Shown: in pieces, positions 1 through 64,000 of the stretch
How the letters are laid out: each line of letters begins with the position of its first letter
Position numbering within the stretch: position 1 is the first letter of the stretch
Assembly (NCBI GenBank): GCA_043821485.1
Contig: JBDRCU010000057.1
Coordinates: 598-64,597, forward strand
Source of the DNA: Parcubacteria group bacterium
GTDB taxonomy: Bacteria > Patescibacteriota > Minisyncoccia > 2-02-FULL-40-12 > IGHO2-01-FULL-4-A
DNA length: 64,000 nt
Reading direction: 5' to 3'
Notes under the pieces: model-generated
What the model saw: only the letters and a program-made list of their open reading frames with translations
Databases searched by the model: none
What the model was told of the DNA's origin: nothing
Translations under genes and position numbers: made by a program

Positions 1-97
1 CAAGGAACTTAAGTGCTTCACCATCAAACCCACTTTTATTAACCCCTGACATTGTTTCACCACTAATTTTGAGTAATACTCTTTTTTGTTTAGACAT
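1..97 (-). CDS. pyrH: UMP kinase (PyrH) N-terminal fragment, gene continues beyond window start
   Basis: Reverse translation from ATG at 97 gives MSKQKRVLLKISGETMSGVNKSGFDGEALKFL, matching the conserved N-terminus of UMP kinases (KRVLLKLSGEAL motif). Confidence 0.5.
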   Translation of the reverse strand, partial: MSKQKRVLLKISGETMSGVNKSGFDGEALKFL

Positions 98-109
98 GTA
101 TTTATTATA

Positions 110-874
110 TCAGTAGCAGGGGCGAGACTCGAACTCGCAACCCCCAGTATATGATACTGGTGCTCTAACCAGTTGAGCTACCCTGCCATTACTATCTGCT
201 TTTATGCTTGATTTTAGTAGGCCATTAAGCAGTCCAAGTATTTTATAGAAGATTTTGGTTCCTTGCAATATCCTGAAATGCAATGTTCCATAATGATCAT
301 CATAGTTTTCGTATACCTTTCTTTGTTTAGATTTTATGAATGTAGTTTTCCTGAATTGTTCGAGGGGCATATTTAGATAATCAGACCAATATTTTTTTAC
401 AATTTGTTCTCGTTTTGTGTGCATTACATTTATAAATACTGTTGGGGCAATTCTTTCATGAGTGATATCAAAGAACTTCATAAACCATTCTATCATAAAT
501 ACAATAACTCTGGGATCTGAGTTGGTGAAACCAAGTCTGCCTTTTGAGCCTTCGCCTAGATAAAGAGCTAAGCCAGCAACAAAAAATTCATTTTTAGACA
601 TTTTAGACATTTGTTCAATGCCTTCTTTCTCATACTCTTGCATAATTGCTATACGTCTATTTTTCTGTTTCAATGCGCCATTTAATTGGCCACGTCTAAT
701 GCCAGCTTGTTTTCGTGCAAGAAGTCTTTGTATCTGGAGCTCAGTTAGCTCTATATCTCTACACCATTCACTAGTAGTGCTTTTTGAGATTGAGACTAAA
801 AGGGCTATTTCTTTTATGCTTTTACCTGTGTGTCTTAATTGTCTGGCTTTTATTCTTTCTTGAGATTTCGCCAT
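110..874 (-). CDS. HTH domain plus putative single-motif LAGLIDADG-like homing endonuclease; 3' end of ORF reads through the tRNA-Met gene, so the true stop is uncertain
   Basis: The 254-aa ORF has an N-terminal helix-turn-helix-like segment (KSIKEIALLVSISKSTTSEWCRDIELT). It is followed by FFVAGLALYLGEGSKGRLGF, resembling the LAGLIDADG motif and following beta strands. The last ~25 codons are the reverse complement of tRNA-Met. Confidence 0.4.
   Translation of the reverse strand: MAKSQERIKARQLRHTGKSIKEIALLVSISKSTTSEWCRDIELTELQIQRLLARKQAGIRRGQLNGALKQKNRRIAIMQEYEKEGIEQMSKMSKNEFFVAGLALYLGEGSKGRLGFTNSDPRVIVFMIEWFMKFFDITHERIAPTVFINVMHTKREQIVKKYWSDYLNMPLEQFRKTTFIKSKQRKVYENYDDHYGTLHFRILQGTKIFYKILGLLNGLLKSSIKADSNGRVAQLVRAPVSYTGGCEFESRPCY
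114..187 (-). tRNA. tRNA-Met or tRNA-Ile2 (anticodon CAU), elongator type
   Basis: Reverse complement folds as a cloverleaf. Acceptor GGCAGGG/CCCUGCU, D-stem GCUC/GAGC, anticodon stem CCAGU/ACUGG with loop AUCAUAU (CAU), T-arm GCGAG-UUCGAGU-CUCGC, discriminator A. CCA not encoded. Confidence 0.8.
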
Positions 875-999
875 AGAACCTAAGAGTTATACCTATATTA
901 AATTATATGTTAGGTTCGTATATATTACAAGTTAAGAACCTTGAGCTTGATTTTTATTATAAATTCCATTATAGTAAGATTTACAATTGAATATATTAT

Positions 1000-1279
1000 C
1001 GCGGGGTGGAGCAGTCCGGTAGCTCGTTGGGCTCATAAGTAATTGTGACCCATTGTAGTAATACAATGTGGAAAAACTCCCGAAATTGCTGGAAACCCTA
1101 ATCTGTTTAAAACAGACGGGCAATCAGCAGCCAAGTCCTGAGAGTAATCGAAGGAAAGGTTCAGAGACTATAATGGGAGGACCCTACTCTTTTGAGGGGT
1201 CGTGGGATAGTCCGAACCTCCGAGTAATCGGAGTAACATTAGAACCCAAAGGTCGTTGGTTCAAATCCAACCCCCGCAA
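1000..1279 (+). tRNA. initiator tRNA-fMet (anticodon CAU) interrupted by a group I intron in the anticodon loop
   Basis: 5' exon 1000..1036 carries acceptor CGCGGGG, D-arm, and anticodon stem UUGGG with loop CUCAU. 3' exon 1243..1279 carries AA-CCCAA, T-arm GUUGG-UUCAAAU-CCAAC, acceptor CCCCGCA and discriminator A. The C1xA72 mismatch and three G-C pairs closing the anticodon stem are bacterial initiator hallmarks. Intron boundaries are uniquely fixed by U at -1 and terminal G. Confidence 0.8.
1037..1242 (+). ncRNA. group I self-splicing intron (206 nt) in tRNA-fMet anticodon loop, no ORF
   Basis: Conserved group I core elements are readable. P-like element AAAUUGCUGGAAACC (1083..1097) and Q-like AAUCAGCAGCC (1122..1132) are present. 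R-like GGUUCAGAGACUAUAA (1158..1173) and S-like GGGAUAGUCCGAAC (1204..1217) are present. P7 pairs GACUA with UAGUC; the intron ends in G after exon-terminal U. Confidence 0.75.
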
Positions 1280-1294
1280 CAAAGCAAATCACCC
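1271..1294. repeat. left copy of 24-nt imperfect direct repeat (CCCCCGCAACAAA-gc-AAATCACCC), spanning the tRNA-fMet 3' end (attL-like)
   Basis: Matches 1828..1851 (CCCCCGCAACAAA-tt-AAATCACCC) at 22/24 positions. Confidence 0.7.
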
Positions 1295-1317
1295 TTATTT
1301 TATAGGGGTGATTTTTG
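1286..1317 (+). terminator. rho-independent terminator after tRNA-fMet
   Basis: Hairpin AAATCACCC-ttattttata-GGGGTGATTT followed by TTTG. A near-identical hairpin follows the tmRNA at 53140..53172. Confidence 0.6.
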
Positions 1318-1394
1318 TAAGGGTATTGATGGTTTGAACTTGTTTGTATCATAAATTGTATCGTGTTATTTTAATTATATTCAAGGAGGCGCAG

Positions 1395-1520
1395 ATGCTC
1401 GAGTTACTCTGGTTTGCTTTCGTCAAGCTTCTTCTTCCAGGAATAATTCTGGGAGCAGTTCTCGGAGCTCTTGTCGTCACATACATCCACCGCAAGCAGT
1501 TGCAGGAGCAGAATGGATGA
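1395..1520 (+). CDS. 41-aa hydrophobic single-TM peptide (MLELLWFAFVKLLLPGIILGAVLGALVVTYIHRKQLQEQNG)
   Basis: AAGGAGG Shine-Dalgarno 6 nt upstream of ATG. GC-rich codon usage unlike the host. Stop overlaps the next start (ATGA). Confidence 0.35.
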   Translation: MLELLWFAFVKLLLPGIILGAVLGALVVTYIHRKQLQEQNG

Positions 1521-1663
1521 AAGACGAAGAGAAAAAGAAACGTGAAAAGCTGTATGAAGAGAGGCTTCGAGCGTGGGATGAACGACTTCGTCCTCAGCAG
1601 GAGGCTCTCGAGAGTAGTGAACGACTGACGGCTGAGGATTACGCCGTTGTCATCAACACATAG
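1517..1663 (+). CDS. 48-aa highly charged helical peptide (MKDEEKKKREKLYEERLRAWDERLRPQQEALESSERLTAEDYAVVINT)
   Basis: Translationally coupled to the upstream mini-ORF by an ATGA overlap and followed by a terminator. Confidence 0.3.
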   Translation: MKDEEKKKREKLYEERLRAWDERLRPQQEALESSERLTAEDYAVVINT

Positions 1664-1694
1664 GAGGGTCTGTATAGTACCAAATCATGACCGC

Positions 1695-1754
1695 CGTAAA
1701 GACCGCCTGAACCTAGAAAGGAGGTAGCGTCAGTACGGGCGGTCTTTACGTTTT
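1695..1754 (+). terminator. 13-bp perfect inverted repeat (CGTAAAGACCGCC / GGCGGTCTTTACG) with 30-nt loop, followed by TTTT
   Basis: Seen directly. It sits immediately after the coupled mini-ORFs. Confidence 0.5.
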
Positions 1755-1827
1755 ATACCTATTCTCTAACAAACTCATACCTCCAATAGCCTATATTCTG
1801 CATTAAACAAGTTCTAAACCTCTCAAT

Positions 1828-1851
1828 CCCCCGCAACAAATTAAATCACCC
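1828..1851. repeat. right copy of direct repeat (attR-like)
   Basis: Matches 1271..1294. It lies about 550 bp downstream of the tRNA, bounding a GC-rich insert. Confidence 0.7.
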
Positions 1852-2018
1852 AAATAGATAGGGAGTATTTCCAAATCCTGAGTTTTTTGTTAGGTTGTTA
1901 TTAAGGACCCAGGAGGTCTTGAGGGGTCTTGTGTACCCCTGTGTGGGTCGCCAGCGTCAACTGGAGGCCCACACATACATTCTATTATTAAATATTGGTA
2001 TAAATTTAGATATATATT

Positions 2019-2591
2019 ATGCAGGAAAAGCCACCCCAAAGGAAAAGCGATAAAAAAGAGAAGGTACTAAGTGCAGGAGATAAGAAACTATTTCAGGATA
2101 AACTAGCCATTATAAAGGGTATGGCTGTGCCAGATGTGCCGCCAGGATATGAAATTACATCTGATCAGGAGGAAGTTTTGAAAGGTTGGAATCTCGAGCC
2201 ACCGCGTACTAAAGCTCTTGCTAAATCTATGATGGAGTATGTAATGAGCGCTGAAGGCATGAGGGGTAAAGATAGTGGATTGAAAGATGAACGAATTCAA
2301 GACATATTGAAACTTCAGGAAGAATATCCGCGAGGGTCTATTGTAGTATGTAAGGAGGGAAAGGAACTCGAACCAGTTGTTGTGCTTGATGTGCTCTGTA
2401 GAAGCCCCAAAAGAAGAAGAGATATTCAACTGTATATGTCTGGTGAAAAGGGAGTTAGATTGAATAATCCAGTTGTTCATTTTGAATTGGTGGTTATGTT
2501 TAGGTCTGATCCTCGAGAACCGAAAATAAAACCAAGATCCTTTTTTAGGATTAGAAAATTAGATCAGGTTTTGGGTTCTGATCAAACGTAA
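2019..2591 (+). CDS. hypothetical protein (190 aa, charged)
   Basis: Long ORF; no recognisable motifs. Confidence 0.45.
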   Translation: MQEKPPQRKSDKKEKVLSAGDKKLFQDKLAIIKGMAVPDVPPGYEITSDQEEVLKGWNLEPPRTKALAKSMMEYVMSAEGMRGKDSGLKDERIQDILKLQEEYPRGSIVVCKEGKELEPVVVLDVLCRSPKRRRDIQLYMSGEKGVRLNNPVVHFELVVMFRSDPREPKIKPRSFFRIRKLDQVLGSDQT

Positions 2592-2654
2592 GTAAATAGA
2601 TATCTGAGTAATATAAAACAGCCCTAAAGGGCTGTTTTATATTGGTCTTATTGG

Positions 2655-4145
2655 TTATTGTGTTGGTGGTTGTTGTGGTGGTACCTGCGGGGGGACTGTA
2701 GGAGGTGCTGGTGGCGGTGATTGAGGAGGCTGTATTTGCTGAGGTGGTATAGTCGGTGGCTGTACTGGAGGTTGTGGCTGTTGTGGCGGCATGCTTGTTG
2801 GTGTACCCGAACCACTACCTCGTTTCATAAGTAGGATGATTACTATGACTATAACGATAACTGCTCCTCCGATGATCAGCCACAGATAGAGAGGTAAGCC
2901 AAGAATTTCTTTTGATAGGCCTGTTTTTTCGTCTGTATCATCTTTGCCATCAATTTCTGCTGTAGGCGTCGGGGAGTTTGTACTTGAAATCGGTTCCCCA
3001 TATTCATCAACGGGTTCTATCTTGAATGACGAATCTTTATGCATCGTTGTATAGTCATTTCCTACAAGGATATACAGAGATGATTCATCTATTTCTAGAT
3101 AGTTGGAAAGGCTATAGAATGGCAATTGGTCTCTTCCTTTCATTCTTCCATCTGCATATTGCACAAAGTATTCAGTTTTACTCCATTCGCCAGTTGACGT
3201 TATTCTTTTTATTTTCTGTCTGTCAGCGATGTGCATTATCATGACTATGCTTGGAGAGGAGCTTTCACTGGCTGGTACGAATGTATCGGTTTTTGCATCG
3301 TATTTTATATGTTCATCCGTATTTCTAAGCGTTATCTTGTATATTGCGTCTGGTTCCATATTAAATTTGAAATAGTCAAAGTCTCCTTCTCTTTGATGGT
3401 GATCTAATTGGTATTCACCGACTGTAACTGGCACTGCATCCGTAAAGCCATTGCCTCCCCTGACTCTTGTTTTCTCTATTGACGGATCTGTACTGGATTT
3501 ATCTATCCCTTGCTCCGTAGTAATAGCTCCGAGACTTGATTGCAGTGAAGCAGTATCACTAGCATCAAAGTATTTACCACATCCTAAATCAGCTACCCCT
3601 TGTAATTGGCTTCTTGTGGCGGAGTCTACTCCGAGACCCACGACGAAGCTTTTAACATTTATCCCTGCATCACATAGCGCCTTGGCTGCTGTTGCTGGAT
3701 TGCCTCCGCATGTCTCAAGGCCATCTGACAGTAGTATTAAAGTATTATCTTCTCCTGGGACAAAGTCATTGGCTGCTTGCTGTAATGCATATGCTGTGGG
3801 AGTATAGTTGCCTACTGCTTGAATACTATTAACCTTGTTTATCACTGATTGGTGGTTTGTAGTAAATGATTGGAGTAAATCAGTAACAATACATGCTTGT
3901 CCTTTATCTGATTTCGATATATGAGCATAAGCTCTTAATCCTGAATTGATTGATGAATCAAATCCTGAAAGAAGATCATTTACAGCTGCTTTAGCTGCAT
4001 CTATACGTGTTGTTCCTCCAAAACTATCAAGCATTGATCCTGATGCATCAAATACGATTAATACATTTTGATTAGCTGCGTTGGCGGTAGAAGATAATGC
4101 AAATCCAGCAATAATGATTATCAGAAATATTATTAATTTTTTCAT
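2655..4145 (-). CDS. secreted von Willebrand factor A (VWA) domain protein with C-terminal TM anchor and Pro/Gln-rich tail
   Basis: Signal peptide MKKLIIFLIIIIAGFALSSTANA. MIDAS motif VLIVFDASGSM, with LILLSDGLETCGG downstream. A TM helix near the C-terminus is followed by a PPQQP repeat tail. Confidence 0.75.
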   Translation of the reverse strand: MKKLIIFLIIIIAGFALSSTANAANQNVLIVFDASGSMLDSFGGTTRIDAAKAAVNDLLSGFDSSINSGLRAYAHISKSDKGQACIVTDLLQSFTTNHQSVINKVNSIQAVGNYTPTAYALQQAANDFVPGEDNTLILLSDGLETCGGNPATAAKALCDAGINVKSFVVGLGVDSATRSQLQGVADLGCGKYFDASDTASLQSSLGAITTEQGIDKSSTDPSIEKTRVRGGNGFTDAVPVTVGEYQLDHHQREGDFDYFKFNMEPDAIYKITLRNTDEHIKYDAKTDTFVPASESSSPSIVMIMHIADRQKIKRITSTGEWSKTEYFVQYADGRMKGRDQLPFYSLSNYLEIDESSLYILVGNDYTTMHKDSSFKIEPVDEYGEPISSTNSPTPTAEIDGKDDTDEKTGLSKEILGLPLYLWLIIGGAVIVIVIVIILLMKRGSGSGTPTSMPPQQPQPPVQPPTIPPQQIQPPQSPPPAPPTVPPQVPPQQPPTQ

Positions 4146-4175
4146 AAAGAATGTTAGTTAACTATTGTTGAGTTA

Positions 4176-4637
4176 TTACTGGACTAAAAGACTTCCAACA
4201 TTTACAGCTGATCCGCAGCCAATTGTTATAGTATAAGGGGTACTGTCGGCTTTTGCCTGGACTATTTTAAATCCAAGTCCGGGTATTTGATACGCAAAGC
4301 CATCCAAGGAAACCCATCTTGCATCCCCTGAACGATTATCAAGCATTATGTTTGTTCCGTTTAGAAGAGACAACCTCCCAGGACTTACCTGACAGTTTGC
4401 GTCAAATTGCAGTCTTGTGCCTGCAAATTGTACGAGTGCTTCCTCATAGGTAAGGCCAGAAGTCTGTGATGAAGGAGCTCGAGGCGTACTAGTCTTAGGG
4501 GGACTGCTAGGTGTCTCCGTTGGAGTCTCAACTAGAGTATCCTCATCTTCATTTGCTGTTCGCTCCGGACCCATAGCCAGAACTATGATAATTGCAAGAA
4601 TTAATATTATTACAATTACTATAAATGATTTGCTCAT
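4176..4637 (-). CDS. hypothetical N-terminally membrane-anchored protein (153 aa)
   Basis: N-terminal TM helix, Pro/Thr-rich linker, then a C-terminal globular part. Confidence 0.5.
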   Translation of the reverse strand: MSKSFIVIVIILILAIIIVLAMGPERTANEDEDTLVETPTETPSSPPKTSTPRAPSSQTSGLTYEEALVQFAGTRLQFDANCQVSPGRLSLLNGTNIMLDNRSGDARWVSLDGFAYQIPGLGFKIVQAKADSTPYTITIGCGSAVNVGSLLVQ

Positions 4638-4707
4638 ATTAAATTACGCCAAAGACGTTTTAGTTATATAGCTATATTTTACAATAGAGTGAAAGATAAA
4701 GGAAATG

Positions 4708-5433
4708 TTATCGAAAGATCGATCCTAATAATAGGTAGTATATCGAAGAAAACAGTGTGCTTGGTATGAGCATCGATTGGTTCTGATTTTGATCGGTTAC
4801 TATTATCGTACCGTTATTAGTTGGATGTAGGTGATCGTGATAATCCCATCTGCCTGCAAATTCAAATTCGAATGTCCATGATTGGCCAGGCTCCATATTA
4901 GTACATGCATCAAATGTACTCATAAGACAGCCATAACGTCCAGGATATGCATCGTGTGTATAATGAGGATTACTTGCAGGTCTTATTGTCTCAAATGAGT
5001 TATTTTTAAATTCTATAGAATCTCCTATTTCTATAGTTACTGTATTTGGTGCAAAGCCATAGCTGGTACGTTCGACTATGATTGTTTGAGGTGTTGGTTC
5101 TGGCGTCGGTGTTATGGTTGGCTCTGGTGTTGATTCTGAAGTGGGCGTAGGTTCGTCAGTTGGCTCTGATGTAAGTGTCGGAGTTGGTATTGGTGTTGCT
5201 TCCGGAGTTGGTTCAGGTGCACTGCTTACTGTTTCTGTAGGAGTTGGAATTTGGGTGGCCTGTGGAGGTGTTTGTGCTGGAACTAGTACTGTCTCGACTG
5301 GAGTCTCTATTGGCTCTTCCGTGTTTAGTGTTGGGGTAAGATCATCTCCTGCTAATTTGTCATCCTTTTGCATAAATACGAAAATCAGCGCTATTACTAT
5401 TACAGCAACTACTATTATGATATTTGTTTTCAT
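4708..5433 (-). CDS. membrane-anchored protein with Pro/Thr-rich linker and C-terminal cupredoxin-like domain (tentative)
   Basis: N-terminal TM, a long TPEPTP-type linker, then FAPNTVTIEIGDSIEFKNN...H...C...HDHLH, reminiscent of plastocyanin/pseudoazurin-type copper sites. Confidence 0.45.
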   Translation of the reverse strand: MKTNIIIVVAVIVIALIFVFMQKDDKLAGDDLTPTLNTEEPIETPVETVLVPAQTPPQATQIPTPTETVSSAPEPTPEATPIPTPTLTSEPTDEPTPTSESTPEPTITPTPEPTPQTIIVERTSYGFAPNTVTIEIGDSIEFKNNSFETIRPASNPHYTHDAYPGRYGCLMSTFDACTNMEPGQSWTFEFEFAGRWDYHDHLHPTNNGTIIVTDQNQNQSMLIPSTLFSSIYYLLLGSIFR

Positions 5434-5442
5434 ACTTCTATT

Positions 5443-8349
5443 CTAATTGCAAACGCCTGTTGTTGCAAAGCAATTTGGGCATGAGTAGCAAGATCCAGCC
5501 CTAAACATTATGGTTCCGCATTCACATGTAGGGGCGTCTGTATGTGATTCTTCTACTTTGAGATTCCAAGGATCGTCTTTTTTACTGGTTGAAGCGAGTG
5601 TTGCAGTAGGAGTACTTGATTCTTTGGTTTTGCCATTTAGTATCTTTCCAAAAAGTTCTTTTTGATCCTCTGCGCTAAGGAATTTAAAGCCTAGGTATGT
5701 AAATATATAGTCTACAAATGAAGTTGAAAACGGAATTTCATTATTTTGTGTTGGTCCCATTGGTTCGAATCTCATATTTTTGAAATGTCTGACTAGTGTT
5801 TTAAGCGGTACTCCTGATTGCAGACAAATTGATGTTAGCTTTGCAATTGCATCCATGAGACCAGAGACCGTACTTCCTTCTTTTGCAATAGTTATGAAAG
5901 TCTCTGCCGGCTTACGGCTTTCTGGATACATTCCCACCGTTATGTACCCTTCGTGTTTGCCAACTGTGAACTTATGAGTAATAGACGGACGTTCGTCTGG
6001 AAGTTTGATTCTGGTATGGCCGTTTATTTGTTCAACGAGTTTTTTTTCTTTATCGCTCGTACTAAGGGCTTGTACGGTTTTGGATCCATCTCTATAGATT
6101 GCCATTGCTTTAAGTCCAAGTTTCCATGATTGTACAAATGCATCACGTACATCTTCTTTGGTAGCATCATTCGGCAGATTGATTGTTTTGGAAATTGCTC
6201 CGGAGATGAAGGGTTGAGCAGCACTCATCATCTTGATGTGTCCGAGATAATCAATGCTTCGCTTTCCTTCTGCTGGTTTGAAAGAACAATCGAACACTGG
6301 CATGTCTTCTTCCTTCATATGTGGTGCGCCTTCAAGCATTCCTTTCTCAAGAATGTATGCAGAAATATCTTTGATGTCCTGTTCTTCGTAACCCAGCTTC
6401 TCAAGAGCTAACGGCACAAGATTGTTAACAAGTTTGAGCGTTCCGCCTCCAACGAGCTTTTTGTATTTAACAAGTGCAAGTTCTGGTTCTATCCCTGTTG
6501 TCGCGCAGTCCATTAAGAAAGATATCGTACCCGTTGGTGCAAGTACTGTTGCTTGTGAGTTACGAAAACCATATTGTTCTCCCAATGCATATGCATTTTT
6601 CCAAATTTGTTCACTTACATCTATTAAATCTGATACCCATGAGCTATTCATTAAAACTATATCTGTTGTAGATGACAATGTTACCGTCGGAGTTGATCCA
6701 TTCATTGTGACACGCGCTACTCCGGGTGAGACGCCATTTCCATTTCCATTGAGATGTCCGTTAGTATCTGTTGCTTTGCGATAATTTTGTGCAAGAGTTT
6801 CCGCTGCACGGCCGTGTTTTTTGATAACTCTAAGCATTTCATTACGATTCATTTCATAGCCATTGAAAGGTCCTATGCGTCCTGCTATTACAGCTGACAT
6901 GCGATAAGCTTCTCCCGACATTATTGATGTTAATGCTGCTGCAATTGTACGTCCTTCGTCAGAATCATAAGGTAGGCCAAGAGCCATAAGGAGCGCTCCT
7001 AAATTAGCATATCCAAGGCCAAGCTGTCGAAAGTCATGCGCGGTTTTTTCTATTTCAGGCGTTGGATATGAAGAATTGCTGATTAGTATCTCTTGAGCTG
7101 TTATCATTGTCTTTGCTGTGTTTTTATATCCTTCGATATCATAAGTTCCATCTTCTTTAAGGAATTTGAGTAGATTTATGGAAGCCAGATTGCAAGCACT
7201 ATTGTCTAAGCTCATATATTCGCTGCAAGGGTTAGACGCATTAATGCGTCCTGAATTTGGACATGTGTGCCAGTCGTTGATTATCGTATCGAATTGCATT
7301 CCTGGATCTGCGGAATGCCAGGCTGCATCTGCAATCCAGTCCATGACCTTGCCTGCTTTAAGAGTCTGAGCTACATTTCCTGTTGTGACTTCATTTAAAT
7401 TCCAATCGGCATCACTTTCTACCGCTTTCATAAATTCATCAGTAACACGTACGGAATTGTTTGCATTTTGATAAGGCAGTAAAGTGTAGGGATCGAACAA
7501 GTCTCCTTCAATTGAATTCTGAACTCCGCTTGCTTCAAGCACCTTTACCATGTCTTCAATATTTCTTTTGCAATATATGAAGTCTTTGATGTCGGGATGA
7601 TCAGCATTTAAAACTACCATTTTTGCTGCGCGTCTTGTTGTTCCGCCAGAACGAATACTATTTGCAACACCATCAGCTCCTTTCATGAATGAAACGGGAC
7701 CGGATGATTTGCCTCCCCTTGAAAGAGATTCCTGTGACGATCGAAGCTTGGAAAGATTTGCTCCTGACCCAGAACCATATTTAAAAATCCATCCCTCATC
7801 ATGATACCACTTTAAGATGGATTCCATTGTGTCTTCTACTGCAAGGATAAAACATGCAGAGCATTGCGGACGTTCATATACTCCGACATTAAACCAAACA
7901 GGACTATTGAAAGCTGCAAATTGATTTATTAAAAGATATTTAAGATCTTGTTTGAAGTTTTCGTAGTCAATTTGTGTTTTGAAATATCCGTCTTTGAATC
8001 CCCATCCTGAAATTGTATTTGCAACACGGTCAACCATGGCACGCGCGCTAGTCTCGCGTTCAGGCGTATCGAGTTTGCCACGGAAGTATTTGGAAGCAAC
8101 AATATCTATTGCTGTTTGCGACCAGAATTCCGGCACCTCAATATCAAGTTGTTCAAAAACAACAGAACCGTCTCCGCGGGTAATTTTTGCATTTCTTTTT
8201 TCCCAAGAGATTGCATCATACGGATCATTGGAGCCGAAAATTCTTTTCCATGTTAATCCTTCTCCGCGTTGAGAGGATGTAAATCGTTCAGAAGAGGCAT
8301 CTGAAGTATCAACGGTGTCGGGATTTTGCAGAGTGTGAGATCTTGTCAT
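5443..8349 (-). CDS. nrdJ: class II (adenosylcobalamin-dependent) ribonucleotide reductase
   Basis: The 968-aa protein has RNR class II core motifs (PCSEYM, NLASINLLKF, and a radical-site Cys/glycyl-free architecture). The C-terminal zinc-ribbon CECG...CYSCPNC is typical of NrdJ. Confidence 0.9.
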   Translation of the reverse strand: MTRSHTLQNPDTVDTSDASSERFTSSQRGEGLTWKRIFGSNDPYDAISWEKRNAKITRGDGSVVFEQLDIEVPEFWSQTAIDIVASKYFRGKLDTPERETSARAMVDRVANTISGWGFKDGYFKTQIDYENFKQDLKYLLINQFAAFNSPVWFNVGVYERPQCSACFILAVEDTMESILKWYHDEGWIFKYGSGSGANLSKLRSSQESLSRGGKSSGPVSFMKGADGVANSIRSGGTTRRAAKMVVLNADHPDIKDFIYCKRNIEDMVKVLEASGVQNSIEGDLFDPYTLLPYQNANNSVRVTDEFMKAVESDADWNLNEVTTGNVAQTLKAGKVMDWIADAAWHSADPGMQFDTIINDWHTCPNSGRINASNPCSEYMSLDNSACNLASINLLKFLKEDGTYDIEGYKNTAKTMITAQEILISNSSYPTPEIEKTAHDFRQLGLGYANLGALLMALGLPYDSDEGRTIAAALTSIMSGEAYRMSAVIAGRIGPFNGYEMNRNEMLRVIKKHGRAAETLAQNYRKATDTNGHLNGNGNGVSPGVARVTMNGSTPTVTLSSTTDIVLMNSSWVSDLIDVSEQIWKNAYALGEQYGFRNSQATVLAPTGTISFLMDCATTGIEPELALVKYKKLVGGGTLKLVNNLVPLALEKLGYEEQDIKDISAYILEKGMLEGAPHMKEEDMPVFDCSFKPAEGKRSIDYLGHIKMMSAAQPFISGAISKTINLPNDATKEDVRDAFVQSWKLGLKAMAIYRDGSKTVQALSTSDKEKKLVEQINGHTRIKLPDERPSITHKFTVGKHEGYITVGMYPESRKPAETFITIAKEGSTVSGLMDAIAKLTSICLQSGVPLKTLVRHFKNMRFEPMGPTQNNEIPFSTSFVDYIFTYLGFKFLSAEDQKELFGKILNGKTKESSTPTATLASTSKKDDPWNLKVEESHTDAPTCECGTIMFRAGSCYSCPNCFATTGVCN

Positions 8350-8360
8350 AAAAATTATTT

Positions 8361-8386
8361 AAATAACTTATTTGAATAAGTTATTT
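8361..8386. promoter_or_regulatory. 10-bp inverted repeat AAATAACTTA-tttgaa-TAAGTTATTT, 12 nt upstream of the nrdJ start codon
   Basis: Perfect palindrome arms seen directly. Position is consistent with an operator or 5'-UTR hairpin. Confidence 0.3.
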
Positions 8387-8546
8387 GTGAATAAAACAAC
8401 ACACTCTGCGTCCTTGAGTATGCTGTTGTATAAAGGCTAACCCGCGAGTCGTTCATCTTCACCCACGACTCATGTCTACCTATTGTACTTCTCAAAGGCA
8501 AGCTATACAACTGTTGATAACCTCGCCTCAATTGAGTAATTTTTAT

Positions 8547-8582
8547 CAAAAAATCAAAAAACACGCGTATTGTGCGTGTTTT
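8547..8582 (-). terminator. rho-independent terminator downstream of ftsZ
   Basis: On the minus strand: hairpin AACACGC-acaatac-GCGTGTT followed by a T-rich run. Confidence 0.6.
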
Positions 8583-8600
8583 CTTAAAAAGGCCTTAAGA

Positions 8601-9749
8601 CTACTTCATCTTCCGTCTTATAAACGCTGGAATATCAAAATCATCTTCGTCATCATTGGCCACAGAGCTGTCTACTACCTCTTTTATAGGTTCTCGTTCT
8701 TCTTTTCTATCAATGATAGGGACTCCGTCTGCCATATCACTATATATGCTTTCTGCCGGGGACCTAGTTAATAGATCTTCTACATGAGCAGTGCCTGTCT
8801 TGAATCCAGCAGCAATAACAGTGATCTTGATTTCGCCCTTTTTAAGAGAGTTATCTTCAACTGCGCCGAATATTACTTTTGCATCGGGATCAATACTTGC
8901 TGTAATGATCTTTGCCGCTTCATTTATTTCTGCCATCGCCAAGTCGCTGCCTCCAGAGACATTGAACAGCACTCCATTTGCTCCGTCTATTGAAACATCA
9001 AGCAAAGGAGAGCTTATGGCATCCTTTGCTGCATCGGCTGCTCTATCTTCTCCGCTTGCAACACCTATTCCCATGAGTGCTGATCCTGAATTTGTTAACA
9101 CTGTTTTTACGTCTGCGAAGTCCACGTTAATAATACCTGGTACGGTAATCAAATCTGAAATTCCTTTTACTCCCTGATGAAGTACGTCGTCTACTTTTTG
9201 GAACGCTTCAAGTAAAGGAGTTTTCCTGTCTATTATTGAAAGTAATCTGTCGTTTGAAATTGTAATCAATGCATCTACTTTATTGCGAAGCACTTCCCAG
9301 CCAGCATCAGCAATGCGTGATCGTGCAGCTCCTTCGAATGAAAATGGTTTTGTTACAACACCAATAGTTAATGCTCCAACATCGCGTGCAATTTCTGCTA
9401 TAACTGGTGAAGCGCCTGTTCCTGTTCCTCCTCCAAGTCCTGCAGTTATGAATACCATGTCAGCGCCTTTTAGCGCATCTGAAATTTCATCCTTATTTTC
9501 CATTGCAGCCTGTTTCCCTATCTCAGGATTCATTCCAGCACCCAAACCGCGGGTGATATTCTTACCTATGAGGATTTTATTAGGCGCGCTAGCAATATTG
9601 AGGTCTTGTGCATCGAGATTTACAGCGACAAATTCAACTCCATGTATCTTAGAGGCCATCATTCGTTGGATTGCCTTGTTTCCACCTCCGCCAATACCAA
9701 CGACTTTTATGCGTGCGAAAGTCTCAAAAGTTGGTTTTACCTGAGTCAT
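8601..9749 (-). CDS. ftsZ: cell division GTPase FtsZ
   Basis: Tubulin signature GGGTGTG (GLGGGTGTGASPVIAE) and N-terminal KVVGIGGGGNKAI. Confidence 0.95.
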   Translation of the reverse strand: MTQVKPTFETFARIKVVGIGGGGNKAIQRMMASKIHGVEFVAVNLDAQDLNIASAPNKILIGKNITRGLGAGMNPEIGKQAAMENKDEISDALKGADMVFITAGLGGGTGTGASPVIAEIARDVGALTIGVVTKPFSFEGAARSRIADAGWEVLRNKVDALITISNDRLLSIIDRKTPLLEAFQKVDDVLHQGVKGISDLITVPGIINVDFADVKTVLTNSGSALMGIGVASGEDRAADAAKDAISSPLLDVSIDGANGVLFNVSGGSDLAMAEINEAAKIITASIDPDAKVIFGAVEDNSLKKGEIKITVIAAGFKTGTAHVEDLLTRSPAESIYSDMADGVPIIDRKEEREPIKEVVDSSVANDDEDDFDIPAFIRRKMK

Positions 9750-9862
9750 AGTGCTACCGGTTTAGCATATCTATCCAGATAAAACAAGACAGAGGCAAAT
9801 GTCCCTGTTTTCTACCTGTGGATAAACCCCTGATTTCTGTGGATATCTGGGATTTTTGAGCT

Positions 9863-11095
9863 TTATGGTAGGAAATTTTTAAACCATTTGCCTGCTCGTT
9901 TTAGAATATTGCTTGTTCCACCGGCTAGTGATCTTCTTGGATGATCTTCTTCTTCAAATCCCCACACAACAAGTCCTACAGCAACTGCAAATGCAGGGTC
10001 AATAACTGCTTCAGAGAGTCCTTCCATGAAATATGAGCCTCCAATTTTGGCTGATAAGCCAAGGCGGTTTTTTGCAAACACATCTATACCTGCTAGATTA
10101 GCTCCGCCACCAGCAAGGACCACTCCAGCGGGCAATACCTTGATACCGGGTGTTTTCTTAAGTTCAGCATCAATAACATCAAAGAGTTCTCCAATACGCG
10201 CATCGATTATTTTCGCAATATGTTTTCGAGGAACAGTCATGTCTTCATTTTGTGTAATGTCTGACAGGTCAATGTTTTCTTTTTTATTATTTTTTTCAGC
10301 AGTTCCAATAAATCCATGCGTGTTTTTGATTAACTCTGCATTATCAATGGAAGTTCTAAATGCAATGGCAAGATCATTTGTAACATGTTTGGCTCCAACA
10401 GGCAGTATAGCTGTATGCATTAAATCTCCTTCGTGGAATAGTGCCATTGAAGTTACTCCTCCCCCGAGATCAAGGAGCAGTACTCCGTATTCTCGTTGGT
10501 GTTTGTCGAGCATTGATTTGGATGCTGCCAAAGGAGAATAGATAAGCTCTGCTATTTCAACTCCATTGTTTTGGACTGCTTTTGTGAGATTATGAATGTA
10601 TGGAGATAACCCTTCTATTAGTAATACCTCTACTTCAAGACGGATTCCTTTCATGCCAAGAGGATTTTTTACTACTTCAGCCCCATCAATGATGAAATTT
10701 TTGGGAATGATATGTATAATTTCGTAATTTTGAGGGAGGCTTACAGTTGAAGCTGCTTCAACTACGCGATCAATATCGTTCTGGGATATTTCGCCGTCAG
10801 CACGCGATACAGCAACTACTCCGCGGGATAATTGTGTTTTTATGTATGGTCCGCTAATGCTTACATATGCGCGGTCAACAGAACCTCCTGACATACGTTC
10901 TGCTTGTGATACAGATTGCTTAATGCTTTTGATAACTTCTTCCATATCAACAACAATCCCTCTGCGTAAGCCATTTGACTGAGCATTGCCAATACCAATA
11001 ATGCGGGGACGTCCTGTCTCTGTATTCATGTCAGCAATTACGGTTTTCACTGATGAATTGCCAATATCAATTCCGCAAACTGTATACTTACTCAT
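9863..11095 (-). CDS. ftsA: cell division protein FtsA (actin-like ATPase)
   Basis: Actin-fold motifs (CGIDIGNSSVK, LLLDLGGGVTSMALF). It sits immediately upstream of ftsZ in the conserved order. Confidence 0.9.
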   Translation of the reverse strand: MSKYTVCGIDIGNSSVKTVIADMNTETGRPRIIGIGNAQSNGLRRGIVVDMEEVIKSIKQSVSQAERMSGGSVDRAYVSISGPYIKTQLSRGVVAVSRADGEISQNDIDRVVEAASTVSLPQNYEIIHIIPKNFIIDGAEVVKNPLGMKGIRLEVEVLLIEGLSPYIHNLTKAVQNNGVEIAELIYSPLAASKSMLDKHQREYGVLLLDLGGGVTSMALFHEGDLMHTAILPVGAKHVTNDLAIAFRTSIDNAELIKNTHGFIGTAEKNNKKENIDLSDITQNEDMTVPRKHIAKIIDARIGELFDVIDAELKKTPGIKVLPAGVVLAGGGANLAGIDVFAKNRLGLSAKIGGSYFMEGLSEAVIDPAFAVAVGLVVWGFEEEDHPRRSLAGGTSNILKRAGKWFKNFLP

Positions 11096-11110
11096 TGTAT
11101 CTATAATATA

Positions 11111-11566
11111 TTAAAGGCTACGTACTATTTTGTCCTGTAATGCGAACATTTGTTTCTCGTTTTTTGATGACCTCTCATGGTCATATTCTAGAAGATGAAG
11201 TAATCCATGAACTGTAAGCAGTATAATCTGGTTTTTGATCTTTTTATTGTCAGTCCCGACTTCGCGGACTACAAAAGGATACGAGATAAATATATCGCCA
11301 AGATTCATTATACCACCTGGATGAGGTTTTGTGCTAATTAAGTCTTTCTGTACTGGAAATGACAATACGTCTGTGGGTTTGTTCTTCCCGCGATGCTTTT
11401 TATTGAGATCAGTTATGCGCTTTAGCCCCACTATATTAATAGATAACTCTATCTTCGGACTTGATATTTGGGCAATAGACAGAGCTTTTTCAATGATTCG
11501 TTCAAAAAACACCCTGTTTAGCACGGTGTTTTTTGAAGTATTCCTGAATACTAGATCTAGTTTCAT
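11111..11566 (-). CDS. ybeY: rRNA maturation endoribonuclease YbeY
   Basis: H3xH5xH zinc motif VHGLLHLLEYDHE. Confidence 0.85.
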   Translation of the reverse strand: MKLDLVFRNTSKNTVLNRVFFERIIEKALSIAQISSPKIELSINIVGLKRITDLNKKHRGKNKPTDVLSFPVQKDLISTKPHPGGIMNLGDIFISYPFVVREVGTDNKKIKNQIILLTVHGLLHLLEYDHERSSKNEKQMFALQDKIVRSL

Positions 11567-12057
11567 TTTGAGCCTAATTCTTTCTTAACGATATTGCTTA
11601 TGAGCCCGCCGTCAGCTTTGCCTTTAAGTGTTTTCATTACTTCCCCCATTACAGACCCTATGTCCTGTATGGTACTGGCTCCAGTTTTTGAAATTGCTTC
11701 TTTGACTATCGTAGTCACATCTTCTTCGTTCATTTGTTCCGGCAAGTATGCACTGATTAATTCAAGTTCGAGTTTTTCTTTGTCTGCAAGGTCAGAACGA
11801 TTGCCTTGAGTAAATTGTTCAATTGATTCTTTGCGCTTTTTGGCTTCGCTGGATAAAACCTCCATGATTTCCTCGTCAGACAGTTTACTGCCTTCTTCAA
11901 GTTTGACAGGATCTGTTTCAGTTTTACTTAAAATCGTCCTCTTGTTCAACTCTTTATTCTGAATTGAAGTTAATATTGCAGCAAGTACAGAACGTTTTAA
12001 TGTATTTCCTGATTTAAGGGCTTCACTGTTCTCTTTTTGAAGTTGGTCTTTTAACAT
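11563..12057 (-). CDS. GatB/YqeY domain protein
   Basis: YqeY-like helical protein in the conserved rpsU-yqeY-ybeY arrangement. Confidence 0.75.
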   Translation of the reverse strand: MLKDQLQKENSEALKSGNTLKRSVLAAILTSIQNKELNKRTILSKTETDPVKLEEGSKLSDEEIMEVLSSEAKKRKESIEQFTQGNRSDLADKEKLELELISAYLPEQMNEEDVTTIVKEAISKTGASTIQDIGSVMGEVMKTLKGKADGGLISNIVKKELGSK

Positions 12058-12061
12058 TTTA

Positions 12062-12319
12062 TTATAGTTTAATTGTACGTTTTACTTTTTGTTTCTCTTC
12101 TTCAAATGTTTCTCTGTCATGTTTGCCCATGCGCTGTAAATGCTTGCGCAATGTGCGTAAATGCGTACGCATAATGGCTCTTCTTTTTTCTGTAAGAAGA
12201 CTCGCCTTTCTTTGCTTGTATTGTTTTGCCTTGGCCTGCTTAGTAGGCTTCTGTGCCAAACGTCCAAAACGGCGTATTAGCGCTCCTGTACTTTCATTTG
12301 GTTTTCTTTTTACTTCCAT
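12062..12319 (-). CDS. rpsU: 30S ribosomal protein S21 (extended C-terminus)
   Basis: GALIRRFGRLAQK resembles the S21 signature (ALRRFKRSCEK). It is a basic protein placed directly before yqeY. Confidence 0.65.
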   Translation of the reverse strand: MEVKRKPNESTGALIRRFGRLAQKPTKQAKAKQYKQRKASLLTEKRRAIMRTHLRTLRKHLQRMGKHDRETFEEEKQKVKRTIKL

Positions 12320-12383
12320 AATTGCCTCCTTTCTAAATATAACAAACTAAGGATAATACAGTACCATAGTTTAATATCTATGT

Positions 12384-12740
12384 CTATCTCACTAATTCGT
12401 CTTCTTTGAATTTTTTGCCTCCAAGAATATGAATATGCAAATGCGGTATGGTCTGTCCTCCATGATATCCTTTATTGATTATTACCCTGTAGCCGTTTTT
12501 TGCTATGCCAGCTTTTTGTGCTATCTCGTCTGTGGCGCGTATCATTCTTCCCAATGTTTCTTCGTCTTCTTTTTTTAAGTCGCCAAGGCCGTCGGCTATG
12601 TGTTTTTTGGGAATAAGTAATACATGTGATGGGGCTTGAGGGTGAATATCATTTATAGCAAACCATTCATCGGTTTCCATGATTTTGTCTACTGGCATTT
12701 TACCTTCAGCCATTTTGCAAAAGATATCTTTCTCACTCAT
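12384..12740 (-). CDS. HIT family hydrolase
   Basis: Histidine triad HLHIHILGG. Confidence 0.85.
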   Translation of the reverse strand: MSEKDIFCKMAEGKMPVDKIMETDEWFAINDIHPQAPSHVLLIPKKHIADGLGDLKKEDEETLGRMIRATDEIAQKAGIAKNGYRVIINKGYHGGQTIPHLHIHILGGKKFKEDELVR

Positions 12741-12750
12741 ATCGTTTCAG

Positions 12751-14130
12751 TTATCTTCCTTTAGTTTTTTGTTTGATTATTTCAATCACTTTTTCGACAG
12801 GCACTGTTTCTTGTACTCCCGTACCCATTTCGCGAATAATTACTGAACCATCCAAAGCTTCTTTCTGGCCCATGATTATTGTGTATGGAATATTAAGGCG
12901 GTTAGAAACCCGAAGTTGTGCCTTTATGCTGTCTCGGCCGAATGATGATTTTGCAGATACTCCTGAACGTCTGAATTCTTCAAACAATGCCAGACTTTTT
13001 CTTTTTGCCAGTTCTCCTAATTGTGCAATAAATACCTTCGGGGGTTTTTTAGATGATGCAGGTTCGATCTTTTGGATTTTTAATGCGAGTATGATTCTTT
13101 CAATTCCCATTCCCCAGCCAATGGCAGGAGTCTTCGGCCCTCCCATGTGTTCAACTAATTTATCGTATCTACCTCCCCCGCCAAGAGCTAGTGGTTCTGA
13201 TTTGGGTTTTTCGTTTTCTTTTTTTGTTTTAATCTTCTTTTCTTCCTCTTCGCCTTCTTTTTTTTCATCTTCTTTTTCTTCTTTCTCATTTTCTTTCTCT
13301 ACTATTATTTCAAAAGTCGTACGAGTATAGTAATCAAGTCCTCGTACCAGCGTATGATCGAGCAGATAAGGAACTTCGAGCTCATCAAGGAATTCGAGAA
13401 CTCCTTTGAAGTGCTTCTTGCAGTCTTCATCCAGATATTCAAGGAATTGAGGAGCGTTCTTAATATGTTCTTGGCAGTCTGGTTTCTTGCAATCTAGAAC
13501 TCGCAAAGGATTTGATTTAATTCTTTTTAGACATTGGGCACATATCCTTTTAGCTGATCCTCTATAGTGATCTTTTAGAGCCTTAATATATTGGGGCCTG
13601 CAATCTGCATCTCCAATGCTATTGAGTTTTACAATGAGGTTCTTGACACCAAGACTTTCAAGGATTTTATATTGAATAAATATTGCTTGTGCATCGGCCG
13701 CAGGCATCTCATCTCCAAATATTTCAAGGTTTAACTGATAGTGCTGTCTTAGGCGTCCGGCTTGAGGATTCTCATGTCTGAACAATGGGCCATGAGTCCA
13801 TAACTGTACAGGGTGAGGCATTGTATGCATACCATGTTCAATGTAGGCGCGTACAATTCCTGCAGTGAATTCCGGGCGAAGCGAAAGTCTATCCCCTCCC
13901 TTGGTGCGCAGATTGTACATTTCTTTTTCTACAATATCAGTTGCTTCGCCGACTGAACGTACGAATAGGTCGGTTTGTTCGAGTATTGGAGTATCAATTC
14001 GTCTGAAACTATAGTCTTCAAAAATACCTTTTGCTTTTTTAATAATAAACTCCCAATACTGCTGATCGTGGGGCAATATATCGTGCATTCCTTTCACTGA
14101 CTGAATCTGTAACTTTTTGACTCTTGGCAT
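12751..14130 (-). CDS. hisS: histidyl-tRNA synthetase with an E/K-rich low-complexity insertion
   Basis: Class II aaRS motifs (MHDILP, RYDKL..., GGGRYD). The start is placed at ATG 14130 (MPRVKK) rather than the ORF-track start at 14196, which would overlap lepB by 40 nt. The insertion EKENEKEEKEDEKKEGEEEEKKIKTKKENEKPKSEP is encoded by a ~130-nt polypurine tract (13200..13330). Confidence 0.85.
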   Translation of the reverse strand: MPRVKKLQIQSVKGMHDILPHDQQYWEFIIKKAKGIFEDYSFRRIDTPILEQTDLFVRSVGEATDIVEKEMYNLRTKGGDRLSLRPEFTAGIVRAYIEHGMHTMPHPVQLWTHGPLFRHENPQAGRLRQHYQLNLEIFGDEMPAADAQAIFIQYKILESLGVKNLIVKLNSIGDADCRPQYIKALKDHYRGSAKRICAQCLKRIKSNPLRVLDCKKPDCQEHIKNAPQFLEYLDEDCKKHFKGVLEFLDELEVPYLLDHTLVRGLDYYTRTTFEIIVEKENEKEEKEDEKKEGEEEEKKIKTKKENEKPKSEPLALGGGGRYDKLVEHMGGPKTPAIGWGMGIERIILALKIQKIEPASSKKPPKVFIAQLGELAKRKSLALFEEFRRSGVSAKSSFGRDSIKAQLRVSNRLNIPYTIIMGQKEALDGSVIIREMGTGVQETVPVEKVIEIIKQKTKGR

Positions 14131-14155
14131 ATTTTTGTTATTTAACCGTATTAAA

Positions 14156-14851
14156 TTAGATATCGTAATCAGGCGTATCAAATCCTGAGATAGCATTCAA
14201 TGGCCATGCCCTGAACCAAACTTCTCCTGTGATCAAGGATTCATTCACAGGTCCCCAGAAACGGGAGTCAGAACTATGTCTGCGATTATCTCCTAATACA
14301 TAATATTCATTGGGATCCAATTTGGTTAAGAGATTTCCAATTGTTTGCTGGTCAGGAGAAAGATAACTGCTTTCATCTAGAGTTACGCCTTCGGGATGCA
14401 AGGTATTGTAGATCGTGACATTGTTGTCTTTAATTTCTATTGTTTCACTTGGAAGACCAATGATTCGTTTTATGAAAAAGTTTTTAGGGTCTTCAGGGAA
14501 TCGGAATATTACTACGTCCCCACGTTCAGGTTCGTCATCTGTAAAGCGATAACTGAATTCATTGATTATGATATAGTCGCCGTCGTGAAAATTTTCTTCC
14601 ATGGAAGCACCTTTTACATAGAATGGTTGGATTATGAAATATCGGATTGGGATAATTATGACAAGAGCAATAATGACTATCTTTATTATCTCCCATATAA
14701 AAGCAAGGCTTTTATAGCCTGTTGTGAAGTCGTCTTTTAGGAATTCTTCATCTGGTGGTCCGGCTTCCGGCGTGCCAGTTGGTGTATCGCCATCTGAATA
14801 TGCACCCAAGCCTGATAGATCAGGACCATTTTTAAGTAGATCTTCTGACAT
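14156..14851 (-). CDS. lepB: signal peptidase I
   Basis: S26 motifs (GASMEENFHDGD, RGDVVIF, YYVLGDNRRHSSDSR). Confidence 0.85.
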   Translation of the reverse strand: MSEDLLKNGPDLSGLGAYSDGDTPTGTPEAGPPDEEFLKDDFTTGYKSLAFIWEIIKIVIIALVIIIPIRYFIIQPFYVKGASMEENFHDGDYIIINEFSYRFTDDEPERGDVVIFRFPEDPKNFFIKRIIGLPSETIEIKDNNVTIYNTLHPEGVTLDESSYLSPDQQTIGNLLTKLDPNEYYVLGDNRRHSSDSRFWGPVNESLITGEVWFRAWPLNAISGFDTPDYDI

Positions 14852-14964
14852 AAATATGTGAAGTGAAGTTAATTATATCATAAAAATTCGTGAAATCAAT
14901 GCGTGTTTTTGGTATAAAAACGAAAACGCCGTGAGAACTGCGACGAATTCGTCGCCGTGCCTTC

Positions 14965-15327
14965 TCACGACGGTAGGTACCTTATCTGATCGGTCTGTTT
15001 GGGACTCCTGTAGAGCCCTTCGAGCAGTTCTGTTCCGGTGATGCCCGCCTCTTTGTAGAGTCGGCAGAACCTAATAGTATCCACTAGAACGGGTCGGTTT
15101 CGTCCCTCTTCTGCTGGCCAGAACCAATGCCAGCGCCTGCAAACCGAGCATTCCAGTGATATGGCTTCGGGCTCGCTACGGCATGGTTTCCATATCGTCG
15201 GAATCTTACACAGCCTCTCTCCGCACATGAGGCAGTACATCGCGACCTCCTTGAATGTTGCAAAGAGCCTAGCACTAGTATCTAAAATTGGAAAGACCCG
15301 TGGGGCCGGCGCGTCAGCGCCGACCAC
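14965..15327 (-). CDS. Cys-rich hypothetical protein (possible zinc-binding) in GC-rich island
   Basis: CLMCGERLC...CSVCRRWHW clusters. GC content is far above surrounding genes. It is co-oriented with the downstream PurM-like gene. Confidence 0.4.
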   Translation of the reverse strand: MVGADAPAPRVFPILDTSARLFATFKEVAMYCLMCGERLCKIPTIWKPCRSEPEAISLECSVCRRWHWFWPAEEGRNRPVLVDTIRFCRLYKEAGITGTELLEGLYRSPKQTDQIRYLPS

Positions 15328-15383
15328 ACGGGCCAGGGTGCTGGTTATGTTGGTATATGTACTGTTCCGGCGTATGCTCCTTC

Positions 15384-16598
15384 TTATTCGCCGGGAGTCT
15401 TCAGGCTCAGCGTTTCACGATCGCTGAATCTGGACTCGATAATGAGCTTTTGATCGGGGACGCCGGCGTGGACAGTTTTCCCCACAACCATAGCCTCGTG
15501 CCCGTCTTTCCATGCCTCCTCACAGATCCTTTGGACATCCGTTGGTTCGCAGATGACGAACATACCACAACCGCCATGGAAGGTGTTGTAGCAGTCGTAG
15601 TCGCTCAGAGGTGAGTCGCCGCACTGTAGTGAGAGGGACTGTGCTTTGAGCAGAACTTCCGGTGCTTCGGGCATCTGGTCCAGGTGTACGCCAATCCCTT
15701 CAGGCAACAGTTCTCCGAGCTTGCTCCATACACCCCCACCGGTGACGTGCGCGATGCCGTGGATGCGGGCCAGTGGTGGGCCGGGTTCGCCATCTTGAGT
15801 CCAGCCCAGGAGTCGTGTGATCGTCCTGGCATAGCTCCGTGAGGGAACAGTGAGCTTTTTCACGTATGCCATGGCGGTTGCATTGTTCGAGATCAAATCG
15901 ATTTCCGGTCCCCACGTGCCCAGGACGATATTGGTCAGGGCTGTACCACCGTTGCAGCGGTAACCGAACTCCCTGAAGCCCACGACTGCCATTCCCGAGT
16001 TGATACTGGAACCGTCGATTCGCAGGTCGGTCCTGGTAAGACCGATGCATGTTCCGCCCCACGTAAGCACGAGTTGACCATCGCTGTCGGTGTCGCAGAA
16101 GGCAGTGATGCTGTGCTTCATGACCGCGGTTTCGCCAGTGATGTTTGCAAGTCCGGCTTGCCGAAGGGCTGCGCCATGGCCGTTCCACAGGGCACGGCAT
16201 AGATGGATGTTTTTGGCGGTGACCCTTTTGACGTTCAGGTCATTCGCCATGATGGCCGGGAAGCCGCCGCCTGCCACAACGTCGTCGGCGTTCATGGTGA
16301 TGATTTCCCAGCCGAGATCGTTGAAGGCTTCCTCTTCGTTCAGAAGCGTGAAGAACTGGGGCTTGCCTCCGGCTCCATCGTTTTGGACCGTCTCGCGGAC
16401 ACGACGATCAATCATCAACTTGAGGATGTGCTCCCTCCAGAGGAATTCGGGCAAGCCACCGCGGAAATGTCCTGTCTGCTGTGGGTAAATCGTCACAGCT
16501 GGACAGTTTCCACTGCTTGCCAAGCAGACTTGATGTCCGAGTCTAGACATCTCATCGCCGGGATTGATTACTTCGGACCTGTAGCTCATTCTTTGCAC
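15384..16598 (-). CDS. PurM-like (AIR synthase-related) ATP-binding protein of unknown function, GC-rich (probably horizontally acquired)
   Basis: PurM superfamily motifs MNADDVVAGGGFPA and HVTGGGVW. Not obviously SelD (no GAGCGCK) or HypE (no C-terminal Cys). Many overlapping shadow ORFs in the ORF track reflect the high GC. Confidence 0.7.
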   Translation of the reverse strand: MQRMSYRSEVINPGDEMSRLGHQVCLASSGNCPAVTIYPQQTGHFRGGLPEFLWREHILKLMIDRRVRETVQNDGAGGKPQFFTLLNEEEAFNDLGWEIITMNADDVVAGGGFPAIMANDLNVKRVTAKNIHLCRALWNGHGAALRQAGLANITGETAVMKHSITAFCDTDSDGQLVLTWGGTCIGLTRTDLRIDGSSINSGMAVVGFREFGYRCNGGTALTNIVLGTWGPEIDLISNNATAMAYVKKLTVPSRSYARTITRLLGWTQDGEPGPPLARIHGIAHVTGGGVWSKLGELLPEGIGVHLDQMPEAPEVLLKAQSLSLQCGDSPLSDYDCYNTFHGGCGMFVICEPTDVQRICEEAWKDGHEAMVVGKTVHAGVPDQKLIIESRFSDRETLSLKTPGE

Positions 16599-16649
16599 CT
16601 CCGTATTTTTGGCTTATTGCCGAAGACCTTGCTTCAAGGGTAATGATTT

Positions 16650-17246
16650 GTGGAAAATAATCAATGGCTGTACACTATTTACATGTTATTAATCGTTGGG
16701 CTTGGGAATCCGGGAGATAAATATATAGGTACGCGGCATAATATTGGTTTTGCTGTGGTGGATGGTTTTGCCAATGAAGTTGGCCTATCTTTTGAATACT
16801 ATAAGAAGCTTGATGCATATATTGCTCGTGGTGACTGGAATGAACATGAATTAATAATTTTGAAGCCAAAGACATTTATGAATAATTCAGGATTGGCAAT
16901 AAAGAAGTTTCTTGATTTCTATAAAAACACTCCTGATAAAATGATTGTTGTTCATGATGATTTGGATTTGCCTTTTGGTACAGTAAAGATGTCGCATTCA
17001 AGTTCTAGTGCAGGACATAATGGAGTGGAGTCAATAGTGGATCATCTTAAGACACAAGAATTTTCAAGATTGCGAATAGGAGTTGCAAATGGTGTACTTG
17101 ATCGTGCACGCAAGCAAGAGCCAGTAGCTGTTAAGAAAAAAGCAGTTGGAGACTTTGTGCTTTCTAAATTTGGATTTTTTGAAAAGGTAAAATTGAAAAA
17201 GGTTTTGGAGCGTGCCATTGAGGCGCTCAAAAATCTTGATACCTGA
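16650..17246 (+). CDS. pth: peptidyl-tRNA hydrolase
   Basis: N-terminal LIVGLGNPGDKYIGTRHNIGF signature. Confidence 0.9.
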   Translation: MENNQWLYTIYMLLIVGLGNPGDKYIGTRHNIGFAVVDGFANEVGLSFEYYKKLDAYIARGDWNEHELIILKPKTFMNNSGLAIKKFLDFYKNTPDKMIVVHDDLDLPFGTVKMSHSSSSAGHNGVESIVDHLKTQEFSRLRIGVANGVLDRARKQEPVAVKKKAVGDFVLSKFGFFEKVKLKKVLERAIEALKNLDT

Positions 17247-18348
17247 CAGAGATAATCTCAAATATCTTAATGCAATAAATATCGTTGTTGACGGTAATGT
17301 TTTGGCGCTTGAGCGGATAAATAGTGCATTTGATGGGGATTGGGAAGGTGCGTGGAGCGCAGATCTTAGTTCATTTATTAGAGATGCTGTGGGTCGTGAG
17401 GGAAGCTTTACTAGTTGTGATAGGGAGCGTCGTAGAAATAGGCAAAGACGTCTCAATATCGAGAGCGAATGGCAGTACCTTGAGCGTGATGGTATTGACA
17501 TGATTACGATTTTGGATAAGGATTACCCGACGTCTTTGAGATCCATACACAATCCCCCGTTTCTATTGTATGTGCGTGGATCACGTAAGGCCTTACAGTC
17601 AGAGTCTTTCGCGGTTGTTGGCACAAGGCTAGTATCTGATTACGGCAAGCAAGCTACAGAGCATATCGTTGGTCCAGTCTCTCGTGCTGGGCTTACCATT
17701 GTAAGCGGTTTGGCTTATGGCATTGATGCTATTGCGCATAAGACTGCATTAGATGAAGGAGGTCTGACTGTAGCAGTTTTAGCTACATATATAGCGGATA
17801 GGTCAATTTGTCCTAGAGTAAATTTTGCTCTAGCACAAAGGATCATCAAACAAGGCGGAGCATTAATATCGGAATTCCCGCGTGGATATCAAACGCAGAG
17901 GTTTTCATTCCCACAACGCAATCGTATAGTCAGTGGTTTGTCGCGTGGAGTGCTTGTGGTTGAAGGGAGTTTTAAAAGCGGAACAATGCTTACTGCTAAA
18001 CATGCCATTGATCAGAATAGAGATGTTTTCGCAGTGCCCGGATCTATTTTTAAAAAGAATTCACAGGGTACTAATTGGTTAATTAATAGAGGAGCAAAGC
18101 TTGTGACAAGCAGTGAAGATATATTGGAAGATTATGGATTAATTCAGGAGCAAAAACAGCTTGAAGTCGAACCAGAAGACGAAAACGAGAAAAAGATTTT
18201 AGCAGTTATCAAGCAAAACTCCTTGACAGCAGATGAGATAGTAAGGGAAACTGGTTTAAGTACATCAATTGTCAGTGCAACTTTGATGATAATGGAAATG
18301 GATAAGAAGGTTCGCAATACGAATGATGGAAAGTATGAAATGTTTTAA
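17212..18348 (+). CDS. dprA: DNA processing protein DprA (Smf); true start may be downstream of 17212
   Basis: Rossmann-like DprA core (VVGTRLVSDYGKQ, VVEGSFKSGTMLTA, AVPGSI) and a C-terminal winged helix. Confidence 0.85.
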   Translation: MPLRRSKILIPDRDNLKYLNAINIVVDGNVLALERINSAFDGDWEGAWSADLSSFIRDAVGREGSFTSCDRERRRNRQRRLNIESEWQYLERDGIDMITILDKDYPTSLRSIHNPPFLLYVRGSRKALQSESFAVVGTRLVSDYGKQATEHIVGPVSRAGLTIVSGLAYGIDAIAHKTALDEGGLTVAVLATYIADRSICPRVNFALAQRIIKQGGALISEFPRGYQTQRFSFPQRNRIVSGLSRGVLVVEGSFKSGTMLTAKHAIDQNRDVFAVPGSIFKKNSQGTNWLINRGAKLVTSSEDILEDYGLIQEQKQLEVEPEDENEKKILAVIKQNSLTADEIVRETGLSTSIVSATLMIMEMDKKVRNTNDGKYEMF

Positions 18349-18361
18349 AAATTTTTAAGAT

Positions 18362-20542
18362 ATGAAATTAGTTATAGTGGAGAGCCCTACCAAGGCTCGT
18401 ACAATTTTGAAGTTTTTATCTAAAGACTACAACGTATTGTCTTCTTTTGGACATGTCAGAGATTTGCCGAAACGCGATATGGGAGTTGATATTGAACATG
18501 GCTTTAAACCCAAGTACGTTATTCCAACCAAAGCCCGTAAAGCAATAAAGGCATTGAAAGAAGCAGCTGCTAAGTCAGATGAAATAATAATGGCTACTGA
18601 TAAGGATCGTGAAGGTGAAGCTATTGCATGGCATTTAACATATATATTGAAGCAAGATCCAAAGACTGTTAAGAGAATCGTTTTTCATGAGATTACCAAG
18701 AGTGCTATTGAGGATGCATTAGCACATCCGCATGGGATAGACAGCAATTTGGTTGAGGCACAGCAAGCCAGACGCATTCTGGATAGATTGGTGGGTTATG
18801 AGCTATCGCCGTTTTTGTGGAAGAAAGTTCGTTATGGTTTATCGGCAGGACGAGTACAAAGTGTTGCAGTACGCCTTGTTGTTGAACGTGAACGTGAGAT
18901 TGAAGCATTTAATGCACAAGAATATTGGACCATTGAAGCAGACCTTGCAAAGAAGGGAGACGATCAATCTTTTCGTGCACGCCTTACCAAAGAAGACGGC
19001 AAAGCATTAGATAAACTTGAGATCAAAGACGGAGATCATGCTAAGAAAATCCTAGACACTCTTGAAGGAGCCAATTACAAAGTAATCGATATTCAAAAGA
19101 AAGAAGTAAAACGTAATCCCTCTCCCCCATTTATTACCTCTACTCTTCAGCAAGAGGCTGCACGCAAATTAGGACTGTCAGCAAAACAAACAATGATGAT
19201 TGCACAGAAACTTTATGAAACAGGACTCATAACATATATGAGAACGGATAGTCTGAATATGGCGGAAAGTGCATTGTCTCAAGCACATGAAGTTATTACA
19301 AAAACATTCGGAGCCAAATACGCATTGGATACTCCGCGTAGATACAAAACTAAATCCAAAGGAGCACAAGAAGCACACGAAGCTATTAGGCCAACTAATT
19401 TATCGAAGAGCGCAGAAGATTTAAGGGGCGGGGATAGCGTTAATAAAAGGTTATATGACCTTATCTGGAAGCGTACTCTTGCAACGCAGATGGCTGTTGC
19501 TGTTTTTGATCAGACTGCAGTTGATATTGAAGCTGGGAAGTATACATTCAGAGCCAATGGTCAGGTTGTGAAGTTTGATGGCTTTATTCGTGTATATACT
19601 GAAGGCAGAGATGATGGAAATGGTAGTGACATTGAAGGTCAATTGCCGGAATTATCCAAAGATGAAGAGCTCAATCTTGAGAAATTGGAAAATATACAGC
19701 ATTTTACTGAACCACCTCCAAGATACAGTGATGCGACATTGATTAAAGCACTTGAAGCGAATGGTATTGGTAGACCGTCCACTTATGCTCCAACATTGAG
19801 CACGATTCAGGATCGTGATTATGTTGAAAAAGAAGAGAAGAGATACAAGCCAACTGAAGTAGGTTTTCTTGTGAATGATATTCTGGTTGAACATTTTCCT
19901 GAAATCGTAGATATGAACTTTACATCGCATATTGAAGAGGAGCTTGATGATATTGCAGAGGGCAAACTTAGTTGGTCAACAGTTCTTAAGGAATTTTATC
20001 AGCCATTTAAAAAGAATCTTGAATTAAAGAAAGAAAGTGTGGAGAAAGTAGAAGAAGAATCAGATGTTAAGTGTGAACATTGCAGTGAGAATATGATGAT
20101 TAAGTTTGGACGTAATGGTAAATTTCTTGCTTGTCCCGATCCAGAGAGTAAGATAACCAAGCCCTTGCCAGAAGAGCAGGAACAGCTTGATGCTCTCGCA
20201 ATCCAAACCAAAGACGAAATATGTCCCGAGTGCAAGGGTCCTATGAAAGTCCGCAAAGGACGTTTTGGATATTTTCTTGGATGTGTAGATTATCCCAAGT
20301 GCAAAGGCATAGCCAAAATCGTAACAAGGATCGGTTTTGACTGCCCTAATTGTGGTAAAGGCGAACTTATTGAACGCAAGTCTCGCGGACGCGGTAAACT
20401 GTTCTACGGATGCTCTGCTTATCCTGATTGTTCATTTTTGATTAATGAAATACCTGAAAGTAAAGAAAGACTATTTGATATGTTGGAAGAATGGAAAGTT
20501 AAACCAAAACGCAAATCAAGAGTTGTAAGAAGGAAGAAATAG
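18362..20542 (+). CDS. topA: DNA topoisomerase I with C-terminal zinc ribbons
   Basis: Toprim N-terminus (KLVIVESPTKARTI), the active-site Tyr region, and three C4 zinc ribbons at the C-terminus. Confidence 0.95.
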   Translation: MKLVIVESPTKARTILKFLSKDYNVLSSFGHVRDLPKRDMGVDIEHGFKPKYVIPTKARKAIKALKEAAAKSDEIIMATDKDREGEAIAWHLTYILKQDPKTVKRIVFHEITKSAIEDALAHPHGIDSNLVEAQQARRILDRLVGYELSPFLWKKVRYGLSAGRVQSVAVRLVVEREREIEAFNAQEYWTIEADLAKKGDDQSFRARLTKEDGKALDKLEIKDGDHAKKILDTLEGANYKVIDIQKKEVKRNPSPPFITSTLQQEAARKLGLSAKQTMMIAQKLYETGLITYMRTDSLNMAESALSQAHEVITKTFGAKYALDTPRRYKTKSKGAQEAHEAIRPTNLSKSAEDLRGGDSVNKRLYDLIWKRTLATQMAVAVFDQTAVDIEAGKYTFRANGQVVKFDGFIRVYTEGRDDGNGSDIEGQLPELSKDEELNLEKLENIQHFTEPPPRYSDATLIKALEANGIGRPSTYAPTLSTIQDRDYVEKEEKRYKPTEVGFLVNDILVEHFPEIVDMNFTSHIEEELDDIAEGKLSWSTVLKEFYQPFKKNLELKKESVEKVEEESDVKCEHCSENMMIKFGRNGKFLACPDPESKITKPLPEEQEQLDALAIQTKDEICPECKGPMKVRKGRFGYFLGCVDYPKCKGIAKIVTRIGFDCPNCGKGELIERKSRGRGKLFYGCSAYPDCSFLINEIPESKERLFDMLEEWKVKPKRKSRVVRRKK

Positions 20543-20582
20543 CTGGATTTATCCCAGAAATTAGGTATAGTATAGGTGCATT

Positions 20583-20673
<91 letters not shown>

Positions 20674-20767
20674 ATTGTATTTTTGAATATAAGTAGATTC
20701 TATCTGTGTATAACTTTTTTACATAAGTTATTGACAAAGTTTTTTACATCAGTTATACTGGTGTATT

Positions 20768-21547
20768 ATGTTTGGAAAGCTTATACGACAACAACGCAAA
20801 AAATTTAATCTCTCGCAGGAATATCTTGCATTAGAGCTTGGTATCTCCCGCCCTACCCTTGTGCAGATTGAGCGTGGAGAGCGAGATTTGACTATAAATG
20901 AAGCGAGAAAGATTGCAGATGTTTTTGCTATGAGATTTGAAGACTTCATTGCTGGCAAAACGAGCAAGGTGCCGAAGCGGGAAGTGATTATAGAGAAAGG
21001 AAAGAGCAGACTAAAGCAGGTTGATCTTAAGATTCGCGTAACTAGTAAGAATCTGGATAAGTTTAAGCAGATACTTTTGTATATACTTGGGAAGATCGGC
21101 GGGAAACCCAATGTTGGCGAAACGGTTTTACACAAATTACTCTACTTTATTGATTTTGACTATTATGAAAAGTTTGAAGAAAACCTGATGGGTGCAACAT
21201 ACATTAAAAATCATCACGGGCCCACTTCAGTTGAGCTAGGTCCCATAATCAAAGACATGCAGGCAGATAAAGAGATAGAAACCGTGAACAGCAAATACTT
21301 TAAATATGAACAAAAGAAGTATCTTCCGCTTAAGCGCCCTGATCTTGGCAGGCTCACAGCCCGTGAAGTTGAGCACATTGATGATGTGCTTGCGCGCCTT
21401 TCGGACAAGAATGCAAAAGAAATAGAGAATTATTCGCATGGAGACATTCCGTGGAAAACGGCTGAGCGTGGCGAGCCTCTTTCATATGAAAGTGTCTTTT
21501 ATCGTGACGAAAGGTATTCCGTGAGAAATTACGATGATGAACTTTGA
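20768..21547 (+). CDS. XRE-family HTH fused to Panacea (DUF4065, SocA-like) domain: putative antitoxin
   Basis: N-terminal HTH (LSQEYLALELGISRPTLVQIERGERD). The central TVLHKLLYFIDFDYYEKF segment is typical of Panacea/DUF4065. A 14-nt overlap with the downstream RelE-like ORF. Confidence 0.65.
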   Translation: MFGKLIRQQRKKFNLSQEYLALELGISRPTLVQIERGERDLTINEARKIADVFAMRFEDFIAGKTSKVPKREVIIEKGKSRLKQVDLKIRVTSKNLDKFKQILLYILGKIGGKPNVGETVLHKLLYFIDFDYYEKFEENLMGATYIKNHHGPTSVELGPIIKDMQADKEIETVNSKYFKYEQKKYLPLKRPDLGRLTAREVEHIDDVLARLSDKNAKEIENYSHGDIPWKTAERGEPLSYESVFYRDERYSVRNYDDEL

Positions 21548-21866
21548 CGAGCTGCCGGAATTTGTAAAAGAATTCAAAAGGCTTTTGAAAAAATACAGGT
21601 CTCTTCAGGGTGACTTGAATGAATTTAAACGTATTGTTTCTGTTCTGCCCCTGGGTACGGGAAGGCATTTTAATGTTGTTTCAAGTATTGGAAACGTAGA
21701 CGTAGTAAAGGCGCGTCTTTTTTGTAGGTATCTGAAAGGGTCGTCTCTTCGGATTATTTATGCATACATCAGGGAGCAGAAAAGGATCGAATTCATAGAA
21801 ATATACTTCAAGGGTGATAAAGAGAACGAAGACCGTGGCAGGATTGTAGGATATTTGGAATCGTAG
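21534..21866 (+). CDS. RelE/ParE-superfamily toxin-like protein
   Basis: 110 aa with a RelE-like C-terminal segment (RIIYAYIREQKRIEFIEIYFKGDKENED). Paralogous to the ORF at 23323..23673 (shared LKKYRSL and YFKGDxE motifs). Confidence 0.6.
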   Translation: MMNFDELPEFVKEFKRLLKKYRSLQGDLNEFKRIVSVLPLGTGRHFNVVSSIGNVDVVKARLFCRYLKGSSLRIIYAYIREQKRIEFIEIYFKGDKENEDRGRIVGYLES

Positions 21867-21895
21867 TAGAATGGATTTTTTGTTATAATACCCAT

Positions 21896-22459
21896 ATGCC
21901 TAATATCAGCCGTACGCTAAAAGTCTTATTCTTCTATAATTCGATTTTTATGTTTGCGGCCAAATTACTTGGTCCGCTCTATGCTATTTTTGTAGGAGGT
22001 ATTGGAGGTAGTGTAATGATGGTAAGTGTTTCCTGGGCTGTATTCATAGGTTCAGCTACATTTTTTTCAATAATAATTGCGCGCATAGGAGATAGGATCC
22101 GTCATAAAAGAAAACTTCTTGCAATGGGTTATCTTGTAAGCGCTATTGCATGGTTCGGATATCTTTTTGTAGGTTCGATTACTGGTCTTTTGATAGTGCA
22201 GATTATTCTTGGGCTTGGAGATGCTTTGGCAATCCCTTCTTTTGATACAATTTTTGCAGAACATATAGACAAAAAGATCGATGTAAGAGAATATGCCGAT
22301 TGGAATATTATTCTAAATATCGCTGTTATGATAGGCACCCTTGTAGGAGGGCTTATCGTAACACGCTTTGGATTTGATCATCTGTTTACAGTAATGGGGG
22401 TTCTTGCATTGCTAGCATCTATAGGCGTGGCGATTCAACCGAGACATGTATTAGATTGA
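21896..22459 (+). pseudogene. MFS transporter half (6 TM), probable gene fragment
   Basis: 187 aa with MFS motif-A-like loop GDRIRHKRKLL, but only about half the length of a 12-TM MFS permease. Confidence 0.4.
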
Positions 22460-22470
22460 GTTGTTTGGGT

Positions 22471-22818
22471 TTAATCTAATTCTTCCCAGCTCCCATCAAG
22501 ATTTACGAAGAATGCTCTGACTGTGCGGTTAGAGTGTTTTTGTTTTGTACGATTGAAGGCTTTAATTAGATCGTCTTTCGTTGCACCAGCACCGCAGTCT
22601 TCATGCACTGTGAGTACTATTGTGTTTGGTTCATGAAGTTTGCATGAAAGGTCGCACCATTCATCGACGAGTTGAGGCTGTTTGCCTGCTCCCCCAGGTA
22701 TGGATACGCGGTCTGCAGTCTCTATATTTAGAGACTTAAGCAGTTCTGCTAGGGTATTTTGTATTCTCCAGTCTATACATTGGACCAAGACACCATTGCA
22801 TTTGTGAATTTTTGACAT
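22471..22818 (-). CDS. small beta-carbonic-anhydrase-like protein (tentative)
   Basis: CxDxR (CIDWR) and HxxCG (HEDCGAG) motifs in the beta-CA arrangement. At 115 aa it is too short for a canonical beta-CA. Confidence 0.3.
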   Translation of the reverse strand: MSKIHKCNGVLVQCIDWRIQNTLAELLKSLNIETADRVSIPGGAGKQPQLVDEWCDLSCKLHEPNTIVLTVHEDCGAGATKDDLIKAFNRTKQKHSNRTVRAFFVNLDGSWEELD

Positions 22819-23005
22819 AGATATTTATGTTAAACTATAAGTATGAACAAAACAATATTAATTTCAGGATGAGGTTAGACTCTGGAATATGTACTACAAT
22901 GATTTGGAACATTGTGGGTTAAATGGTAAAACACCTAATCAAGTCCTTGGTCTAATCTAGGTGCAATATGTTTATACCTAAAACATGTGACAGTCTAGCA
23001 ATCTC

Positions 23006-23034
23006 TTGACAGTGGAGATCTCAAAATGTTAGCA
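23006..23034 (+). promoter_or_regulatory. sigma70-like promoter (TTGACA-17-TTAGCAT) plus tandem direct repeats TCCATATATAA/TCCATATATCA (23044..23065), candidate operator of the RHH antitoxin
   Basis: Consensus -35 hexamer, 17-nt spacer, A/T-rich -10 region. Two 11-nt direct repeats lie immediately before the antitoxin start. Confidence 0.4.
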
Positions 23035-23064
23035 TATATAAGATCCATATATAATCCATATATC

Positions 23065-23319
23065 ATGCCTATTGTGAATTTTACAGTACCGACCACCCTC
23101 GAGAGAAGAATCGTTAGTGGTATTAAGAAAAACGGCTTTTCCAGTAAAGCTGAATTTTTTCGTATGGCAGCACTTCGCTATTTACAGGAGCTTGAAATGT
23201 TAGGTATGACGTCAGATCAACGGAGAAGTTATCTCGTAAAACAAATTGATAAGCATATGACCAGACTGTACAAAGGCAAAAAGATTCCGTCGCTCGAAGA
23301 GCAGCTTGCGGATATCTGA
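23065..23319 (+). CDS. ribbon-helix-helix (CopG/Arc-like) antitoxin
   Basis: MPIVNFTVPTTLERRIV beta-strand N-terminus typical of RHH. The start is chosen at the internal ATG 23065 because the upstream part of the ORF is tandem repeats. Confidence 0.55.
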   Translation: MPIVNFTVPTTLERRIVSGIKKNGFSSKAEFFRMAALRYLQELEMLGMTSDQRRSYLVKQIDKHMTRLYKGKKIPSLEEQLADI

Positions 23320-23322
23320 CAT

Positions 23323-23673
23323 ATGCCCAGAGTTGTCATACTCCCCTATTTTTTAAAAAGTGCTAAGGGTTACCTAAAGAAGTATCGCAGTTTAGAGCGT
23401 ACTATTGTTGATGTCTTGGGAAGATTCAGCCCATCCCATCACGTTCATCTAGGTAACAATATTTATAAAGTACGTTTTTCAATTAAAGAAATTACAAAGG
23501 GAAAAAGCAAAGTATTCAGATTGATACTGCGTCTTACTTCGGATCATAAATTTTTGATACCCGTATTTATGTATTTCAAAGGAGATCGTGAGACTGTAAG
23601 TGATAATGAGATAAATGAACATCTCTCAGAGATATTATTAGAGCTTAAAGAATTCGAGAGAACTTTGAATTAG
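23323..23673 (+). CDS. RelE/ParE-superfamily toxin-like protein (paralog of 21534..21866)
   Basis: Shared motifs with the first toxin-like ORF. It starts 4 nt after the RHH gene. Confidence 0.6.
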   Translation: MPRVVILPYFLKSAKGYLKKYRSLERTIVDVLGRFSPSHHVHLGNNIYKVRFSIKEITKGKSKVFRLILRLTSDHKFLIPVFMYFKGDRETVSDNEINEHLSEILLELKEFERTLN

Positions 23674-23763
23674 ATAGGCTATAAAACGAATCAGCGCCGG
23701 GTCCCGTAATGGGAGCCCGGCGCTTGAGGTTCTAGGGGACGACGACCTTACTGTCGTCCGGAT

Positions 23764-24486
23764 TTAGTGTTGCGCCCACATGTCGTAGCAGGTCTTGCCG
23801 CCGGTTTCGCAGTCCAGCGACGCGACGTTATTGGTCTTGGCGGAATAGTGGTAGCAGGTGTAGTAGCACTGCCATATGCTTCCGTAGATACGATAAGGGC
23901 CGCAGGGTAGGTCGTTGAGCCTGCGGAATGTCACCTTGGCCTTTGCTTGGGCTGGCAGATATACGTACCCCAGGTAGTAGTACCTGGAGCACTCTACATT
24001 GAGGACCCAGAGGTCAACGTAGCTTCCGGCGTAGTATTCCTCTTTGCCGAATTTTTTAAACAGCTTGATCGTGATTTTCTTCCGGTTCATCCGGAAGTCT
24101 TCGATCCTGAACATCTCCCAGTTTGTCTCATCTACCGCGTTGGCGGTCTGGGCGGTGTCGCCGTTCAGGACGAGAGCCGAGGAGGCAGTGGACAGGCTGT
24201 CCATCTTCGCCTCGAATTCGTTCTTCGCCACGGTGGCCCCGGGCATCAGTCCGAAGACCTCATCAGGGCGATCCGTTTTTCCTTCGAATTCCTGTTCGTT
24301 CAGGAGTTCGATGTCGCGGAAGCTTCCCTGTTCGCCGTCAGTGAAGGGGGTGGGCGCGTGGTCGGCGGTCAGGTTGCTGCCGATTTCCCCGAGCGTGTCG
24401 GGGGTGACCGGATTCGAGCTGCAAGCTGCGAACGTCATCATCGCTACCACGATCAAGATCTGGAAACCGAAACCGTTCTGTCTCAT
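23764..24486 (-). CDS. lipoprotein of unknown function, GC-rich (foreign)
   Basis: Signal peptide with lipobox FAAC. Multiple C-terminal Cys (CGPYRIYGSIWQCYYTCYHY...C...C). GC content far above the host. Flanked by GC hairpins at 23690..23725 and 23740..23765. Confidence 0.55.
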   Translation of the reverse strand: MRQNGFGFQILIVVAMMTFAACSSNPVTPDTLGEIGSNLTADHAPTPFTDGEQGSFRDIELLNEQEFEGKTDRPDEVFGLMPGATVAKNEFEAKMDSLSTASSALVLNGDTAQTANAVDETNWEMFRIEDFRMNRKKITIKLFKKFGKEEYYAGSYVDLWVLNVECSRYYYLGYVYLPAQAKAKVTFRRLNDLPCGPYRIYGSIWQCYYTCYHYSAKTNNVASLDCETGGKTCYDMWAQH

Positions 24487-24620
24487 TTTCTACCTCCGGC
24501 TTGATAGCCAGTTTAGGGGCGTTTTTCTACGTAAAAGGCGCCTATAAAGCGCCTAACTATAAAGACACCTTACCATATATAACGGGTAAAGTCAAGATGT
24601 GTGACTTTGTCTAAAATAGC

Positions 24621-26150
24621 CTAAATACTCTCCATTATTTCAATATCAGCCCCTATGCTTTGAAGGCGGGTTACGAGATCTTCATATCCCCTATTTATTG
24701 AATAAACATTTCTTAATATTGAAGTACCTTCTGCTGCAAGCATGCCGATAAGTATTATTGCTGTTGGGCGAAGTGCTGGTGGCGAGACGATTTGAGATGC
24801 TTTGAGTTTGGTTGGGCCGTCTATAAAGACTCTGTGCGGATCAGCAAGCGTGATTTCAGCTCCAAGCTTATTCATATCTGTATAGTAGATAGCTCGTTGT
24901 TCATAAATCCAGTCATGGATTAATGTTTTACCTTTTGCTTGCGTTGCAATAGGTACAAAGAAAGGTAAATTATCTGGATTTATGCCAGGATAAGGTAGCG
25001 GATGGATGCTGTCTTGAGGCGCTACTAATTTGGAGGGCAAGGTTTTAATATCCATTAATTTAGTGTAACCATTCCTGCCCTTGTAGCGTTTAAGAATTTT
25101 GTATTTAAAGCCCATTTTAGACATATGTAGGAGTTCCAACTCGAGAAAATCAATAGGGCATTGGGTAATAGTGATCGTTGAATTGGTTGTTGCGGCAAGA
25201 GACAAAAAGAGCATGGACTCAATAGGGTCTTGCATGATTGGATACGAGATGTCTTTTTTGATTTTGGTTTTGCCATGGATGACTAGCGTGGAAGTACCGA
25301 TGCCGTCGATCTTTATGCCGAGCTTTTCAAGGAAATAACATAAGTCTTGAACCATATAGTTAGAAGATGCGATTTTGATTGTGGTTTTACCCGGAACAAG
25401 TGTTGAAGCCATTATGATGTTTTCAGTCGCAGTAACACTCGCTTCATACATTATAATTTCTTGATCCTTTTTGAGACGGGATGCTTGTACGTGATATGCA
25501 GTGTCAGTTGTTTTGATTTTGATTCCGAGTTTTTCAAGTGCAAATAAATGAGGCCTGACAGTTCGTTTGCCTAATTTGCAACCGCCTGCATTCGGTAGCT
25601 CGAAGTTTTTAAAATGGTGTACCAATGGGCCTATCATCATTAATACGCTTCTAGTGCGTTTGGCAGATTTCTTGTTTAGTTTATCGAGCTTAATGCGTCT
25701 TGGAGGCGTGATTTCAAGTTTGTCTCCTATCCATTTGATTGACACACCTATACTTTGAAGAACTTCTATAATCCGAAAGACCTCTTCAATGCGAGGCATA
25801 TATTCAAGTGTTGTTTTGCCTTTATTGAGAAGCGAAGCAATCAGGATTGAAAGGGCTGCATTCTTAGCAGTGTTGGTTGTAATAGTACCTGATAGTTTCT
25901 TGCCTCCGGTTATTCGGAAGTTCATAGTTGAGCCAGTGAGTTTAATCAGACTTCTATGGAGTACATGTCCCATGCGAAAAAGCATTTCCGTACTTAAATT
26001 CTGTTCGCCTTTTTCCATGCGGGCAACTGCGCTTTGGCTTGTTTTGAGAGCTTTGGCAAATTCTCCTTGCGTCATCCTGCGCTGTTCGCGTAGCCATGCA
26101 ATTAGATGGCCAATCTTTTGTTGTTGAGGGAAATCTGATTTTTTAGACAT
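24621..26150 (-). CDS. murA: UDP-N-acetylglucosamine 1-carboxyvinyltransferase (MurA) fused to an N-terminal XRE-type HTH domain
   Basis: The N-terminal 70 aa are HTH (RMTQGEFAKALKTSQSAVARMEKGEQ). The remaining ~430 aa are MurA with the catalytic loop NAGGCKLGKRTVRPH (Cys) and a C-terminal YEDLVTRLQSIGADIE. Confidence 0.8.
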   Translation of the reverse strand: MSKKSDFPQQQKIGHLIAWLREQRRMTQGEFAKALKTSQSAVARMEKGEQNLSTEMLFRMGHVLHRSLIKLTGSTMNFRITGGKKLSGTITTNTAKNAALSILIASLLNKGKTTLEYMPRIEEVFRIIEVLQSIGVSIKWIGDKLEITPPRRIKLDKLNKKSAKRTRSVLMMIGPLVHHFKNFELPNAGGCKLGKRTVRPHLFALEKLGIKIKTTDTAYHVQASRLKKDQEIIMYEASVTATENIIMASTLVPGKTTIKIASSNYMVQDLCYFLEKLGIKIDGIGTSTLVIHGKTKIKKDISYPIMQDPIESMLFLSLAATTNSTITITQCPIDFLELELLHMSKMGFKYKILKRYKGRNGYTKLMDIKTLPSKLVAPQDSIHPLPYPGINPDNLPFFVPIATQAKGKTLIHDWIYEQRAIYYTDMNKLGAEITLADPHRVFIDGPTKLKASQIVSPPALRPTAIILIGMLAAEGTSILRNVYSINRGYEDLVTRLQSIGADIEIMESI

Positions 26151-26278
26151 AATATATATTTAGGTAATAGGATTTCAATATATCACATGTGATATATTCG
26201 TGTAAAGGGTTATTCTTGATGGCAATTTAGTATCGCGGGGTTTGCGTATGTGTCCGGCTCATATATACTGGAATTACT

Positions 26279-27226
26279 ATGAAAACAATTGTAGTAACAG
26301 GAGGTGCGGGATTCATTGGATCTAATCTTGTTGATCGATTAATATCTGATGGATTTAGAGTTGTAGTAATAGATGACTTTTCTGAGGGTAAAGAAGAGAA
26401 CCTTGCTCAACACAAAGACAATGATGTGACGATATACAGACGCAGTATTACAGAAGATTTGAATGATATATTTGAAAAAGAGAGGCCCGAAGCGATTATG
26501 CATCTTGCAGCGCTTGCACGAGTACCCCTATCTATTGCTAAACCGCGTGAGACCAACGATGTAAATTTGAATGGGACACTTAATCTGTTAATCACTGCGA
26601 ATGACCATGGAGTAAAAAGATTTGTGAATTATGGAAGCTCATCTGAATACGGTGATCCACCAACACGGCCTTTTAAGGAAGATATGGTGCTCCAACCCCT
26701 ATCCCCTTATGGATTGCAGAAGCTTGCCGCGGATCACTATGCAAGACTTTTCCATATTATGCATGGCATGGAAACCATCACATTGCGTCCTTTCAATGTA
26801 TTTGGACGACGCATGAATCATGAAGGAGCATATGCATTGCTTATTGGCAAAGTTCATGCTTGGCTGTTTAATGGAGCTAGGTTTTTCATAAATGGAGACG
26901 GAGAACAGACAAGGGATTTTACATATATTGACGATGTAATAGAGGCAACAATGATTGCTATGATGACCGATAATGAAAAATGCTTTGGACAGTCATTTAA
27001 TGTGGGAGGAGGTCGCGCACATATAGTGAATGAAGTTGTGGATAAGATTATAATTTTCAGCGGTAAAAGCATATCGCCTGAGCATGGTCCTGCGCTTATT
27101 GAGCCTCATGACACTCTTGCAGATGTATCCAAGAGTAAGGAGTTATTGGGATGGGAGGCTAAAGCGGATTTTGACGAAGGATTGAAAAAAACATTTGAAT
27201 ATTTTAAAGAATTGTTTAATAAATAG
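26279..27226 (+). CDS. NAD-dependent nucleotide-sugar epimerase/dehydratase
   Basis: Rossmann motif VTGGAGFIGSNL and the YxxxK catalytic pair region (YGLQKLAADHY). Confidence 0.85.
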   Translation: MKTIVVTGGAGFIGSNLVDRLISDGFRVVVIDDFSEGKEENLAQHKDNDVTIYRRSITEDLNDIFEKERPEAIMHLAALARVPLSIAKPRETNDVNLNGTLNLLITANDHGVKRFVNYGSSSEYGDPPTRPFKEDMVLQPLSPYGLQKLAADHYARLFHIMHGMETITLRPFNVFGRRMNHEGAYALLIGKVHAWLFNGARFFINGDGEQTRDFTYIDDVIEATMIAMMTDNEKCFGQSFNVGGGRAHIVNEVVDKIIIFSGKSISPEHGPALIEPHDTLADVSKSKELLGWEAKADFDEGLKKTFEYFKELFNK

Positions 27227-27229
27227 ACT

Positions 27230-28528
27230 ATGGATCATGAAGCATTAAAACAGGATATGGATGTCTACAATGCTTTGTCTGGCGAGCAGAATCGTGTTCG
27301 AGATGGCATTGAGCTAATACCTTCAGAGAACTATGTTTCCCGTGCTGTACTTGAGGCATTGGGTTCGGTTTTTACCAATAAATATGCTGAAGGGTATCCA
27401 GGGAGGAGGTATTATGGAGGTAATAAATATACGGATATTATTGAAACTCTTGCTATTGAGCGTGCCAAGAAGATTTTTAAATCCGATCATGCCAATGTTC
27501 AGCCTTTGTCCGGCTCTCCAATGAATCAGGCGGTATATCTGGCTTTGCTTCAACCCGGAGACACAATAATGGGTATGGATTTAACTCATGGAGGGCATCT
27601 TACGCATGGTCATCCAGTTAGTCATATGGGTAAGCTATTTAATTGGATTAGGTATAAGACTCATCCGGAGAATGAGGGCAAAATTGATTTTGATGAATTG
27701 ATGGAGCTTGCTAAGAAGCATAAACCCAAGATAGTTTTGTGCGGTTATACCAGCTATCCGCGGGATTATGACTATGCTGATTTTAAACGTGTTGCAGATG
27801 AAGTCGGAGCTTTTGCTATGGCAGATGTTGCACATATCGGAGGCCTTATTGCAGGAGGCGTAATGCGAAATCCATTTGATTACGGTTTTGATATTGTTAA
27901 TACAACAACACATAAGACTTTGCGCGGTCCAAGAGGCGGTATAATTTTGACCAAAGGTAAGCCGGGCAATCCTTTGAAAAAAGTTGAGATAAGTAAAGAG
28001 AATTTGCCCGTGATTATGGATAGATCTGTATTCCCAGGTCTTCAAGGAGGTCCGCATATGAATAATATAGCAGGTATTGCTGTGGCCTTGGGCGAAGCAT
28101 TGAAACCGGAATTTAAGGAATACACAAAGCAAATACTTGTTAATGCTAAGGCATTAGCTGATGAGTTAATGAAGCGTGGAGCAGTGCTTGTAACAGGTGG
28201 TACGGATAATCATATGATGGTGATTGACTGTGTTAAGTCATTTAATATGGATGGAGGTAAAGTTGAGAAGATCCTTGATTTAGTTGGGATTACTACGAAT
28301 AAGAGTCCTGTGCCAGATGATACCAATCCTCCGTTTACTCCAAGCGGTCTTCGAATAGGCACGCCAGCAGCGACTACGCGAGGGATGAAAGAGGACGATA
28401 TGCGGTGTTTGGCAGGATGGATTATTGAAGTTATTGAGCATAATAAAGAACAGGCTAATCTTGATAGATTACAAAAAGAAATTAAAGACTTTTGTCATCA
28501 GTTTTCAATACCGGGGATAGAGTCTTAG
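27230..28528 (+). CDS. glyA: serine hydroxymethyltransferase
   Basis: PLP-lysine motif TTTHKTLRGPRGG and overall SHMT length and signature. Confidence 0.95.
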   Translation: MDHEALKQDMDVYNALSGEQNRVRDGIELIPSENYVSRAVLEALGSVFTNKYAEGYPGRRYYGGNKYTDIIETLAIERAKKIFKSDHANVQPLSGSPMNQAVYLALLQPGDTIMGMDLTHGGHLTHGHPVSHMGKLFNWIRYKTHPENEGKIDFDELMELAKKHKPKIVLCGYTSYPRDYDYADFKRVADEVGAFAMADVAHIGGLIAGGVMRNPFDYGFDIVNTTTHKTLRGPRGGIILTKGKPGNPLKKVEISKENLPVIMDRSVFPGLQGGPHMNNIAGIAVALGEALKPEFKEYTKQILVNAKALADELMKRGAVLVTGGTDNHMMVIDCVKSFNMDGGKVEKILDLVGITTNKSPVPDDTNPPFTPSGLRIGTPAATTRGMKEDDMRCLAGWIIEVIEHNKEQANLDRLQKEIKDFCHQFSIPGIES

Positions 28529-28556
28529 ATTACGATGCTACTGTCTCTAAATGCGA

Positions 28557-28578
28557 AAACCGCCCGAAGGCGGGTTTC
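28557..28578. terminator. bidirectional terminator hairpin AAACCGCCC-gaag-GGCGGGTTT
   Basis: Seen directly between the convergent glyA and ORF 28594..28920. Confidence 0.6.
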
Positions 28579-28593
28579 AGCCTTGGGCGGGTT

Positions 28594-28920
28594 CTACGGA
28601 AGGAACTGTACTGGATCTCGGACAACGAAATGAGATAGATTCTCGCCGACGTGGCTTTTGAGAAAGAGCCTACTGAAGACGTCCTTAGCTGTCGTAGGCA
28701 CGTCTTTATTGTCCCATGCCACCATCCAGTCATGTTTGCCTGTAGGTACTTCTCCTGGATTGAAGGTTTGGAGATGAATCTTTATGATCTTCTCACCCTT
28801 CCTGTAGAAGAAGGTGTACACACAGCCGATTCTGACTGAAACAAGTTGCACCTCTAGGGTTTCTGGCTTATCCTCGCGGACTTTTGCGAGGAATGTTTCA
28901 GGAGTAAGCATTGTATTCAT
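28594..28920 (-). CDS. hypothetical protein (108 aa)
   Basis: ORF with moderately elevated GC; no motifs recognised. Confidence 0.4.
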   Translation of the reverse strand: MNTMLTPETFLAKVREDKPETLEVQLVSVRIGCVYTFFYRKGEKIIKIHLQTFNPGEVPTGKHDWMVAWDNKDVPTTAKDVFSRLFLKSHVGENLSHFVVRDPVQFLP

Positions 28921-29035
28921 TCTGTCCTCCTCGGTTTATATACAAGTATCAGTCATATACCATATTTAGCAAGTCCGTTCTGTAGATATCTATATTAATG
29001 TTGGTTGATTTGTGTACATGTAGTAAAATATATCT

Positions 29036-29575
29036 ATGAAAGAAGATATAGATTATAGTGCATATGGAATGGATGAAGATGTGGCTATAGGCGAGCCGCA
29101 GTTTATCTTTCCTCCTGAATCAGCATCATGGTCAGGTCCGCTTTACTATGTTCGCGGACATAGGCGCAATACGATAATTACGGCAATCGTGCTTTTTGCA
29201 ATTGCTGGTTTAGTTTATATCTTTGACAGCAATCTATTGACTACAGTCGTCATTGCTTTGCTTGGTGTACTTATCCTTGTCACCTCTCATAAGAAGGCAC
29301 CTATTGTTGAATTTGAGGTCTCGAGTGTAGGAGTATCAGTTGATGATAAAGCGTATTTAATTAATGATCTTGAATCATTTTGGATAGATTATGTTCCAGA
29401 ACTGGATGTATATGAATTGAGTCTGCAATTGAAGCAATGGCATAAATCTTATGTAAAAATTCCTCTTCAGGCGCAGGATCCTGTTCAAATTAGGGATATT
29501 CTGCTAGAGTTCGTACCCGAAGAAGAACATCATGTAACTCTTGAAGAAAAGCTTCGCCATAAGATTGGGATATAG
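29036..29575 (+). CDS. hypothetical membrane protein (2 TM)
   Basis: Two hydrophobic helices; no motifs. Confidence 0.5.
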   Translation: MKEDIDYSAYGMDEDVAIGEPQFIFPPESASWSGPLYYVRGHRRNTIITAIVLFAIAGLVYIFDSNLLTTVVIALLGVLILVTSHKKAPIVEFEVSSVGVSVDDKAYLINDLESFWIDYVPELDVYELSLQLKQWHKSYVKIPLQAQDPVQIRDILLEFVPEEEHHVTLEEKLRHKIGI

Positions 29576-29579
29576 TATT

Positions 29580-29651
29580 GCACCCATAGTTTAACGGATA
29601 GAACGCGGACTTGCGGAGTCCGTGATCGAGGTTCGATTCCTCGTGGGTGCA
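29580..29651 (+). tRNA. tRNA-Arg (anticodon GCG)
   Basis: Acceptor GCACCCA/UGGGUGC, anticodon stem CGGAC/GUCCG with loop UUGCGGA, T-arm CGAGG-UUCGAUU-CCUCG, discriminator A; CCA not encoded. Confidence 0.75.
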
Positions 29652-29717
29652 CTAGACTCATTGAACTCATTGCGATACAGTATTACTAGGTCGTATGTAT
29701 TTAATTTACTATATTAT

Positions 29718-29967
29718 TATGGCCAAGAAATTAGGAGAGGTGACCCATTGGTATGATAAGCTTGGAGTTGCAGTACTTAAGCTTACTGCCAATTTGAACA
29801 AAGGAGACGCCATTAAAGTCGTACGCGGTGATGCTGAATTTGAAGATACTGTATCTTCAATGCAGGTAGATCACGAAGATGTAGAGTCTGCGAAAAAAGG
29901 CGATGAAGTGGCTCTTAAGCTTTCACAGAAAGCAAAGCAAGGGTCTGAAATATACCTTTCCGAATAA
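29718..29967 (+). CDS. small EF-Tu domain-2-like beta-barrel protein (translation elongation factor-like small protein)
   Basis: MAKKLGEVTHWYDKLGVAVLKL...GDAIKVVRG...VSSMQVDHEDVESAKKGDEVALKL matches the common ~80-aa standalone family. The start is placed at the internal ATG 29718. Confidence 0.5.
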
Positions 29968-29985
29968 TTATTTAACTAGAATATT

Positions 29986-30663
29986 ATGAAAGTATTATTC
30001 ATATTGATACTTATTATTGTTGCGCTTACGTTGTGGTTTGGATTCATCAAAGATGATGGCGGAGACGTAGTTGTTGATGGTATGCATACTGAAACACCCA
30101 CGCCAGCAGATACCGAAACACCTGATGATATTGCCACGCCTGTGCCTCCGGGTACGCCTTCAGATGACGAGGATGATGACCAAGGTGGCGATATAATCTC
30201 GGATACATCTGATTGGCAGGTTATTACGAATGAACGCGAAGGGTATGAAGTAAAAATCCACCCATGGTGGTGGTGGAGCAGATATTATAATGTAGATGAC
30301 GAGACAGTGAGTATTCTTGGTTTTGATACATCTTCATTGGAAGACAAACCCTATTCTTCTGCGCCAATCCAGATACGTACTACAACAGATGAGAGATATT
30401 TAGATGATGTTGCACCGCAGTGTCTGAAATCGTACGACAGAGATTATTGTATGTTACTGATTGAATCAAGTGAAAATATTAAAGTTGATGGTGTCTCTGG
30501 AAAACGTTTTCTTAACAGAGGAGATAGTAATGAAGCATGGGGATTGCATAGGGTTGTTGTGGAACATGACGATTTGATCTATGAGTTTTCTTTTAATGAA
30601 TCGGGCGGAGATCACTTGGATATCTTCAACACCATAGTAGATAGTTTTAGATTCTTAGACTAA
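29986..30663 (+). CDS. hypothetical membrane-anchored secreted protein with acidic Pro-rich linker
   Basis: N-terminal TM, TPxP linker, D/E-rich. Confidence 0.5.
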   Translation: MKVLFILILIIVALTLWFGFIKDDGGDVVVDGMHTETPTPADTETPDDIATPVPPGTPSDDEDDDQGGDIISDTSDWQVITNEREGYEVKIHPWWWWSRYYNVDDETVSILGFDTSSLEDKPYSSAPIQIRTTTDERYLDDVAPQCLKSYDRDYCMLLIESSENIKVDGVSGKRFLNRGDSNEAWGLHRVVVEHDDLIYEFSFNESGGDHLDIFNTIVDSFRFLD

Positions 30664-30680
30664 ATTAAGCCAAATATCAT

Positions 30681-30704
30681 AAAAGCCGCCAGAAGGCGGC
30701 TTTT
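30681..30704. terminator. terminator hairpin AAAAGCCGCC-agaa-GGCGGCTTTT
   Basis: Seen directly. Confidence 0.6.
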
Positions 30705-30723
30705 ATGATACAATAATCCCATA

Positions 30724-32889
30724 ATGATAGACCTCGATTCTTCAATTGATACATTGAGCCGCATTGGGCCTAAGGCTGTGCCTAAGTTTAAACGTCTTGG
30801 GATTGAGACCATACGAGATCTATTATGGCATTTCCCTTCGCGGTATGAGGACTTTAGCCAACTTACTGAAATTGCAGATATTACTGATAAAGGGCAGGTG
30901 GTGAGTGTGCGTGGAGTAATACGGTCTATCGAGGTAAGTCGTGCGTGGAGACGGCGCATGGTCATCGTGAATGCAGAGGTTGAAGACGATACGGGAAGCA
31001 TTCGAGTTGTGTGGTTCAATCAGCCATATATCGCAGATATGCTGTCTGAAGGCACTGTAGTGAGCCTGTCAGGCAAGGTGACATTGGATAAGCAGGGACT
31101 TTGTCTATCCAGCCCGTCATATGAGAAGGCAACAACCGATCTTAAGCATACAGGCAGACTCGTACCAGTTTATCCAGAGACTCAAGGAATCACTTCCAAG
31201 TACATACGTTTCCTTCTTAAACCAATCTTAAACTACCTCAAAACAATTCCCGATCCCCTACCAGAGGGCATCATTAAAAAGTATAAATTTCCAGAGGCAC
31301 TTAAGGCACTCCGCGATATCCATTTTCCAGATGAGATAGATGAGAACGAAAAGGCACGCAATAGGTTTGCATTTCAGGAGCTTATGCTGTTTCAACTTCG
31401 TGCTTTGCTTACCCGTAAAAAGATGCACACTCTCAAGGCTTCGCAGATAAAATTTGATAAAGACCTTGTAGCTGATTTTGTAAAAAAGCTTCCATTTAAG
31501 TTAACAGACGATCAGCGTGTGGCGACTTTTGAGATATTGCAGGATATTGAAAAGACTTATCCAATGAATAGATTACTCAATGGTGATGTAGGTGCTGGCA
31601 AGACTATCGTTGCCCTTATTGCAGCATATCAGGTGGTTCAAACAGAGCATCAGACAGTACTTATGGCTCCCACTGAAATTCTTGCCAAGCAACATTTTAA
31701 TACGATCATTTCCATTTTGACAGGAGGTTCAAAGAGGACAAAAATACCTAATATTAAGGTCGGATTATTGACCGGATCCCATGCTCGACAGTGGCCGACA
31801 GATGAGATTACAGAAGAAAAGATTTCCAAAAAGCTCATGCATGAAAAGATCAAAAATGGCGAGTTTGATATTGTAATTGGCACTCATGCTGTTATCCAAA
31901 AGGATGTTGCATTTAAGAGCCTCGGACTGGTTGTAATTGACGAACAGCATAGATTCGGTATTGAACAGCGTATGAAATTAGTTAAGACTAAGGGCTTAGT
32001 TCCTCACTTGCTATCAATGACTGCTACTCCGATACCCCGCAGTCTGGCACTTACAATATATGGGGATTTGGATGTGTCATTAATAAAGCAAAAGCCTCAA
32101 GGTAGGCGTGAAATATCTACAAAAGTGATATCGAATAAGAAACGAGATGAAGCTTATAAATCTATAGATAAGGAAATTGCTTCTGGTCGGCAAGTTTTTG
32201 TGATTTGTCCGAGAATTGAGCTATCGAAAGTAAATGGTAGCAGTAATGGCGATGAACTTGATCCTTCTAAGCCAGTTTCGCAAGCAAAACTTATGTGGGC
32301 AGAGGTCAAAGCTGTCACAGATGAATTTGAAAAATTATCTAAAAACATATTCCCCCACCGCAGACTTGCCATGCTCCATGGTAAGCTCAAGCCTAAGGAA
32401 AAAGAAAAAATCATGAGTGATTTTCGCGACGGAGTATACGATATGCTGGTTTCAACATCCGTAATAGAAGTTGGGGTTGATGTGCCTAATGCAACAATAA
32501 TGATGATTGAGTCAGCTGAACGATTCGGTCTTGCCCAGCTTCATCAGTTCAGGGGGCGCGTAGGCAGAGGTGAACATCAGTCTCACTGTCTGCTTTTTAC
32601 AAGTTCAGGAAATGGTATTTCAGGTCAAAGACTACGATCAATGGAAAAAATAAGTAGTGGCTTTGAGCTTGCAGAAATTGACCTTAAGCTCCGTGGTCCG
32701 GGTGAGTTTGCAGGTGTTAAACAATCAGGCATGCCTGACTTAACTATGTCATCTTTGGCAAATTTAGAGCTTATCAAAAAGACCCGTGCAGAAGCACAGG
32801 CATTACTCAAACAAGATCCAACCCTCAAAAAACATCCGTTACTGCTAATCGAACTTTCCAAGATGCAGAGAATGGTACACTTTGAATAA
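30724..32889 (+). CDS. recG: ATP-dependent DNA helicase RecG
   Basis: Wedge/OB N-terminal region. Helicase motifs GDVGAGKT, DEQHRFG, and a TATPIPRS-type motif. Confidence 0.9.
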   Translation: MIDLDSSIDTLSRIGPKAVPKFKRLGIETIRDLLWHFPSRYEDFSQLTEIADITDKGQVVSVRGVIRSIEVSRAWRRRMVIVNAEVEDDTGSIRVVWFNQPYIADMLSEGTVVSLSGKVTLDKQGLCLSSPSYEKATTDLKHTGRLVPVYPETQGITSKYIRFLLKPILNYLKTIPDPLPEGIIKKYKFPEALKALRDIHFPDEIDENEKARNRFAFQELMLFQLRALLTRKKMHTLKASQIKFDKDLVADFVKKLPFKLTDDQRVATFEILQDIEKTYPMNRLLNGDVGAGKTIVALIAAYQVVQTEHQTVLMAPTEILAKQHFNTIISILTGGSKRTKIPNIKVGLLTGSHARQWPTDEITEEKISKKLMHEKIKNGEFDIVIGTHAVIQKDVAFKSLGLVVIDEQHRFGIEQRMKLVKTKGLVPHLLSMTATPIPRSLALTIYGDLDVSLIKQKPQGRREISTKVISNKKRDEAYKSIDKEIASGRQVFVICPRIELSKVNGSSNGDELDPSKPVSQAKLMWAEVKAVTDEFEKLSKNIFPHRRLAMLHGKLKPKEKEKIMSDFRDGVYDMLVSTSVIEVGVDVPNATIMMIESAERFGLAQLHQFRGRVGRGEHQSHCLLFTSSGNGISGQRLRSMEKISSGFELAEIDLKLRGPGEFAGVKQSGMPDLTMSSLANLELIKKTRAEAQALLKQDPTLKKHPLLLIELSKMQRMVHFE

Positions 32890-32890
32890 G

Positions 32891-33883
32891 TTATCCATTG
32901 ATTGAGAAGATAAATTGATACAAGCCGTCTTTGAGGTCTATCATGCCGTTTTTGGAATTGAGCTCCAGTTCTTGGAGCTTACAGAAATGTTTTTTGAGGT
33001 CATTTAAATCGAAGTTTCGTACTTGTGTTGAAGTCTTTTGGATAACGAATGGGTGTAGTCTGGTTTTGTTGATTATTCCTGGTTGAGCTATGCCTTCTGC
33101 CATCATGCTTTTGATTTTTAACATATTTCTGAATTGATAGACCAGCATGGAGTGCAGATAATATGGGTCCATTCCTTTTTCCAATTGGCTGTAGAGCATC
33201 TTGGTTGCTACTCCCCTTTTGCGGGATGCTACGGCATCAGTGAAAGCAAATATATTAGGATTTATTATTGGTATAACAAGATTTTCTATGTCTTCAATCG
33301 TTGCCTTCTTGTCTTTGTTATTGTGTTTAGAATTTGCAATCTTTGCGAGTTCAGTTGCAATATGCCATGTGCGATCAGGCTTAGTGTCCTTGGCCATTTT
33401 ATTTTTATCCTGATTGGTGAGAGAATCTATGAGTTTCTGAGCAACATATCTGTCTATAATCAGCCCCATATTTAATGCCTCTTTAATAACCCATGAATTA
33501 AGACGCGTACCATCCAATGGTTCTATCTCTGTGGCAATAGCCTTCGAAGCAAGGTATTCAAATAGGTCTTTATTTTTCTTTTTGAGTTCAGCTTGATTTG
33601 AGCTCTCTGTGATTATTAATAAACGATCTTTGTCCTTGTCTACGTCATATTGTTTGAGCAGATCGAGTAATTTTTTATGTAAAAATCCATTGCGAATTAC
33701 GAGAATTTCTTTATCTGAAAAGAGTCCTGTTACTTTGATTTTTTCTTCGAGTTTTAGATAATCTTCATTTTCTTCGAGATTAAGATAGGACGTACCTGTG
33801 CCGTCTTTGGCGTGTTTTTTAGCAAGTTCTTTCGCCTTTTGCTTGATGCGATAAGCATCTTTTCCGTAAAGAAAGATGATCAT
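32891..33883 (-). CDS. holA: DNA polymerase III delta subunit
   Basis: N-terminal MIIFLYGKDAYRIKQK typical of HolA; helical clamp-loader fold length. Confidence 0.65.
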   Translation of the reverse strand: MIIFLYGKDAYRIKQKAKELAKKHAKDGTGTSYLNLEENEDYLKLEEKIKVTGLFSDKEILVIRNGFLHKKLLDLLKQYDVDKDKDRLLIITESSNQAELKKKNKDLFEYLASKAIATEIEPLDGTRLNSWVIKEALNMGLIIDRYVAQKLIDSLTNQDKNKMAKDTKPDRTWHIATELAKIANSKHNNKDKKATIEDIENLVIPIINPNIFAFTDAVASRKRGVATKMLYSQLEKGMDPYYLHSMLVYQFRNMLKIKSMMAEGIAQPGIINKTRLHPFVIQKTSTQVRNFDLNDLKKHFCKLQELELNSKNGMIDLKDGLYQFIFSING

Positions 33884-33890
33884 TGTGAGA

Positions 33891-34868
33891 TTAGTCTATA
33901 ACAATCTCTATCCAAATGCTACCATCTGCAAAAATCATTTCATCTCCATTTTCGTCATGGAACATGAGACTGCCTAAGTGTGATTTCTTTTCCCATCTGC
34001 CATTAATAAATTCCCCATTTTTGTAGAGGGTGGCATCTCCTGATCCAATAGTATCTACGCGGATATAGTCTACGCTTATCGGCGACCATGAAGTTCTCAT
34101 TATCATGACATTTGCTACCTCAACTTGTTCATCTGTATTTTTGTCTATTTCTGGCGTTCCTGCACGTATTCTGCTGTATGCATTAGTTTCTGCGTCATAA
34201 GACCATGACACTTCAAAATCATCTGTATATAGCACTGGAGGTTCGAGTGTTCCCTCACTTTCACTTTTTTCGTATTTGTAATCAATTCTTTCATCTGTTG
34301 TGCTATATCCTAAGTCTCGAGCCTTATCTATGAGATTATCATGTGTTGTAAAACCATCATGAGGCATTGGAATTCCATCCTTGCGATAGTAAACTGTTCC
34401 GTCGTATATCAAGCCATTAACATTATCTGTAACTCCGGCATTGAGCTGTTTAAGAGCTTCTGCCTCTCCTCCCCAGTGCGCATATATTGCATCAAGTCCC
34501 TGAACTAGAGGGATAAAATCCAGCCTTGCTGATCTGATTGATCCAATCTCTTTGGGATGTTCGCATTGATAAATTGCCATCATGCGGGTAACTCCTCCTT
34601 CTGTCACCGGCATTTCAAAAACAATATCTGCCTGACCGATTCCAGACAACGGACGGGGCTCCGGATCTGAAGAAAGCATTATGGCAACTGGCCGGCTGGT
34701 TGGGTTTTTACAATCTGATGGGGCGAATTTATCAAGCAGGCTGCCGTTATTATTGCCAATTTCAATGGTTTGCCTTCCGGCATCCGACAGAAGAAATGCA
34801 AGTAAAGCCAATGCTATAATGACAAAAATCCAGATATATAGTTTTGTTTTTGATATTCTTAATCTCAT
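33891..34868 (-). CDS. DUF3048-like secreted/membrane-anchored protein
   Basis: N-terminal TM. The architecture resembles the YerB/DUF3048 family (recalled similarity, low certainty). Confidence 0.5.
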   Translation of the reverse strand: MRLRISKTKLYIWIFVIIALALLAFLLSDAGRQTIEIGNNNGSLLDKFAPSDCKNPTSRPVAIMLSSDPEPRPLSGIGQADIVFEMPVTEGGVTRMMAIYQCEHPKEIGSIRSARLDFIPLVQGLDAIYAHWGGEAEALKQLNAGVTDNVNGLIYDGTVYYRKDGIPMPHDGFTTHDNLIDKARDLGYSTTDERIDYKYEKSESEGTLEPPVLYTDDFEVSWSYDAETNAYSRIRAGTPEIDKNTDEQVEVANVMIMRTSWSPISVDYIRVDTIGSGDATLYKNGEFINGRWEKKSHLGSLMFHDENGDEMIFADGSIWIEIVID

Positions 34869-37501
34869 TCTAATGGCTTCATTTCTTTCCAGTTAGTGCC
34901 TTGTTTAATATCTACGATTAATGGGACATCTAGCTTGTAAACTTTTTCCATTATAGCTTTTATTTCTGGAGCGACCTTGTTTATAATATCTTTTTGAACT
35001 TCAAATACAAGCTCATCATGCACCTGAAGCAGTGTGCGTATTTTATCAGTATTGTATTTCTCTTGGAGGTGTTTGTATACCTTTATCATGGCAAGCTTAA
35101 CAATATCTGCTGCAGTGCCTTGTATAGGCATGTTTATTGCCATACGTTCAGCTTGAGCGCGAAGTTGTTGAATACCAGAATCAATATTTGGGAAATATCT
35201 TCTGTGGCCGAAGATCGTTTCTACATAGCCTTTGCTATAAGCTTGATTCTTCGTATTTTCCATGTATTCTGCTATGCCTGAAAATTCTGCAAAGTACTTG
35301 TCCATAAACTCTCTGGCTTGAGCCTGATCTACTCCTGCAGTACGTGCAAAGCCTCTCACACCCATGCCATAGAGAATGCCGAAGTTGAGTACCTTGGCCT
35401 GTCGTCTGATGTCTTTGGTGACTTGCGATTCTGTAATTCCAAGCACTTCCATAGCAGTTCGCGTATGGATATCTTCCCCGTTTTTGAATGCTCTGATCAT
35501 CTTTTTATCCCCTGCTACATGCGCTGCTATACGCAAATCAATTTGAGAATAATCGAATGAAAGAAGTCTATAACCGCGTTCAGGGATGAATGCTTTTCTG
35601 AATTCTCTGCCGAGTTCCGTGCGTACTGGGATGTTTTGTAAGTTAGGATCTTTTGAAGAAAACCTTCCAGTTACAGTGCCTGTTTGATTGTATGTTGTAT
35701 GGATTCTTTCATCCTCATCTATCCATTCAGGAAAGGGTTCTATATAGGTTGTTTTCAGTTTCTGGAGCTCTCTGTATTGTAAAATCGGGTCAATTATTGG
35801 ATGCTCATCGCGGATTTTTTCTAACTCCGGAGCTGCTGTTGAGAGTGCTCCCCCGCTTGTTTTGCGTACCTTTGTTTTGAGTTTGAGGTTTTCAAAAAGC
35901 ACTGATCCAAGCTGTTGAGGAGAATTAATATTAAACTCACTCCCAGCAAGTTTATAGATTCGTCGCTCAAGTTTGGAGAGCTCGCTTTTTGTGATTGTAA
36001 GCAGGTCAGCTAATATTTTGGTATCGATCTTAATGCCATTTAATTCCATGTCAGCAAGTACGGGAATTAAAGGTAATTCGATTTCTTCAAAGGCTTTTTT
36101 TGATGTACTGGACTGGAGTTTTTTGTCCAGATATTTTTTGAGTTGTAATATGCGGATGGGGAATTCTTGGGCTGATGTATTTGGTGGTATGGATTTGCCA
36201 AGTTCGCTTTGGCATAGATCAGACAGTTCATATTTGCCACTGCCGAGGTTTAGCATGTATGCGGCAATCATTGTATCAAAGAATTTTTTAGGCTGGATTT
36301 TTTGTTTTATAAAATGTTTCACGATTTGTTTCACGTCGTGTCCTATTATCGTAATATCAGGGTTATTTAGCACTTCTTTGATTGGTTTTGGTATAGGATT
36401 ATCCAATACAAAACAGCTTTTTCCATCCGAGCATCCATAAAGTTTCTCTTCCTTCTGTTCCATGTGGAACGCTGCTTCTTTTTGTTTTTTGATGCTGGTT
36501 GCTATTTTTTCCGGAGAGTCTTGAGATAAAGGTACTTCAGTCTTTGGTTTATTGAATCCCTTTGACGAAGATGACCCCATATCAAGTGTTGCTTGTGTGC
36601 CAAGACCGATGTTATCCAGACGTTTCATTAAACTTGAAAATCCATATTGGCGGAATAGATTTTCTATTTCAGTTCTATTTAGACGTTTTCTCCATTCGCT
36701 GTCTTTCATTGAAAATTTAATATCTACATCTGTAACAATAGTGGATAGTTGTTTGGAAAACATTGCCTGATCCTTATGCTCTCGAAGATTCTCTTGAAGC
36801 TTTTCTGAAACCTTGTCCTTTGATATCCCTGTTTTTGATTCAAGTTTTTTGTAGAGATTATCCAATGTCCCAAATTCCTGTATTAGTGCGGTTGCAGTTT
36901 TTTCTCCAATTCCAGGTACTCCGGGGATATTGTCAGACGGATCACCCTTAAGACCCTTGAAGTCATTCATTTGATCCGGCCTAAGACCATAGCGTGCTTT
37001 TACTGCTTTGTCGTCGTAAATGACTGTATCTCCCATTCCCCTCTTCATTGTTAGTATAATTACTTTTGTACCGTCAACTAATTGAAGCGTATCCAAATCC
37101 CCTGTTGCTACAATGATTTGAGTGTCTTTCTCCTTCTTGGCATTTTTAACAATGGTTCCGATTACGTCATCAGCTTCAAAACCCTGCTTTTCATAGATTG
37201 GTATTCCAAATGCTTTAACAATATCTTTGACTATTGGAAGCTGATCATAGAGTTCTTGAGGGGCTTTAACTCGATGTTCTTTGTATTCGGCAAATTCCTC
37301 ATGGCGAAAAGTTGGTCCTGCCAGATCAAAGGTTGCAACAATATAGTCAGGATTTAGATCCTTGATTGTCCGTATTAGTATTGAGCTAAAGCCAAAAGCA
37401 GCATTAGTAACCATGCCCGAGGGTCCGGTTAAAGGAGGCAAAGCGTGAAAAGCCCTATGTACCAAGGCATTCCCGTCAATCAATATTAGTTTCTTCTTCA
37501 T
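34865..37501 (-). CDS. polA: DNA polymerase I
   Basis: 5'-3' exonuclease N-terminus (LILIDGNALVHRAFHA) and polymerase motifs (DYSQIDLRIAAH, KVLNFGILYGMG, QVHDELVFE). Confidence 0.95.
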   Translation of the reverse strand: MKKKLILIDGNALVHRAFHALPPLTGPSGMVTNAAFGFSSILIRTIKDLNPDYIVATFDLAGPTFRHEEFAEYKEHRVKAPQELYDQLPIVKDIVKAFGIPIYEKQGFEADDVIGTIVKNAKKEKDTQIIVATGDLDTLQLVDGTKVIILTMKRGMGDTVIYDDKAVKARYGLRPDQMNDFKGLKGDPSDNIPGVPGIGEKTATALIQEFGTLDNLYKKLESKTGISKDKVSEKLQENLREHKDQAMFSKQLSTIVTDVDIKFSMKDSEWRKRLNRTEIENLFRQYGFSSLMKRLDNIGLGTQATLDMGSSSSKGFNKPKTEVPLSQDSPEKIATSIKKQKEAAFHMEQKEEKLYGCSDGKSCFVLDNPIPKPIKEVLNNPDITIIGHDVKQIVKHFIKQKIQPKKFFDTMIAAYMLNLGSGKYELSDLCQSELGKSIPPNTSAQEFPIRILQLKKYLDKKLQSSTSKKAFEEIELPLIPVLADMELNGIKIDTKILADLLTITKSELSKLERRIYKLAGSEFNINSPQQLGSVLFENLKLKTKVRKTSGGALSTAAPELEKIRDEHPIIDPILQYRELQKLKTTYIEPFPEWIDEDERIHTTYNQTGTVTGRFSSKDPNLQNIPVRTELGREFRKAFIPERGYRLLSFDYSQIDLRIAAHVAGDKKMIRAFKNGEDIHTRTAMEVLGITESQVTKDIRRQAKVLNFGILYGMGVRGFARTAGVDQAQAREFMDKYFAEFSGIAEYMENTKNQAYSKGYVETIFGHRRYFPNIDSGIQQLRAQAERMAINMPIQGTAADIVKLAMIKVYKHLQEKYNTDKIRTLLQVHDELVFEVQKDIINKVAPEIKAIMEKVYKLDVPLIVDIKQGTNWKEMKPLE

Positions 37502-37525
37502 AGTTCTGCTATCACTTTAACACGG

Positions 37526-38002
37526 TTAGAGACTGATTTGTATATTTCTGGTTGTGATGTCCTTGTGATCGATTTTGATGGTTATACTGTTTTTTGGGAT
37601 GAGCTTGCCTAGCTTCTCTGGCCATTCTATGAGAACGATATTAGAAGGGTCGTTCAGAAATTCTTCGATGTTTAGAGTCTCGATATCTTCCTTGGTATCC
37701 ATGCGATAAGCATCAATATGGATTAGCTGTTTAAAGCCGGATTTCTGTTTATCTCTCTCACCTCTTTGTGGAACATTATATTGTTTCACAATAACGAATG
37801 TTGGGCTAGTGATATGGTTTTGTATACCTAATGCCTTGGCAAAAGCTTTGGCAAATGTAGTTTTACCAGTGCCAAGATCGCCTTGTAGGCGAATGATTTG
37901 GGCCTTAGTACGAGAGGCAGTAGAGTCATCTTTAAGTATCTGTAGTGCTATTTCCTTGACTAATTGATCTACCTGCTTAAGATCATATGTTCCATTTTTC
38001 AT
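37526..38002 (-). CDS. tsaE: tRNA threonylcarbamoyladenosine biosynthesis ATPase TsaE
   Basis: P-loop LQGDLGTGKTTF; TsaE-typical length of 158 aa. Confidence 0.8.
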   Translation of the reverse strand: MKNGTYDLKQVDQLVKEIALQILKDDSTASRTKAQIIRLQGDLGTGKTTFAKAFAKALGIQNHITSPTFVIVKQYNVPQRGERDKQKSGFKQLIHIDAYRMDTKEDIETLNIEEFLNDPSNIVLIEWPEKLGKLIPKNSITIKIDHKDITTRNIQISL

Positions 38003-38092
38003 ATATTTATCTTAGCATTTTAACGATTTTTTCAAAGGAGGGTTGCGAGAAATAATGATAATGATAAAATTGGGATTAAAGGAGAATTCGCC

Positions 38093-38377
38093 ATGGGAGA
38101 ACAGGGTGAGCCCGGTGGGGGCGAACGTTTAGTCGTTCGCCTTGGGTTGCTGGCTGGTAAGGGTATGGAAGTTGATAGAGATGATGAGGTGCCGCATGAG
38201 GATATCAAGTGTTTCTGCGGATCAAACCTCCAAGTCACCGAAGATGGAACCAAGTGCCCAACCTGTAAAAAGGAGTCAATTGCAATCGAGTGTCCGGAGT
38301 GCACCGTCGAACTCAAGGTCATACAAGGAAAGGCGCAGTGCTCTGCCGGACATTTTCGCATCGACCTCCGGAAGTGA
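38093..38377 (+). CDS. small zinc-ribbon protein (4 Cys pairs), GC-rich
   Basis: AGGAG 8 nt upstream of ATG. CFCGSN...CPTC...CPEC...C..H pattern. Competing overlapping ORFs on both strands; this one has the best RBS. Confidence 0.4.
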   Translation: MGEQGEPGGGERLVVRLGLLAGKGMEVDRDDEVPHEDIKCFCGSNLQVTEDGTKCPTCKKESIAIECPECTVELKVIQGKAQCSAGHFRIDLRK

Positions 38378-38487
38378 TTTTTCAGAAGTACTAACCATTG
38401 GGTGGCCCAGAAGAGACGTATTTAGTATACTGTGGCCGCCCACAACCAAAAGAGTATCACGATGTGGTGCTTTTTTGATTCTGGTGG

Positions 38488-38868
38488 CTAGCTGTATGAC
38501 TCTGCTACATTCTTGAAATGAAGTATTCGTGCTTTGTGTGTGAGGCGGTTGAGTGTGACAGAGATGATATCTATTTGCCATTTAGCGTTTGGATTGCCTT
38601 GTTCATGTTCAAGATATAGCTTAGCTGTTTTGGTGATCTTTGCAATTTTGTTTGGATTGACTCGTTTTTCTGGTGAGAATTCTATGCCGTAATCTTTGTC
38701 ATTCGCTTTGACCTCAACAAAGATAAAGACGTTGTTCTTCTTGGCTATAATATCTATCTCTCCCCAGGCTTTACGGTAGTTACGCATCACTATTTTATAC
38801 TCCATATTTTTGAGATAGTGTGTGGCAATATTTTCGCCTAAAAAGCCCAATTTTTGATGTTTTTGCAT
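38488..38868 (-). CDS. yraN: YraN family (UPF0102) endonuclease
   Basis: GEIDIIA...FVEVK motif of PD-(D/E)xK YraN proteins. Confidence 0.75.
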   Translation of the reverse strand: MQKHQKLGFLGENIATHYLKNMEYKIVMRNYRKAWGEIDIIAKKNNVFIFVEVKANDKDYGIEFSPEKRVNPNKIAKITKTAKLYLEHEQGNPNAKWQIDIISVTLNRLTHKARILHFKNVAESYS

Positions 38869-39049
38869 ATTTTATCAACTATCTCCTTGACGATTTGAGT
38901 TAAAAGGAGTAAGCTTCCTCCACGTTCTCGAAGGAGGACGTTTTGCTTTAACTAGCCATAAATTTATTATTACGCAGTTCAAAAACTTCTTTAAGAAACT
39001 ATCAATTCCAACATTTATTAAGAGCGACCGTGTCGGGCTGGTTTTTGTT

Positions 39050-40033
39050 TTGGTGCTTGCTTTCGTAGTCGTGGCAGGTAAGGGAAATGCGCTTGAAGGA
39101 GGATATTCATCCTATGCTTCAAACTCAGTAGATAGTGTAGAGCTTACAGCTTCCATGGCTTCACTTAAGGGTAATATCGGTACTGTCTTTGATGTAGGAG
39201 ATCTGTCGAGTAATGGAGAAATGCCATCAGCAACTATCTATGATAGCACTCTTATTGCAGGCAATTTTACGATAAGTGATCCAACTAGGGTGGCAGAAGA
39301 GACAAGGGGAGACAAGATTATTACATATGCTGTTGAGGAAGGAGATACATTATCTGGTATAGGTTCAAAATTCGATATTGAGATTCAGACTGTTTTGTGG
39401 GCCAATAATATAAGTAATGCTAATTTCATTAAACCAGGTATGCGGCTTAAGATTTTGCCAGTTGATGGCGTACTTCATAAGGTTTCTAATGGTGATACTG
39501 TTTCTGGTATTGCTGGTGAATATGATGTTGATACAGAGGATATAGTCGCATTTAATAGGCTTTCGGATGCAGGCGACCTTAAGATAGGACAGGAGATTAT
39601 GGTGCCCGAAGGTAAGATTACGCCCAAATATGCCGCAAGTTCGAGGGTTACATATAAGGCAAGTACGACTCTTGTGAGTGCAGATGGATATTTCATTCAT
39701 CCGGTTCCCGCATCTGTAAGAACACAGGGATTGCATGGTTATCGTTATAATGCCGTTGATTTCGGAGCTGCTTGTGGAACTCCAATCCGTGCTGTTGCTT
39801 CAGGAATTGTCAGTGATGCGCGATATTCAGGATGGAATAGTGGATATGGTCTTATGGTTCAAATAGACCATCCAAATGGAATGCAAACTCTCTATGCACA
39901 TGCCAGTAAGGTTTTCGTGTCTGCTGGCCAGTGGGTTAATCAAGGTGATACGATAATGTTGATGGGAACAACGGGTCAATCTACCGGATGCCATCTGCAC
40001 TTTGATATTATTGGAGCAAAGAATCCTTTTTAG
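39050..40033 (+). CDS. LysM domain plus M23 family metallopeptidase
   Basis: Two LysM-like repeats (YAVEEGDTLSGI, HKVSNGDTVSGI). M23 motifs HxxxD (HGYRYNAVDFGA) and HxH (CHLHFDI). Confidence 0.85.
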   Translation: MVLAFVVVAGKGNALEGGYSSYASNSVDSVELTASMASLKGNIGTVFDVGDLSSNGEMPSATIYDSTLIAGNFTISDPTRVAEETRGDKIITYAVEEGDTLSGIGSKFDIEIQTVLWANNISNANFIKPGMRLKILPVDGVLHKVSNGDTVSGIAGEYDVDTEDIVAFNRLSDAGDLKIGQEIMVPEGKITPKYAASSRVTYKASTTLVSADGYFIHPVPASVRTQGLHGYRYNAVDFGAACGTPIRAVASGIVSDARYSGWNSGYGLMVQIDHPNGMQTLYAHASKVFVSAGQWVNQGDTIMLMGTTGQSTGCHLHFDIIGAKNPF

Positions 40034-40129
40034 ATAATTGTATTAACAATTGAATAGTTCGATAGGCGTTTTTTATTGGAATTGTTCCGCACGGAACAAT
40101 GTTTCATGCGGAACAATTAGATGCTAAAC

Positions 40130-41695
40130 CTATGTGCTGACGGTGGTGCGGTAACTTATTGCTTCTGCAACATGATGTTTTTGGATTATGTCTTCTTCAT
40201 CTATATCTGCTATTGTTCGTGATAACTTTAAAATTTTATGGTATCCGCGTCCTGAGACGAATCTTTCAGTGATAGATTTTTTTATAAAATTGTGAGCATC
40301 AGGCGTTAGTATACAGATATCTTCAATAAGAGAAGGTCCGATTTGATTATTTGTTTTAATTCCATGCTTTTTTAATCGTTTCATTTGTATGTTTCTGACA
40401 CGAGACACCTCTTTCGTGATTTCCCTACTGGTTAATCCATAGGATTTGCCAGATAGTTTTTCAAATGTTTCACACGGAACATTTACCTGTAAATCAATTC
40501 TATCGAGCAGGGGACCGGATAGTTTCTTTTGATAACGGTAGACATCACTTGCAGAACAAGTGCATGCTTCTGATTCACTGCCATATTTACCGCATGGACA
40601 TGGATTCATTGCTACTATTAGCATGAAGCGAGCAGGGAAGGTAATAGTGCCTGAAACTCGTGCAATACTTATGGAGCCTGTTTCAAGAGGTTCTCTTAGT
40701 GCTTCTATGGCATCTCTGCGGAATTCTGGGAATTCATCCAGAAATAGTACTCCGTGATGGGCAAGTGATATCTCTCCCGGCAATGGCCATGATCCACCTC
40801 CTGTAAGGGCTATTGATGATGAGGTGTGATGCGGAGAACGAAAGGGCTTATCTTTGAGTAGGGATATGTTGCGAGTAAGCCCGCGTACACTGTATATTTT
40901 GGTTACCTCTATAGATTCTTCATAATCCATTTTAGGTAATATCCCAGGCAAACAGCGCGCAAGCATTGTTTTGCCTGATCCTGGAGGGCCATGAAGTAAT
41001 ATATTATGCTCACCACAGGCAGTTACGAATAAAGCTCGTTTGGCATTCTCAAGACCTTTAATACCGGACAAATCATGGACATTTATTTTGTCCGGTATTT
41101 TTGTCCAGTGTTGTCCGGTATTTGTCCGGTATTTTTGTCCACGAAAAGGGGATATGACCATACTGCCATTTATATGTTCTGTGGCCTCGGATAGGCTCTT
41201 AACTCCAATAACATCAATGCCTTTTACTACTCCTGCTTCTGGAGCGTTATCATAAGGCACTATTATCTCATCAAAGCCATTAGATACAGCAAGAGAGGCA
41301 TATAGTAGTGCGCCATTAATTCTTCTGACCGAGCCATCAAGTGAGAGTTCGCCAAAGAATATTTGGCGTTTTTTGTGCTTTTGATCCTTTGTATTTTCTC
41401 TGATTTGCTTGGTTGCATAAAGGTAGCCAAGCGCTATGGGCAGATCATAAGAAGATCCCTGCTTGCGGATATCCGCTGGTGCGAGATTTACAATAACTCT
41501 AATATTCTTTTGTTTGGGTCCGATATAGCCAGAGTTTTTGACTGCTGAAGCAATGCGATTTTTGGATTCTTCTACTGTTTTATCAGGAAGGCCTATAATA
41601 CTAAAAAATTGCAGACCAGGAGAGGTGTCTACTTCAACTTCAACTACCAGGGCATTGAGTCCCTGTATGGCACCGGAGGAGACGCTAATTGGCAT
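40130..41695 (-). CDS. comM: Mg-chelatase-like AAA+ ATPase ComM/YifB, with internal tandem-repeat insertion
   Basis: Lon-like N domain, Walker A GPPGSGKT, Walker B VLFLDE. The tandem DNA repeat TTGTCCGGTATTT x3 (41095..41150) encodes an in-frame TNTGQHWTKIPDK segment. Confidence 0.9.
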   Translation of the reverse strand: MPISVSSGAIQGLNALVVEVEVDTSPGLQFFSIIGLPDKTVEESKNRIASAVKNSGYIGPKQKNIRVIVNLAPADIRKQGSSYDLPIALGYLYATKQIRENTKDQKHKKRQIFFGELSLDGSVRRINGALLYASLAVSNGFDEIIVPYDNAPEAGVVKGIDVIGVKSLSEATEHINGSMVISPFRGQKYRTNTGQHWTKIPDKINVHDLSGIKGLENAKRALFVTACGEHNILLHGPPGSGKTMLARCLPGILPKMDYEESIEVTKIYSVRGLTRNISLLKDKPFRSPHHTSSSIALTGGGSWPLPGEISLAHHGVLFLDEFPEFRRDAIEALREPLETGSISIARVSGTITFPARFMLIVAMNPCPCGKYGSESEACTCSASDVYRYQKKLSGPLLDRIDLQVNVPCETFEKLSGKSYGLTSREITKEVSRVRNIQMKRLKKHGIKTNNQIGPSLIEDICILTPDAHNFIKKSITERFVSGRGYHKILKLSRTIADIDEEDIIQKHHVAEAISYRTTVST

Positions 41696-42072
41696 TAGGT
41701 GAGTTGGGGTCTATTTTTGACGCAGTTTATACACTTTGTGCTGGCAGGAATTGCTTTCAATCGCTTCATATTGATCTCGGCTTTACATGTTTGGCATTTA
41801 CCATAATCTTTAGTTTCGATGTTTTTAAGAGCATTCTTTACCTCCTTGAGCCGTGTTTCAAGTTCCTGCTCTATTGCGCGCTGTCGCTCCCATGTAGTTA
41901 CGTTTTGGGCTTGTTCGTCCAGAGTATTGGAAGAGTCCATCTTTTTAAAATTTGCCTGCCAATCATCCTCCACATTAGGATTCTTACGGGCAATTTGTTT
42001 TAACTGTTTTTCGATTGCTTTACTTTCTTCCTCTAGAGCTTTTTTAAGTTGTTTTACGTGTTTCGCGTCCAT
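41695..42072 (-). CDS. DksA/TraR family C4-type zinc finger protein
   Basis: C-terminal CQTCKAEI...CINC zinc finger after a coiled coil. Confidence 0.7.
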   Translation of the reverse strand: MDAKHVKQLKKALEEESKAIEKQLKQIARKNPNVEDDWQANFKKMDSSNTLDEQAQNVTTWERQRAIEQELETRLKEVKNALKNIETKDYGKCQTCKAEINMKRLKAIPASTKCINCVKNRPQLT

Positions 42073-42164
42073 ATTGCAAGTTTATATTTGCGAGGTAAAG
42101 ATACCAGAAACTGGATTTTTTTGCAATGTTTCACGGACTATTAGATTGATTAAATAACTAAGTT

Positions 42165-43361
42165 TTATTTGCCAAGGACTTCGCCTCCAAGATTGTCTAG
42201 TATTGAGAACATATGATCTCTAGAATTTGTGACGATTAAGTAGGAGCCGTTACTTGACAAGGTTACAGTTGCATGGTCTATGGATTTCAACGGTGTCGAG
42301 TAGTTATTGTATCGTACGTCTGTGCCCCTGTGGTTCATATTTATAAATTCTTGAGATATTGCCTGACTTGGATCAAGTAGAAACAAATCTCTTATGTCGT
42401 CTGCAAGAGTAGTCTCCCACTGACGTATTCCATTGTTCGCAAGACTCATATTGGTCAATCCTACTATAAAACCGCGACTTATTGTTCCATCTGAATTGCC
42501 GAATAAAGTATAGTAGAATTCTGTATCATTTACTGCTGTTGATATTTCTGATGGAGGATTTAGTAACATTTTGTCTGCGAAATGACTGAACGTATAACGA
42601 TTTTGGGACTGATCATCGGAATCAACTAAATAGTATACTGCCAAATCTCCGGGTAAGGGAGGATTTTCGTCTGTTGCCTGTGTAATACCTGATATTGCAT
42701 CTGTTTCTGCGGGAATTATCAGGATATTGATAGGGGATAGCAGGTCATTTAGTGAAATAGGCGTTGGTGTCGGAGTCGCTGTAGGTATAGGCGTTGGCGT
42801 TGACTTCGGTTCTGAATCACGAATTACAAAAAACCAAACTAATACAGCTATGATAGCGATTAATAAAACTGCAGTAATAATTATTGTAGCCTTGGATCCG
42901 CTGTTTGGTTTGGGCGGTTTTATTCCGCCGATTGGAGCGCCTATCAGCGGCGGAGTAATGCCAGGCTTAGGTCTTGGCAGAGGCGGTGTAATCCCTGATG
43001 CGGGCATTGGCGGTACTCCAACTGGTTTGGATGGCGGGCCCATAGAAGATTTATCGCCTCCAAAAAGCGGTGGCGGGCTACCAACTGGCTTAGGCATTGG
43101 TCTATGAGATATGTTGGGAGCTGGTATTCTCGGTGCAGGGGCTATCGGAGGAGCCATTGGAGGTTTAGGTGGAGCTGGTGGAGCAGAAGGTGCTGGTGTT
43201 GGAATATTTGATGGAGCCCCCGCTCTGCCTGCAATATCATCACTCATTGTCCTTATTGACGATTGTAATGTAAGAGGCTTGCCCTGTTGTGGGGGCGGCT
43301 GTGGAGGGGCTAGAGGCTTAGCTCCTTGTCCTCCTATTTGTGGTTGTGGTGTATCTGCCAT
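42165..43361 (-). CDS. hypothetical Pro-rich membrane protein
   Basis: Pro/Gly-rich N-terminal half (PPxP repeats), one TM, then a C-terminal globular part. Confidence 0.5.
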   Translation of the reverse strand: MADTPQPQIGGQGAKPLAPPQPPPQQGKPLTLQSSIRTMSDDIAGRAGAPSNIPTPAPSAPPAPPKPPMAPPIAPAPRIPAPNISHRPMPKPVGSPPPLFGGDKSSMGPPSKPVGVPPMPASGITPPLPRPKPGITPPLIGAPIGGIKPPKPNSGSKATIIITAVLLIAIIAVLVWFFVIRDSEPKSTPTPIPTATPTPTPISLNDLLSPINILIIPAETDAISGITQATDENPPLPGDLAVYYLVDSDDQSQNRYTFSHFADKMLLNPPSEISTAVNDTEFYYTLFGNSDGTISRGFIVGLTNMSLANNGIRQWETTLADDIRDLFLLDPSQAISQEFINMNHRGTDVRYNNYSTPLKSIDHATVTLSSNGSYLIVTNSRDHMFSILDNLGGEVLGK

Positions 43362-43404
43362 ATATTTTGAGACATCATAATGTCTCGTTAATACACCGGA
43401 GACA

Positions 43405-45513
43405 TTAGGATGCCTTAGTAAGCATAGTTAAGTTTATTCTACCATACTCGTCTACGTTTTTCACACTAACATGTACACTTTGACCGACTTTTAGAACGTC
43501 AGAAGGCTTGTTTATCCTTTTTTCTCGGGAGATCTCGCTTACGTGAACTAAACCTTCTTTATCAGGCATGTATTCAACAAAAGCACCAAAGTCTAGAAGT
43601 CTTGTTACTTTGCCCTCGAATTCATCTCCAGCTTTTGGTTCATATGTAATAGCATTGATCATTTTAAGAGCTGCATCAAAATCTCCTGTACCTCCTTCAG
43701 AAGTTACGAATACCATTCCATCATCCTCTATGTCGATGTTAACTCCGGTTTTATCTATAATGCCATTTATGGTCTTGCCATGGGGGCCTATTAAGAGACC
43801 AATCTTTTCCGGATTGATATTTAATGTAATTATTTTTGGTGCTCGTGCAGATAGTTCTTTACGCGGTTCGCCGATTACCTTGGTGATTACTTCCAGTATC
43901 TCCATGCGAGCTTTACTTGCTTGTTTGAGGGTCTTAAGCAATATTTCATGATCAATTCCCTCGACTTTTACATCCATTTGAAGCGCTGTAATTCCATCTT
44001 TGGTGCCGGCTACCTTTAGATCCATATCTCCATAGTGATCTTCGGGACCTTGTATATCTGTTAATACCTTATGATTATTACCGTCCTTATCAAGCATTAA
44101 TCCCATAGCAATGCCCGCTGCAGGGGATTTAATTGGTACGCCGCCATCCATAAGCGCAAGAGTGGAACCGCAAACAGAAGCCATAGACGAAGATCCGTTT
44201 GAAGATAGGATTTCAGAAACAACCTGTATCGTATAGGGGAAGTCTTCTTTTGAGGGAATTAATGGCAGTAGAGCTTTTTCTGCTAATGCTCCATGTCCGA
44301 TTTCACGGCGTCCTGGGAATCCTACGCGTCCTGTTTCTCCTACGCAGAAAGGAGGAAATACATAGTGGTGCATGAATCGTTTCTTAGTCAGATCCATCTC
44401 CATTGTCTCTACCCATTGTTCCATGCCAGGCGATGCTAGTGTCAGGATTGAAAGAGCCTGTGTTGCGCCTCTATTGAATATTGCTGAACCATGTGAACGA
44501 GGCAATGCTCCAATCTCTGCATTTAGCTCTCTTATCTCATCTATCTTTCTGCCGTCCAATCTTTTCTCGCTTTTTACTATATTTTCATGCACTATGCGAT
44601 CTACTTCTTGTTCTAATATTGTTTCTGTTTCTTTGAGTTTAGTCTTAAAATCTGGATCCTCTGCAAAGGTATTTTTTACAAATTCTTCCATTTCTTCCTT
44701 TGTAGTATTCATACCTTTTTTGCGGTCTTGTTTTGTGCCTCCGTACATGCGTTCTTCAAGTTTTGGAGCAATAAACTCGCGTACCTTAGCAGCAAATTCA
44801 GCATCAGGTTCACTGATCTTAGCCTCTTGTTTCTCTAATTTATTCTCTCCATATATCTCATTCTGGAATTGAATGATTGTCTGCAGAGTTTCAAATCCTT
44901 TTGATATGGCATCTGCAGTGTCTTCCTCGGATACGATATTGAGTCCTGCTTCAAGCATGTTCATCTTATTAGCTGTACCAGCAACAAGAATATCAAAGTC
45001 GCTTTGTTTGCGTTGTTCGTAGTTAGGATTGAATACTAATTTTCCGTCTATTCTTCCTACGCGCACGCCTCCAATAGGCCCATCAAATGGGATATCGGAA
45101 ATCATGAGTGCCAGGGATGAGCCGAAGATAGCTGGTATGTCAGGGTCATTCTCTCCGTCGAATGAGAACACAGTAGCAATGACTTGAATTTCATTACGGA
45201 CTCGACTGTCGAATCTAGGCCTTAATGCGCGGTCTATAACACGGCCTGACAGTATTGCTTCGTCAGATGGACGCGTTTCACGTTTGATCCACTTGGATCC
45301 TTTTATCTTTCCGGCTGCATAATAGCGTTCTTCATACGCTACAGTGAGAGGGAAGTAGTCAGTATCTCTTGGTCCTGACATTGTGGCAGTTACCAATACG
45401 GTGGTTTCCCCATACTGTACGAGACAGGAGCCATTTGCCTGTTGGGCTAATTTGCCCAAAGTAACAGTTAGCGGTTTACCCGCATACTCTTTGGTATATA
45501 CTTTTGTTTCCAT
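43405..45513 (-). CDS. pnp: polynucleotide phosphorylase
   Basis: Two RNase PH domains followed by KH and S1 (GKVTRLLDFGAFVEY). Confidence 0.95.
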   Translation of the reverse strand: METKVYTKEYAGKPLTVTLGKLAQQANGSCLVQYGETTVLVTATMSGPRDTDYFPLTVAYEERYYAAGKIKGSKWIKRETRPSDEAILSGRVIDRALRPRFDSRVRNEIQVIATVFSFDGENDPDIPAIFGSSLALMISDIPFDGPIGGVRVGRIDGKLVFNPNYEQRKQSDFDILVAGTANKMNMLEAGLNIVSEEDTADAISKGFETLQTIIQFQNEIYGENKLEKQEAKISEPDAEFAAKVREFIAPKLEERMYGGTKQDRKKGMNTTKEEMEEFVKNTFAEDPDFKTKLKETETILEQEVDRIVHENIVKSEKRLDGRKIDEIRELNAEIGALPRSHGSAIFNRGATQALSILTLASPGMEQWVETMEMDLTKKRFMHHYVFPPFCVGETGRVGFPGRREIGHGALAEKALLPLIPSKEDFPYTIQVVSEILSSNGSSSMASVCGSTLALMDGGVPIKSPAAGIAMGLMLDKDGNNHKVLTDIQGPEDHYGDMDLKVAGTKDGITALQMDVKVEGIDHEILLKTLKQASKARMEILEVITKVIGEPRKELSARAPKIITLNINPEKIGLLIGPHGKTINGIIDKTGVNIDIEDDGMVFVTSEGGTGDFDAALKMINAITYEPKAGDEFEGKVTRLLDFGAFVEYMPDKEGLVHVSEISREKRINKPSDVLKVGQSVHVSVKNVDEYGRINLTMLTKAS

Positions 45514-45554
45514 ATTGTTTCACAAACTTGCACGAAGTTGAGCGATGTGGATCT

Positions 45555-45585
45555 GGCCGGCCCTTTGCAGAACAAAAGGCCGGCC
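45555..45585 (-). promoter_or_regulatory. strong GC hairpin (GGCCGGCCCTTTG-cagaa-CAAAAGGCCGGCC) in the pnp 5' leader
   Basis: 13-bp stem seen directly, 40-130 nt upstream of the pnp start codon on the coding strand. Confidence 0.4.
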
Positions 45586-45711
45586 AAAGCCCCATATCAA
45601 AGCATAACGCACCACTTCACACAGAAATGTGATTTATATTACTAACGGGATTATATCACGATTTTTGAGAAAAACCAGGCTCTGCCCAAACCTCCATTTA
45701 TTTTATTTTCA

Positions 45712-46968
45712 CTAAGGAATGTATATCGGAGCAGTAACTACTTTCCATTCGCCATCTATCTCTTTAACTCCAAAGGTGAATTCACTTGTAGGTATATAAT
45801 CTTCCTCTACCTGCATGCCACAGCATGGACCAATCTCTAATATACTGCCATCGTCTTTCCTAAACTGTACACTCAATACATATAGGTCTGGATCTTCTTT
45901 TCGAATGGTCAATACTTCTACTGACAAAAAACAGTTAAGGTCGTGACAATAACTCTCTAGAACTTTTGCCTTATTGTCTCTATGCTCTAATGGTGCGAAT
46001 GCCTTCATACCCTCCCATACTGGGCCCCTCAAGATTGTACTACCCTGTTCAAACTGAGGTTCAAATATTGCTACAGCTTTTTCGAACTGCTTATTGTTCA
46101 GAAAATCGAAGAAATCAGTTAATACGGTCTTTGCAGAATCTATTTCTGATATTGTAAGAGGGACTGACGCAAAAGATGGAGAAGTGAATTTAATTGAATT
46201 GATAGTTTGGGAAATAATACCAGCCTCTCTTACTGCCCATTGAGGAATCTTTTCTGTCGGCATTGATCCGTCGAAATATTTAATATCGGATTCACCTGAC
46301 CCTTCTCCTTCCGGACTCTCATAGCTCTCAGTTATTTGCATCCAGGTGCCCTCGTGCATTTTTATATAAGTTTTTATGTCTATAGTACCCTTGTAATATT
46401 CCTGATAAGGGGGAAGTTGAATTCCTTTTTTCTCGCCGATTTCTATTATAGTGCATTCTACTTCGTTTTTGCCTGCGTCGAGTGGGTATCCGTTAACTTT
46501 TAGAGAGCATTTTCCTTCGACTGGCATTTGTAATGCCTTATTCATATTTTCCGGGGACGAATAGACATTTGGGAGAGAGCCTTCTTCGGCGTCGCAATTT
46601 GATAGATTATAATTGCGATCCTCTTCTGTCCATATTCTTATCTCTAACAATGAATGTATTGGTGAGGGTACGTTCCATCTGTGGGAGTAATTACCGCAAT
46701 TAATTGGTGGTCCATAATAGTATACATCTTTGTTGTTATTTTGGACCGGATACTTTATCTCAAATCCAAATTCTTCATTTCTATAGGTCTGCCAGTCAGA
46801 GGTGTCTAGGGATTTCATAAATGGCCATATGCCGACAATCCATGAGAGGATAAGATAAATTATCACAAGAACCAATAGGCTCATCAGACACGCCTTTACG
46901 TTGTTTTTGTGAGGAGCAGTGTCACTTATTGTTTGTTCCATCGGTTGTTCGTTTTGTAGTGTTTCCAT
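45712..46968 (-). CDS. hypothetical membrane-anchored protein (418 aa)
   Basis: N-terminal TM; no motifs. Confidence 0.5.
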   Translation of the reverse strand: METLQNEQPMEQTISDTAPHKNNVKACLMSLLVLVIIYLILSWIVGIWPFMKSLDTSDWQTYRNEEFGFEIKYPVQNNNKDVYYYGPPINCGNYSHRWNVPSPIHSLLEIRIWTEEDRNYNLSNCDAEEGSLPNVYSSPENMNKALQMPVEGKCSLKVNGYPLDAGKNEVECTIIEIGEKKGIQLPPYQEYYKGTIDIKTYIKMHEGTWMQITESYESPEGEGSGESDIKYFDGSMPTEKIPQWAVREAGIISQTINSIKFTSPSFASVPLTISEIDSAKTVLTDFFDFLNNKQFEKAVAIFEPQFEQGSTILRGPVWEGMKAFAPLEHRDNKAKVLESYCHDLNCFLSVEVLTIRKEDPDLYVLSVQFRKDDGSILEIGPCCGMQVEEDYIPTSEFTFGVKEIDGEWKVVTAPIYIP

Positions 46969-46974
46969 AATATT

Positions 46975-47499
46975 TTATTTTATTAAATACTTTTTAGGAT
47001 TTTGGTCTAAGTCTCGGAACAGATCAACTACCTCTTTGAGCTTGCTTGATGTGCTTCTGCCGAAGGATGAAGCTTCCACGCGAAGACCTTTATTGATACG
47101 GAGGTACTCTACTAGCGGTATAAAGTCGCCATCTCCTGTTACTAGAATTGCTGCGTCTATTTTATCCGCAAGAATTACTGTATCCATTGCCATCCCAACA
47201 TCCCAGTCGGCTTTTTTCATGCCTCCTGAAAAGACTTGCAGGTCTTTGACCTTAATTTCAAATCCGCTTTTTTCGAGGGCTTCTATGAATGCACGCTCCT
47301 CACCGCTTTCTGTTTTAATTACATAAACAAAGGCTCGGATTAGCTTGCGTTTGCCAACTAAATCATCGAGCAAGCGTTTGAAATTAAATTTGGCTTGATA
47401 GAGGTTCTTGGCTGAATGGTAGATATTTTGGGCATCAATAAAAACACCTACACGCTGGTGTTGAGTTTCTGCTGAAGAAGATTGATTTATTCGGGGCAT
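46975..47499 (-). CDS. NYN domain (LabA-like) protein
   Basis: VFIDAQNIYHS and ILVTGDGDFIPLV motifs. Confidence 0.75.
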   Translation of the reverse strand: MPRINQSSSAETQHQRVGVFIDAQNIYHSAKNLYQAKFNFKRLLDDLVGKRKLIRAFVYVIKTESGEERAFIEALEKSGFEIKVKDLQVFSGGMKKADWDVGMAMDTVILADKIDAAILVTGDGDFIPLVEYLRINKGLRVEASSFGRSTSSKLKEVVDLFRDLDQNPKKYLIK

Positions 47500-47512
47500 T
47501 ATGGAAATTTTT

Positions 47513-47779
47513 TTACTTTTTCAAACCTAGCTGTTTCACTATTTTAACATGTCTTTCAGGAAAGTCTCGTTTTAAAAGCTCAAGCAGTCTGCGACGCTTC
47601 GCAACCATCTTCAAAAGTCCGCGTCTGGAACTATTATCTTTCTTATGTTTCTTAAGATGTTTGGACAATTGCTCAATTTCTTCGCTAAAAAGTGCAATCT
47701 GAACTTCAGGAGAACCAGTATCTCCTTCTTTGGGTGCGTATTTGGTTATGATTTTGCTTTTCTTCTGAGTCGTTAGCAT
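47513..47779 (-). CDS. rpsO: 30S ribosomal protein S15
   Basis: S15 signature (GDTGSPEVQIALFSEEIEQLSKHLKKHKKDNSSRRGLLKMVAKRRRLL). Confidence 0.9.
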   Translation of the reverse strand: MLTTQKKSKIITKYAPKEGDTGSPEVQIALFSEEIEQLSKHLKKHKKDNSSRRGLLKMVAKRRRLLELLKRDFPERHVKIVKQLGLKK

Positions 47780-47824
47780 AGGACAAAAATATCACAAAAA
47801 CCCATAAAATGCAAGTCCATCTTA

Positions 47825-48772
47825 TTGTGCGACACAGCTATATATTGCTATACTATATATGTGAATATCAAAGATCTCAAAAACCAATTCCTTGAACATC
47901 TAGAAATTGAGAAAAATAGATCCCCCAAAACAGTAGAAAATTACGATCACTATTTATCTAGATTCTTTATTTTTGCAAAAATAGACAAACCCTCACAGCT
48001 CACTGAAGAGTTGATCCGCAAATTCAGACTGCATCTCAATAGAATGACCGATAACAAAGACAAATCACTTAAGAAGGTAACTCAAAATTATCACATTATT
48101 GCGCTTAGGGCTTTTTTGAAATATCTATCGAAGCGGGATATACAAACTGTTCCGGCAGAGAAAGTAGAGCTTGGCAAGCAAGAAGAGCGACAAGTTGAAT
48201 TCCTTGAAGAAGGCGAGTTAAAGAAGTTTTTGGATTCTCCAAAGATGAATACGCTTGCAGGACTTCGTGATAAATCAATTCTTGAGACTCTTTTTTCAAC
48301 CGGGCTTCGCGTATCAGAGTTATGTTCACTAGATCGAGACTCAATTGATCTTGATAGGGGAGAGTTCTCTGTAAAAGGCAAAGGCAGTAAGATACGGTTG
48401 GTCTTTTTATCTGATGATGCCAAGTCTACGATTATTCAATATCTAGATAAACGAGTTGATGCTGATGAGGCGCTTTTCATACGAGTTCCTAAGGATGAAA
48501 AATTTGAAAAATACGAAAACCTTCGTCTCACTCCACGCAGTATACAGAGAGTCATTAAAAAGTATGCAATTGAATCAGGCATTGTAGGCAAGAAGGTCTC
48601 GCCTCATACATTACGCCATAGCTATGCAACAGACCTTCTTCGCAATGGTGCTGACATCCGTTCAGTGCAGGCTATGCTTGGACATTCATCTGTAACAACA
48701 ACTCAAATTTACACTCACGTGACAGACAAGCAGTTACGAGAGGTGCATAAGAAGTTCCACGATAAAAAGTAG
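47825..48772 (+). CDS. xerC: tyrosine recombinase XerC/XerD family
   Basis: C-terminal catalytic region HTLRHSYATDLLRNGADIRSVQAMLGHSSVTTTQIYTHV. The true start may be the GTG giving MNIKDLK. Confidence 0.85.
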   Translation: MCDTAIYCYTIYVNIKDLKNQFLEHLEIEKNRSPKTVENYDHYLSRFFIFAKIDKPSQLTEELIRKFRLHLNRMTDNKDKSLKKVTQNYHIIALRAFLKYLSKRDIQTVPAEKVELGKQEERQVEFLEEGELKKFLDSPKMNTLAGLRDKSILETLFSTGLRVSELCSLDRDSIDLDRGEFSVKGKGSKIRLVFLSDDAKSTIIQYLDKRVDADEALFIRVPKDEKFEKYENLRLTPRSIQRVIKKYAIESGIVGKKVSPHTLRHSYATDLLRNGADIRSVQAMLGHSSVTTTQIYTHVTDKQLREVHKKFHDKK

Positions 48773-48790
48773 GTGGTATAATGAATACAT

Positions 48791-49777
48791 ATGGAAGAAC
48801 AAATAAACAACCAGGAGCATAAGATAGGTATTTGGCCGATGATTGCAGGCGTAGTGATTTTGATTATTTTAATAATTGTGGTTGCGTGGCTCTACAACAG
48901 AGACGATGGTATCTCAACCCCTACGCCATCAGTTTCGCCCGAGATATCAAATATTGAACAAACGTCTTTTCTTTTTGGTAATCCATATGATGCTACCTAT
49001 GCAGATTGGGTTGAAGTTTTAAATGAAAATGATGTCCCATGCGAGGGTATGAACGATGCGTATAATCCGATATCAATACATGAATCGGACAACGGTATAC
49101 TGGTAACAATACTTTGTTATTCTGCGGCATATAACAGTGAATTTATAGCTGTTTATTCGGACGAGGGAGGAAATTTTACAGTTCTGTCATTTCCGATACC
49201 TCTAGATGATGGCATCTGGAGAAATGATGAGATAGTTTGGGGGCTTAGATTTAATGAGAATAATAATATATTAAGTACTATTATGATGGGACGCGGACTA
49301 GGAGACTGTGGAGAGTCAGGAGAGTATATTTTAGATGAGACTCAATCTAAAGTTGAGATACTTGAATATAGGAGAAAGCCTGAATGTGATGAGTACTATG
49401 GTTTTTGGCCTATTGTATATCCTGATACTGAAGGTTATAGATACTACAACATGGATAGAAATGGTTCTAATTCTTTTCTAATGCTTAGATCGGTTCACGA
49501 TTCTGATCAATATATTGTTGAATTAAAAGGTAGCGGAGGGTCTTCTGAAATGGCTCCAGCAGACTGCTACATAAGTGCTAGAGGAGAACCGTATGATGAT
49601 GATACTCTAAGAGCTAAATTTGATCTGGCAAATCCTCTTGACGAAGAGAGGATACTTGAGATGAATTATAGTTACAATGAGGTAGAAATCACTAGAGCAG
49701 ATACTTTCGGTTATTGTAGTTTAGGGACGAATTTTTTGGGCACCTATCGTTATATAGAACCTCCTATATATGATTAG
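48791..49777 (+). CDS. hypothetical membrane-anchored protein (328 aa)
   Basis: N-terminal TM; no motifs. Confidence 0.5.
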   Translation: MEEQINNQEHKIGIWPMIAGVVILIILIIVVAWLYNRDDGISTPTPSVSPEISNIEQTSFLFGNPYDATYADWVEVLNENDVPCEGMNDAYNPISIHESDNGILVTILCYSAAYNSEFIAVYSDEGGNFTVLSFPIPLDDGIWRNDEIVWGLRFNENNNILSTIMMGRGLGDCGESGEYILDETQSKVEILEYRRKPECDEYYGFWPIVYPDTEGYRYYNMDRNGSNSFLMLRSVHDSDQYIVELKGSGGSSEMAPADCYISARGEPYDDDTLRAKFDLANPLDEERILEMNYSYNEVEITRADTFGYCSLGTNFLGTYRYIEPPIYD

Positions 49778-49789
49778 TACTGATTACAC

Positions 49790-50449
49790 TTGACGTTAAA
49801 GAATATGGTTAAAAAAAATGGTTCAAGTTTGAGTGCATTATTTCTTTTGATTTTAGTTAATCTGATTCCTTTGTTTGGGGTATTATATTTGGATTGGGGT
49901 GTAGTCACGATTTTGGTTTTGTATTGGATGGAGAGTGTGGTAATAGGGTATTTCGGATACAAGAAGATTTTTAAAGTTACTGGAAATAGGCCCAAAAAAC
50001 ATTTTTTTGGACTCCTTTTTGGACTCCTCGGGCCTGCAAGTTATTTTCTTTTCAATTTTATCGTATTCATATTAGTAGACGCTCTTTTTTTGGTAATCCT
50101 TTTAGTTATCTTTTTACTTCAGACTCCAACAAGTTTTATAGAATATGATTTATCGTTTTCGTATTTGATAATCGGGTTTATAGGATTCTGGATAAGCCAT
50201 TGGTATTCTTATCGTTCTAACTTCTTAGGACGTGAAGAATATTTGAAATATACGCCAAAGAGCGTTACGCGCGCTCCATATAAAAGAATTTGGGTCATGC
50301 ATGCTTTCATAATAGTTGCAGGAGGAATCATGGCTTGGACGTGGTCGCTTGTCTCGCTTCTTCTAGTCTTGGTTGTATTAAAAATTGTTGCAGATATTAC
50401 ACTGCATCTAATGGAACACAACTTTTATCGTAATAATAAAGAGCAGTAG
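49790..50449 (+). CDS. hypothetical polytopic membrane protein
   Basis: 5-6 predicted TM helices. Confidence 0.5.
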   Translation: MTLKNMVKKNGSSLSALFLLILVNLIPLFGVLYLDWGVVTILVLYWMESVVIGYFGYKKIFKVTGNRPKKHFFGLLFGLLGPASYFLFNFIVFILVDALFLVILLVIFLLQTPTSFIEYDLSFSYLIIGFIGFWISHWYSYRSNFLGREEYLKYTPKSVTRAPYKRIWVMHAFIIVAGGIMAWTWSLVSLLLVLVVLKIVADITLHLMEHNFYRNNKEQ

Positions 50450-50478
50450 TATAATTAACCTCAATCTCTTAGCATAAT

Positions 50479-50510
50479 AAAACATGCAGTTATAGAACTG
50501 CATGTTTTAT
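50479..50510. terminator. bidirectional terminator AAAACATGCAGT-tataga-ACTGCATGTTTT
   Basis: 12-bp perfect stem between convergent genes. Confidence 0.65.
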
Positions 50511-50539
50511 TTAGATATTTTTTGTCTATAGAGGCTGGT

Positions 50540-50917
50540 CTATTTTAATATCTTCATTCCTCCAATGATAGGGAGTTCTTTCATCTCATTGTTTGCGCCA
50601 TGCATTATGCCTATGATCCACAATATAAATAGTATTAGATTGATTGCCATCCATGCCAGCCAGCCAAGGAATGGGATGAAAAGAAGTATCCATCCCGCTA
50701 TTGATGCTATGACGGCAGCTAGGAATAGTATGAGTTGTTGGTTGGCGTGAAATCGTTCTGTCTGTCCTTTGAGATTTAGGAAAAACAAAATTGGAATCAC
50801 ATACCCTAAAATAATCAGCGTATGTGAATTATTAGCTCCTTGTGGTTGCTGTGGCTGCTGCTGATATTGTTGGTTAGGTGGCGGTCCTTGTTGAGGCTGT
50901 TGTTGATTCATATCCAT
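50540..50917 (-). CDS. small membrane protein with Gln/Pro-rich N-terminus (DUF4870-like)
   Basis: QQPQQ-rich N-terminus then three TM helices. Confidence 0.5.
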   Translation of the reverse strand: MDMNQQQPQQGPPPNQQYQQQPQQPQGANNSHTLIILGYVIPILFFLNLKGQTERFHANQQLILFLAAVIASIAGWILLFIPFLGWLAWMAINLILFILWIIGIMHGANNEMKELPIIGGMKILK

Positions 50918-51106
50918 AATATTTCTCTTAGGACACGGTGATCTATGCCATCGTGTATTCGAGTTTTAATTCTATAACTATGACATGTATTCTATCATTT
51001 TAAGGGTTTTAGGTTATCAACATTGCTTTTCTGACATTATTACTGTGATTAGGCTATAAAAGTGGTATTATAGAGTAATTGATTTATATAATTTAAATAA
51101 AATATT

Positions 51107-52684
51107 ATGGAAACACAAAATACACCAAATCCTTCAACGGTCCCAGTTATTGCAGGAGGTTCTTTTAGTGCAACTCAGATTGTTATAGCAGTTGTTGTTC
51201 TTCTGGCAGTTGGAGGCGTAGCATGGGCAGGATATTCGTATTTGGGAAGCAAGACTGAACAAAAATTACTTGTAGATGTAATTGAGAGTATGGAGGAAGT
51301 TGATTCTATGACTTTTGAAGCGTCATTTAACATTTTGATTACTGATAATAGTTACTCTTCAGGCCTTCTTGGTGGCCTTGCTAATACTTTTGGAGTATTT
51401 ATGGGGGATGAGATTTCTGATGATTTGGCCTTATCTCCTATCATTCCATCGAGTCGGGAGATCTCATTTACTGTTGATATCAATGGTGCTTCTGATACCA
51501 CGGATATTGATAATCAAAAGTTTGAAATGAATATGGATGTTGGGGTAGAAGGAGCTGATCTTGAATATATGACAGGAACAGATGAGCCACTCTCAATAAG
51601 TATGCAGATGAAAGGAATAGGAGATGTCGTATATGTGAAGCTTGATAGAATCGGAGGTATGTCACCTTTGGGTATTAGTATAAGTACAGACAAGTGGATT
51701 AAGATAGACCCTAAAGATCTTGCAGAACTTGAGGAACTCACAGGTTCTCTTGGAGCTCCGACATATGACGATATAGATGAAGAGCGTTTGAATGCTTTGT
51801 TGGAACCATATATGGATCAATTCGTCGATATTATGGGTAAGTATGACATCGTTAAGGTTTTGAGTTCTGGTTCTGGTCCTGAGATAGAAGGGGAGGAGAC
51901 AACTAGTTCCAAATTTACAGTGAACAAAGAAGAGACTGTGGATTTTTGGATAGAAGCAATGCCTGTTTTCACGGAAATGATGGATAAAATATATTTTGAA
52001 TTATTTGGAATTGAAAATATGATACTTGGAGATGCAGATCTTTCGGACTTTACAGATGAAGAAATAGCAGAGGGGAAGGCAGAGATATTGAAGATGTTAG
52101 AAAGTGTAAGTTTAGAGGGTTCAGCTACTATTGGAAATGATAGTGCAATTCCGTATGATATGGAATTTAATCTAGATATAGATGTAGAAAATTTGGGCTC
52201 TATGGAGACATCCTTTGATTTTCACATGAGAGATATTAATGAGCCTGTTATAGTAGAAGAACCGGAAGACTATATTACATTGATTGAGTTTATTGAGGGG
52301 ATGGATGGAATGGATTCTGGTTATGATTATAATAATTCTGCAGCAGATGATGTAAAGAGGGTGGCAGATGTGAACAATCTCCGTACTGCAATAGAGATGT
52401 ATTATGATGATTTCGGTGAATATCCAGATATGCTTGGAGATTTGGTTACAGAAGGATACTTGATGGAAGAACCTTATGATCCATTCTGGGATTGGTCTTA
52501 TGATTATGCTAGTTCTGGTAATAAGTATCAGATATCTGCAGACCTTGATAGTGGTTATCCTGATGAAGGGAATCTCGCTAATGATAGCGATATTGATGCA
52601 TCATCTTGGGGAGGAGTAGATGGTAATCTTGAGGAATGTTCTGGATTTGGCTGGGATTGTTTCTTTGATCTGGGATCGGAATAA
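51107..52684 (+). CDS. large N-terminally anchored protein with C-terminal pseudopilin/GspG-like domain
   Basis: N-terminal TM. The C-terminal LRTAIEMYYDDFGEYPDMLGDLV...YDPFWDWSYDY resembles the GspG/type IV pilin globular domain signature (ALxMYxLDNGxYP...DPWG..Y). Confidence 0.55.
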   Translation: METQNTPNPSTVPVIAGGSFSATQIVIAVVVLLAVGGVAWAGYSYLGSKTEQKLLVDVIESMEEVDSMTFEASFNILITDNSYSSGLLGGLANTFGVFMGDEISDDLALSPIIPSSREISFTVDINGASDTTDIDNQKFEMNMDVGVEGADLEYMTGTDEPLSISMQMKGIGDVVYVKLDRIGGMSPLGISISTDKWIKIDPKDLAELEELTGSLGAPTYDDIDEERLNALLEPYMDQFVDIMGKYDIVKVLSSGSGPEIEGEETTSSKFTVNKEETVDFWIEAMPVFTEMMDKIYFELFGIENMILGDADLSDFTDEEIAEGKAEILKMLESVSLEGSATIGNDSAIPYDMEFNLDIDVENLGSMETSFDFHMRDINEPVIVEEPEDYITLIEFIEGMDGMDSGYDYNNSAADDVKRVADVNNLRTAIEMYYDDFGEYPDMLGDLVTEGYLMEEPYDPFWDWSYDYASSGNKYQISADLDSGYPDEGNLANDSDIDASSWGGVDGNLEECSGFGWDCFFDLGSE

Positions 52685-52753
52685 GTTGCGCTAGTTTCTT
52701 GAACTCGCTTGACTTAAAATTGACTTAAATTTGAAAAATGGTATAATGCAATC

Positions 52754-53133
52754 GGGCTTGAAAGGCTTCGATGGAGGTTCATTTACAGGATTGAGCACGT
52801 CGAGTTTACCGATGTCTCGTAAATAATGTCGGTGCAAGATAAGTGCAAACACATCTTATCAAATGCCATCTATGGCAGGAATGTCACAAATGGCAGTAGC
52901 ATAACTTTTTAGTATAGCTACCGTCTTACCTCGGATTCTCGCTAGGGGGATAAGGCGTCATTAGCGAGAAACTTTGCCTGCTATTACTATGACGGCAGAA
53001 CATCGCAATTCCCATAGTACATTGCCTGAGCTTTTGTTCATTCCTTATCAGGCGGTGTAAATCGGAATGAACTAAACGTGTAGTATCATCTTGTATCAAC
53101 TTTCAGACGGGGGTTCGATTCCCCCCGAGTCCA
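52754..53133 (+). ncRNA. ssrA: tmRNA (ssrA)
   Basis: 5' GGGCUUGAAAGGCUUCGAUGGAGG resembles the tmRNA 5' end. The acceptor stem GGGCUUG/CGAGUCC contains a G3:U pair. T-arm GGGGGUUCGAUUCCCCC, discriminator A. The candidate tag reading frame 52845..52904 encodes ANTSYQMPSMAGMSQMAVA then a UAA stop. Confidence 0.8.
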
Positions 53134-53137
53134 CAAA
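53124..53137. repeat. left copy of 14-nt direct repeat CCCGAGTCCACAAA (tmRNA 3' end, attL-like)
   Basis: Identical copy at 53919..53932. Confidence 0.7.
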
Positions 53138-53139
53138 CG

Positions 53140-53172
53140 AAATAACCCTTATTTTACGGGGGTTATTTTTGT
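53140..53172 (+). terminator. terminator hairpin after tmRNA (AAATAACCC-ttattttac-GGGGGTTATTTTT)
   Basis: Near-identical (28/32) to the hairpin after tRNA-fMet at 1286..1317. Confidence 0.6.
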
Positions 53173-53286
53173 TGACTCCCAGGGATATTTGAACCTTTTC
53201 AAACAAAAAAGCGTCACAGGTGTGATGCTCTTTTGATTCTGGGCGACCCCTGATTGCTCGTGTGAGCAGGGGTCGCCCATCTGTAC

Positions 53287-53670
53287 TTACTGGGCGGTAG
53301 CAGCCGCCCGGCTTTCGACCCACTCTCTACTCACCACATGGGCGAGCAAGTAGTTCACGGCCTCCTGTAACGCGGAGGCCCTCATGAACTCGTAGGTGGG
53401 GTCCTTTTGGACCCCGAGCTTCATCGCCGAGAGGCCGTAGCCCAGGGCATTGACGCCCTTTAACTGGCCTCTGCCGTTGCTGTCCAAGCACTTGTCAATG
53501 TGCTTGGTGGCATTGTCGACGAGTTTCAGGAACTCATCGACATCGACGTCGTACTTGGCCAGGACATCCATTGCCTTGGCCAGATCATCTATTGGGTTAC
53601 CATGGACCATGAGGACCATGGCAGAGAGGGAGCTGAGCTCCCGTTTTGTGGTGTGATGCACGTAGGCCAT
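53287..53670 (-). CDS. hypothetical protein (127 aa), GC-rich, inside tmRNA-associated insert
   Basis: ORF with GC content far above the host; no motifs. Confidence 0.45.
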   Translation of the reverse strand: MAYVHHTTKRELSSLSAMVLMVHGNPIDDLAKAMDVLAKYDVDVDEFLKLVDNATKHIDKCLDSNGRGQLKGVNALGYGLSAMKLGVQKDPTYEFMRASALQEAVNYLLAHVVSREWVESRAAATAQ

Positions 53671-53918
53671 TTTTGGCCTCCTTTTTTAAAGTACCCCACC
53701 CCTAACGAGGTTTCGGGGTTAATTTTTGCTTTTCGCTATAGACACAATGCCTATGCGAGTACAGCCCCCTTCCCGGGTCTTCTGTCAATTTAATGTATAT
53801 TATAACATATAATATATTCTTTTGTCAACCTCATATATAGTAGATTCAAACTTCAATTACACCACCCAATTCCCAAAAACCCCTCATCTCCCTCACCAAA
53901 AGGTTCATATTAAAACAT

Positions 53919-53932
53919 CCCGAGTCCACAAA
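53919..53932. repeat. right copy of 14-nt direct repeat CCCGAGTCCACAAA (attR-like), followed by a second terminator-like hairpin 53941..53967
   Basis: Exact match to the tmRNA 3' end. Followed by TAAAACACCC-ttttg-GGTGTTTTATA. Confidence 0.7.
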
Positions 53933-54004
53933 GAAAAAATATAAAACACCCTTTTGGGTGTTTTATATTGGAATAAATTGGATGCTTAATGATATAATTA
54001 ATCT

Positions 54005-57000
54005 ATGCTTGATCCTCAACTAATAACTTACATATCTCAACAACGCCAAGCGGGTATTCCAGATGATCAAATACGATCCAGTCTTTTGTCTTCAGGATGG
54101 CAGGCTACAGACATCGATACGGCTCTTGGTGGGGGACAAGCTCAACCTGCTCAAACAACGCAACCTGTTCAGCCCACTCAACAACCTCAACCAGTGCAAC
54201 AACCCCAACCAACCTCTTCAAAGAAAACTCTTATCCTAATCATAGTCATGACTGTACTCATCATAGCTCTCATAGCTTCGTACTTCCTTTTCTTCAGAGA
54301 TTCATCTTCTGATCCAACCCCAACTCCTCAATCCCCAACCAAGCGAACAACAATCAATGCATATGGTACTACCATAACTCCGGGAGTAGATTACTATGAA
54401 GGATTGATAGTATTCAGTCTCAGAAATGATAAAAGATTGACTTATCAAAATGGAACTGATCTTCCTGAAGGGTTAACGCCCATCGATCAATTAGATGATA
54501 CTAACCCTAATTCTCTAATATCTCTATTCAATCAATATAACTCTACAGACTTAGAAAGAAACTATAGAGGAATAGATGAACAAAGCACTTCATATACATT
54601 ACATATACCAGAAGACACAGATATCCTTGAGATAATGACTGATTTGCAGAGGACATCAGAAGTTAGATTTGCTGAACCTAGGTATATACCATATCTAGAT
54701 GATGCGCCATCAGATCCATTTTTTCGTTCAAAAGGGTCATTAGGGGGCGATTATGATGATCAATGGAATTTTAAACTCATAAATATGGAACAGGCATGGG
54801 AGATATCGAAGGGAGAAGGAGTTACAGTAGCTGTGATAGACTCGGGCGTGGATCATGAACACCCTGATTTAGAGGGGAACGTTCAAGAGGGCTATTATTA
54901 TAGCTACGGATGGAAGGATACCGATATAAAACCTCGAGGTATTCATAAGGGATGGGTAGGCGATTGTACTCAGACTCATGGTACAATGGTTTCTTCTATT
55001 CTGGCAGCCAAGAATGATGGCAAGGGTATGGTGGGTGTAGCACCAAAAGCAAAGATTATACCAATAGTGGGTATAAGATCAGTTTCTTGCAATGGCATAG
55101 AGGGTGAATCTTTAGGTTATGAAATGTCCATAAGGAAAGCAGCCGATTTGAATGTGGATGTAATAAATATGAGTTTGGGTTATCGAGTTCCTCTTGTATC
55201 TGCTGATCTTACTGAGGCAGTACTCTATGCGGTAAATAAGGGAACGGTGTATGTTACTTCTGCAGGTAATGATCATAGAGACACGACTTTTGGCTCCCCT
55301 GAAAATATTCATGAAGCAATAGTTGTCGCAGCAGTAGATGAGAATGATAAAAAAACAGATTATTCTAACTATGGACCAACAATTGATGTGACTGCTCCAG
55401 GCGGAACTTGGAAGAGACCCATATTAGGAGCATGGTCTACAATGTTCCCAGGTGATGCGACATATGATAAAGAGGAATCTGTAGTCGATGAGAAAGGGCT
55501 ATATGCAGGGACAACGGGAACCTCCTTTTCTGCCCCTACTGTAGCAGGTGTAGCAGCTCTTGTTATAGCTCAGGATAAAACCTTAACACCAAGTGAAGTG
55601 GAATGTGCATTGAAGCTCGGAGCAAAAGATGTAGAAGAGCCAGGATTCGATCCAAAGTCAGGATTTGGGAGAGTAGATGCATATAAGTCACTACTTTTAT
55701 CCAAGGATGACTTAAAGCCATTTGATGAAGAAGGTAATCCTACAGAAGCAGAAAAATGTTTTGAGCAGGTAGCGATAACATATCCTGGGATAAATGAAGG
55801 TATAAATGCAACAAGATTAGAGCCACTAGGAATTAGAGGTTTAGTATCTATTACAGATATTGACTATTATGTCCTGGAATATCTTAAAGAAGGAGCTAAT
55901 CCAAAGACAGGATGGATAGAGATATTTAGGGATACTAAAGAAGTAAAAGATGGGATTTTAGGACAATGGGACATAAAGGATTTAGAGGAAGGGAATTACC
56001 AATTGCGTCTGCATGCATTTAATAAGTCCGGTAAGCGATACGAAAATGAAGTATCTTTCTATATATATAAAACCGTTGCATGTTTTATTGACGGAATTAC
56101 CAGCATTGATGGGACTACAAGGAATCTAGTAGAGCCTACGAGATGTAAAATTATGACGGAATTAAGCTCTTCTAGTCCACTTTGGCTAACATTTAAAGAT
56201 AAGAGTTGGCAGATAGTTTATCCCATACCAGGTGATGGTCGAATTGTAACCTATGATGATAAGACTCACTATCTATATGTAGATAAGAAAAGTTGTGATG
56301 ATAATAATCCTGAACACGAATTTCGTGTAAATTGTAGTTGTATTGATAAGTATCCAGCTGAAAGTATATGCGTAGAAGAGGAGTATACATTTACTGATAA
56401 ATCAGGTGTAAGGAAATCAAATACGAGTGCCTACGGTATATTATCTCATTGGCAAGAGAATGATCCAGGTAAGGTAACATGTGAGGCAGTAGATGATTTA
56501 GCAGATGATACTGATCTTAGTAGTCCATTTAATTTTGAGCACGACAATGAGTTCTTATGTGAAGAGAAGGAGGATACGCCGGAACCAGTTGTATCAGATG
56601 AGAGTATACTTTGTACTTTTTCATCTGAAGAAAGAAAAGAAGGAGATTTCATTTCACATGCACAATCAAGAGGTATGGTTAGTAGTGGGGGGAGTATCGA
56701 AGGTATATCCCTTAGTTATGAAGAGAGAACTGTGTTTAAAAATGGTAAGGTATATCTTGCTTCGGATTTTTTTGGATCATTTGATTCAGGAGGTGGAGTC
56801 GATGATTGTAAATGGGTTTATGCTGATTATCCTTCAGATAAATTTGGTCTATTATCTAAAGAAGAGATAGATATCGAGATGATGCATTCAGATAGAAGAC
56901 TTGATGATGAGTTGGGACTACCGCCAATATTACCGAAAGATCTATGCACAAGGGATGTCTCTTCTGAACTTTTTGAAACGCCAGGTAAAGAATGCAGTAT

Positions 57001-57160
57001 AGAAGAGTATGAAAACGCTGTAGTAAAAAAAGCCGAAGACAGATTTCCACCAGGAGAGCTGGATACGGTAAAGAGCGAACTTAGGAAAGTGGGGATAGAT
57101 TTTAGAGAGTCCGTAATAGAGGACGCTCCAAGTATATGGGAGTTTGTTCAAAAGCCATGA
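54005..57160 (+). CDS. membrane-anchored subtilisin-like (S8) serine protease with N-terminal cytoplasmic module and ~500-aa Cys-rich C-terminal extension
   Basis: N-terminal 45-aa module (ITYISQQRQAGIPDDQIRSSLLSSGWQATDIDTALGG), a Q/P linker, and a TM helix. S8 triad motifs VAVIDSGVDHEHPDL (Asp), HGTMVSSILAA (His) and GTSFSAPTVAGVAAL (Ser). Confidence 0.85.
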   Translation: MLDPQLITYISQQRQAGIPDDQIRSSLLSSGWQATDIDTALGGGQAQPAQTTQPVQPTQQPQPVQQPQPTSSKKTLILIIVMTVLIIALIASYFLFFRDSSSDPTPTPQSPTKRTTINAYGTTITPGVDYYEGLIVFSLRNDKRLTYQNGTDLPEGLTPIDQLDDTNPNSLISLFNQYNSTDLERNYRGIDEQSTSYTLHIPEDTDILEIMTDLQRTSEVRFAEPRYIPYLDDAPSDPFFRSKGSLGGDYDDQWNFKLINMEQAWEISKGEGVTVAVIDSGVDHEHPDLEGNVQEGYYYSYGWKDTDIKPRGIHKGWVGDCTQTHGTMVSSILAAKNDGKGMVGVAPKAKIIPIVGIRSVSCNGIEGESLGYEMSIRKAADLNVDVINMSLGYRVPLVSADLTEAVLYAVNKGTVYVTSAGNDHRDTTFGSPENIHEAIVVAAVDENDKKTDYSNYGPTIDVTAPGGTWKRPILGAWSTMFPGDATYDKEESVVDEKGLYAGTTGTSFSAPTVAGVAALVIAQDKTLTPSEVECALKLGAKDVEEPGFDPKSGFGRVDAYKSLLLSKDDLKPFDEEGNPTEAEKCFEQVAITYPGINEGINATRLEPLGIRGLVSITDIDYYVLEYLKEGANPKTGWIEIFRDTKEVKDGILGQWDIKDLEEGNYQLRLHAFNKSGKRYENEVSFYIYKTVACFIDGITSIDGTTRNLVEPTRCKIMTELSSSSPLWLTFKDKSWQIVYPIPGDGRIVTYDDKTHYLYVDKKSCDDNNPEHEFRVNCSCIDKYPAESICVEEEYTFTDKSGVRKSNTSAYGILSHWQENDPGKVTCEAVDDLADDTDLSSPFNFEHDNEFLCEEKEDTPEPVVSDESILCTFSSEERKEGDFISHAQSRGMVSSGGSIEGISLSYEERTVFKNGKVYLASDFFGSFDSGGGVDDCKWVYADYPSDKFGLLSKEEIDIEMMHSDRRLDDELGLPPILPKDLCTRDVSSELFETPGKECSIEEYENAVVKKAEDRFPPGELDTVKSELRKVGIDFRESVIEDAPSIWEFVQKP

Positions 57161-57202
57161 TGAATGCAGGTTTTGATGATATATTAATCTTAATATCCCT
57201 CT

Positions 57203-60200
57203 ATGTCTAGTCCTCAACTCACAACCTACATCTCTCAACAACGCCAAGCTGGTATTTCAGATGATCAAATACGATCTAGTCTTCTATCTTCAGGATGGCA
57301 GGCTGGGGATGTAGATATAGCTCTTGGTGGGGGACGATCTCGACCCGTTCAGCCAGTTCAATCCCAGCAGCCAACAGCGACCCCGAAAAGCAATAAGAGA
57401 TGGTTGACCATACTAATAGCAGTAATAGTGGTAATTTTAGTTGTAGCATCCCTATTCTGGTATCTAAAGAATAAAGATACAGGCGTTCCTCAAGAGTTAA
57501 CTCAATTGAATGAGCAGCTCCTAGATTATCAATCTAGAGAAGAATTAATACAAGCTATAGATATACTGAAGAATCATAAAAATTCAGATAATGAATATTT
57601 TCAAGAAGAGAAGAAGTTTTTAGAATCTAAATTGGTAATTTTGGATTTTCAAAATGCGATGAAGGATATGAAAGATAATGACTTTAAATGTAGTGATAGA
57701 GAAGGGTTCTTTCAAACAATAAGGAATGCACAAGAGATAACGTCACAGACAAACCCCGAGCTATTAGAAGAGATAGAAGTGTCTAGTAGTTTAGACCTAT
57801 TTCTTCCAGATCAAGATAGCTGGCAATTGATAGAGAGATTTTATGAAGACGTGTATAGACATACATGTGTAAACCCTGTTTCAACAGATTTGCCGGTGTC
57901 TACAACAGGAGAAATAACGATGCTTGTAGAAAGAATTATGTCTGAAAAAGGTGCCACTGAAGAAGCAATGGTATCGCAGTGGGACGATGTAGTGGGCCCT
58001 AGTAATGATATACGTACAGGAGCGGGTATCCCTATAGCATTAGACAGGGATTACTGGTTCTATTTCATTGATTATGATCCAGGAGCAATGTTTGCACATG
58101 ATGTACTTTATCTATTCATTGATAAAGATTCTGGTGATTACATAGCGTTAGAAGAACAATGGTATCCAGTAATAGACGGTAATGCATTTTTGGGTGTAAT
58201 TGAAGAGGATCAATTAACAGTAGAAGAACAAATTTCAGTAATGGAACCAAGTCGAGATTCAGGGAACGTACTGGGAGTATTAAATCCTTGGTCTGTACCA
58301 GAGGCATCTGCCCAAGAGCTTGCAGAAGGAAATGAAAAATACGCAATCTTGATTGCAGGTTCTGGAGATCTGACTGCTTTTCAAAATGAAGCAGCGATCT
58401 TTTATCATTTAGTAAAAGATCGAGGATATAAGGATGAGAATATAGAATATTTGTCATGGTCTAGAGAAGAGTTTGAAAGAATAAGGCCAGACTTATTGCC
58501 CCATACCCCGTGGCTTTTTGAGGGAACAGATGCACTGACTAGTAAAGCCAATTTCCGTAGTGCAGTAAATAAAATAGCAAATAAGATTCAATGTGGAGAC
58601 GATTTTTTTCTGTCTTATGGAGGGCATGGAAGTAATACTGGCATCGATGGACATTGGATTAATAAGAAAACAGGAGAAAATATTTGGACTGTATTGCCAG
58701 AGGAGCCACCAAGTCGGGACTTATGGGAGCTGATGAATACATCTGAAGTATGGACATTTGATATCGGTAAAGACTCTGATGGTACTATGATCGCTGCCAG
58801 TTCAAACGAGATAATCCATGCTTTAAATAAAATGGACAGTTGTAATAAAATGCTTGTATTAGATTCGTGTTTTTCTGGTAAGGGAATGGCAGAGATAGTA
58901 GCTGATAGTCCTGGAACTACGGTGCTGGCAGCAACTAAAGCCGACGAAGTAGGTAGATTTTCCTGGCCTCTTGTCATAGGAAGTAATTATGTAAAAGATT
59001 ACAAAAATAGGGGGGATGAAAGCATTGGGATAATAGGGCCAGGCATGTTTATACTTAAACTTTATGAAGCAATCGATAAGAATGGTGAGAATCTTTTTGA
59101 GGATTTAAATAATGCATTCAGTGTAGTCCAAACTCAAGGGATTAGTCGTCATACTCCTCAAAGAGCTGAATCCACTCTTGCTTGTACCTGCGAAGGCTGC
59201 TATATAGGCTCTCTTAATCTCGATAAGCCAACAACTTGTACCAAAGAAGCAAACGATGGCATAGGAATAGACCTATCTTTTAAAGATGGTTCTTGGAGAA
59301 TGAAATATCAAGATAATGGTCCAATGAGTGAGATCGTATACAAAGATAACAATATCTATGAATACCAAGGAGATTGTATAAATGACTCAAACGAACAACA
59401 AGGAATAGACTGTGGATGTTATGAAAGACTACCAGGACAAAGCATATGTCCAGAATCAGAATATACATATACAAAAAATGGTGCATCAAAAATCAATGCT
59501 AGTGCATATGGAATAATAGAGCATGGCTTAGAAGATAATGAAATATCATGTAAACAAGATACTGATATATCAGATCAGGAATTTGTGATTAGTGAGATAG
59601 ATATATGTCACAGTCAAGAGAGTCCAAATCCAACTCCAGTATTAGAAGTAACCCCAGCTCCCGCTGGCTGTAGTAGATTCCTTACTGGAGAACAGGCAAG
59701 TTCTATAATGGGGCGTCCTATGGTTCCATTGGAAGTTTATCTGTCAGATACAGATAGAGACCGCACCGGCTATAACTATGCAAAGCAATATGCAGGTTTC
59801 AGGATAGATTTTTGTGAATACGGAGAAGAGGACATAAGGGATAGGGCCAAGGAAGGAGCATTGGTAATTGAGCTAGAGATTAAAACAATGGTTGATAGTT
59901 TGTTAACTGTATCTAATCCTGATGTAGACAAAAGAACTGGTGCAGAGCTTCTATTACATACATTCAAATTGGAAGGATACACATTCGAGGAAATAATGGC
60001 ATTTGGAGGGGAATCACCCATACCAAAAGTATCGGGCGTTTCAGAGGGGTATTATAGTAATGAGAGAGGAGAAGGAGCTATGATTGTTAATTATGATCAA
60101 TATTTTATTAAAGTTTATCAGGATGAAGCAAGATGGCCTGAAGCTAAAAGAATTATGGATAAATCCCAGACTAGCGCAATAATGAGGCGGATAGAAGCTA

Positions 60201-60208
60201 ATCTATAG
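57203..60208 (+). CDS. membrane-anchored caspase-fold (legumain C13 / clostripain C11-like) cysteine peptidase, paralogous architecture to the upstream subtilase
   Basis: Same N-terminal module (LTTYISQQRQAGISDDQIRSSLLSSGWQAGDVDIALGG) then a TM helix. His-Cys dyad context YAILIAGSGD ... LSYGGHGS ... LVLDSCFSG. The C-terminal Cys-rich segment shares the C.C...P..SIC.E.EYTxT....N.SAYGI motif with the upstream gene. Confidence 0.65.
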   Translation: MSSPQLTTYISQQRQAGISDDQIRSSLLSSGWQAGDVDIALGGGRSRPVQPVQSQQPTATPKSNKRWLTILIAVIVVILVVASLFWYLKNKDTGVPQELTQLNEQLLDYQSREELIQAIDILKNHKNSDNEYFQEEKKFLESKLVILDFQNAMKDMKDNDFKCSDREGFFQTIRNAQEITSQTNPELLEEIEVSSSLDLFLPDQDSWQLIERFYEDVYRHTCVNPVSTDLPVSTTGEITMLVERIMSEKGATEEAMVSQWDDVVGPSNDIRTGAGIPIALDRDYWFYFIDYDPGAMFAHDVLYLFIDKDSGDYIALEEQWYPVIDGNAFLGVIEEDQLTVEEQISVMEPSRDSGNVLGVLNPWSVPEASAQELAEGNEKYAILIAGSGDLTAFQNEAAIFYHLVKDRGYKDENIEYLSWSREEFERIRPDLLPHTPWLFEGTDALTSKANFRSAVNKIANKIQCGDDFFLSYGGHGSNTGIDGHWINKKTGENIWTVLPEEPPSRDLWELMNTSEVWTFDIGKDSDGTMIAASSNEIIHALNKMDSCNKMLVLDSCFSGKGMAEIVADSPGTTVLAATKADEVGRFSWPLVIGSNYVKDYKNRGDESIGIIGPGMFILKLYEAIDKNGENLFEDLNNAFSVVQTQGISRHTPQRAESTLACTCEGCYIGSLNLDKPTTCTKEANDGIGIDLSFKDGSWRMKYQDNGPMSEIVYKDNNIYEYQGDCINDSNEQQGIDCGCYERLPGQSICPESEYTYTKNGASKINASAYGIIEHGLEDNEISCKQDTDISDQEFVISEIDICHSQESPNPTPVLEVTPAPAGCSRFLTGEQASSIMGRPMVPLEVYLSDTDRDRTGYNYAKQYAGFRIDFCEYGEEDIRDRAKEGALVIELEIKTMVDSLLTVSNPDVDKRTGAELLLHTFKLEGYTFEEIMAFGGESPIPKVSGVSEGYYSNERGEGAMIVNYDQYFIKVYQDEARWPEAKRIMDKSQTSAIMRRIEANL

Positions 60209-60226
60209 ATAGGATTTATGTAAACA

Positions 60227-60258
60227 AAATACCGCCGGGCGAAGCCCGGCGGTATTTT
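60227..60258. terminator. bidirectional terminator AAATACCGCCGGGC-gaag-CCCGGCGGTATTTT
   Basis: 14-bp stem between convergent genes. Confidence 0.7.
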
Positions 60259-60294
60259 AATTTAAGTCTTTTAGTGACTTATAAGTCTTGCGAC

Positions 60295-60561
60295 TTATGC
60301 TGCTGGTCGATCTTCTCTTGGTCGTGCTTCATTGACCTTAAGTGGTCTGCCACTGAATTCTTGTTCATCGAACATTTCAATAGCCTTTGTAGCATCTTCA
60401 TCGGTTACCATTGTAACAAAACCGAATCCTTTGCTACGTCCACTAAACTTGTCAGTGATGACAACAGCTTCTTCAACTTCACCAGCTGCGGAGAACTGCT
60501 CCTTAAGCTGTTCAGAAGTCGTTTCGTAGGCAAGGTTGCCTACATATAATTTCTTAGCCAA
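60295..60561 (-). CDS. RRM-type RNA-binding protein
   Basis: RNP2 KLYVGNL and RNP1 KGFGFVTM motifs. Confidence 0.85.
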   Translation of the reverse strand: MAKKLYVGNLAYETTSEQLKEQFSAAGEVEEAVVITDKFSGRSKGFGFVTMVTDEDATKAIEMFDEQEFSGRPLKVNEARPREDRPAA

Positions 60562-60712
60562 AGTATTTTCTGCTTAGATTCTAATATTTTCCTGCCCGAC
60601 CGAAAGGGTAACCCACTTTCGAGACATAACGGGCTAACCTTTTGGGGGACCGCTCTGTCACTAACAGGTTTAGATACGGTAGCATAGGTCATGCTTTTTT
60701 GCAAGAGGTATT

Positions 60713-61156
60713 TTAGTATTGTTTGACTACTCTATCTTTCCTTCGTTTAAACTCCTTTTCTTTGATCTTTTCGCGTTTATCATATTTCTTTTTGCCTCGG
60801 GCAATGCCAATTTCCAGCTTTACCAGACCACGTGTTCCATAGAGTTTAGTGGGTACAAGAGTTATGCCTTTTTCTTCGGTTTTGCCAATGAGGTGCTTGA
60901 GTTGAGTCTTGGTAACGAGGAGTTTGCGACTGCGTTGCTGATCATAATCCTTGGGAGTATTACCCGGTTGATAAGGGGAGACAGTGGCTCCAATGAGCCA
61001 GAGCTCTCCACTCATTATTTTTACGTAAGCTCCTTTGATAGATGCTTTCCCAGCTTTGATTGCTTTGGTCTCAAATCCTTTCAAAACCAAACCAGCCTCA
61101 ATGGTATCGAGGATTTCGTAATCATATGAAGCTTTTCGATTGGTAGCGTAGGACAT
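60713..61156 (-). CDS. smpB: SsrA-binding protein SmpB
   Basis: SmpB signature (YDYEILDTIEAGLVLKGFE...LLVTK) and basic C-terminal tail. Confidence 0.9.
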   Translation of the reverse strand: MSYATNRKASYDYEILDTIEAGLVLKGFETKAIKAGKASIKGAYVKIMSGELWLIGATVSPYQPGNTPKDYDQQRSRKLLVTKTQLKHLIGKTEEKGITLVPTKLYGTRGLVKLEIGIARGKKKYDKREKIKEKEFKRRKDRVVKQY

Positions 61157-61174
61157 ACTATTACAATAAGCTTA

Positions 61175-61202
61175 TTGACAGGTTTTGTAAATCATCTATA
61201 AT
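61175..61202 (+). promoter_or_regulatory. near-consensus sigma70 promoter TTGACA-16nt-TATAAT with no downstream ORF
   Basis: Exact consensus hexamers seen at 61175..61180 and 61197..61202. Confidence 0.5.
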
Positions 61203-61208
61203 TAGATC

Positions 61209-61266
61209 ATTAATCACTAGGGAGAGGCACGCTTGTAGGTTTTGTCCTACCGGGGTGCTTTTTCAT
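61209..61266 (+). ncRNA. candidate small RNA (~55 nt) defined by orphan promoter and intrinsic terminator
   Basis: Consensus promoter followed ~25 nt later by hairpin GCACGCUUGUAGG-uuuugu-CCUACCGGGGUGC and UUUUUCAUUUUC. No plus-strand ORF lies in between. Confidence 0.35.
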
Positions 61267-61775
61267 TTTCGGTATTTCAGAAGTTCTTTTGTTGATTCAA
61301 GAAAATCAAGTTTTGATTTAGCAGTTTTTTTAAGGAGCACGGAACATTTTTTGCGATTTACACTGAGTACTTTGCAAAGTTTATCTTTTTCATAAAGATA
61401 TTTTACTAAGCATTGAAAATCACCATCGCTGGTAACTATTATCGCTTTGTCGTATTTCTCATATTCAATCATTACTTTCAAGACAAGATCGGCATCCACG
61501 TTACCTTTCGGCTTGTTTTGTTGTTCATTCTGAATGATAGGTTTGAATATCAGGATGAATCCGACCCTTCTTAAGAAAGTATAGAGATTTTGATTTTTTG
61601 GGATAAATCCAATAAATATATAAGCTTTCTTAATGCCATATTTTTCACGAAGATATATTCTGAAACGTTTCCAATCTAAATGTCAACCCAAGTCTCTAAT
61701 ACCAAGATTTATGTTCTGGCTATCTATAAACGCGTAATTATTTGAAGATGTGTCTATGAGGTATCCATATTGTAC
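61263..61775 (-). pseudogene. NYN domain (LabA-like) pseudogene: in-frame TGA at 61683..61685 and no start codon after the htrA stop
   Basis: The single frame reads VQYGYLIDTSSNNYAFIDSQNINLGIRDLG-[TGA]-HLDWKRFRIYLREKYG...IIVTSDGDFQCLVKYL, a complete NYN domain interrupted by TGA. The nearest ATG upstream is out of frame (MDTS-stop). TGA is used as a stop by pth and the Panacea gene in this window. Confidence 0.5.
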
Positions 61776-62846
61776 CTATTTCCTCTCTGTCAGCTTAACC
61801 TTTGTGCGTAATTCTTTGTCTTTGCGAAGTATTTTGAGTTCTACTATATCTCCAACCTTGTGGCGATCAACCATATCTGCAAGTTCATTTTTTTCTGTTA
61901 ACTTGCGTCCATCTATTGTGAGGATTACATCATTTTCTTTTATATCAGCCTTGTCAGCAGGGGAGTCCTTAACTACTGCAGTCGAACCCGGCATATGGTC
62001 TTTGATGACAAGCGCCCCATAGTCCACATCCAGTTCGTATTGTTCTTTTAGTTCTTTATTAAGCGTCACATATCGAAGTCCGATATATGGGCGTATTATG
62101 CGTCCATGTTCGTTGAGGTCCGCTATGTCAGCTTTTGCCCAATTTATAGGAATGGCGAAGCCAATATTTTGCGCTCCGTAGATCACAGCCGTGTTAATGG
62201 CAATAACTTTGCCTTGAAGATTTGCTAAAGGTCCTCCTGAATTACCTTGATTGATTGCTACGTCAGTTTGCATAACATGACGCAAATTCTCAACTTGTCC
62301 TTTGCCAAGAGATGCAGAAACTTTTCGGCTCAAGCCTGAAATTATTCCTTTTGAAACTGTATTATTAAAAACTCCCAAAGCATTACCAATCGCAATAGCA
62401 GTCTGGCCAAGTTCCACGCCATCTGAATCTCCAAGTTCTGCCACAGGCAGTCCTTTGACATCTATTTTTAAAATCGCAACGTCATTGATTGGATCGCGCG
62501 TAATTACGCGTCCTGTATATTCATGCTCGTCATTTGTTATAACTGTATATTGTGCATCAGCATCGTAGACCACATGTTTATTCGTAACAATTAATCCATC
62601 AGAGCTTACTATAAAACCAGATCCGCCACCCACTTTGACGCGATGTTTAAGATTGTCCGGTATATTATTATTCGGATCATCTGTAAGATCTTGTTCAGGC
62701 AATGGTATGCCAAATTGCCCCAAAGGATTAAGAGTAGGGGAGGCAAGCTTTTTCTTGTCCTGAATAAATTTGCTGATGACAATGCTTACAACGCAGGGAA
62801 TGATTTTTCTAACTGTTTCAATGGTTTGTTTTTCTTCATCGAACAT
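61776..62846 (-). CDS. htrA: HtrA/DegP family serine protease with PDZ domain
   Basis: N-terminal TM. Catalytic motifs (TNKHVV, D..., GNSGGPL) and a C-terminal PDZ. Confidence 0.9.
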   Translation of the reverse strand: MFDEEKQTIETVRKIIPCVVSIVISKFIQDKKKLASPTLNPLGQFGIPLPEQDLTDDPNNNIPDNLKHRVKVGGGSGFIVSSDGLIVTNKHVVYDADAQYTVITNDEHEYTGRVITRDPINDVAILKIDVKGLPVAELGDSDGVELGQTAIAIGNALGVFNNTVSKGIISGLSRKVSASLGKGQVENLRHVMQTDVAINQGNSGGPLANLQGKVIAINTAVIYGAQNIGFAIPINWAKADIADLNEHGRIIRPYIGLRYVTLNKELKEQYELDVDYGALVIKDHMPGSTAVVKDSPADKADIKENDVILTIDGRKLTEKNELADMVDRHKVGDIVELKILRKDKELRTKVKLTERK

Positions 62847-62917
62847 GGTTTTATTGTATCATGAACAAAGATAAGGCAACAAGAATTTTTTGTTAAAAAT
62901 GTTACAATAGTATATAT

Positions 62918-64000
62918 ATGATTAAGGATAAAATACGACAACTCATTATTAATAGTGTAGCCAAGGTGGCTCCTGACTTTGAATTGGGGGATATCGTTAT
63001 AGATAAGCCTAAATCAGATTTTGGGGATTATGCGACCAATGTTGCTTTTGTTTCGGCTAAGGAATTAAAAAAAGATCCTAAGGAAGTGGCTGGAATATTG
63101 GTTGAAGCAATGCTTAAGGCTAAGACAGTGGAGGATGGAATAGCAGATATTAAAGTCGAAGGAGGGTATATTAACTTTTTTCTTGACGATGCATTAGCAG
63201 TGAGTGAGCTTGAGCGTATCGCAGAGGATGATAATTATGGCAGTAATGATACTTTTGCCGGCAAGAAAGTAATGATTGAGTTTACTGATCCGAACCCTTT
63301 TAAAGAGTTCCACGTAGGACACCTTATGAGCAATGCGATAGGGGAGAGTATATCTAGGCTCTATGATGCTTCTGGTGCGGAAGTCCTACGTGCTAACTAT
63401 CAGGGAGATGTTGGTGTTCATGTTGCAAAGGCTGTGTGGGGTATGATGCAATTACCTGACAAGATGCCTGCTGATAATGAAGAACTTGCAATCAAGGTGG
63501 CATATATGGGTAAGGCGTACGCTCAAGGCAACAATGCTTATGAAGATGATCCGAAGGCCAAGGAGGAAATAGACGAACTAAATCAAAAAATTTACAAAAG
63601 AGAAGGCAGTGAGATAAATGATCTTTATGACAAAGGCAGAGAATGGTCTTTGGCATATTTTGAAACAATATATCAGCGTCTTGGAACAAAGTTTGAACAC
63701 TATTTCTTTGAAAGTGAAATGAGTGATGCAGGACTTGAGATTGTGAATGCTAATCCCGATGTATTTCCGGAAAGTCAGGGTGCGCGCATTTTTAAGGGGG
63801 AGGATTATGGATTACATACTAGAGTTTTTGTCAGTTCTAAGGGATTACCTACATACGAGGCGAAAGAATTGGGGCTTAATAAGATTAAGTTTGAAAAATA
63901 TCATCCTGATATTTCTTTGATTGTCACGGGTAATGATATTGTTGAATACTTTAAAGTTACATTGAAAGCAATGGAACAAATTATGCCTGATATAGCGAAG
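62918..64000 (+). CDS. argS: arginyl-tRNA synthetase, 3' end beyond window
   Basis: Open frame from ATG 62918 to the window end. N-terminal Arg-tRNA-synt-N-like domain and class I HIGH motif (HVGH in FKEFHVGHLMSNAIGESI). Confidence 0.85.
   Translation, partial: MIKDKIRQLIINSVAKVAPDFELGDIVIDKPKSDFGDYATNVAFVSAKELKKDPKEVAGILVEAMLKAKTVEDGIADIKVEGGYINFFLDDALAVSELERIAEDDNYGSNDTFAGKKVMIEFTDPNPFKEFHVGHLMSNAIGESISRLYDASGAEVLRANYQGDVGVHVAKAVWGMMQLPDKMPADNEELAIKVAYMGKAYAQGNNAYEDDPKAKEEIDELNQKIYKREGSEINDLYDKGREWSLAYFETIYQRLGTKFEHYFFESEMSDAGLEIVNANPDVFPESQGARIFKGEDYGLHTRVFVSSKGLPTYEAKELGLNKIKFEKYHPDISLIVTGNDIVEYFKVTLKAMEQIMPDIAK

Follow-up and report, generated by a model that had tools for sequence, protein, structure and literature searches.

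Repeat-bounded mini-inserts lacking a recombinase at the tmRNA and tRNA-fMet 3' ends of a Parcubacteria genome

The genomes of candidate-phyla-radiation (CPR) bacteria are tiny and contain few recognisable mobile elements, and little is understood of the routes by which foreign genes reach them. What, then, is the DNA that lies directly behind the tmRNA gene of the uncultured Parcubacteria bacterium studied here, and how did it arrive there? The window, that is, the whole stretch of DNA that was analysed, comprises 64 kb of a metagenome-assembled genome (MAG), and its mean GC content is 40%. Genomic islands and prophages are known to integrate into tRNA and tmRNA genes via tyrosine integrases and have been catalogued by Islander and TIGER (PMC4383910, PMC12424338), and islands of this kind regenerate the target gene and leave a displaced fragment of it (PMC4383910).

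The tmRNA (ssrA) gene occupies 52754..53136 on the forward strand (ARAGORN; Rfam RF00023, 128 bits over model positions 1-374), its 3' boundary being given as 53134/6. The gene encodes the tag peptide ANTSYQMPSMAGMSQMAVA, its acceptor stem, as judged from the pairing read off the sequence, is intact and keeps G3:U70, and its terminus is encoded as CAA, not CCA. The last two nucleotides of the T-stem, the acceptor 3' strand, the discriminator and CAAA together form the 14-nt left direct repeat, or attL-like core, CCCGAGTCCACAAA (53124..53137, forward strand), and an exact match to it at 53919..53932 on the same strand forms the right direct repeat, or attR-like core, which corresponds to a displaced tmRNA 3' end. 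An earlier reading of this DNA, made from the sequence only, had reported that the repeat recurs 795 bp downstream; indeed, exactly two copies are present in the 64 kb, with a start-to-start distance of 795 nt and 781 bases (53138-53918) between them. By our own arithmetic, ~7e-5 such repeats (14 nt or longer, drawn from the last ~26 nt of the gene and lying within 1.5 kb downstream) are expected by chance.

The left repeat is followed by a terminator-like hairpin, t1 (AAATAACCCTTATTTTACGGGGGTTATTTTTG; 53140..53171, forward strand), in which the stem AAATAACCC/GGGTTATTT precedes a T-run. A simple terminator scan missed t1, on our own reading because its loop apparently exceeds the 8-nt limit of the scan. 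Adjoining t1 is the left inverted repeat (IRL, or A'; TTTGTTGACTCCCAGGGATATTTGAACC; 53172..53199, forward strand), a degenerate inverted copy of a T-loop and acceptor 3' strand. The core of IRL (53187-53199) is complementary to a T-loop-like right inverted repeat at the far end of the insert (IRR; AAAAGGTTCATAT; 53898..53910, forward strand), and the pairing reaches a score of 10.5 that ~0.15% of shuffles equal. Beyond the displaced gene end lies a further hairpin, t0 (AATATAAAACACCC TTTT GGGTGTTTTATATT; 53938..53969, no strand assigned), which the earlier reading had missed. This hairpin, found as a relative of t1 at 53944, is a looser member of the same type and is followed by no inverted copy of the gene end; t0 was probably the terminator of the tmRNA gene prior to the insertion.

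What does the insert carry? Its sole ORF of at least 100 aa is a cargo gene for a 127-aa orphan protein (53287..53670, reverse strand; GC 0.57) whose composition is foreign, with a GC3 of 0.77 versus 0.32 ± 0.03 in 18 host genes. GC content peaks at 56% within the insert compared with the window mean of 40%. The insert had been described as GC-rich with one 127-aa ORF, and while the ORF stands, the GC-richness is restricted to ~53230-53700, which is the ORF and its terminator only, the rightmost 220 bp being host-like and AT-rich. The gene is equipped for expression as far as its sequence can indicate: a GC-rich hairpin directly 3' of the stop codon (53241..53278, reverse strand) is its putative terminator, a Shine-Dalgarno-like AAGGAGG lies 6 nt 5' of the ATG (53677..53683, reverse strand), and a promoter scan places a consensus sigma-70-type promoter (TTGACA, an 18-nt spacer and TG-TATAAT; 12/12) at 53799..53828 on the reverse strand, facing the gene and implying a 5' leader of ~120 nt. 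The cargo protein is predicted to be all-helical, and its single-sequence AlphaFold model is of low confidence (pLDDT 43) and too poor for a fold search. An exhaustive HMMER search of 1.84e9 representative proteins returned only the protein itself, Pfam, PHROGs, NCBIfam and PADLOC gave zero family matches, and no relative beyond itself was found in a word search of 5.8e9 proteins, in viral tblastn or in phage and plasmid blastn. A 525-aa protein flanking the insert is also an orphan.

A second insert with the same anatomy is found at the 3' end of the tRNA-fMet gene (C1xA72; 1003..1280, forward strand), which is interrupted by a group I intron (Rfam RF00028, 1025-1234), the exons being assigned from the sequence; ARAGORN failed to call this intron-split tRNA. 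All of its features lie on the forward strand. The 13-nt direct repeat CCCCCGCAACAAA is present, as an exact match, at 1271..1283 and 1828-1840 only and encloses an insert of 544 bp. The left repeat is followed by a hairpin t1 (AAATCACCCTTATTTTATAGGGGTGATTTTTG; 1286..1317) that is homologous to 53140-53171, and then by a left inverted repeat (GGGTATTGATGGTTTGAACTTGTTT; 1321..1345) whose pairing scores 14, with none of 2000 shuffles as good. The right inverted repeat (1805-1831) overlaps the right direct repeat, so that the right end spans 1805..1840. Between these ends are two overlapping small ORFs of 41 aa (hydrophobic) and 48 aa (charged) at 1395..1663, putatively coding, with GC3 values of 0.49-0.52 versus 0.32 ± 0.03 for the host. 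The fMet insert is a sibling of the tmRNA insert, with a shared layout, a different cargo and a different repeat that matches its own target. The proposal that two tRNA-like 3' ends each carry a foreign mini-insert, an att-like duplicate and a common left-end module is thus borne out.

How closely are the two inserts related? Their hairpins are identical at 28 of 32 positions, in agreement with the ~88% first reported; of the four mismatched positions, two compensate for each other in the stem. Alignment of the two inserts shows that this kinship is confined to the 61-nt left junction, with no shared sequence in the remainder. One could argue that the hairpin is simply a generic terminator of this genome, and this fails within the window: even when three mismatches are allowed, the only matches to the 32-nt hairpin in the window are those at the tmRNA and fMet loci, and both the hairpin and a downstream repeat are lacking at its other three tRNA genes (Met, Ser and Arg). 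The module has no match in the 596-Gb genome collection (genome_contigs) or in viral_contigs. Five metagenome matches to the hairpin were rejected as unrelated, since no tRNA is nearby and the genes beside them look, on our reading, like response regulators. A GC-rich block at 14.9-16.6 kb of the window has neither att-like repeats nor the hairpin module, and a link between it and the inserts was rejected for this reason. A transposon or MITE was likewise considered and rejected: the 32-nt hairpin separates the inverted repeats from the left direct repeat, no further copies occur in the window, and the 13-14-nt "duplication" consists of the specific ends of two different genes.

A new observation is that both inserts have imperfect terminal inverted repeats that are significant relative to shuffles. 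The inverted-repeat motif next to the tRNA ends reads GGTTCWWAT / ATWWGAACC. Joining the two ends of an insert yields, together with the repeat and the hairpin, a single folded hairpin of ~97 nt, with z-scores of -4.8 and -7.5 for the two inserts, and exchanging the right end for an unrelated one reduces these to -1.4 and -4.5; the two ends of each insert therefore constitute one module. The inverted repeats in the window match the right end of their own insert better than the gene end, the match of the inverted copy to the gene's own 3' end being weak (8.5 and 7.0, with an upstream-control maximum of 8). Either strand of the palindromes folds equally well and with few G-T pairs. A purely RNA-level role is not favoured, given the few G-U pairs and the lack of strand asymmetry.

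Which enzyme could have moved such DNA? The only gene in the window with a Phage_integrase domain encodes an Xer-type tyrosine recombinase (47825-48772), 4.4 kb upstream of the tmRNA insert, and there is no recombinase inside or adjoining either insert. The protein scores 232.8 bits with the NCBIfam XerA_Arch model (cut-off 220) and falls below the cut-offs of the XerC and XerD models. The gene is conserved in related genomes, in several of them near smpB/ssrA, and it is a conserved host gene and not an element-borne integrase; that it mobilises the inserts is pure conjecture. No second tyrosine recombinase was found in the window or beside the corresponding units of relatives. The inserts may be mobile at present; database searches for an empty site, a circular junction or a second copy of either cargo found none, nor did any element sharing these ends turn up in viral_contigs, genome_contigs, phages or plasmids. 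Phage attP sites carrying the gene ends of the window were also considered and discarded, as there was no match to the tmRNA end and the sole match to the fMet end was a phage-encoded tRNA.

Comparison with related genomes shows that mini-inserts recur at both tRNA and tmRNA genes of Parcubacteria, as the sequence-only reading had led us to expect. A displaced copy of the 3' end lies within 1.5 kb downstream at 15 of 48 Parcubacteria tRNA/tmRNA genes, while upstream controls gave 0, and these units are ~100-800 nt long and lack a recombinase. One clean presence/absence difference separates two related genomes: an additional unit of 170 nt, with a 19-nt repeat exactly at its boundaries, is present in L008 and absent from L009. 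The idea of a recurring family of small elements is in this sense upheld by similar mini-inserts in relatives and by the L008/L009 difference, whereas the two inserts of the window share only the 61-nt junction, and between them and the units of relatives there is no blastn homology, the resemblance being purely architectural. An Rfam-type search of the insert and the units of relatives returned long-hairpin noise and a sub-threshold tmRNA_permuted match. The closest relatives are Yanofskybacteria-like, with SmpB 61-68% identical, and in them smpB adjoins ssrA, which is not so in the window; there is therefore no orthologous empty site in the data. The recurrence also bears on whether the repeats arose by chance or by faulty assembly. 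The source is a MAG, which would allow for an artefact, but two independent loci have the same layout at a chance expectation of ~1e-4 each, the same pattern appears across many independent assemblies, and assembler k-mers are longer than the 13-14 nt of these repeats, which are hence not expected to produce chimeric joins. We regard this explanation as barely credible.

Beyond the displaced copy, 10 of the 48 genes have an inverted copy of the gene end just 3' of the terminator, and inverted and direct copies are associated (odds ratio 4.9, p = 0.03). By comparison, the inverted copy occurs at 0 of 110 classical phage tmRNA attachment sites (phage sites with a tmRNA 3' end). The absence of both inverted copy and palindrome at the phage sites indicates that the chemistry may differ from the classical double-strand scheme of tyrosine integrases. 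One alternative hypothesis is that the inserts are mini-elements with a hairpin attachment site that integrate in single-stranded form, much as CTXphi and integron cassettes do, through a host tyrosine recombinase for which the Xer protein is the only candidate in the window. The ~97-nt hairpin of the circular form would mimic the duplex at the 3' end of the target, one pair of strands would be exchanged, and replication would fix the insertion. This predicts the order that is observed (gene end, hairpin, inverted copy, cargo, gene end) and the single long imperfect hairpin formed from the joined ends at both loci, and it is in keeping with the recurrence of that order in relatives and its absence from the phage sites, with palindromes whose strand symmetry and few G-T pairs point to a DNA-level feature, with the lack of an element-borne recombinase and the conserved Xer near ssrA in several relatives, and with an integron-cassette-like size and one-gene content. 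However, the evidence for it is structural, the target is not dif and no dif-like sequence was identified, the Xer protein scores as an ordinary Xer, the stem facing the repeat is imperfect and at the tmRNA weak, and the palindromes could also have arisen passively. For these reasons we consider single-strand integration quite unlikely.

Could the palindromes have formed with no recombinase at all? In relatives the inverted copy always matches the adjoining gene, whichever gene that is (fMet, Glu, Ser, Ile or tmRNA), it adjoins the terminator hairpin, and the repeat boundaries fall in or near the T-loop. These observations, together with strand-symmetric palindromes and the lack of a recombinase nearby, would fit errors of replication or repair at the terminator palindrome by fold-back copying and template switching. 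The nascent strand would fold back at the hairpin and copy the gene end in inverted orientation; the self-complementary T-loop would then aid a template switch, unrelated DNA would be gained, and a return to the gene end would produce the direct repeat. What such errors leave unexplained is the strongly foreign and complete expression cassette and the 88% identity of hairpins at unlinked loci; moreover, the inverted repeat in the window fits the right end of the insert better than the gene. The interior modules of the relatives' units are 94-97% identical between genomes that share only 73-84% identity in smpB and tmRNA, which has the look of horizontal spread. An origin by replication error is accordingly, in our estimation, rather improbable.

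A different agent is suggested by GIY-YIG nuclease genes in the relatives. Small genes of this type (Pfam GIY-YIG match, 2.4e-17) lie inside repeat-bounded units behind the tmRNA of genome L016, decayed copies occur in L017 and L027, and further GIY-YIG genes adjoin tmRNA or tRNA genes in L008, L024, L030 and L036. In fungal mitochondria, endonuclease genes are known from the 3' ends of other genes. A homing-type nuclease might similarly cut the gene end in naive genomes so that repair copies in the cassette and replaces the 3' end, the copies in the window being nuclease-less. Yet no nuclease gene lies in the inserts of the window, and jackhmmer seeded with the L016 protein found no GIY-YIG ORF anywhere in it; GIY-YIG genes are also found upstream of tmRNA genes and outside repeat-bounded units, and inverted repeats are neither required nor explained by homing. 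This makes an endonuclease-driven replacement very unlikely.

Another alternative is that the inserts are relics of a multi-kb, integrase-bearing island or prophage at the tmRNA and at tRNA-fMet, whose interior, including the integrase, was deleted, leaving the two ends and a single gene that can no longer be mobilised. A regenerated gene with a displaced fragment is the classical island layout (PMC4383910), an internal deletion would spare both terminal inverted repeats, and the integrase is absent. Against such a history, one intact expression cassette and the end modules account for all 781 bp of the tmRNA insert, with no pseudogene debris at the ORF level; the tiny size class of ~100-800 nt is found at 15 of 48 genes in relatives, with no large integrase-bearing counterpart at any locus examined; and the inverted copy is not found at classical phage att sites. 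Small genomes such as this one are generally prone to deletion, which favours a relic; an origin as a pared-down island, although unlikely, is the most probable of the alternatives.

We hypothesize that the inserts are integrase-less, att-flanked mini-cassettes of the CIME (cis-mobilizable element) type, or remnants of them, that are foreign and entered by site-specific recombination, a reading to which we give about an even chance of being correct. The segment 53138-53918 would have entered the chromosome as a discrete piece of foreign DNA, with a crossover within the 14 bp of identity at the very 3' terminus of the tmRNA gene. We infer recombination as the mechanism, and the left repeat as the copy that came with the element: the incoming DNA would have brought its own copy of the gene end, and therefore the tmRNA would have remained intact with G3:U70 preserved, while the old gene end and its old terminator t0 would have been displaced 795 bp downstream. 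The cassette would thus consist of t1, serving the tmRNA, an inverted repeat, an opposite-strand cargo with consensus promoter, strong ribosome-binding site and hairpin, and a second inverted repeat, and lacking a recombinase it would be non-autonomous and hence of the CIME type. It may have been small from the beginning or have been reduced from a larger island. The model predicts GGTTCGATTCCCCCCGAGTCCACAAAGAAAAAATATAAAACACCC as the junction of the empty site and AAAAGGTTCATATTAAAACATCCCGAGTCCACAAACGAAATAACCCTTATTTTAC as that of the circular form. Counting against it are the shortness of the identity blocks, at 13-14 nt, the lack of any known cognate element that bears an integrase and has matching ends, the failure to find an empty site, a circular junction or a second copy of either cassette, the absence of the inverted copy and of the long palindrome from the 110 classical phage tmRNA att sites, and the weak match, in the window, of the inverted copy to the gene's own 3' end. 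Since t0 is a looser relative of the t1 hairpin, part of the hairpin ascribed to the element could derive from the locus itself.

Why would this matter? Of the tRNA/tmRNA genes examined in relatives, approximately one third have a miniature, palindromic, repeat-bounded layout. Should the units be mobile, they would represent a compact means of gene delivery that escapes standard island finders, which search for an integrase gene, and they would point to a new type of substrate for tyrosine recombinases. If they are only relics, they would still mark tRNA and tmRNA ends as the sites at which foreign DNA mainly enters the genomes of this lineage, and would illustrate how thoroughly islands there are pared down. 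The boldest interpretation, which we consider unlikely, is that Parcubacteria, and some Clostridia, harbour a new class of recombinase-less elements of 0.1-0.8 kb that insert at the segment from the T-loop to the 3' end of tRNA and tmRNA genes through a long palindromic attachment site, perhaps as folded single-stranded DNA and by means of the single host Xer-type recombinase. The attachment site would mimic the duplex end of the target gene, single foreign genes could be delivered much as by integron cassettes or CTXphi-type integration but with tRNA genes as the target, and both inserts of the window would be cargo-bearing members.

How do the inserts compare with known systems? They resemble tRNA/tmRNA islands in their 3'-end site, regenerated gene, foreign cargo and displaced fragment present as a direct repeat, so that of the features used by Islander an intact target gene and a displaced 3' fragment (14 nt and 13 nt) are present and an internal integrase is not. 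They differ from islands in lacking an integrase, in their size of 0.5-0.8 kb as opposed to several to tens of kb, in an identity block of only 13-14 nt, and in having terminal inverted repeats with a ~97-nt junction palindrome, features absent from the 110 classical phage sites with a tmRNA 3' end. A precedent for the identity block is the mobilizable element NBU1 of Bacteroides, which has a 14-bp common core at the 3' end of tRNA-Leu. The inserts are like NBU1 in having a very short block of identity at the very terminus of their target gene, but NBU1 is ~10 kb long and codes for an integrase and mobilisation functions of its own, whereas the inserts are tiny and without an integrase. No endonuclease gene of the homing kind lies inside the inserts of the window.

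In CTXphi-type IMEX, host XerCD integrates a folded single-stranded attP hairpin, and integron cassettes use a folded attC with conserved R''/R' core sites (GTTRRRY). The inserts are like both in having no recombinase of their own, a site that can be drawn as a long imperfect hairpin, the order that single-strand hairpin integration would leave behind, and a cassette-like size with one-gene content. The likeness is architectural only: as in an IMEX, the inserts have no recombinase and a host Xer is available, but they are inserted where the tmRNA and tRNA-fMet genes end, so that the target is a tRNA-like gene end and not dif or attI. Integron integrase models score 128.8 and 80.4 versus cut-offs of 265 and 435, attI is missing, a promoter of its own serves the cargo, and the hairpin lies at the gene-proximal junction.

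CIMEs are far larger than the inserts of the window, and to our knowledge a palindromic junction is not a feature of theirs. The inserts also differ from them in having no known cognate autonomous element and in residing in a Parcubacteria host. Nevertheless, the agreement with CIMEs lies in the boundaries formed by att-type repeats, the lack of an own recombinase, the small cargo, the possibility of related units in tandem at one site and a recombinase that another element is presumed to supply. Integrase-less, att-flanked CIMEs are a recognised class in streptococci (PMC5704250, PMC7563491), and the inserts of the window likewise have attL/attR-type repeats and no recombination or transfer modules.

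The tmRNA gene (ssrA) of this metagenome-assembled Parcubacteria genome is complete at 52754-53134/6, on which ARAGORN and Rfam agree, and the sequence at its very end, CCCGAGTCCACAAA (53124-53137), has an exact second copy at 53919-53932. This downstream repeat of the tmRNA 3' end, claimed in an earlier sequence-only reading, is confirmed as a pair unique in the window, where no further copies are found even at two mismatches. CCCGAGTCCACAAA runs from two bases of the T-stem across the entire 3' strand of the acceptor and the discriminator to four trailing bases. As read from the sequence, the acceptor stem of the tmRNA retains a G3:U70 pair, which alanyl-tRNA synthetase requires. The gene (52754-53136) ends in an encoded CAA, not CCA.

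All parts of the 781-bp insert between the repeats are assignable. The left repeat is followed by a 32-nt hairpin, t1 (53140-53171), and a T-run; 3' of t1 lies a degenerate inverted copy of a T-loop plus an acceptor strand (53172-53199). A GC-rich hairpin (53241-53278) comes directly after the stop codon of a minus-strand 127-aa ORF (53287-53670), which has AAGGAGG upstream on its own strand and, ~120 nt further upstream, a perfect TTGACA-18-TG-TATAAT promoter (53828-53799). An AT-rich stretch of ~90 bases runs from the promoter to the right repeat (53919-53932, the exact copy of CCCGAGTCCACAAA), 3' of which a simple hairpin, t0 (53938-53969), precedes a subtilase gene's promoter region.

The description of the enclosed DNA as GC-rich with one 127-aa ORF also holds. 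GC in the insert peaks at 56% against a window average of 40%, and GC3 of the ORF is 0.77 versus 0.32 ± 0.03 (range 0.26-0.37) in 18 host genes. Its product is identical to NCBI protein ABH833_04200, and that of the upstream 525-aa ORF to ABH833_04190. The 127-aa protein has zero family matches in Pfam, PHROGs, NCBIfam and PADLOC, matches only itself among 5.8e9 clustered proteins and, in an exhaustive HMMER read, among 1.84e9 representatives, and has no relatives among viral contigs or in the phage and plasmid records searched. A single-sequence prediction gave an all-helical but unreliable model (pLDDT 43). Elsewhere in the window, the genes for signal peptidase and peptidyl-tRNA hydrolase flank a second block of foreign composition (14900-16620, 55-59% GC), whose coding content is a 404-aa AIR-synthase-related protein plus a 120-aa ORF; the block has no adjoining tRNA, att-like repeats or hairpin module. 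A short ~60% GC stretch (24100-24400) lies within a 240-aa ORF on the minus strand (23764-24486) for which Pfam gave no match.

A sister insert (1284-1827) behind tRNA-fMet follows the same plan with different cargo. A group I intron (Rfam RF00028, 75.8 bits) splits the anticodon loop of the tRNA-fMet gene (C1xA72; 1003-1280), which is why ARAGORN missed the gene; group I introns in Patescibacteria tRNA genes have already been described (preprint 10.1101/2025.07.03.662931). One comparison locus from another genome, L007, shares this arrangement (intron 1306-1520). Between tRNA-Met and the split tRNA-fMet, a 254-aa protein with an N-terminal helix-turn-helix is encoded (110-874, minus strand), with a counterpart at the equivalent position in L007 (about 505-1185, by-eye DNA reading); its family matches are weak only (HTH_23; a PHROG DNA-binding family), and it could be a candidate intron-linked endonuclease or maturase.

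The tRNA-fMet end, CCCCCGCAACAAA, recurs 557 nt downstream. The cargo consists of two small ORFs that overlap, 41 and 48 aa long (GC3 about 0.5), with a hairpin after them; the putative 48-aa ORF has no homologue and is absent from the protein collection. The hairpins at 1286-1317 and 53140-53171, reported earlier as about 88% identical, agree at 28/32 positions, with one difference pair compensatory, and are the only matches in the window to their joint pattern at up to three mismatches. The factual claims of the sequence-only reading were all correct. From T-arm to hairpin end the two inserts share a 61-nt stretch (75% identical overall, 88% in the hairpin), beyond which they have no sequence in common, and the window's three remaining tRNA genes carry neither hairpin nor downstream repeat. 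Hairpins of the A-rich/ACCC...GGGT/T-rich type occur at three sites only in the window, namely t1 at both loci and t0 at the tmRNA locus; the hairpin 3' of the right repeat at tRNA-fMet (AAATCACCCAAATAGATAGGGAGTATTT) is a decayed fourth. It is followed, within 1841-1980, by a 75-nt GC-rich block with two hairpins; together they may represent what is left of a second, older unit arranged in tandem.

At both loci, the insert's sequence immediately 3' of the hairpin is complementary to that immediately 5' of the right repeat; the earlier reading had seen the shared left hairpin and overlooked these terminal inverted repeats. At the tmRNA these are ATTTGAACCTTTT (53187-53199) and AAAAGGTTCATAT (53898-53910), with a score of 10.5 that 0.15% of shuffles equal; at tRNA-fMet they are 1321-1345 and 1805-1831, with a score of 14 equalled by 0/2000 shuffles. 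When insert ends were joined as in a hypothetical excised circle and folded with DNA parameters, the right inverted repeat, direct repeat, hairpin and left inverted repeat formed one imperfect hairpin of ~97 nt; its ΔG was -22.4 (z -4.8) at the tmRNA and -27.2 (z -7.5) at tRNA-fMet. Unrelated downstream DNA as the right end weakened z to -1.4 and -4.5, respectively. The complementarity, the joint fold and the effect of the end swap indicate that both ends of each insert are one palindromic module, whose 5' arm holds the 13-14-nt identity block.

Such a palindromic junction is not classical. The CTXphi and integron attC sites act as folded single strands, and their likeness to this junction is an architectural analogy. 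An attachment site acting here as a folded single strand would be expected to give a palindromic junction and would fit the post-integration order of parts; we nevertheless regard this scheme as improbable.

Site-specific integration into tRNA/tmRNA genes leaves, as its textbook footprint, a regenerated gene together with a displaced 3' fragment (PMC4383910). This footprint, the foreign composition and the single module formed by both ends mark the repeat-bounded DNA as an inserted element. The sequence-only reading had further proposed a family of small elements possibly mobilised in trans by the recombinase at 47825-48772, an interpretation that is partly supported. This gene (Pfam Phage_integrase) encodes the sole tyrosine recombinase in the window and scores as an ordinary Xer (NCBIfam XerA_Arch above cut-off; XerC and XerD just below). 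Clear Xer-type homologues lie near smpB/ssrA in three relatives (L009, 1e-155; L055; L027), and it is therefore a conserved host gene outside the inserts; no other tyrosine recombinases were found across any of the loci.

The searchable collections held no close relatives of the window genome, and an SmpB-anchored scan yielded 56 loci, the best from Yanofskybacteria-like MAGs with 61-68% SmpB identity. In most of the related loci ssrA lies directly 3' of smpB, unlike in the window, so none of them offers an orthologous empty site. In the window, smpB (60713-61156) and ssrA (52754-53136) are convergent and 7.5 kb apart, with two very large protease-like genes between them.

Mini-inserts are nevertheless general among these loci, and this wider Parcubacteria pattern is a more interesting result than the window inserts. 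Across 48 tRNA/tmRNA genes from the Parcubacteria loci and the window, a direct copy of the 3' end (score at least 11) lies within 1.5 kb downstream of 15, and an inverted copy of the gene end within 130 nt downstream of 10, against 0 for each in the upstream control regions; the two are associated (odds ratio 4.9, p = 0.03). An inverted copy was found at 0/110 viral-contig sites with a common tmRNA 3' end, a control set of classical phage/prophage attachment sites. The layout that recurs runs from the gene end through a terminator hairpin, an inverted gene end and an interior to a further gene end, with the direct repeat beginning in or near the T-loop. These units, of 100-200 nt and often in tandem, occur in L007 (1555-1945, 17450-17630), L008 (11145-11680), L009 (10789-11000), L010 (4038-4240), L014, L021 (tRNA-Ser, tmRNA), L015, L019, L020 and L055; compared with its relative L009, L008 has one additional 170-nt unit whose limits are exactly a 19-nt repeat. 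L007 carries homologous interiors at different genes of one genome, fMet and Glu.

Unit interiors are of two kinds, and most are made up of GC-rich hairpins spanning 80-110 nt. Copies of a 69-71-nt palindromic core (GGTCGCGAACACTTTGTATTTTGTGAGTA..CGAAACAAAATACTTAGTGATTCGTGACC) in L019 (2015-2083), L020 (11012-11080) and L021 (11248-11318) share 94-97% identity with one another and 88-92% with the L015 copy (about 2212-2287). The smpB-ssrA regions of these four genomes are only 73-84% identical, which suggests horizontal spread or strong constraint of the core. The palindromes fold alike on both strands with few G-T pairs, which argues for a DNA-level and not an RNA-only feature, and no Rfam family matches the units. 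Two Clostridia MAGs (L049 and L051, 10780-10980) have an equivalent layout behind tmRNA, with interiors 93% identical over 118 nt and completely different gene-to-interior hairpins. The second kind of interior is a small GIY-YIG nuclease gene, found three times behind tmRNA, intact in L016 (11071-11337) and decayed in L017 (11117-11332) and L027 (10688-10949). Such genes, decayed in some cases, cluster right next to Parcubacteria tmRNA and tRNA genes, either upstream or downstream of them, also in L008 (10342-10755), L024 (10453-10737), L030 (10492-10755) and L036 (6369-6680); three are inside repeat-bounded units. The relatives' units could have arisen by an endonuclease-driven mechanism or, free of any recombinase, from fold-back and a template switch at the terminator palindrome; both are a poorer fit for the window inserts, which share architecture but no sequence with the units.

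Among the viral contigs, L182 carries a tRNA gene (5206-5283, by-eye reading) whose anticodon, CUA, makes it a putative amber suppressor. The 3' end of this tRNA equals that of the window tRNA-fMet over 20 nt, and the gene lies immediately upstream of a large ORF that may encode a terminase. L075, L119 and L177 each have a tmRNA 5' end (GGGGATGACCAGGTTTCGACAGGG) no more than about 80 nt after a tmRNA 3' end, which suggests permuted or tandem tmRNA pieces.

Because it is very small, has no recombinase and forms a complete one-gene cassette, we file the tmRNA insert as a mini-element of the cis-mobilizable element (CIME) type, integrase-less and att-flanked, or as a relic of a larger element. 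The insert may have been reduced from such an element or born small; the latter is favoured by the absence of any debris, by the same size class recurring in relatives and by the fact that large counterparts are lacking. Caution is called for, as there are no signs of movement at all. The insert resembles CIMEs (PMC5704250, PMC7563491) in being att-flanked and integrase-less, and differs from known tRNA/tmRNA-integrated elements in its lack of an integrase, its miniature size and its palindromic junction.

Follow-up and report, generated by a model that had tools for sequence, protein, structure and literature searches.

A subtilase and a candidate clan-CD peptidase with a common, uncatalogued N-terminal module encoded side by side in a Parcubacteria group bacterium

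Two neighbouring genes in a stretch of 64,000 nucleotides from a Parcubacteria group bacterium (hereafter the window) encode large proteins that begin almost identically and share a Cys-rich segment, while the peptidase cores in between are unrelated. How such a pair came about, and what the common N-terminal module contributes to it, are the questions raised by this locus. We assign a probability of roughly 0.7 to the reading that the genes, here named A and B, form a two-gene unit of type-II-anchored extracellular peptidases, which was built by domain shuffling and whose N-terminal module belongs to an uncurated domain family.

Layout and surroundings of the gene pair

Gene A (54005..57160, 1051 aa) is annotated at NCBI as 'S8 family serine peptidase' of a Parcubacteria group bacterium MAG, and gene B (57203..60208, 1001 aa) as hypothetical protein ABH833_04210. 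Both open reading frames were found where a sequence-only reading of the window had placed them; they and all features of the two proteins lie on the + strand. The spacer between them (57161..57202, + strand) comprises 42 nt without a hairpin, and its final ~20 nt are similar to the stretch upstream of A. A perfect 15-bp stem-loop with A/T runs on both sides (60226..60258, not assigned to a strand) is located between B and a convergent RRM gene and is likely a bidirectional terminator ending the A-B unit. The two genes are probably co-transcribed as an operon.

In a BLASTP comparison the proteins aligned over residues 1-62 (71% identity, E 3e-23) and between A690-863 and B658-814 (32% identity, E 3e-18), with no significant similarity beyond these N-terminal and Cys-rich segments. 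Each protein consists of an N-terminal module (N-module), a Q/P-rich linker, one transmembrane (TM) helix and an ectodomain, the two ectodomains carrying unrelated peptidase cores. These alignments, together with the profile matches described below, bore out the description of a mosaic pair with two modules in common and differing protease cores. Domain shuffling would have made A and B mosaic paralogues. Neither the N-module nor the Cys-rich module recurred elsewhere in the 64-kb window. When the whole of B was used as query in a word-indexed search, B itself and A were the only proteins retrieved.

A tmRNA gene (52754..53136) lies directly upstream of the pair and its 3' end is repeated at 53919-53937, an arrangement that would suit the insertion of a mobile element at this gene, with A and B as its cargo. 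The repeats, however, enclose only a GC-rich insert of ~0.8 kb that finishes before gene A, and the island reading was rejected for this reason. A third copy of the tmRNA 3' end is absent from the window, the GC content of A-B equals that of the genome, the pair is immediately followed by smpB, the RRM protein gene and htrA, and no integrase adjoins it. A mobile origin of this kind is thus very improbable. The open reading frame of the GC-rich insert had no match in phage or plasmid collections. A role of the pair as anti-phage defence system was rejected as well; a search with defence profiles yielded generic 'subtilase' and 'caspase' domain matches and a weak IetS match (26.9 bits), and the neighbours are housekeeping genes.

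A subtilase core and a candidate cysteine peptidase core behind a predicted membrane anchor

The catalytic domain of A (residues 270-555, 54812..55669) matched the Pfam family Peptidase_S8 (PF00082) with 169.7 bits (cut-off 21.8; E 1e-49) over the complete profile (positions 1-288 of 288). It contains D279 (VIDSGVD), H325 (THGT), N422 (AGND) and S507 (GTSFSAP), and in a motif alignment Asp, His, the oxyanion Asn and Ser were conserved with thermitase and AK.1 protease, against which A gave E values of about 1e-30 to 6e-33. The subtilase triad proposed for the first protein was thus confirmed by the PF00082 score and the Asp-His-Ser order. Judged by profile and motifs, A is a member of peptidase family S8 with an intact catalytic domain. 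A possible prodomain at residues ~116-255 (54350..54769) was indicated by a weak match to the Fervidolysin N-prodomain (E 0.039). An identity of A as a mycosin was ruled out by its score against the mycosin model TIGR03921 (191.8 bits, under the cut-off of 278.75) and by the lack of ESX or type VII secretion (T7SS) genes among its neighbours.

The core of B (residues 379-620, 58337..59062) is characterized by KYAILIAGSGD as its first strand and by the segments FFLSYGGHGS with H475 and LVLDSCFSG with C556. Its match to Peptidase_C13 (PF01650) reached 30.4 bits (gathering score 22.8) and covered only positions 1-39 and ~134-193 of the profile; weaker matches to caspase models in NCBIfam and PADLOC covered the His and Cys motifs. 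The Cys region was matched by the C13 profile and by the NCBIfam and PADLOC caspase profiles, the His region only weakly by Peptidase_C14 (E 0.05-0.12) and by part of the PADLOC caspase match. H475 precedes C556; it follows a hydrophobic strand and is itself followed by Gly (FFLSYGGHG), and C556 likewise stands after a hydrophobic strand (MLVLDSCFSG) in a DSC.SG form that resembles metacaspases. These features make B a candidate clan-CD (C13/C14-like) cysteine peptidase with a weak and partial profile match. Of the His-Cys dyad in a caspase-like fold that had been proposed, the motifs and the C13 match stood, while the fold was not confirmed: an AlphaFold2 model of B residues 365-800 from a two-sequence alignment had a mean pLDDT of 33.8.

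The weak, partial profile matches, this low pLDDT and the lack of a sequence match to any clan-CD structure in the PDB would also agree with a B protein that is catalytically dead or no peptidase at all and resembles clan CD only locally, so that the pair would comprise one protease and an accessory protein. The insert of ~80 residues between His and Cys, longer than usual for clan CD, points in the same direction. The matches from three independent libraries nevertheless fall on the elements expected and follow the correct order, and the His-Gly and Ser-Cys motif residues are present after hydrophobic strands, which renders a dead B rather improbable.

Three further regions are orphans: the juxtamembrane part of the B ectodomain (residues 90-370, 57470..58312) and the specific tails of A (residues 831-1051, 56495..57157) and B (residues 791-1001, 59573..60205), both without detectable relatives. 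None of the three had a significant match in Pfam or among PDB sequences.

One hydrophobic helix was present in each protein behind the low-complexity linker, in agreement with the sequence-only reading. The Q/P-rich linker of A (residues 45-73, 54137..54223) ends with KK and leads to the signal-anchor helix at residues 74-97 (54224..54295); the helix of B spans residues 67-89 (57401..57469), and both helices are flanked by K/R on the N-terminal side. From crude hydropathy and a positive-inside count we infer that A and B are type-II single-pass membrane proteins with the N-terminus inside and the ectodomain outside. The N-module would then reside in the cytoplasm, joined by the linker to the first TM helix, and the helix would provide targeting and anchoring. 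An n-h-c region typical of Sec, Tat or lipoprotein signals is absent from the first ~30-40 residues of both proteins; the first hydrophobic stretch begins only at residue 74 (A) or 67 (B), beyond the folded domain and the linker, which excludes the N-module as a cleavable signal of these types. The hydrophobic helix at residues 67-97, rather than the N-module, can act as signal-anchor.

The genomes of Parcubacteria and other CPR bacteria are small, and these organisms presumably rely on other cells, which makes their surface enzymes prime candidates for nutrient acquisition and host interaction. The two enzymes most likely work at the cell surface and would target external or host proteins, as in peptide scavenging, or the cell's own surface proteins. 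As large surface peptidases with different catalysis and a private Cys-rich domain in common, they would be well suited as a pair to expression and to activity assays.

A private Cys-rich module and a widespread N-terminal module

The Cys-rich module (C-module) comprises ~135 aa at residues ~690-830 of A (56072..56494) and ~658-790 of B (59174..59572), with seven conserved cysteines at the 32% identity of the pairwise alignment. The motif C.C...P..SIC.E.EYT.T....N.SAYGI..H, described earlier as part of a shared C-terminal segment, is present in both proteins together with the seven cysteines; its terminal location was not upheld, as tails of ~200 residues come after it (A ~831-1051, B ~791-1001), and these are mutually unrelated. 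Searched with a C-module alignment, the protein collection had no match at E<=10, metagenome contigs had none, and PDB sequences had nothing significant. The C-module did not turn out to be a known domain with unrelated partners. Under the preferred reading it is an old, lineage-private ectodomain module which is probably disulfide-bonded.

The N-modules occupy residues 1-44 of A (54005..54136; helices at residues 4-15, 20-30 and 34-42) and of B (57203..57334, three-helix) and are acidic, with a net charge of -2 to -3. The near-identity of the leaders, estimated at ~85-90% on the DNA level, was measured as 85.2% for 54013..54140 vs 57211..57338; the similarity begins ~20 nt 5' of the ATG and decays within the Q/P-rich linker. 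Synonymous divergence was 0.33 for the leaders, a value from ~32 synonymous sites, vs 0.69 (saturated) for the C-module. This lower divergence suggests that the two adjacent genes have recently undergone recombination or gene conversion, by which the 44-residue leaders would have been kept near-identical. Selection on the 5' mRNA could instead account for part of the low value.

Structure prediction gave the N-module confidently as a folded three-helix domain, and in the predicted model its fold is like that of the RecX three-helix repeat. Homology to RecX was not demonstrated by sequence: RecX_HTH1 or RecX_HTH2 matched 5 of 96 N-module copies at E 0.005-0.03, short of membership in either profile, A and B had no such match in Pfam, single copies never passed any curated threshold, and hhalign against E. 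coli RecX returned a probability of 7% (P 0.005).

As sole query in a word-indexed search, the 44-aa module retrieved nothing, not even A or B, which reflects a limitation of the index. Relatives were therefore collected by an exhaustive HMMER search with a two-sequence N-module profile, which returned at least 857 significant cluster representatives, with CPR bacteria, DPANN archaea and one Acidobacteriota MAG among their sources. The module started at residue 1 in 133 of 149 matches among the best of the 857, and a TM helix came after it in almost every one of the best 150. Its partners among these 150 were RDD, TM2, DUF5671, DUF4870, PD40, DKNYY and others; DUF4870/MamF_MmsF, DUF2127 and PLDc_N were found as well. 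Leaving aside the cores of A and B, the module is joined to small membrane domains with several passes and to ectodomains of various kinds. Residues Y9, G17, I23, L27, G31 and W32 are near-invariant and form a hydrophobic pattern common to hundreds of proteins; the similarity of the two leaders is thus not confined to low-complexity sequence. The N-module has no entry in Pfam or NCBIfam, in line with its having gone unrecognised at first sight, and a literature search found no account of it or of the present architecture. It is a widespread, uncatalogued domain that heads many unrelated membrane proteins, and in most of these it is predicted to be cytoplasmic.

Such a distribution bears on the proposal that a dedicated sorting or anchoring leader and a common binding module constitute a cassette system with pluggable proteolytic heads. 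The same two modules do flank two different peptidase folds, the leader has been kept similar at the DNA level, and neighbouring genes with unrelated ectodomains at another locus (L003) also have a leader in common. Yet S8 or C13 domains occurred in A and B alone, and no other peptidase was among the families listed for the best 150 of the 857 module-bearing proteins, contrary to the expectation that the leader marks surface enzymes or proteases. The N-module is, moreover, a folded three-helix domain with a linker before the TM helix and without an n-h-c signal, and more than one module gene was present at only one of eight other independent loci. No protein other than A and B was found to contain the C-module, so that the notion of interchangeable heads has these two genes as its whole basis. 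Of the earlier proposal, the shared modules and differing cores were retained; a leader specific to proteases was not, and we consider a cassette system quite unlikely.

In CPR bacteria and DPANN archaea, and in a few other groups, the N-module might alternatively serve as a previously undescribed cytoplasmic 'address' domain. Membrane and surface proteins of many kinds would be linked by it to one putative partner in the cytoplasm, encoded by the same genome, or to a common pathway, with a function in localisation, clustering, insertion or turnover; gene conversion, or co-evolution with that partner, would then keep the leaders of a genome similar. The prevailing position at residue 1, several near-invariant residues, the wide occurrence on unrelated carriers and the greater likeness of leaders within than between genomes (the window and L003) are in favour of this idea. 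Recent duplication or gene conversion would, however, account for within-genome similarity just as well, and most of the conserved residues may belong to the hydrophobic core of the fold. Some copies are tandemly repeated, and in a few proteins the module follows a lipobox signal peptide (P0045) or stands at the C-terminus of an ectodomain (P0143); these apparently extracytoplasmic placements indicate that it is not strictly a cytoplasmic device. An address function is hence doubtful; if true, the protease pair would be one instance of a general surface-protein organising system.

Of the side results of the analysis, the uncatalogued N-module family is of the greatest use. Its cataloguing would give a partial annotation to 'hypothetical' membrane proteins, hundreds to thousands in number, from lineages that are poorly understood, and the family raises a testable question about the function of a conserved cytoplasmic head on unrelated carriers.

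Comparison with known systems

The known proteins closest to A are the thermitase-like, membrane-anchored subtilases of family S8A, of which mycosins are the best-known bacterial examples. Like mycosins, A would be tethered by one membrane helix; the mycosin anchor is C-terminal, whereas that of A is N-terminal, and A possesses in addition the N-module, the Cys-rich module and an orphan tail of ~220 residues. The putative core of B shares with legumain and GPI8 (C13) and with caspases, metacaspases and orthocaspases (C14) the first strand and the H-G and C motifs in canonical order. B differs from both families in the partial profile match, the ~80-residue insert and the N-terminal membrane anchor, and in having three orphan regions of its own within 1001 aa.

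RecX is a soluble RecA regulator composed of three repeats (RecX_HTH1/2/3), whereas the N-module is a single acidic copy heading membrane proteins and has no link to RecA. Looser comparisons can be drawn with UBA-like and Ltp-type three-helix domains. In its architecture the module is closest to the zinc-ribbon or GYF_2 heads, small cytoplasmic N-terminal domains found in Pfam architectures on proteins of the RDD, TM2 and DUF4870 types. Both arrangements combine a soluble head, a low-complexity linker and one or more TM modules, and they share the same partner families; the N-module differs from these heads in fold and sequence family and is also found on very large enzymatic ectodomains.

Architecture of proteins A and B

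The genes of the putative S8 subtilase A (54005..57160, 1051-aa ORF) and the C13/C14-like candidate cysteine peptidase B (57203..60208, 1001-aa ORF) are adjacent on the plus strand, as the sequence-only reading had placed them. Public entries name them 'S8 family serine peptidase' and 'hypothetical protein ABH833_04210', both from an 86-kb contig of a Parcubacteria group bacterium MAG. BLASTP of A against B returned an N-terminal segment (residues 1-62, 71% identity, E 3e-23) and a Cys-rich segment (A690-863 / B658-814, 32% identity, E 3e-18), and no third one. The reported near-identity of the leaders was borne out at the DNA level (85.2% over the stretch originally quoted); this likeness sets in about 20 nt 5' of the ATG and decays within the Q/P-rich linker. 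A and B are thus true mosaics, with a common three-helix N-module and a common Cys-rich C-module around unlike catalytic cores. No further copy of either module was found in the 64-kb window, for the N-module also with a 96-sequence family profile.

In A, the N-module (residues 1-44) is followed by a Q/P-rich linker with KK at its end (45-73), a TM helix (74-97), a possible prodomain (about 116-255) whose sole basis is a Fervidolysin N-prodomain match (E 0.039), the S8 core (270-555), a beta-rich region with a faint FN3-like match (585-690), the C-module (about 690-830) and a unique tail (831-1051). The S8 domain matched Pfam with E 1e-49 and aligned with AK.1 protease (E 6e-33) and thermitase (E 1e-30); in these alignments D279, H325, N422 and S507 all fell within conserved S8 motifs.

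Protein B comprises the N-module (1-44), a linker ending in KSNKR (45-66), a TM helix (67-89), an orphan region (90-370), the C13/C14-like core (379-620), the C-module (about 658-790) and a unique tail (791-1001). Its core contains the motifs KYAILIAGSGD, FFLSYGGH475GS and MLVLDSC556FSG and scored 30.4 bits with Pfam Peptidase_C13 (gathering score 22.8). When B was scanned in fragments, its first strand matched positions 1-39 and its Cys region positions 134-193 of the C13 profile; the His region weakly matched Peptidase_C14 positions 47-101. Caspase models of NCBIfam (residues 531-582, E 3e-5) and PADLOC (434-583, E 3e-4) matched as well. The concurrence of three libraries (Pfam, NCBIfam, PADLOC) points to a clan-CD core with its motifs in canonical order, and B is probably a clan-CD peptidase. 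A sequence search for a solved clan-CD structure matching B found none, and an AlphaFold2 model of B 365-800 from a two-sequence alignment had a pLDDT of 33.8, too low to be of use.

Every Cys residue, 16 in A and 17 in B, is located C-terminal to the TM helix, which fits extracytoplasmic, disulfide-bonded ectodomains. Seven Cys are conserved between the two C-modules. This segment had been taken for the end of both proteins and for a conserved binding module combined with interchangeable proteolytic heads. However, it is followed in each protein by some 200 further residues, a tail that A and B do not share, and no other carrier was found by word-indexed protein search, degenerate-pattern scan of metagenome contigs or profile search of PDB sequences. 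The C-module appears to be private to the pair or its lineage; substrate or surface binding, heterodimerisation and regulation are possible roles.

Genomic neighbourhood

The two genes are separated by 42 hairpin-free nucleotides, and a perfect 15-bp stem-loop follows B at 60226-60258, an arrangement consistent with a single transcription unit. Upstream, the plus strand carries genes for a XerC/D-type recombinase (47825..48772), a DUF1176 protein (48791..49777), a DUF6498 protein (49790..50449), a 525-aa pilin-like protein (51107..52684) and tmRNA (52754..53136), and the minus strand one for a DUF4870 protein (50540..50917). Downstream, an RRM protein (60295..60561), SmpB (60713..61156) and an HtrA-type protease (61776..62846) are encoded on the minus strand. 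In the 525-aa protein, a TM helix lies at the N-terminus and a weak T2SSG (type II secretion/pilin G-like) match (E 0.006, residues 412-500) near the C-terminus, an unusual place for a pilin-like segment. A defence-system reading of the pair was rejected, as PADLOC matched generic domains only.

The tmRNA 3' end (53124-53142) is duplicated 795 nt downstream at 53919-53937 (shared length 14-19 nt), with exactly two copies in the window. The repeats flank a 0.8-kb insert whose GC content rises to 60%, against 40% for the genome, and which resembles what is left of an element that had integrated at the 3' end of tmRNA. Its one ORF (53287..53670, minus strand, 127 aa) had no match in Pfam, PADLOC, phage or plasmid collections; the sequence at 53828..53799 fits a sigma-70-type promoter perfectly (TTGACA, 18 nt, TATAAT). 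That A and B are cargo of a tmRNA-integrated island was rejected, because the repeats enclose the insert only, the pair lies outside them and its GC content (38-39%) is that of the window (40%).

Elsewhere in the window, a group I intron (Rfam RF00028, 75.8 bits) at 1025-1234 interrupts the anticodon loop of what reads as an initiator-type tRNA-Met (locus 1000-1285, plus strand; 5' half CGCGGGGTGGAGCAGTCCGGTAGCTCGTTGGGCTCATAA, 3' half ...CCCAAAGGTCGTTGGTTCAAATCCAACCCCCGCA). ARAGORN gave no call for this gene.

Origin of the shared leader

Nei-Gojobori estimates for the first 44 codons of A and B were pS 0.33, resting on about 32 synonymous sites only, and pN 0.11, against pS 0.69 (saturated) and pN 0.47 for the C-module. 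Since both values are far lower in the leaders, the leaders would have diverged much later than the remaining parts of the two genes. This is most simply read as gene conversion or recombination of one tandem neighbour with the other, over older domain shuffling. With so few sites behind the leader estimate, selection on the 5' mRNA is a possible alternative reason for the low divergence. Both genes lack a purine-rich Shine-Dalgarno sequence (53990-54007 for A, 57188-57205 for B); in A, an extended -10-like TGATATAAT stops 7 nt 5' of the ATG, and in B, TAATAT occupies a comparable position. Both transcripts may be leaderless, or close to it, which could contribute to nucleotide-level conservation of the 5' ends.

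The leaders of A and B scored 108 bits, while the best of all other single-copy leaders in the library reached 63.5 bits, so no library protein, whether from the same MAG or not, has a leader that matches these two as closely as they match each other. On an unrelated metagenome contig (L003) with three N-module genes within 7 kb, an adjacent pair of these (742 aa and 179 aa) is alike in the leader only, the first ~76 nt being about 89% identical in DNA, whereas each of seven further independent loci (11-22 kb) has a single N-module gene. Leader sharing by neighbours is hence not unique to A and B, yet not the rule. A and B are best explained as a probable operon for two type-II-anchored extracellular candidate peptidases, which domain shuffling would have put together and whose leader would have been homogenised recently.

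The N-module family

The N-module had no match in Pfam or NCBIfam. With the A+B profile only, HMMER was run exhaustively over 1.84 billion cluster representatives and retrieved 857 proteins at E<=1e-3, of which 14 reached E<=1e-10; named sources were Parcubacteria, Doudnabacteria, Thermoanaerobaculia, Woesearchaeota and Nanoarchaeia. Among the best 150 of the 857, the module begins within residues 1-12 in 133/149 and precedes a TM helix in 116 (median linker 24 residues). This helix has an excess of Lys and Arg on its module side in 77 proteins and on the opposite side in 19, an N-in signature which suggests a cytoplasmic N-module in most carriers. Exceptions include P0045, with a lipobox signal peptide before the module, P0143, with two copies C-terminal to a DKNYY ectodomain, and several proteins with tandem copies. 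P0003 (Woesearchaeota, 1358 aa) has eight matched stretches; arrays of up to 8-11 occur in P0003, P0098 and P0005 (Nanoarchaeia, 517 aa), C-terminal to the sole predicted TM helix in P0003 and ahead of the TM helices in P0005.

Within the same best 150, carriers range from 49 to 2842 aa. Partner domains are membrane-type (RDD, TM2, DUF5671, DUF4870/MamF_MmsF, DUF2127, PLDc_N) or others (PD40, Big_13, CARDB, DKNYY, FGE-sulfatase, Beta_helix, Poly_export), and S8 and C13 occur in A and B only. The module had been proposed as an anchoring or sorting leader for proteolytic heads and as a possible marker of surface enzymes; among these carriers it is joined to diverse, unrelated partners and is specific neither to proteases nor to enzymes. 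Of the sequence-only reading, the mosaics and an N-module undescribed in curated libraries stand; the enzyme-specific leader and the multi-partner C-module do not.

Between rpL5 and rpS8, usually the place of rpS14, two ribosomal protein clusters carry an N-module membrane protein gene, for 328 aa in L006 (10001-10987) and, on the strand opposite to the cluster, for 423 aa with three N-module copies in L009 (10001-11272). Genes for DUF4870/MamF_MmsF and DUF6498 membrane proteins adjoin both in the window (49790-50917) and in L012 (206-2300). The DUF4870 proteins of L012 and of L003 (3319-3957) are N-module carriers; that of the window has a Q/P-rich N-terminus only.

DUF494, RecX and UBA profiles gave scattered sub-threshold matches to N-module sequences. 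In P0003, P0098 and P0005, RecX_HTH1 or DUF494 exceeded curated Pfam cut-offs only when summed over the copies, and hhalign against E. coli RecX repeat 2 gave P 0.005 and a probability of 7%. Because the link to RecX is no more than suggestive at sequence level, we call the N-module RecX-repeat-like in fold, a label for the fold, with homology unproven. Its acidity (net charge -2 to -3) disfavours binding of nucleic acids or lipid headgroups.

As enzymes, A and B are novel versions of peptidase types already known. The N-module family, undescribed in curated libraries, raises a functional question and is worth adding to domain catalogues.
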